The notes under the pieces were generated by a model, which was given only the letters and a program-made list of their open reading frames with translations, had not been told where the DNA came from and searched no databases. This document shows, in pieces, positions 1-20,000 of a stretch of DNA of 20,000 nucleotides (position 1 is the stretch's first letter; each line of letters begins with the position of its first letter). Source of the stretch: Jimgerdemannia flammicorona (taxonomy: Eukaryota); the NCBI GenBank assembly GCA_003990765.1, contig RBNJ01000013.1, positions 44,762 through 64,761 of the forward strand. Direction: 5' to 3'. The position numbers and the translations under genes were made by a program.

Positions 1-748
1 TACTTCCAGAGATGTCATTTAAAATTGTTGATATTGCTGTCCTTCAATATATAGCTCCAAGTTATACAATAGTTGCAACTGATGAGCTTACTTTGTAAAT
101 TCTATTTGAATAGAGATATATGAGACTATATTAGAACCTCAACTACTTACAACCAATCACCTACTCTTATGACTAATGAGACCAATTACCCCTATGAATA
201 TAACTATTAGTAAAATGTATAAAACTACCTTTGTAGTATGATTCTACACCTAGCTATTATTAGGTTTTGTTTTTATTTTTATTCTTATACTCATTAGTGA
301 TAATAAACTAATGGAGATATCTGATATATCCTCTGATATATTCTCTGATATATCATCTGACAGTTCTGAGATTTCTCCTAAATATACTTCTTGATCTTTA
401 GACATTTCAAATATTTGATAACAGTAGGGACTGGGAGCTTGAGTGGGAGGCTGAGAGCTGGAAAGTGGCTAGGAAGTAGTAAGCTAGAGAGTGGCGAACT
501 GGAAAATGAGCTAGGGGGGCAGTGAACTAGAGAACAGGAAGTTGGGGGGAGGCAGTGAGCAGCAGGAAAAGCCAGGAACTGTGGAGCCTGGAACAGGAGT
601 CAGCGAGCTGGAGAGCAGCAAGAGAGAGAGCAATAAGGTGGCATATAATAGCCAATAATTGATTGTAGACAGAGGATGGATGAATAAATATGCATGAGTA
701 GTAAACTAGTACCCATCACATAACTGCAAACAGCAAACATACTTTGGA

Positions 749-1180
749 GATTCAGCATGTTCTATATAAGCCCTGATTGAGCAAGGTTTGTAATAACATT
801 TGAGCAAGGTTTGTAGTATGTTTGAGCAAGATTTGTAGTGAGGTTCAAGCAAGATTTACAAGCAAGATTAAAGTGAGATTTGTAAGCAAGATTTGCATAT
901 AAGATTAAAGCAAGATTTACATAAGTCAGACTTTGCAAGCCTTGTACTTGCAAGGCTGGACAAGCTCAGTCACAAGCTGATATAATATATATATACATAA
1001 GCTGATATCACATGATATCAGCTATTGGCTGAGCTTGTAAGTACAAAGCTTACAAAGCCTGGCTTATACAAATCTCATTTGCAAATCTTACTTGAACCTT
1101 ACTGCAAATCTCACTGTAAATCTCACTCAAACATACTACAAATCTTGCTCAATTGGGGCTTATACAGAACCCACTGAATC
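749..1180. mobile_element. Foldback/MITE-like palindromic element 1
   Basis: 749-~975 (gattcagcatgttctatataagccctgattgagcaagg...) is an imperfect reverse complement of ~1021-1180 (...cttgctcaattggggcttatacagaacccactgaatc). The arms are built from short gcaagattt-like subrepeats. No coding capacity and no clear TSD. Confidence 0.7.
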
Positions 1181-1185
1181 ATGCA

Positions 1186-1390
1186 GAGAGGAGTGGAACA
1201 CAGTGAGGAAAGCTCCAGATTGCAAGTATAAGCATAAGTATAAGCTTTGCTCTGCTCAGTCTGACAAGCTAATAATAAGCTAATATCATGTGATATCAGC
1301 TATCAGCTGAGTGAAGCAAAGCTTGCACTTGTGCTTATGCTTATGCTTATGCTTGTAATCCAGAGCTTTCCTCACTGCATTCCACTCCTC
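1186..1390. mobile_element. Foldback/MITE-like palindromic element 2
   Basis: agaggagtggaacacagtgaggaaagctccagattgcaagtataagcataag... is the reverse complement of ...cttatgcttgtaatccagagctttcctcactgcattccactcctct. It shares its central motif with element 1. Confidence 0.7.
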
Positions 1391-1499
1391 TTACATTCTA
1401 CTCCTCTTGTATTCCACTCCTCTTGCATAACCCTCATATATTCCTCCACCTCCCTCACCCTCATTTCTCAGATTGCAAACAACATGTAATTTAGAAATG

Positions 1500-1605
1500 A
1501 GTTTTGAAAGAGATTTTGAAGAGATTCTGAAAGAGATTTCAAAGAGATTCCAAAAGAGCTTCTAAAAGAGATTTTAGAGAGATTCTGAAAGAGCTTCTGA
1601 AAGAT
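1500..1605 (+). repeat. Degenerate ~11-12 bp tandem repeat (GAAAGAGATTCT-like)
   Basis: About 9 successive gaaagagattYY-type units. Confidence 0.7.
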
Positions 1606-1729
1606 GTTATAGCTTTTGAATATTTAAGATATTGAAAGCTTACTTTTATCTCTCATTCTTTTCACCTCATCCTTTACTTCACCTTGTCCTTCACTTTGCC
1701 TTACTTAATTCACTGCTATATTGAGAAAA

Positions 1730-3012
1730 CATGGATATGACTGTCTGGTCAATAAGTATTTACTTGGTCCCCCCTAAGCTTGACATACTTTAGCTCACTA
1801 TCCCAAAGCTTGGCACTCTAAAGATGCCCAGCTTGCTGATATCCAACCTGCTGAGCTTGCTGACACCCAGCCTACTGAGCTTGTCAACACTCAGCCTATC
1901 AAGCTTGCTGACACCCAGCCTGCCAAGCTTGCCAATACCCAGGTTGCTGAGCTTGCTGACTCCCAGCTTACTGACCCTCAGCTCCTCAATCTCCAGCTTG
2001 ACCACCAGCTCACTGCTGGTCTGCAAGCACAAGGTCCCCCACCAGATCTCAATAATGTAGCTTGAAAAAGTTAGTTTTTTTTTTTTTTTCATTTTAAATC
2101 AATGTCCAAATTTTTTTCCTAATAATATTTGAAATATATATATCCTCTAGCTTCTAAGCCTGGGCTGGAGTACAAATCTTGCTACAATTGCCATTTTTGC
2201 TATTAAGTTTGCCCAAGCACTATCTGGAAGTATTACCAAACCAATTTCCTAGATGCCCCAAATCTCACAGAGAAAAGGCCTTATAAATCAGACATTAGGT
2301 ATGTTTTCACTGTGGCCAACAAATGTATTAAGAAAGTACATGACAACCAACTGAGGCAAGAAGTCATAAGAGTGATAAAAAACTATGTAAAAATTATAGA
2401 ACATTTGTCATACTATGCTGGCTTCAAGGTGAATGCCAAAGCATGGAACAAGCAAGATTGTCCAGATAGAATTGTTATCATAGATGAACATGAAAAACTG
2501 CTGGCCATATTTGAATGAGTACTAGTGAAGAATGACAAAATGCTTTATATACAACTGATGGATAACAGACTTGTGCATTTTGTTGAGAGTAGTGGTGGTG
2601 GAGAAGATGAAGAGATGGGAGAGATTAGTGCTGGTGGAGGAGTCAGTGCCAGTGGAGAGGTCAGTGGAGAGGTCAGCATGGGGGAGGTTGGTGTGGGGGA
2701 GATTGGTGCAGGGAAGGTCAGTATGGAGGAATATGGAGAGATCAGTGTGGGGGAGGTCAGCATGGAGGAACATGGGGAGGTCAGCATGGAGGAATACAGT
2801 GAGGTCAGTATAAAGGATGAAATGGAGGTTAGTATAGAGGAGGTTGGTGCAGAGAAGGATATGAAAGAGGAGGATATAGAGAAAAGTGGTTCAGAATATA
2901 TGAAGGAAGATGATTTGGAATATGAGAAGAAGAAGGATCAGTTGGTTTATAGTGATAAAGAGGAGGAGGATTAGTTAGTTTATAGTGAGGAAGAGTAAGA
3001 TCTATTCATACT
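1730..3012 (+). pseudogene. Decayed, probably intron-containing gene or TE ORF of unknown function (Pro/Ser repeat, globular segment, acidic G/E-rich tail)
   Basis: ORFs 2312-2518 and 2525-2974 are in the same frame and separated by a single TGA. Intron-like segments are present: gttagt...cctctag (2070-2150), gtatgt at ~2298, gtaagt at 3013. No recognisable domain. Confidence 0.35.
1827..2000 (+). repeat. Degenerate 24-bp (12-bp subunit) tandem repeat CCCAGCCTGCTGAGCTTGCTGACA
   Basis: About 7 imperfect units. They generate the PSLLSLLT / SKLGRLGV periodic ORFs on both strands. Confidence 0.75.
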
Positions 3013-3159
3013 GGTAAGTTCTTTATTTTTCTGATTTACTTCCTATTTATTTCTAATTTCATTTTGATTTCTGATTCCTAATTATGTTTCTGTTTGTTTA
3101 TTCTAAATATATATCTTAAATGTGCAATATATTTTTTTTAGTACCTTGTAGCTTAAAGG

Positions 3160-3465
3160 TAGATTAAAGATGGATCTATGTTAGGTTAAATATAGATCAG
3201 GGTTGGGTCATATATATTTCTCAGATCAGATCACATATATTTCTTGGGTTGAGTTAAAGATGAGTTACATATAATTCTGAGTCAGATTAAAGATGGGTGA
3301 CATATATTTCCAGATCAGGTTAAAGATGGATAATATATAATTCTGGGTCAGATTAAAGATAGGTGATATATAATTCCAGGTTGAATTAAAGATGAGTGAT
3401 GTATAATTCTGGATCAGATTAAAGATGGGTGATGTATAATTCTGGGTTGAGTTAAATATGTACAT
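3160..3465 (+). repeat. 33-bp minisatellite (GGGTYRGRTTAAAGATGGGTGAYRTATAATTCT)
   Basis: ttaaagat recurs at 3254, 3287, 3320, 3353, 3386 and 3419 (period 33), with degenerate copies on the flanks. Confidence 0.9.
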
Positions 3466-3793
3466 GAGTTAGCTTGGGTTGTAATGCACTAGCTATTATA
3501 GATAGAAAAAAGAGTAATAATAATAAACTAGTTAGATACTAGACTAGGAGTAGTTGTTAGAATTGAGATAGGTATTATCTTGGTAGAGCTTTTTGATTAA
3601 CTAGAGTAGTATAGTAACTAATATTCTAGCTTATCTAACTAGAACTAAGAGCTAATATAACAATATGATCAAGATCTGTAGTAGGATTATAATCTTTTCA
3701 GGCCTTAGCCTATATGTATATTAATCCTTTTGAGAGAGTCTTATATATAGGTTTTTTACTCATCTACTATAAATCTATTCTACTTTTTATTAG

Positions 3794-3797
3794 TTAG
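3794..3797 (+). repeat. Left target-site duplication TTAG
   Basis: TTAG lies immediately before the LTR start TGTCA and again at 12565-12568 immediately after TTACA. Confidence 0.8.
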
Positions 3798-4135
3798 TGT
3801 CATGTAGTGGTTGCTGAGTCTTTCAAATACACCAGATTCTCTTCAAGGTGTATCTCTTAGACTAACTCAAGTTTGTTATAAGCAAGTTCTTATTGGACTG
3901 CCTTCCTAAGGTCTTATAGTCCTTAAACTTCTTATCTTTAACTGTCTTGTTATCTCTTAAATTGCTTGCAAGGAAGTGTGTGTAAGTAAAACTGGAACTG
4001 ACTTTATTTCAGAGAAAATAAGAGGGGTATTTATACAAAATATAATTCAATGGTTGCTAAGATATAAAGTTAAATATAAATTCCAATAACTAAAACTACT
4101 AAGTTCCAGGGTTGGCACTGATGGTTGTACAGGCT

Positions 4136-4305
4136 CAGGATACTGGTATAATTCAGTGTCATATCAGAATACTGGTGCTGGAATAATTTCGCATCACCTC
4201 AGAATACTGGTACTGGAACAATTTCACATTACCTCAGAATACTGGTGCTGGCATTATCCAGTGTTACATGAGAATACCAGTGCTGGCATTATCCAGTGTA
4301 ACAAA
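4136..4305 (+). repeat. 35-bp tandem repeat inside LTR (5 units here, 4 units at ~11378-11510)
   Basis: cagaatactggtgctgg-like unit starts at 4136, 4165, 4200, 4235 and 4270. Confidence 0.8.
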
Positions 4306-4309
4306 GAAC

Positions 4310-5116
4310 TTAGAGCAGAAAGTTCAGGACTATGTGGGCTTCATTCTCATCATCATCATCACTGAAGGAGATGAGATCTATAAATTTATCATTTTCACAT
4401 GATTTGATGTTATACGAGATGACATCATCACTGATGACATCATCATGTTTGGTGGGGAAATCAGAGAGGAGGTCTGGGGCTCTCCAGTCTATGAGGTTCT
4501 CTTCCACAAAATAAGGGACAAATGTGGGATCTTGGGGAGATCTAACTCAGATGCTTGGGCCTTGGAATACTGAGATCAACCCTTGCAGGAATTGGTCTGG
4601 GTTGTCCTGGAGGATAGGGTACCAGAAGTCTTCTACTTCATCACTATTGAGGGTGATAGTGGACTGGGCTTCTGTAGCTATCCTGACTTCTAGTGCATTG
4701 ATACAGTGGGATAACAGATCTCTGAAATCTGAGACTCTAATATACTCCAAGTTGGGGATCAACTATGGTACATGTCTGAAGATCTGATAGATCTTCTTAG
4801 CTGTCCTTATTTCATATATATCCATGGAAGTGGCATCTTGTAGCTCTTGAGTGCTGGCCTGTGGGAACTCCTAGCAGAGGAGGTTTCCTATTTCGTACTC
4901 CTGCCACATTTGGAGACATTCAGTAGCAATGGTGATCCTTGTTTCCATTTCACAGCAGTAGAGGATAAAGTGATAAGAGTCTGCAGTACTCAGGTTGACA
5001 CTAGGAGTTCTTCTTGAACAGGTCCTCATGGCTCTTCTGATGTCTTAGAACATCCTTTCTTTGACTGAGATACCTTGGTGGTTCCTTGACCTTGAGGTTT
5101 GGTAGGCAGCAGGCAT
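4310..5116 (-). pseudogene. LTR-internal (U3) ORF, ~268 aa, unknown function (3' LTR copy)
   Basis: aaaaATG at 5116 to TAA at 4310: MPAAYQTSRSR...DIRRAMRT...YEIGNLL...RTAKKIYQIFRHVP...SDDDDENEAHIVLNFLL*. All four internal stops are sense codons in the other LTR. Confidence 0.7.
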
Positions 5117-5358
5117 TTTGTTTGTAGTAAGTCTTTGAGCTATTTTGGGATTGGTGGTTCTTATTGGTTGCTGCTACTGCAGTTCCTTGATCCTTCTTTT
5201 ATATTCTTCAGGATACTTGTACTGTGGTTACAATGACTCACAGTTAGTCATCATTGCTCATCTTGTATACCATATGATCTTCTTGTGTTCTGATCTGGTG
5301 ACTTATAAGGAAAAACTATCTCCCATGCTAATGTCATCATTCTGAGGTCACCATTACA

Positions 5359-5368
5359 TCTTCCTCCT
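5359..5368 (-). other. Polypurine tract (AGGAGGAAGA)
   Basis: Purine-only run on the minus strand directly abutting the TG start of the 3' LTR. Confidence 0.85.
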
Positions 5369-5671
5369 GAATAAGAATCTTCTTGAGTGTCCTTATTCAT
5401 TAGTCCAGTCCTGAAAAATTTGCTGATCTCATAACCTCTGGCAAGGGGTCAAAAAGTGGTGTTTATGGGCTGGCATCTTCCCTTTGTATTTTGGCATAAT
5501 GGTAAAGAGTTGCTCCCTTCATATAGAGCAAGGGCCTGATTCTGATCTTGACTAATCAATTGATGGTTCAAACTCCTCTAACTTTGAAAGTCTTACAGAT
5601 AAGTAGTTACCAGTGCCATATCTCTTAGAGAATGGTCCAGACAGATAGCCTGCTGGTCACAGGACATGCTG

Positions 5672-6908
5672 TTATGATTTGCAGACTAGAACCTCATGGG
5701 CAGTCATCATGTTTTGCTTCTCTTGTATAGATTTGTGGTACTTCTTGAGTCTGTTCCTATATATTGTAGTAGGCAGTATAGTCTCTGAGATTTTTCTAAG
5801 CCAGAAGGTAGTTCCCTTGATATCTTGCATGTAGAAGAGTTCTTCCCATTTGGGCTCCAGTTTTTGTAACTATGAGGCTTCTACCATATTTTGATACAGT
5901 AGAACCTTTTCTCCAATTCAGATAGGTTCTAGGGCCTTATGATTCTTTTCTGTATTCTTCCTTATCAGTGCTTGTAACTTGGTGATATAATCTTCAGCCT
6001 TCTTCTAGTCTCCAGATTTCTGCATCAACCCATCTCCAAGTTAGATCTAGATTCATGGCTGAGGTTCCATCAGAATCTTCTTCTCCGAAGAGCAGCTCTC
6101 TTGGAGTAAAGTGTGTGCTCTGTGACTATATGTCTCATAGGACAGAGAGGGCAGTTGGGAGATAGTTATCCCAATTCTCATATATCTCTGAGATCTTCAC
6201 TAGGATATTCTTGAGGGTCTTGTTGGTTCTCTCTATCTGTCCATTTCCTTAAGGGTGGTATATAGTGGTCTTGATGTGCTGGATCTTGTATTTCTGATAT
6301 ATTATCTCATGGAATCTATTGACAAATTCTGTTCTGTAGTCTGTTGTGATTTGCTTTGGTGTCTTGTAGCAGTAGATGATTTCTCGATGCAGGAAGTCAG
6401 CTATAGAGAGGGCATTGGCTTCTTGTAATGCTCCTGTCTCTATCCATTTGGTGAAGAGGTCTACAATAACTATAATATAGTGGTTTCCTGATAGTTTTAC
6501 TGATAGTGGTCCAATAATATCCATTGTGATATAGTGGAAGGGGATAAGCTCAATTTTTAATAATCTGGATACCTGGTCTTGCTGATCTTGTTTCTGTTTT
6601 TGACACTTGTCACACCCTTTGACAAATTGGCACAGGTCTTCTTCCATCTTGGGCCACTATATGGTTCTTCTTGCCTTATCATATGTATTGGTTCTTCCTA
6701 AGTATCCTTGCTCATGTACTTCCTTCATTACTTGATACTTCTTATATTCAGATATTACTAGCTTTCCTCCTTTTCTGAGTATAGTGTTGTCTAATTCAAA
6801 CTGTTTCCAAGTCTGGTTGATGATAGTGATTGTTCAGGGTTTAAGGTAGTTGGGCATCTTCTGCTGCCTAAAATAGCTGATTAATCCATAGTATAGCTCC
6901 TTATTCAT
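5672..6908 (-). pseudogene. Integrase (HHCC zinc finger, DDE core, GPY/F-like C-terminus), disrupted
   Basis: HEQGYLG...WPKMEEDLCQFVKGCDKCQ; ITMDIIGP, ITTDYRTEF, GNGQIERTNKTL; C-terminal KLEPKWEELFY...RNRLKKYH. Contains stops and one frameshift. No chromodomain seen. Confidence 0.9.
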
Positions 6909-7300
6909 GTTGAATAGTCTTGATGTAGATATTTTGGGGTATTCTTGAGAGTGCATCAGCATTGGTGTTGATCTTTTCTGAGTGGTGCTTGACAGTACAG
7001 TCATACTCTTGCAGTCTGTAGATCCATCTGGCATATATTCTTTTGGGGTTCAGAGTGTGGAATAGCCAGACAAGAGCAGAGTGGTCTGTTTGAATAGTGA
7101 AGTGTTTCCCAGCTAGGTAGTAGTGGAACTTGTCTACTGCCCAGACCACTGCTAAGCATTCAAGCTTGCATGACTCATAGTTCTGTTCTGCTCCGCAGGT
7201 ACCTTGGCTTGCATAGGAGATGACATATTCATGTCCATCTTTCTTCTGAGCTAGGACTGCTCAAAGTCCTATAGCACTTACATCTGTCTGCAGGATGAAT
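6901..7300 (-). pseudogene. RNase H of Gypsy pol
   Basis: FILQTDVSAIGL*AVLAQ...YASQ...EQNYESCKLECLAVVWAVDKFHYYL...TDHSAL...RWIYRLQEYD...NTNADALSR. Confidence 0.93.
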
Positions 7301-8250
7301 TCTAGGTTCCAATCTGGTCTTCTGAAGATAAGTACTTGAGTCAATCTGATCTTGAGTTCATTGAAGGTTTCTTGGCACTCCTTGGTCCATTCAAACTTGG
7401 TTTTCTTCTTCAGTAGCTCATAGATAGGTGCTGCAATATTGGAGTATCCTTTGATGAATTTTCTATAGTAGCTGGCTAGTCCAAGGAAGGCGTGGACTTC
7501 TGTAGTTGTTCTGAGTCTCAGATAGGCTGCAACAGCCTTGATCTTCATAGAGTCTGTGTGGATTCCAGTCTGGTTGATGAGGTGTCCTAGGTAGGTGATT
7601 TCTTGAGCTGCAAACTTGCATTTTTTGGGCTTGATGTAGAGGTCATACTTCTTGAGCTTCTTGAGGGCTAGCTGTATATGATTGACATATTCCTGTATAG
7701 TGTTGCTGAAGATGATCACATCATCAACATAGACAAAGAGCCATTTTCTAATCTCGTTGCTGAAGACTCTGTTCATCATTTGCTGAAAACTTGCTGGGGT
7801 ATTGCATATTCCAAATAGCATTCACAGATAGATATAGGTGGCATTAGGTGTGATGAAGGCTGATTTCTCACTGGCATCTTGAGTGAGACCAATCTGATAG
7901 AAGTCTGAGAACAGATCCAAGGTGGTGTAGTATTTGGCTTTACTTCCAAGAGTGGTAAGGATTTCCTAAATATTTGGCAAGGGCTGCCTATCCTTCTTGG
8001 TAATAGCATTGAGCTTCCTGTAGTCAATACAGAGTCTTGGCGCAAATTCTCCAGGCTTGTTTCCTTTCTTTGGGGCAAGGACAATGGGTGAGGCCTAGGG
8101 GCTGATAGCTTGCTTGATGATCCCGGCTTCTTCTATTTCCTTGAGTTCTGCTTGCAGCCACTCTCTGTAGGCAGGTGGTATGGGTCTGGCTTTCTGGTAG
8201 ATGGGCTTGGTATTGCCAGTGTCAACTTCATAGTAGTACTTGGATTCTTA
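7301..8250 (-). pseudogene. Reverse transcriptase (Gypsy type) and connection region
   Basis: ASPIVLAPKK...RLCIDYRKLN...TLDLFSDFYQI...MLFGICNTPASFQ...YVDD (7720-7731)...KKCKFAAQEITYLGH...FLGLASYYRKFI. Several nonsense codons. Confidence 0.96.
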
Positions 8251-8419
8251 ATTGTAGATATCCCTGAAGTCTGTAGCAAGTACTCCTTCATTCTGGTACA
8301 GGATCTTGAGAAGTTGTTCCTCCAGGGGAAAGTTTTCTCCAATGGTATATGTGTGCTTGTTCTAGTCCTTGTCTTTCTTATACTCGAGTTCAGTAATCTT
8401 GGTAGTGGCATAGGCTCCT

Positions 8420-8835
8420 CTTCCAGTAGATCCAAAGTCTTGTTCTCCTCTCTTGGTCTTGATGAGTTCGATGGCTTCAATGATCTTGGGCTTCTTAATT
8501 TCATGGATCAGCATCTGACCAATCCTGTCATACTTCTTGACTTCAAAGGGGGTGATGTAGTTGTGATTTCTGACTATGAGGAAGATCTCACTAGTGTAAT
8601 CGGGGTCAATTACTCCTCCTTCAACTGAGATTTTGCTTTTGACCAGACTGCTCCTGGTCTTGATAATTCCGGCATGGTTCTCTGGCAGCTTGACTCCAAT
8701 TCCAGTGTCAAGTAGGATAGTGGTCTGTAGTTCTAGGATAGCATCTTGAATGCTGGCAAGGTCCATTTCTATGGCTCCTTCAGTCTTATATTCTGGGATC
8801 TTGGCTTTGGGGTAGAACTTCTTAACCTTGAGAGT
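8420..8835 (-). pseudogene. dut: Trimeric dUTPase domain within pol
   Basis: All five dUTPase motifs in order: TEGAIEMDL (I), KTRSSL (II), GGVIDPDYTSEI (III), YDRIGQM (IV), RGEQDFGSTG (V). Same frame as RT. Confidence 0.93.
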
Positions 8836-9189
8836 GATGTCTGATTCTTGTTCCTCCTCATTGTCACTGTCAGCTTGGAGCTCTGGGGGCTAGTCATCTT
8901 CTTCAGCTTTCCTTTTTACTTTGGTAGCTTCTTGCTCATATTTCTGTTGACAGATTTTCCTAACTTTACTGATACAGGACCAGCAGTCATTCAGGTGTTC
9001 AGAGCAGTACATCCTAGTACCATGGGGGCATCTTCCTTGAGGGGCATAGCCATCGATGATCTTGTTGTACTACTGCTCATCTGTAAGCTTGGGTGTCTTG
9101 TTCTTGTTCTTATTCACTGAGTGCATAAAGACCTCTGTATCCTTTTCATCTCCTTCCTCTATGTCTAGTAGGACTCCTTTGTAAACATT

Positions 9190-9560
9190 GATAGAGACTT
9201 ATACCTTTCTTCCTCTATAGTTGATCTGCATCTTCTGGGTATTGAGGTCAATGATAGCCTTGGCCTTATGAAGCCATTGGTTACTAATGAGGATGTCATA
9301 GTTGGTGGTGCTTATAACAATCACATCTACTGGGATAGTAGCTTGATGGGGACTTCTTGGATTTTGCCAAGGGGGATAGCTTATGTACCATCTGCTGTAA
9401 CATAGACCATCTTGGTGGACTCTTTAATATCCCAGCCTAGGCAGTCAATTGCCTTCTTACTCATGAGGCATTCTCCAGCACTAGTATCAATGATGGCATC
9501 AAAGATACAATCTTCGATCTGACATAAGGTATAGGCTGATATCTTGCACTGGTCTTCGGA
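9190..9560 (-). pseudogene. Retropepsin-like aspartic protease
   Basis: AIIDTSAGECLMS (DTGA>DTSA), VTADGT, then YDILISNQWL...AIIDL. One stop and a frameshift near 9342. Confidence 0.85.
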
Positions 9561-9834
9561 TTCTTTACCTGAGTTTTCGGATTCTTCCTGTGTATTGTGA
9601 GCTTCTACAATCTTGTACTCTTGATTCTTGACAGTAGTTGCAAGTCCTACTCTCAACTGCTATCTGAAGGCAGAGACTTCAGCTAGCTGTCCAAAGGTAG
9701 CATTGACCTTCTGTTCCTTAAGGTTCTTGTAGATATCATACTAGTGGATCTTGGTCTTGCATAGCTTCTGTTCCTTCTTGCTTTCACTTTCTCTTGAGAC
9801 TGGAGTAGTGCCTTTAATGATTTGGTGGGCAGCT

Positions 9835-10983
9835 TCATCTATATAACTCCATGTCTTGATCAATTTTCTCAGGTTGGGTCTTGCTTTGAATAGTGACAGC
9901 TGGGGTCTTCTTTGGTCTTCCAACTGGCTTGCTGTTGCTCTTTTTGTCATAGAGCTTGGACTGGGTTCTGGTACCTTCAGTAGTAGGATAGAATTCAAGC
10001 TCCTTATAATATTCTTCATCATCAGTGTCACCAATCTCCTCAATGACTACTGTATTGGTTTGTTCTCTGGTTCTACTAGTATTGCTTAGTTGGGCTTTGT
10101 GTCTTATTTTGGTTATGTAATTCTTTGCATAGTGGCCTTCTTCTCTACATCTGAAGCATGTGATATTGCATTCTTCTATAGCAGCTGCAAATCTCTGTAC
10201 TAGTCTCCTGTTAGTGCTTTGGACTTCTCTAACAACATCACTAAGGTATGCAATCATCTCAGCAAACTGCTTAACAAGTTCCTCCACTGGGTCAGCTTTG
10301 GCTATCTTGGGGATAGGTGGGGTTGATTGTCTGTTTACAACTATAGCAGGTAAGATACTAGTTGACTTTGATGGCTCTATCTTGATGTCAGTTATTTTCT
10401 CTATTGAGTGTTCGGCAGAGTGTCTGGCAGTCCAATATCTCTATACAAAGACTACTTTCTGATCAAGAGTCAGTGCAGCTGGGGTAGACCGGATTGCTAG
10501 GGCAATTTCAGAGTGAACTCCTTTGAGGAAAGTTGAATCTGCTATTTGTTCCTTGAGGCAGTCATCATAGCCAGCCAAGACAATCTGGTGGCGGATTCAG
10601 GTATAGAATGAGTTGGGATCTTCACTAAGTCTCTGGCAGATAGTATTGAGTTGATCCTTGAGAGCTTGCTTGATCTCTTTGGTATAATATATTATTCTGA
10701 GGAAGGCCTTCATGTTGGCAAGTTTGGCTGCACCAGCATCAGCAATGGTGGCTATATTGAACTTGTCTCTGGTAGGTCCTCTGAGGCTGACTGGTAGGAG
10801 GACCAATTGAGTATCCATACCAAGGGCTTGGATAGTAGCAAATTGTTCAAAGTCTTCAATGAAGGTCAGGATTGACTCTTCAGTAGTATATCCATAGAAT
10901 GTGGGGGGATATATTTCTATCTTATCTTGAATTCTTGCAGAGGTGACTCTTGTAGTCAGGGTAGTTGTTGTGGAGTTGTTCAT
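9835..10983 (-). pseudogene. gag with CCHC zinc knuckle
   Basis: ATG at 10983; PPTFYG...FIEDFE...SLRG retrotransposon-gag-like region; CFRCREEGHYAKNY (10117-10158, last Cys>Tyr). In-frame stops at 10597 and 10441. Confidence 0.85.
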
Positions 10984-11018
10984 TTTTCAGCTTGAAAGTG
11001 AGGGATTCGTCTTGAATC

Positions 11019-11036
11019 ACCAGCCAATGGGTACCA
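11019..11036 (-). other. Putative primer-binding site TGGTACCCATTGGCTGG
   Basis: Begins with TGG (complement of tRNA CCA) 3 nt inside the 5' LTR end. Cognate tRNA not identified. Confidence 0.65.
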
Positions 11037-11244
11037 AGTTGTCATATAGTGGTCACTGAGTCCTTCAAATATGCCAGATTCTCTTCAAGGTGTATTTCTT
11101 AGACTAACTCAAGTTTGTTATAAGCAAGTTCTTATTGGAGTGCCTTCTCAAGGTCTTATAGTCCTCAAACTTCTTATCTTTAACTGTCTTATTATCTCTT
11201 AGATTGCTTGCAAGAAAGTGTGTGTAAGTGAAACCAGAACTGAC

Positions 11245-11277
11245 TTTATTTCAGAGGAAATAAGAAGGATATTTATA
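11245..11277 (-). promoter_or_regulatory. LTR TATA box (TATAAATA, 11277-11270) and polyA signal (AATAAA, 11250-11245); same motifs at 4035-4028 and 4008-4003
   Basis: Both motifs are conserved in both LTRs in U3-R order on the element's sense strand, implying a U3 of ~1.29 kb. Confidence 0.55.
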
Positions 11278-11516
11278 CAAAATATAATTCAATAGTTGCT
11301 AAGATATAAAGCTAAATATAAATTCCAATAACTAAAACTACTAAGTTCCAGGGTCAGCACTGATGGTTGTACAGATTCAAGATGCTGGTATAATTCAGTG
11401 TCACATCAGAATATCAGTGCTGAAACAATTTTGCATCATCTCAGAATATTGGTGCTGGAACAATTTTACATTACCTCAGAATACTGGTACTGGTATTATC
11501 CAGTATAACAAAGAAC

Positions 11517-12322
11517 TTAGAGCAGAAAGTTCAGGACCATGGAGGCTTCATTCTCATCATCATTATCACTGAAGGAGATGAGATCCATGAATTTGTTATT
11601 TTCATATGCTTCGATGTTGCGCAGGATGACATCATCGCCAATGACATCATCACATTCGGCAGGGAAATCAGGGAGAAGATCTGGGGCTCTCCAGTCTATA
11701 AGGTTCTCTTCTACAAAATAAGGAACAAATGTGGGGTCTTGGAGAGATTAATCTGAATGCTTGGGCCTTGAAATACTGAGATCAACCCTTGTAGGAATTG
11801 GTCTGAGTTGTCCTGAAGGATAGGGTACCAGAAGTCTTCTACTTCATCACTATTGAGGGTGATAGTGGACTGGGTTTCTGTAGCCACTCTGGCTTCTAGT
11901 GCATTGATATGATGGGATGATAGGTCTCTGAAATCTGAGACTCTAATATACTCTAAGTTGGAGATCAACCATGGTGTATATCTGAAGATCTGATAGACCT
12001 TCTTAGCTGTTCTTGTTTCATATATATCCATGGGAGTAGTATCTTGTAGCTCTTGAGTGCTGGCCTGTAGGAACTCCCAGCAGAGGAGGTTTCCTATTTT
12101 GTACTCTTACTATATTTGGAGGCATTCAGTAGCAATGGTGATCCTTGTTTCCATTTCATAATGGTAGAGGATAAAGTAATAGGGGTCTGCAGTACTCAGA
12201 TTGACACTAGGAGTCCTTCTTGAGTGGGTCCTCATGGCTCTTCTGATGTCTTGGAACATCCTTTCTTTGACTGAGATATCTTAGTAGTTCCTTGACCTTG
12301 AGGTTTAGTGGGCAGCAGGCAT
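11517..12322 (-). pseudogene. LTR-internal (U3) ORF, 5' LTR copy
   Basis: Same ATG and terminal TAA as 4310-5116. Carries its own private stops and a 1-bp deletion. Confidence 0.68.
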
Positions 12323-12564
12323 TTTGTTTATAGTAAGTCTTTGAGCTATTTTGGGATTGGTAGTTCTTGTTGATTACTGCTACTGTAGTTCCTTGATCCT
12401 TCTTTTATATTCTTCAGAATGCTTATACTGTGGTCACAATGACTCACAGTTAGTCATCATTGCTCATCTCATATACTGTATGATCTTCTTGTATTCCAAT
12501 CTGGTGGCTTGCAAGGAAAGGCTGTCTCCTATACTGATGTCATCATTCTGAAGTCACTGTTACA

Positions 12565-12568
12565 TTAG
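12565..12568 (+). repeat. Right target-site duplication TTAG
   Basis: Matches 3794-3797. Confidence 0.8.
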
Positions 12569-12903
12569 TTAAAGGGTTTTTTCTTTATCTCTAACTTTTG
12601 TTTGGGATCAGAAGAGTTATATTATTTAGTTTCAGTATTATTAAATCTGATATATAGATATACTCTCATAATATTGATCTGATAATCTAGCTCTAGTAAA
12701 TAGACAAGTCTGATCTATATATTATTAGAATGAGAATATGTAATACTACTCTTATATAGCTAATATAGTAAAACTGCTAGTTCTCTCTATAGCTTAAAGA
12801 TAATAAAGAGATAGTACTTAGGGAAAGAGAAAGTGAGGGAGATTTTTAATCTATATAGTTTAAGTTCTTTTCTAATAAAAATCTATAGAAACTTAATTCT
12901 GTT

Positions 12904-12979
12904 AAAAAAAAAAAAAAAAAAATTTAAAAAAAATATAAAATTATAATAAAAAAAAAAAAAAAAAAAAAAAATATTTTAA

Positions 12980-13017
<38 letters not shown>

Positions 13018-13103
13018 TAATCAATCTATACCTTTATTATTTCAGTAGAAACATAGCTTGGATCTTTTATTATTTAAAAAAAAATAAAAAATAAAAAAAA
13101 AAT
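12904..13103 (+). repeat. Poly(A)-rich low-complexity tract
   Basis: Several A runs of ~10-30 nt. Confidence 0.9.
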
Positions 13104-13339
13104 AACTTGGATCTCTTAAAATCAATATTGAAGTTAATATTTAAAACAAAATAGTAATCTGAGAACTATAAAAGAAGTAGTACTCTGAATGAGTCAATTC
13201 AATCTAGATTGAATTCAGATTAAATCTCATTTGGATTAGCTTAGATAGAAAATGAGCTGATCTAGATTGATTCAAATTGAATATTATTTTGATTTCTAAT
13301 ATTAACAACTTGATATATAATTATCTAATTTTAATTATT

Positions 13340-13487
13340 ATAGTGTCATTTTAAAGCTCTTAATAAGACCTTTCTAATAATATCAAAAACATTGAAATTA
13401 GATTATATATTGCTGAGTTATTAAGAAAAATGTCTGACTTACTGATTTTGGAAATTATCCTTATTAAGAACTTTCAAATGATACTAT
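13340..13487. repeat. 28-bp imperfect inverted repeat pair, probable decayed DNA-transposon remnant
   Basis: atagtgtcattttaaagctcttaataag (13340-13367) versus cttattaagaactttcaaatgatactat (13460-13487), 3 mismatches. Confidence 0.55.
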
Positions 13488-13967
13488 GATCATTAAAATT
13501 AGATGATTATACATTAAGTTATTAATGTAAACATTGAATTGTCTAATTTAGAAGTTAATTCAGATCTGCTCATTTAGAATACTAGAAAGAAGATATTATT
13601 TTTATTTTTTGAGATTTTCTTTTTGTAAATAATTTATATTAAGATATTAAAGAGAATAAGATAAAGATAGAGACAGAGGTAAATACAGAGACAGAGGTGA
13701 AGACAGAAGTTCTGACATTATGATTTCTGAGTATAGACTTGACATTATAAGTTCTTTGCTCTAAAGATATATAACCTAGATGTATGTATTTTATTCTCTT
13801 TATTCTAATGTCAAAGTATACTGGCCAAGACACCAAGAAGTTTGAATGCTTTGGATGCAGAAAGTAATATATATAAAGGGAGTTTATTTTTACAGATAGA
13901 GGACATGAGGGAGGTGGATATAAATATATACTTCTGTAGTAGAGAAGCTAGAAACGACGCCGGCTAA

Positions 13968-13995
13968 ATATCACGTGATATCACTTCCCCACGTG
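13968..13995. promoter_or_regulatory. E-box cluster: perfect palindrome ATATCACGTGATAT plus a second CACGTG
   Basis: 13968-13981 and 13990-13995, 55-83 nt upstream of the ATG at 14051. TCACGTGA is a canonical bHLH (Cbf1/SREBP-type) site. Confidence 0.5.
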
Positions 13996-14050
13996 CCGTC
14001 ATCTTGGAAAGGACAGAATCCCCCGACTCTTTATTACCTTATACCTGTCA

Positions 14051-17000
14051 ATGTCATCCCCGGACAAAGATCTCGCTCAACTAGACGCCCTCTTTGAGAA
14101 GCTTTCCGTTCTCGATGGTATATTACGTCGCACCGTCCGTCTGCACTGCCATGCTGTCGCTTAAGCTGAATCTTACATAAAAACTACAGCAAATGACGTA
14201 GAGACCCTGAAGGACGAACTCCCCGCCGTCGTTGATAAACTGCAAAAGAACGAACTTCTGCTGAGGAACTCGGAAAATGCAGCCGACTCAAAACTCCTAG
14301 ACCCTGTCTGGGCGCGGGTCAAGCGGGGGGCCGAGATTTGCGCAAATGCCGCGAAGGACGGTACGTGTCGTTCTCGTGTTTTTAACGGCGCTCTGCATGT
14401 GAAGGGATCGAATGCACATAATTCCACCTACTGTTCATTCCAATTAATAGCACGTACGTTTGATTGAAATTTTGCTTAATGCAGAGTCGGCAAGGACGCC
14501 CATTGGTGAATCCGGCTCGATAGAGCTTTTGGTAACTTTTATGAAGTTATCCAGCCCGACACACGTCGAGGTTACCATTCAATGCCTGCGGGCCCTCGCC
14601 AACCTCTGCTTCGATCATGGTATATAGCTCTCTCTTTTTACGTTAGTTTGGAAGGGATCAATGAAGAAATGACAGACATGATCATCACCGGCGTACCGAA
14701 ACTCAATCTTTGACAATCCCGTAATCCTACTCCATCCGCCAGACGTGAATCGCAAGCGAACGTCGACCACCGGCGCCGTCTCCGTCATTATCGGGTTCGT
14801 CAACACATCTAACAACGCCAACCTGGTGCGGACCTCGTGCGGGGCGCTGCTCAATCTCGGTTTGAATTATGGTTGGTGATGGGCACCACAATCCTTCTCT
14901 TGGAACGTTTGCCTTTGCTTCTGTTTGGGTCAGCTTGCCGCCCGCTCATCCATCTGTCCGTATCCCCTACGTACATATCCGCAGAACCTATCCAAAGTGA
15001 GATCCTTCGCCTCGAAGGCCTCCCCGTCCTCGTCAAGCTCCTCTCTTCAGATCGACTCAATCACCAGGCTGTTTGCCTCGCGGCGCGCGTTATCAATTAC
15101 CTCGTCGGCCTCGGTACGACCCCACTGCTGTCTTTCTTTGCCGTCTTTTTCTGTCCGCATTCTTCTTTGTGCTCAAATTTACAATGAAATACGATACATC
15201 CTCAGATAAGGGCCGCCTCCAGTTTACCAAGATCGAAGCCATTGTATCCTTCGTCAAGGTGCTCGAGTATTCGTGGCAGGTGGACAAGAGCCAGGACCTG
15301 GACCTGATGGAGTCAGTGGTGGACGTGCTGGAGTCGACCGTGCTGGAAGAGAGTGAGGGCATCTTTGGTTGCGCTGCGGTTGAATGTTTAGGCGATTGAA
15401 TCCGTCTGCTGTTGTGATGCTCCCGGATTTCGGATAGTTTTGTGATTTCGAAATCGGCGTGTAAACCTTGATCGTAACGTTTCATCCTCCGCCAACTTTT
15501 GTGCGACACAGAGGCTGACGCTATCCAGCACACCGTCGCCAAATCCGGCGTGTTTCCGCTCCTGCTCGACTTCGTCGAGAGCGCGACGCCGCCAAAGCAC
15601 GCCGACGAGGACGACCAGAAGCAGTTTAATGAACTGAGGAAGACGGTCGTCAAGATCACCGTCGCTGTCACGCTAACTGGTAGGTTCGCTTGCGGATTGA
15701 GTTTGCTACTGGTGCAGAGATAAGACATGAGCTTTAGGAATGGTGCGAATGCGAGGTGGAATTTGTCGAGACAGGGCGTTGCACCAAAACGTGGGACATG
15801 GGCAGGGTAATTTCGGCCAAGCGACCATAACAATGGAGTGTCATTATGATACCTTTTTTTTCGATGCCTTTTCGCCTTCATCAATCGCCAGACAGCAACA
15901 TGAACCTGCTCTATAAAGACCAGACCATCCTCGGCCGCTTTATTAGTTGGCTCCGCGACGACGTATTCGCCAGCCGCGACGACCTCCACGCCTGCGCGGC
16001 TCTGAGCATTGGGAACCTGGCGCGAAACGGTGAGTTTCACGCGTGCATAATGGGTTGTTTAGATGCCCACCGAGACTAATTGGATCCCCGTGCGGCCACC
16101 TTCCAATCATGCAGACGAGCACTGCATCGACCTCGTGCAGAAACATCACCTCGAGGTTCCGCTGCTCGCCATCCTTATGAGGACAAATGACATGCGGACG
16201 CAGCACGCCGTCATCAGCATTGTAAAGAATCTGAGCTTGCCCAGTATGTAGACTCTCGTTATCCCATTATGTTTTCTTGGAGAAAGGTAGACTTGGAGAA
16301 GACGGTCAGCATTGTATTCAAGTTGCGCGTCGTTCGTCATCTAATGCAGAGGCCAACAAGTCCCTCCTAGGCGCGTCTGGGGCGATCCAGGCGGCCGCAC
16401 GCTTCCTCAAGGAGTCCAAGGACATGCTCAAGCCGATCCAGTTTGGGGCCGTCGGGGTTCTGAAGCACCTGGCGACAGGGAACTGTGGGTATCTTATTAG
16501 GAATTCGTGCAGCAAAGCGTTTTGAGGTCGTGGTTGCAATTAGAGTTGAGAAGTCCAGGCGTTCGTTCCTACCGAGGCCATGCTGGTTGTATAATCTCAT
16601 CCGCCCCATGCAATTCCATTGCATACTTGTCTCTTTTGTCTGCATCACCCCTATGTTTTACCACAGTTGAGAATGCAAGCCGCATGATTACCGGTCGCGA
16701 GCCGTCGGACCAGTCGCCGTCCTTGACGACGACGCCGCTCGATCGGCTGATCGCATTGGTTAGGCGGACGGATGATATGCCGACCAAGAGCGAGGGCACC
16801 CGTGTACTGGTCAATCTGGTAAAGGTCGTCTGGGCGCAAGGTGGGTGATTTTCGGATCGCTTGGATGTGATAGGTGGTTCCAATATTCGTGCAAGCGGTC
16901 GGTGTGCGTGGTTCTGGAAGGTGTATTTGCCTGTTGATATTGGCTTTTTTGATGTCTTGTTTTCTTTGCGCTTTTCAGACGTCTTAACCGACATCCTACA

Positions 17001-17841
17001 GCCCAAGGACGGCATCTCGACGGCCCCCCTACGTCGCACGCTCCTCAAGAGCGACGGCGTAGTCCCGCCGATCGCGGAGATGATCCGCACCACGCAGTTT
17101 CCCGTACTCCAGAACGAGGGCGTCATGGCACTCACACTTCTGCTGGCGTCGTCCAAGGATGAGGGGGGCGCGGTGGATACAGGTGAGGAGTTGTGAGTGG
17201 AGAATTGGATCTAACCAATACGGTATTCGTGTCATAGTGTGCTCATAACCGAATCGGTTGTTTGGACGCACAGTCTTCACATCTCTGACGACCACGCCCG
17301 CGCCGCCACCCCTCACGGAAGAGGAGGAGGAGGAGGAGGAGGAGAAGGAGAAGGACCCGAAGCCCAAGCTGCCGTCCAAGCCGCTGCTAGACATCTTGAC
17401 GGATATCGTCATGAACGTATCGGGAAAGTACCCTGACGAGATCAGATGTAATGTTTGTTTATTGCTTGGGAGGATTGCTGCGAGTGAGTGTCTTTATTGT
17501 TTTGGTTGTTTCCCCCCAGGATGTATATGTTTGCGAGGATGTGTGGTTTCGGTTCGATTGCAATTGATATTGGACGTCGGTTGTCGTTTGAAAAAGAGCA
17601 TCCCGAAGGTGAACCGCTAGATCATGTCGAAGTAGGATTTCTCACTGAGCCTTTCTTCACCTCCCACTTTGCATTACATTTGATACCATTCGTATTATTC
17701 CCTCCCAAAACAGTTAACCCTGTGAAATACCTCTCGATCGCGAGCGACGTTCGTGGTAAGTTAGAGTCGTTCGCCAACGCCGGCGAGGCCTCGACCATGG
17801 TCATGGAGAGCGTGCGGCAAGTCATGCATAATCTGCACTAA
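14051..17841 (+). CDS. RAP1GDS1: SmgGDS/RAP1GDS1 (Bem4-like) armadillo-repeat small-GTPase chaperone/GEF, 14 exons, 687 aa
   Basis: Exons 14051-14117, 14190-14360, 14485-14619, 14743-14871, 14985-15113, 15206-15352, 15512-15679, 15892-16029, 16115-16243, 16350-16484, 16667-16840, 16979-17182, 17274-17483 and 17714-17841. All introns are GT-AG and the joined frame is open (2064 nt). Family motifs: QCLRALANLCFDH, AALSIGNLARNDEHC, QHAVISIVKNLSLP..NK, SEGTRVLVNL, VLQNEGVMAL, EIRCN. Confidence 0.88.
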
Positions 17842-17979
17842 GAGGCCGAGCTTACAAGTTTTTTATCTTTGCAACGGTCTGGGGTTTCTTATCTGTATTT
17901 GTATAATTTCGTGGGCGATCCAGTCTGAATGAAAGAGGACTTTGAAATCCGAATGATTACGTTTGTGATGATATATACC

Positions 17980-18188
17980 GAATTTCCTATGACCATTGAT
18001 GGTGTACCAGATCTACTATGATCTTGAGTAAGGTGTACTAGATTTCCTATGACCTTGTGCAAGTGTATTAGATTTCACTAAGGTTATTAGATTTCCTATG
18101 ACCTTCAGAAAGATTTACTAGATTTCCTATGACTTTCAGTAAGGTTTATTAGATTTCCAATAAGGTTTACTAGATTTCCTATGACCTT
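17980..18188 (+). repeat. ~31-bp intergenic minisatellite, core AGATTTCCTATGACCTT
   Basis: Unit starts at ~17980, 18009, 18040, 18070 (short), 18089, 18120, 18151 (short) and 18172. Confidence 0.9.
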
Positions 18189-18196
18189 AATCGCTT

Positions 18197-18203
18197 TGAG
18201 TCA
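18197..18203. promoter_or_regulatory. Putative Gcn4/CpcA site TGAGTCA upstream of ILV3
   Basis: Exact TGA(C/G)TCA consensus ~140 nt before the ATG of an amino-acid biosynthesis gene. A CCAAT is also present at 18270-18274. Confidence 0.45.
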
Positions 18204-18340
18204 CGATCATAATGGGTTGCACAGACGCGTCGAAGCGAACGCAAGCCACCGACCAGTCTATGGATTTGACCAATAAAGATCCGAGCTTTTTGCAGGTCAT
18301 ATCTGCCATCCATCTTTTTATTTCCTTCGCGTCCTCCATC

Positions 18341-19952
18341 ATGGCTTCAAGGATCCTACTATCGAAGCGTCCCCCGCACAGTCAAAAGTTCGTCCCCAGA
18401 GCCTCCGCCGTCGGCCTGCGGCACTACACGTCCTCCTCTGACGGTATCAATAAGTACAGCTCTATCATCACCCAGCCCAAGAGCCAGGGCGCGTCTCAGG
18501 CTATGCGTAAGGACGCGTTCCCTTGTGGTTTTGAGAGTCTTACAACTTACTGATCACCATCCGTCCTTGGAGCAGTACTTACTCCTTCATCCCTCACATG
18601 CCCTTCTCGTCTCTCTGGCATCGCTCAATAGTGTACGCCACAGGCCTCGACGATAATGATCTCAAGAAGGCCCAAGTCGGGATCTCCAGCGTGTAAACCC
18701 CTTTCTCTCTCAGGCTTTTCTTTCTTTCCCTTGTATCGATCCTCTCTAACCACTCACCCTTTTTACCTTACAGGTGGTACGAGGGCAACCCCTGCAACAT
18801 GCACCTACTGGATCTCTCCGCCAAGGTCAAGGAGGGCGTGCAGAACGCCAGCCTGATCGGATACCGGTTCAATACCGTCGGCGTGAGCGACGGAATCAGT
18901 ATGGGAACGAGGGGGATGAGCTACTCGTTGCAGAGTAGGGATCTGATCGCGGATAGCATCGAGACGGTGGGTGTGTTTGAGTGCGGATTGGGGGTGGGGT
19001 AGTCTTCTTGATGGCCCGTATATGCACATTAAATATCGATTGCTACAGAGCCACGTCAAAATTCCACCCAGACGAACCCATCTTTATCCAGCCTGCCCTT
19101 TTCCTCCCTATCCTAGGTCATGGGTGCGCAATGGTACGACGGCAACATTTCGCTCCCCGGGTGCGACAAGAACATGCCAGGTGTGCTGATTGCCATGGGT
19201 CGACTCAACCGGCCAAGCCTGATGGTCTACGGTGGCACTATCCGACCAGGCAAATCGTGTGCGGGTGACACCCTCGACATTGTCTCGGCCTTCCAGGCCT
19301 ACGGCGAGTTCGTCGCCGGTTCCATCAACGAGGAGAAGAGGTACGAAATTATCAGGAACGCGTGCCCGGGCGCCGGCGCCTGCGGTGGAATGTACACTGC
19401 TAACACGAGTGAGTAGAATGGATTGATGCATGCTTTGTCGCCGTACGTTTTTATTTTCTATACTCACCTCCTCATAACCGCACGTGCAGTGGCCTCCGCC
19501 ACGGAGGCGATGGGCATGACGCTTCCGTATTCGTCGTCTACGCCAGCAACGCATCCAGACAAGATTAAGGAATGCCTGGACGCTGGCACTGCGATCCGTA
19601 CCCTACTCGAGCGAGATATCAAGCCGCGCGACATTATGACGCGTAAGGCGTTTGAGAACGCTATGGTACTGACGATGGTGCTAGGTGGTAAGGAAAATTG
19701 GGAAGGGAGGGGGAAATGGGAGAGGGGGGTCGACGGAGATCGTGGGTAAAATATGAGGGTATAGGTATTTTTAATGAGGCGAAACGTGCATGATCTCATT
19801 TTGATGGACTGGGGGGATATCTAAATTATAGGTTCTACGAACGCCGTGCTCCACCTACTCGCCATCGCTCGTTCCGTCGGCGTTACCCTGACTATTGATG
19901 ATTTCCAGACCGTCAGCGACCGTATACCCTTCTTGGCTGACTTGAAACCTAG
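18341..19952 (+). CDS. ILV3: Mitochondrial dihydroxy-acid dehydratase, 5' part (continues beyond window)
   Basis: Exons 18341-18506, 18632-18692, 18774-18966, 19117-19408, 19490-19687 and 19832-19952. Motifs [73 protein letters not shown]. Arg/Ser-rich presequence. Confidence 0.96.
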
Positions 19953-20000
19953 GTATGTGGATAACAAACAATGCCTTCGATTGCGGTTTTTTTTTTTTTT

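Follow-up and report, generated by a model that had tools for sequence, protein, structure and literature searches.

Apart from the locus described here, genes that lie wholly inside a long terminal repeat (LTR) are, to our knowledge, known mainly from mouse mammary tumour virus (MMTV). The MMTV sag open reading frame (ORF), which codes for a superantigen, is located in the U3 part of the LTR, upstream of the TATA and poly(A) signals, and is hence present in both LTRs; like HIV nef, it is expressed from a spliced subgenomic RNA. The accessory genes nef of HIV and SIV and bel/bet of foamy viruses are located at the 3' end and extend into U3, and one foamy virus product, Tas, is an acidic transactivator that acts on the LTR. 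Placing a poly(A) signal close to the transcription start site is the classic retroviral way to keep the signal off the 5' end of genomic RNA.

LTR retrotransposons are known to carry additional ORFs (aORFs), such as the env-like and antisense ORFs of plant elements and that of Boty of Botrytis, which lie in the internal region (PMC7264820). ORF0 of Retrosat2/RIRE (PMC3485330) and CERV of Cer1, which is encoded by a spliced mRNA (PMC10309623), are internal-region ORFs as well. The sections of the aORF review used here place no aORF inside an LTR (PMC7264820). Among fungal gypsy elements, a dUTPase located between protease and reverse transcriptase (RT) has been described in PosPlaTy3-5 of Postia, in Phanerochaete, and in Tmt1 of Tuber (PMC2864245), the last of which is described as chromodomain-bearing (PMC12581995). 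In the open-access literature that we searched, no ORF inside a retrotransposon LTR was found, and the matches were mostly to retroviruses and their vectors.

We analysed a 20,000-nt stretch of the Jimgerdemannia flammicorona genome (hereafter, the window), which contains a single Ty3/gypsy-type LTR retrotransposon, at 3798-12564 in minus-strand orientation. As in the case of sag, the LTR is long (1.3-1.6 kb) and contains the whole of an ORF of ~0.8-1 kb, which is located upstream of TATA and poly(A) signals. Unlike MMTV, the carrier is a fungal-type Ty3/gypsy element without env, a conserved TATA box is present just upstream of the ORF, and the protein, which has a basic N-terminus and an acidic tail, has no Pfam match and no segment resembling a membrane anchor by eye. 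The likeness to nef and bel lies in the presence of an accessory gene at the 3' end; those ORFs, however, have their start outside the LTR, on its upstream side, and merely extend into it, while here the ATG lies beyond the polypurine tract and 243 nt into the LTR. The same position sets the ORF apart from the internal-region aORFs, with which it shares the properties of a lineage-specific orphan conserved at the protein level within its family, situated beside gag-pol, and of unknown or regulatory function. The element also resembles PosPlaTy3-5, the Phanerochaete elements, and Tmt1 in having a dUTPase between protease and RT, a rare arrangement in retrotransposons. It differs from them in its LTR ORF, of which there is no mention in the cited part of PMC2864245, and from Tmt1 in that no chromodomain is seen by eye. 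What appears to be new is thus a sag-like layout in a fungal-type retrotransposon, together with a new protein family. The explanation that, in our view, best accounts for the observations as a whole is that of a genuine accessory gene residing in the LTR as a U3 cassette with its own promoter and coding for a regulator; we would assign it a probability of roughly 0.7.

The features of the element are collected in Table 1. Its assignment to the Ty3/gypsy type is based on direct LTRs with TG...CA ends (89.4% identity over 1525 aligned positions), a short, 4-bp target duplication, and the domain order protease, RT, RNase H, integrase, together with a CCHC gag. Both LTRs start with TGTAAT/C and end with CATGACA. 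The 3' LTR boundary is further defined by other copies, present in soil-metagenome contigs, which diverge into primer-binding-site-like sequence exactly at 3798. A candidate primer-binding sequence that begins with TGG directly follows the 5' LTR, and it recurs at the same boundary in other soil-metagenome copies. The protease was identified by eye alone, from a D[TS]G-like motif, AIIDTSAG; no chromodomain was seen by eye after the integrase, and Rfam and tRNA scans of the whole window produced no matches. Only ~55 nt separate the gag ATG from the 5' LTR, and most of these are occupied by the primer-binding site. The terminal CATGACA holds the sole ATG of the last ~360 nt of the LTR, and in the 5' LTR this ATG opens a 21-codon upstream ORF across the primer-binding region (11045-10980, minus strand). 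The TGA that closes this ORF overlaps the ATG of gag (ATGA), as is typical of termination-reinitiation.

Table 1. Features of the retrotransposon and of its LTRs, in window coordinates; positions within the LTR are counted from the LTR start
Feature	Window coordinates	Strand	LTR position	Basis or remark
Target-site duplication TTAG, left	3794..3797	.		same 4 bases at both element ends
Target-site duplication TTAG, right	12565..12568	.		same 4 bases at both element ends
3' (left) LTR, 1561 nt, TG...CA ends	3798..5358	-		LTR-LTR alignment
5' (right) LTR, 1525 nt	11040..12564	-		LTR-LTR alignment
Polypurine tract AGGAGGAAGA abutting 3' LTR	5359..5368	-		read in sequence
Internal region: gag (CCHC), protease-like, dUTPase, RT, RNase H, integrase; all stop-broken	5369..11039	-		PF00098, PF00692, PF00078, PF17919, PF00665, PF17921
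zf-CCHC (gag)	9835-10440	-		Pfam
dUTPase, between protease-like region and RT	8362-8889	-		Pfam (PF00692, E 1e-23)
RVT_1 + RT_RNaseH_2	7261-7821	-		Pfam
Integrase_H2C2 + rve	6249-6656	-		Pfam
LTR ORF, left copy: 268 codons + TAA, 4 internal stops, no frameshift	4310..5116	-		translation; tblastn
LTR ORF, right copy: 4 internal stops + 1-nt deletion at codon 192	11517..12322	-		translation, alignment, tblastn
TGACTAA + TGAGTCA motifs, candidate AP-1/bZIP-like	5234..5250	-	~109-125	by eye; ~35-50 nt upstream of TATA1
TATA1 TATAAAAG, candidate ORF promoter	5196..5203	-	156	80 nt upstream of ORF ATG
ORF ATG / stop		-	243 / 1049	left LTR
35-nt tandem repeats	4164..4303	-	~1056-1195	between ORF stop and TATA2
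TATA2 TATAAATA, candidate genomic-RNA promoter	4027..4034	-	1324	near LTR 3' end
AATAAA poly(A)-signal motif	4003..4008	-	1351	starts 27 nt downstream of TATA2 start
LTR end		-	1561	left LTR
TATA1 in 5' LTR	12402..12409	-	156	motif position
TATA2 in 5' LTR	11270..11277	-	1288	motif position
AATAAA in 5' LTR	11245..11250	-	1315	motif position

The ORF is located wholly inside the LTR (positions 243-1049 of 1561), after the polypurine tract, and is duplicated in both LTRs, which is the architecture of sag. When four members of the protein family described below were used as tblastn queries, matches in the window were obtained solely at the two LTR ORF sites. The initial annotation had proposed that each LTR carries the same AAAATG and the same terminal TAA (5116 to 4310 and 12322 to 11517), and both sites were found exactly there. 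It had also proposed that an ancestral frame was broken by different stops in the two copies. Codon by codon, the four stops of the left copy, TAA at codon 24 (5047-5045), TAG at codons 82 (4873-4871) and 118 (4765-4763), and TGA at codon 190 (4549-4547), indeed correspond to sense codons in the right copy, and the stops of the right copy, at codons 6, 14, 71, and 72, correspond to sense codons in the left; the terminal TAA is the only stop in common. The 1-nt deletion in the right copy, by which this copy is frameshifted as well, had been overlooked. If only the stops common to both copies are counted, the frame is open over 287 codons, compared to 54-156 codons for the other five frames.

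Over 1525 aligned positions, 161 differences (10.6%) are seen between the two LTRs, and all but three of them (158) are transitions, as expected if the internal stops arose by C>T/G>A decay. Differences are equally dense inside the ORF (90/806) and outside it (71/719), and are distributed over the three codon positions as 35/20/35, which implies that the copy in the window has decayed neutrally since insertion. The element copy in the window has been inactive since it inserted, and is dead from C-to-T decay. The ratio of observed to expected CpG is 0.02 in the left flank (1-3797) and 0.07 in the element (3798-12564), against 1.1 in the gene region (14001-20000), so the loss of cytosines appears to be specific to repeats; the left flank is probably old repeat DNA as well. 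Classical repeat-induced point mutation (RIP) was considered and rejected, since the element does not have the corresponding indices ((CpA+TpG)/(ApC+GpT), 1.46; TpA/ApT, 0.84). CpG-centred deamination of cytosines in repeats fits the decay better.

Several further features were recorded in the surroundings of the element. An AT-rich block (12565-14000, 23% GC, with poly(A) runs at 12873-13040) separates it from a gene-rich region with 51% GC, where the introns of the genes are short and, by eye, have CTAAC-like branch sites; these introns and the CpG loss specific to repeats make a fungal host likely. A dihydroxy-acid dehydratase gene (ILVD_EDD_N) is represented by exons at 18640-19750, plus strand, which are separated by introns of ~80-150 nt, its identity being backed by an Atlas look-up, and a neighbouring gene contains a weak Armadillo-repeat match (14837-15187, plus strand; E 0.0026, below the Pfam cut-off). 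Tandem arrays are located at 3245-3475 (33-nt period), 1825-1974 (24 nt), and 18009-18195 (~31 nt), the 24-nt array being inside a 100-codon minus-strand ORF (1790-2092). Three inverted-repeat pairs (797-1155, 1187-1391, and 13301-13526) have arms of 49-67 nt with 86-88% complementarity, separated by 87-261 nt, and might represent small elements of the foldback or MITE-like kind.

To look for relatives of the LTR protein, the left copy was read through with X at its four stops, and the resulting sequence (P0001) was used as a query. Six proteins among 183 candidates matched at E<=0.01, and five among 1.84 billion cluster representatives at E<=0.001; a profile built from the first matches led to 11 homologues. 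All of these come from metagenome collections, and none has a name beyond "hypothetical protein". The intact relatives are 247-342 amino acids long and 29-81% identical to the frame. P0003 (271 amino acids) is 69% identical over its full length, and in a tblastn search the left copy was aligned to it with the same identity over 274 columns (E 1.7e-118). P0009 and P0011 have 323 residues, P0021 has 325, and P0019, which is encoded on a 4848-nt contig and is 36% identical, has 342. Intact members share an MPA/MPP start, several conserved blocks in the core, and, mostly, a C-terminal LNF-L/I. DNA was retrieved for one relative, L001, whose 323-codon ORF lies on a contig of 1345 nt. L001 was the single confirmed locus among 380 pattern matches in metagenome contigs; neither the 65 matches in viral contigs nor the 12 in genome contigs yielded another.

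Related DNA is abundant in the four contig sets that were compared, three from soil-metagenome studies and one from "organism A". Thousands of short contigs are 85-99% like the LTR. Summed contig depth over the LTR, the ORF core included, is ~3-fold that over the adjacent integrase region, as a rough guide rather than a copy number. At a likeness of at least 85%, the stretches coding for the acidic tail and containing the 35-nt repeats are thinly covered. Where the window and the contigs differ, it is more often the window that has A/T and the contigs that have G/C; in run X1, there were 89 A>G and 54 T>C differences, compared to 42 C>T and 47 G>A. At position 4547, in the codon-190 stop of the left copy, most contigs read another base.

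The signals that surround the ORF bear on how it might be expressed. The initial annotation had placed the ORF upstream of the TATA and poly(A) signals of the LTR. This was borne out by the TATAAATA/AATAAA pair found 3' of the ORF; what it had missed is a conserved TATA box (TATA1) 80 nt upstream of the ATG. Identity between the window and L001 in the non-coding LTR is 61-71%. In the leader, the sole identical block of at least nine bases is GAATATAAAA, at TATA1, and in the 3' LTR region the sole such block is TGTATAAATACCCCTC, at TATA2; AATAAA is also present in L001. The L001 contig spans the region from TATA1 to just past AATAAA. As it does not reach the LTR ends, we infer the residence of the ORF in LTRs of the relatives from the common TATA2/AATAAA block and from contig depth. 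The TGACTAA and TGAGTCA motifs upstream of TATA1 are presumably AP-1/bZIP-like, as judged from the consensus. LTR positions 109-242 are free of ATGs, while several are found upstream, at positions 5-108. Another ATG-free stretch, of ~360 nt, precedes the last few LTR bases in both LTRs; in the ATG-free stretches of the window, 4 to 6 ATGs would be expected. No ATG is present in L001 in the 327 nt after position 1018, i.e., from the late ORF to the last base. The 35-nt repeats, of which the right LTR has one unit fewer than the left, are absent from L001; thinly covered by the related metagenome contigs, they look like a fast-evolving, enhancer-like array.

Conservation of TATA1 80 nt upstream of the ATG suggests that the ORF has its own promoter. 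In the proposed scheme, the ORF would lie in U3, and TATA1 would drive a separate mRNA of ~1.2 kb with an ATG-free leader, so that the ORF AUG would be the first AUG. This mRNA would end at the AATAAA of the LTR, and each LTR would thus be a complete promoter-ORF-poly(A) cassette. TATA2 would drive the genomic RNA, which would have an ATG-poor leader. With the AATAAA at or just before the genomic RNA start, the signal would be active at the 3' end of this RNA only. Since the ORF lies wholly inside the LTR, reverse transcription would duplicate the gene into both LTRs.

A simpler layout, with one promoter and one terminator per LTR, is conceivable. TATA1 could be the sole promoter, and TGTATAAATA...AATAAA could be a fungal-type polyadenylation element, in which case the ORF would lie in an R region of ~1.2 kb as the first cistron of the genomic RNA, and its mRNA would be provided by transcripts that terminate in the 5' LTR. 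The position of TATA1, at LTR 156, resembles the layout predicted in silico for rice Retrosat2, with a U3 of ~243 nt and an R of 2023 bp, in the cited part of PMC3485330, and the extent of L001, from TATA1 to just past AATAAA, is in agreement with such an arrangement. However, gag would then follow the 268-codon ORF plus six further ATGs (in the left LTR), while a leader starting near TATA2 would agree with the ~360-nt ATG-free stretch before gag. Moreover, a poly(A) signal located 1.2 kb from the cap would terminate most transcripts within the 5' LTR, and a spacing of 27 nt between the starts of TATA2 and AATAAA is what the classic exclusion of the signal from the 5' end of genomic RNA would look like. 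We therefore regard this arrangement as rather unlikely, if the best placed among the alternatives.

The ORF could also be located in U3 without a promoter of its own and be translated from a spliced subgenomic RNA that originates at the genomic promoter. This is the usual expression route of the known accessory genes at the 3' end of retroelements, MMTV sag, HIV nef, and Cer1 CERV among them. The leader between the 5' LTR and gag is, however, short and consists mostly of the primer-binding site, and no clear splice donor or acceptor was seen by eye. The distribution of ATGs, which are present upstream of TATA1 and absent from TATA1 to the ORF ATG, as well as the conservation of TATA1 in L001, also speak against splicing, and we consider it unlikely.

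Coding capacity and selection were evaluated with L001. Its open run, 343 codons, was not reached in any of 1000 dinucleotide shuffles (mean 94, maximum 186). The codon-aligned pair of the window left copy and L001 gave a dN/dS of 0.144 for the core (codons 1-215) and of 0.184 for the whole alignment, for this one relative and with dS near saturation (pS 0.69). When the same alignment was shifted by one or two bases as a control, values of 1.08 and 1.58 were obtained. Identity by codon position is 0.68/0.81/0.53. As neutral decay of the window copy can only inflate dN, selection on the living gene must be at least as strong as measured. The dN/dS ratio of the core, in this single pair, is thus far from the value of ~1 named beforehand as evidence against a gene, and conservation at the protein level among divergent relatives, another expectation of the initial annotation, was found down to 29-37% identity. 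Its proposal that the ORF was intact in the LTR at insertion is backed by the intact homologues and by purifying selection. Judging from these relatives and from the substitution pattern, the LTR frame represents, in decayed form, a genuine protein-coding gene that belongs to a small orphan family under purifying selection.

A protein-coding gene in an LTR may nevertheless be a passenger that brings no benefit to the retrotransposon, having been captured from the host or left over from another element. Gene capture by LTR elements is known (cited part of PMC7264820), and the acidic tail of the protein is variable in both sequence and length. Against this, the start, the end, and the downstream LTR signals are kept across relatives as distant as 29-37% identity, dN/dS is 0.14, and LTRs would be expected to shed 0.8 kb of useless sequence. 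No annotated homologue was found, nor any longer or fused form among 8000 candidates, which by itself is weak evidence. A passenger is, in our judgement, quite improbable. That the frame is no gene at all, being open by chance or through nucleotide-level constraint on regulatory LTR DNA, draws on the fact that taking the non-stop state at each differing site biases the reconstruction toward an open frame, but it can be practically dismissed given the natural intact ORFs, the 0/1000 shuffles, the coding pattern of substitutions by codon position, and a dN/dS of 0.14 in frame against 1.1-1.6 out of frame.

The arginine-rich N-terminus, helical core, and very acidic C-terminus attributed to the protein at the outset were reproduced by charge calculations and by the predicted structure. 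In P0003, the N-terminal 45 residues are basic, the core of ~170 residues is mildly acidic, and the tail is strongly acidic, with net charges of +8, -15, and -14, respectively; in longer relatives the tail reaches -26. The tail varies in length and sequence and is dotted with short hydrophobic-acidic motifs. A first AlphaFold run with 14 sequences was poor (pLDDT 50), while a run with 19 sequences produced a helical core with pLDDT of 75-95, a small beta-hairpin, and a disordered tail (<40). No signal peptide or membrane segment was seen by eye. Pfam contained no family for P0001 or P0003, and no match below E 0.088 for the other members of a 14-member family set. Searches of PDB sequences, with single sequences and with a profile, produced nothing below E 0.14, and the best ESM Atlas score for P0003 was 0.83, below the lead threshold. 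In fold searches, the best Z was 3.7 for the first model, and 4.7 for the second, for which none of 48161 chains reached Z>=5 in the VIA search. Foldseek with the second model returned no match at E<=0.001 in either PDB (best E 0.71) or the BFVD viral models (best E 0.14). The check by AlphaFold and Foldseek suggested initially has thus provided a modelled helical core that matches no known fold, and no likeness to Sag, Nef, or Bel was detected in the Pfam, PDB sequence, fold, and Foldseek PDB/BFVD searches.

The basic character of the N-terminus, the helical core, the length, acidity, and disorder of the tail, and the lack of any signal peptide or membrane segment by eye together suggest a nuclear protein. 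Foamy virus Tas is the functional analogy that we favour, a Tas/Tax-like role being a working analogy drawn from composition (N-terminus +8, tail -14); the candidate 35-nt repeats are not conserved in L001. Tentatively, the product may be a nuclear trans-acting regulator of the LTRs of its own family, either an acidic transactivator or a regulator acting at the RNA level, e.g., by controlling poly(A) read-through. The next option would be a suppressor of host silencing. The 35-nt repeats upstream of TATA2 are a possible candidate response element, though missing in L001. In its most extended form the proposal is that every LTR, solo LTRs included, might be an autonomous gene (bZIP-like sites, TATA1, leader, an ORF of 268-323 codons, and poly(A) signal) for a new nuclear regulator of transcription, poly(A) read-through, or silencing; we put this forward as speculative, with the odds against it.

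In annotation, LTRs are taken for non-coding promoter and terminator modules, which are masked ahead of gene calling. With a conserved, selected gene inside an LTR, a whole protein family would be invisible to standard annotation; the relatives found here are all unnamed metagenome ORFs. As the protein could be matched to neither a known family nor a known fold, any mechanism that it turns out to have would be new information. The LTR gene would also offer a simple system, outside vertebrate retroviruses, in which to study the self-regulation of retroelements. Solo LTRs, which are usually deemed inert scars, could still be a source of a trans-acting product. If the extended proposal is true, hundreds of solo LTRs would constitute a dispersed reservoir of the regulator, and the LTR gene would be a fungal retrotransposon counterpart to the regulatory genes of complex retroviruses.

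What the first reader, a model, noticed from the sequence alone, without database searches (positions are those of the whole stretch)
8420..8835. dUTPase in frame between protease and RT of a Gypsy retrotransposon
Seen: all five trimeric dUTPase motifs, in the same frame as RT and RNase H, downstream of PR. Known: dUTPase is rare in LTR retrotransposons. In retroviruses it sits N-terminal to PR (betaretroviruses), between RNase H and IN (non-primate lentiviruses) or after IN (ERV-L). I recall a few fungal Metaviridae with dUTPase (Tuber Tmt1, Phanerochaete elements), so this is rare rather than unprecedented. Inference: it may be an independent capture or an old shared lineage, limiting uracil in cDNA in non-dividing nuclei. 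The combination with a U3 ORF makes this a retrovirus-like 'complex' element.
Basis: partly seen in the sequence, partly recalled or inferred. Interest (0 to 1): 0.75.

Follow-up and report, generated by a model that had tools for sequence, protein, structure and literature searches.

The report
dUTPase in fungal Gypsy retrotransposon family
A decayed fungal jumping gene carries, between its protease and reverse transcriptase, a real dUTP-destroying enzyme domain; its whole family shares it, and this arrangement is already described in other fungi and in rotifers, so the finding is mostly ordinary.

Summary
Confirmed: a trimeric-type dUTPase domain (PF00692, E 1e-23) lies at 8835-8422 (minus strand), in the RT/RNase H frame, downstream of the protease of a dead 8.8-kb Ty3/Gypsy copy. 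It is not a private insertion: at least 150 genomic copies carry it, 16 of 16 informative RT-selected copies have it, and it shows purifying selection between related families (dN/dS about 0.13-0.17). The PR-dUTPase-RT order is published (PosPlaTy3-5, rotifer and planarian elements). It is not rare here: at least six dUTPase-bearing Gypsy families share this genome, which also keeps an intact DUT gene. The domain is probably not a capture of the host gene: it shares a shorter motif 2-3 spacing with viral and retroviral dUTPases and sits outside the cellular group (98/93). Its donor is unresolved and no specific retroviral link was found. Most likely job, inferred and untested: removing dUTP inside the particle during reverse transcription. 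The U3 ORF is real; there is no env. Other features: a separately encoded integrase and a Cys/His finger shared with unrelated chromoviruses. This scan reported these and the U3 gene before, on other DNA of the same genome.

The parts
11040..12564 (-). 5' LTR, 1525 bp, TG...CA
   Evidence: 160 differences from the 3' LTR in 1524 aligned columns, 154 of them transitions
11525..12322 (-). U3 ORF in the 5' LTR (about 265-280 codons from the conserved ATG; decayed here; function unknown), with a TATA-like box near 12409 upstream
   Evidence: stop-to-stop frames of 289-299 aa in three other LTR copies; ATG in 30 of 30 and TATAAAA in 30 of 31 LTR matches; lies upstream of the main TATA and AATAAA, hence U3; no Pfam hit, no confident Atlas hit
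11019..11036 (-). primer binding site complementary to the 3' end of a host tRNA-Thr(UGU); one mismatch in this copy
9835..10983 (-). gag with one CCHC knuckle (10158-10120), broken by stops
9130..9560 (-). aspartic protease, split over two frames in this copy
8974..9080 (-). small Cys/His finger between protease and dUTPase
   Evidence: conserved in families A and D, L072, L073 and P0024, and in chromovirus families E and F; 25 of 43 residues identical between A and F, E 2e-20
8422..8835 (-). dUTPase domain (trimeric type, five motifs); no stop inside, three motif glycine positions substituted
7500..8229 (-). reverse transcriptase, with in-frame stops
6901..7389 (-). RNase H, followed by the family-wide ORF1 stop at 6903-6901
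5672..6908 (-). integrase as a separate ORF in the +1 frame; its ATG overlaps the ORF1 stop; no chromodomain; frameshifted and broken in this copy
5359..5368 (-). polypurine tract
3798..5358 (-). 3' LTR, 1561 bp, with the second copy of the U3 ORF (about 5116-4310)
3794..3797 (.). 4-bp target site duplication (partner at 12565-12568)
   Evidence: 4-bp duplications also in 2 of 3 other full-length copies checked

Best explanation
The domain is a long-standing, selected part of the Gag-Pol polyprotein of a non-chromovirus Ty3/Gypsy lineage; the window holds a dead copy. Shown: ORF1 of the family is one frame, Gag-PR-finger-dUTPase-RT-RNase H, and the dUTPase keeps its catalytic motifs. Inferred: the protease releases the domain inside the virus-like particle, where it forms a trimer and hydrolyses dUTP to dUMP and pyrophosphate next to RT. 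Less uracil enters the cDNA, so host uracil-excision repair destroys less of it before integration. Because gag and pol share one frame, the enzyme would be made about one-to-one with Gag. The domain most likely came from the pool of viral and mobile-element dUTPases, not from this fungus's own DUT gene.
For: Family-wide presence: 150 of 150 scored matches at 86-100% identity among 8059 candidates; 16 of 16 RT-selected copies with enough upstream DNA (30 loci examined, 14 too short). Motifs: catalytic Asp in 39 of 40 copies; 21 of 40 have all 17 motif positions and no stop (copies chosen by dUTPase similarity, so biased upward). Selection: dN 0.27 against dS 1.6-2.0 between families, like the capsid region. 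Same order in family D, L072 (62% dUTPase identity) and P0024 (43%), which form one RT clade with A (SH-aLRT 95). Origin: motif 2-3 spacing of 13 residues against 14 in host and cellular eukaryotes and 16 in bacteria, gap-free alignment to retroviral PDB chains 1DUN/1DUC and 2D4L, outside the cellular group at 98/93, host capture rejected under LG+G4 (p-AU 0.002). Analogy: retroviral dUTPases matter in low-dUTPase cells (PMC4531489, passages), and uracilated HIV DNA is degraded before integration (PMC5030084, abstract).
Against: No activity, processing, trimer or expression data were obtained. The host keeps an intact DUT gene, so need is not obvious. Only 2 of the 150 best protein representatives carry a dUTPase, so relatives manage without one. 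Under the mixture model the A+host clade was not rejected (p-AU 0.163), and the LG+G4 constrained searches were short. dS is near saturation. A + P0024 dUTPases as one clade is allowed but unsupported. A dUTPase cannot prevent the C-to-T decay that killed these copies.
Confidence: 0.65

Rival explanations
1. The dUTPase and the adjoining Cys/His finger are an accessory module that co-resident, unrelated Gypsy lineages exchanged by recombination, and they act as a unit (for example the finger binds nucleic acid and holds the enzyme near the RT complex, as nucleocapsid does in betaretroviral NC-dUTPase). This is compatible with the best explanation and concerns history and localisation.
For: The finger is 58% identical between A and chromovirus family F while their RTs are about 40% identical and lie in different clades. 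It always sits between dUTPase and protease. Family E has the same 13-residue spacing and a similar motif 2-3 core. All own-genome TE dUTPases as one clade is not rejected (p-AU 0.14).
Against: The order is reversed (PR-finger-dUTPase in A, D; dUTPase-finger-PR in E, F), so one cassette insertion cannot explain both. Families B and C have dUTPase without the finger, with 14 spacing, and group with the cellular type. A, E and F dUTPases do not form a supported clade. Nucleic-acid or zinc binding by the finger is untested.
Confidence: 0.3
2. The domain was captured from a fungal host DUT transcript by an ancestor of this lineage and then diverged fast.
For: A processed, intronless copy of the host DUT gene exists in this genome, so the mRNA does get reverse-transcribed. 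Other TE dUTPases nest with cellular ones (P0288 with Podospora, 97/93). The mixture-model AU test did not reject A+host (p 0.163). The A branch is long.
Against: 34% identity to the host-like copy against 44-46% to viral and other TE sequences. Different motif 2-3 spacing. Outside the cellular group at 98/93. Rejected under LG+G4 (p-AU 0.002, 0.0005 and below 1e-30 for three host/fungal groupings).
Confidence: 0.15
3. The domain is kept for a non-enzymatic job (scaffold, spacer or protein-binding switch), as reported for the inactive dUTPase-like protein of bovine immunodeficiency virus.
For: PMC4261571 (title and start of abstract in a search listing) reports an essential but inactive retroviral dUTPase-like protein. 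The host has its own enzyme. Motif 1 of family A departs from the usual pattern.
Against: All five motifs, the catalytic Asp and the C-terminal arm are retained across families A, D, L072 and P0024, whereas the BIV protein is described as only partly resembling the motifs (PMC4531489, section 8).
Confidence: 0.1
4. The domain is a neutral passenger or a private insertion in this copy.
For: The window copy is dead and its motifs are partly decayed.
Against: Present in 16 of 16 informative RT-selected copies; in frame; dN/dS about 0.13-0.17 between families.
Confidence: 0.02

Closest known systems
Fungal dUTPase-bearing Gypsy elements: PosPlaTy3-5 of Postia placenta (PMC2864245); Tmt1 of Tuber and the Phanerochaete elements (known here only as cited in PMC2864245, PMC5408684, PMC6431247)
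   Same: Gypsy LTR element in a fungus with a dUTPase in Pol; PosPlaTy3-5 has it between PR and RT; sister families in one genome carry it at other positions, as here.
   Different: The published dUTPase tree concerns chromodomain-containing elements; family A has no chromodomain, lies outside the chromovirus RT clade, has a separate integrase ORF, a Cys/His finger and a U3 ORF. Sequence-level relationship not testable here.
Bdelloid rotifer Juno, Vesta, TelKA (PMC5408684) and planarian Burro (PMC6431247)
   Same: dUTPase between PR and RT; extra ORFs; Juno has an extra zinc knuckle beside the dUTPase.
   Different: Animal hosts; ORF3 there is env-like or enzymatic; in Juno the knuckle follows the dUTPase, here the finger precedes it; no separate integrase ORF in the passages read.
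Retroviral dUTPases of betaretroviruses and non-primate lentiviruses (PMC4531489)
   Same: Five-motif trimeric type inside a retroelement polyprotein; same shorter motif 2-3 spacing.
   Different: Different positions (before PR; between RNase H and IN); no env here; the spacing also occurs in many viral contigs without RT; the lentivirus-type sequence does not group with A.
Caulimovirid polyprotein with dUTPase (locus L314)
   Same: dUTPase in a reverse-transcribing element's polyprotein; falls in the same weakly supported part of the tree (85/74).
   Different: dUTPase lies between the zinc knuckle and PR; coat-protein-bearing virus without integrase in the locus.

Membership tests
Ty3/Gypsy LTR retrotransposon (Metaviridae) | two LTRs with TG...CA ends and a target site duplication | tested here: met
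Ty3/Gypsy LTR retrotransposon (Metaviridae) | primer binding site and polypurine tract | tested here: met
   PBS matches host tRNA-Thr(UGU); PPT
Ty3/Gypsy LTR retrotransposon (Metaviridae) | order gag, PR, RT, RNase H, integrase with Gypsy-type domains | tested here: met
   the integrase is last but in its own ORF
Trimeric dUTPase (PF00692) | five conserved motifs including the catalytic Asp and C-terminal arm | tested here: met
   three motif positions substituted in the window copy
Trimeric dUTPase (PF00692) | homotrimer with dUTP pyrophosphatase activity | not testable with these tools
   no assay; no structure or complex prediction was run
Chromovirus | chromodomain at the integrase C-terminus | tested here: not met
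   no Pfam hit in the window's integrase C-terminus, PF00385 found in families B, C, E, F
Chromovirus | RT within the chromodomain-bearing clade | tested here: not met
   A, D, L072, P0024 (95) lie apart from B, C, E, F and P0282/P0292 (100); quick tree, SH-aLRT
Described dUTPase-bearing clades (Tmt1, PosPlaTy3-5, Phanerochaete, Juno/Vesta/TelKA, Burro) | dUTPase between PR and RT | tested here: met
   against passages
Described dUTPase-bearing clades (Tmt1, PosPlaTy3-5, Phanerochaete, Juno/Vesta/TelKA, Burro) | RT and dUTPase nest within the named clade | not testable with these tools
   no named sequence of these elements came back from any search; supplements S1 and S2 of PMC2864245 are unreadable .DOC files
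Complex retrovirus (Retroviridae) | env gene | tested here: not met
   only about 310 nt between integrase stop and 3' LTR, with stops in all frames in 15 copies; U3 ORF has no Pfam hit
Complex retrovirus (Retroviridae) | accessory ORF in or near U3 | tested here: met
   function unknown
Complex retrovirus (Retroviridae) | dUTPase descended from the retroviral lineage | tested here: inconclusive
   shared spacing but no grouping with the one lentivirus-type sequence, which is a long branch

The most novel reading that the evidence does not exclude
In this fungus, uracil in cDNA plus host uracil-excision repair is a real barrier to retrotransposition. Unrelated Gypsy lineages (one non-chromovirus clade, four chromovirus families) have answered it by acquiring dUTPases more than once, partly by passing around a viral-type dUTPase and an undescribed Cys/His finger that tethers it in the particle. 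Family A would then be a non-chromovirus lineage with a split integrase, a finger-dUTPase module and a U3 gene, not described in the papers found.
Probability: 0.2. Interest if true: 0.65.

Novelty: new member of a known kind. Interest (0 to 1): 0.33.

Why it matters
The position itself adds little: dUTPase between PR and RT is published for fungi, rotifers and planarians, and PMC2864245 says the role and origin of the domain are unclear. What this genome offers is a comparison set: six families with the domain at two positions, in two RT clades, beside an intact host DUT gene. That makes it possible to ask whether uracil incorporation limits retrotransposons in fungi as it limits lentiviruses in macrophages, and whether accessory modules move between co-resident elements. 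Neither question is answered here.

Tried and rejected
Private insertion: rejected. Chromovirus membership: rejected. Host lacks its own dUTPase: rejected, an intact four-exon gene exists. Close database relatives of the dUTPase as a stand-alone protein: none above 45% identity (13 hits among 31 candidates; viral contigs 40-47%; prokaryote genomes at most 45%). Specific descent from retroviral dUTPases: suggested by the shared spacing, then weakened, since 25 of 31 viral loci from a pattern scan show the same spacing by regex and only 2 of 31 had RT or integrase hits; the lentivirus-type sequence grouped elsewhere. Special link between A and families B/C, suggested by a shared N-terminal motif: not supported by trees, not rejected by AU (p 0.35 and 0.22). 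Homology of the U3 ORF to ORF3 of L072, suggested by eye: no BLASTP signal (E 29); Pfam and Atlas gave nothing usable. An extra ORF between integrase and PPT: none. Two careful dUTPase trees (71 and 45 rows) did not finish and only quick trees were returned; the finished careful tree has 32 rows, after dropping near-duplicates, most bacteria and several long branches. The representatives search was dominated by multi-RT concatenates. No structure prediction, complex prediction or read mapping was run. Eight literature searches found no paper describing this lineage or a Gypsy integrase in a separate overlapping ORF; the library lacks most subscription journals, and only listings were seen.

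Full report
Observation. The window holds a full-length LTR element on the minus strand, 12564 to 3798, with TG...CA ends, a 4-bp target duplication, a polypurine tract and a primer binding site complementary to a host tRNA-Thr(UGU) gene. Pfam finds protease, dUTPase (E 1e-23), RT, RNase H and integrase in that order. Its lineage was not established.

State of this copy. It is dead. Nine stops lie between the protease C-terminus and the end of RNase H, the protease is split over two frames, and three motif glycine positions of the dUTPase are substituted. The LTRs differ at 160 of 1524 columns, 154 by transition (K2P 0.117), and CpG observed/expected is 0.07 in the element against 1.10 in the neighbouring genes. 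I infer decay by methylation-driven C-to-T change, which a dUTPase cannot prevent (established chemistry, recalled).

Family-wide, not private. A search with the domain gave 8059 candidates; all 150 scored matched at 86-100%. Of the 30 loci returned, 26 show protease upstream and RT downstream; the other 4 end at contig edges. Selecting by RT instead, 16 of 30 loci had at least 600 nt upstream, and all 16 (one is the query copy) carry the domain, 15 in the RT frame. One copy has a single open frame of 1399 residues covering Gag, protease, dUTPase, RT and RNase H. Among 40 copies chosen by dUTPase similarity, 39 keep the catalytic Asp and 21 keep all 17 motif positions without a stop.

Older than the family and under selection. 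A second family in the genome (D, RT about 74% identical), a metagenome contig (L072) and a metagenome protein (P0024, RT 45%) have the same order and form one RT clade with A (SH-aLRT 95, quick tree of 52 rows). Between A and D or L072 the dUTPase has dN 0.27 and dS 1.6-2.0, a ratio of 0.13-0.17, against 0.08-0.10 for RT and 0.13-0.16 for the capsid region; dS is near saturation. Against indispensability: only 2 of the 150 best representatives carry a dUTPase, and the nearest RT neighbours outside the clade have none in Pfam.

Not rare here. The genome has four more dUTPase-bearing families (B, C, E, F), all with the domain before the protease and all with a chromodomain, in a separate RT clade. 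The host keeps an intact DUT gene with three introns, and an intronless decayed copy of it. The protein database holds further PR-dUTPase-RT polyproteins, dUTPase-PR and RNase H-dUTPase-IN forms, and a Copia-type protein with the domain.

Origin. No stand-alone relative exceeds about 47% identity. From motif 2 to motif 3 the spacing is 13 residues in A, D, L072, P0024, E and the Copia protein, 14 in the host, cellular eukaryotes, B, C and F, and 16 in most bacterial rows. The 13 type aligns without a gap to PDB 1DUN/1DUC (EIAV per PMC4531489) and 2D4L (recalled as M-PMV), but it also occurs in 25 of 31 viral loci from a pattern scan, nearly all without RT. In the careful tree (32 rows, 140 columns) a branch at 98/93 separates cellular eukaryotes, bacteria, two viral rows and B/C from A; A sits in a weak group (85/74) with P0024, E, the Copia protein and a caulimovirid; the lentivirus-type row lies elsewhere on a long branch. 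AU tests disagree on host capture: rejected under LG+G4 with short constrained searches (p 0.002), not rejected under the mixture model (p 0.163). A+P0024, A+B+C, all own TE families, and A+bacteria were not rejected. Reading: probably an old viral/mobile-type enzyme, donor unknown, and at least two acquisitions among the families of this genome.

Neighbouring features. A small Cys/His finger precedes the dUTPase in A, D, L072, L073 and P0024 and follows it in chromovirus families E and F; it is 58% identical between A and F. I checked E and F after reading note e1-7553689. ORF1 stops right after RNase H, and the integrase starts in the +1 frame at an ATG overlapping the stop in the window and 16 of 17 other copies, with the same frame change in L072 and 5 of 7 D copies; stop-restart translation is my inference. 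The LTR carries an ORF in U3, open for 289-299 codons stop-to-stop in three LTR copies, with ATG in 30 of 30 and an upstream TATA-like box in 30 of 31 matches. It has no Pfam or confident Atlas match. There is no env.

Mechanism. Shown: one reading frame, retained motifs, purifying selection. Inferred from retroviral work: release by the protease, trimer formation, and dUTP hydrolysis in the particle, lowering uracil in cDNA and its loss to uracil-excision repair (PMC4531489, passages and section 8; PMC5030084, abstract). With no gag-pol frameshift the enzyme would be about as abundant as Gag (inference). I put this at 0.65. Whether non-dividing nuclei matter was not tested.

Comparison with print. 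PMC2864245 (passages and section 5) reports dUTPase at the N-terminus, at the C-terminus and between PR and RT in three Postia families, cites Phanerochaete and Tuber elements, suggests independent acquisitions and calls role and origin unclear; its dUTPase tree and element table are unreadable supplements that bear on clade membership. PMC5408684 (passages) reports the PR-RT position in three rotifer lineages; PMC6431247 (passage) in planarian Burro; PMC2774666 (passage) mentions fungal chromovirus dUTPases; bioRxiv 10.1101/2023.09.13.557621 (one passage) reports dUTPase domains enriched with TE domains in Entomophthora. The Tmt1 and Phanerochaete papers were not seen. The scan's own notes already describe the split integrase, the finger and the U3 or ORF3 gene on other pieces of this genome (138 notes there fit the word dUTPase).

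Verdict. Real, family-wide and selected, but a new member of a known kind. Interest 0.33. What remains open is the donor, the finger, and whether uracil restricts fungal retrotransposons.

Noticed in passing
window 6908-6901 (minus); L031-L050, L072, L148-L154: Integrase is a separate +1 ORF whose ATG overlaps the ORF1 stop; conserved across copies and related families. Six dUTPase-less database proteins near this clade in the RT tree also end right after RNase H; contig-edge truncation not excluded.
   Followed up: partly
window 9080-8974 (minus); L170, L176, L150, L072, L073, P0024: Cys/His finger with no Pfam match, always between dUTPase and protease but in opposite orders in two RT clades.
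   Followed up: partly
L051/L063 (G000:C6287) and L064 (G000:C33350): An intronless processed copy of the host DUT gene, 97-99% identical to the exons of the intact gene, with substitutions in motifs.
   Followed up: partly
P0002: A Copia-type polyprotein (RVT_2) with a dUTPase after the protease-like region, from ENA assemblies without a name.
   Followed up: no
L072:5756-6256 and family D (L149, L151): A 166-aa third ORF overlapping the integrase end; no BLASTP similarity to the U3 ORF of family A.
   Followed up: partly
window 11385-11489 and 4143-4282: 35-bp tandem repeats in U3 between the ORF and the main TATA box, three copies in one LTR and four in the other; possible enhancer array.
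   Followed up: no
window 1187-1391, 797-1155, 13301-13526: Inverted repeats of 49-67 nt with 86-88% complementarity, possibly decayed small transposons.
   Followed up: no
window 1490-1974, 2666-2852, 3245-3475, 18009-18195: Several minisatellite-like arrays (periods about 12, 24, 15-24, 33 and 31 nt).
   Followed up: no
window 14100-20000 (plus): GC-rich, intron-containing host genes, including a dihydroxy-acid dehydratase (PF00920) and an unannotated gene upstream of it.
   Followed up: no
P0272, P0274: Metagenome proteins nearly identical to families A (97%) and F, so a close relative of the host occurs in JGI metagenome data.
   Followed up: no
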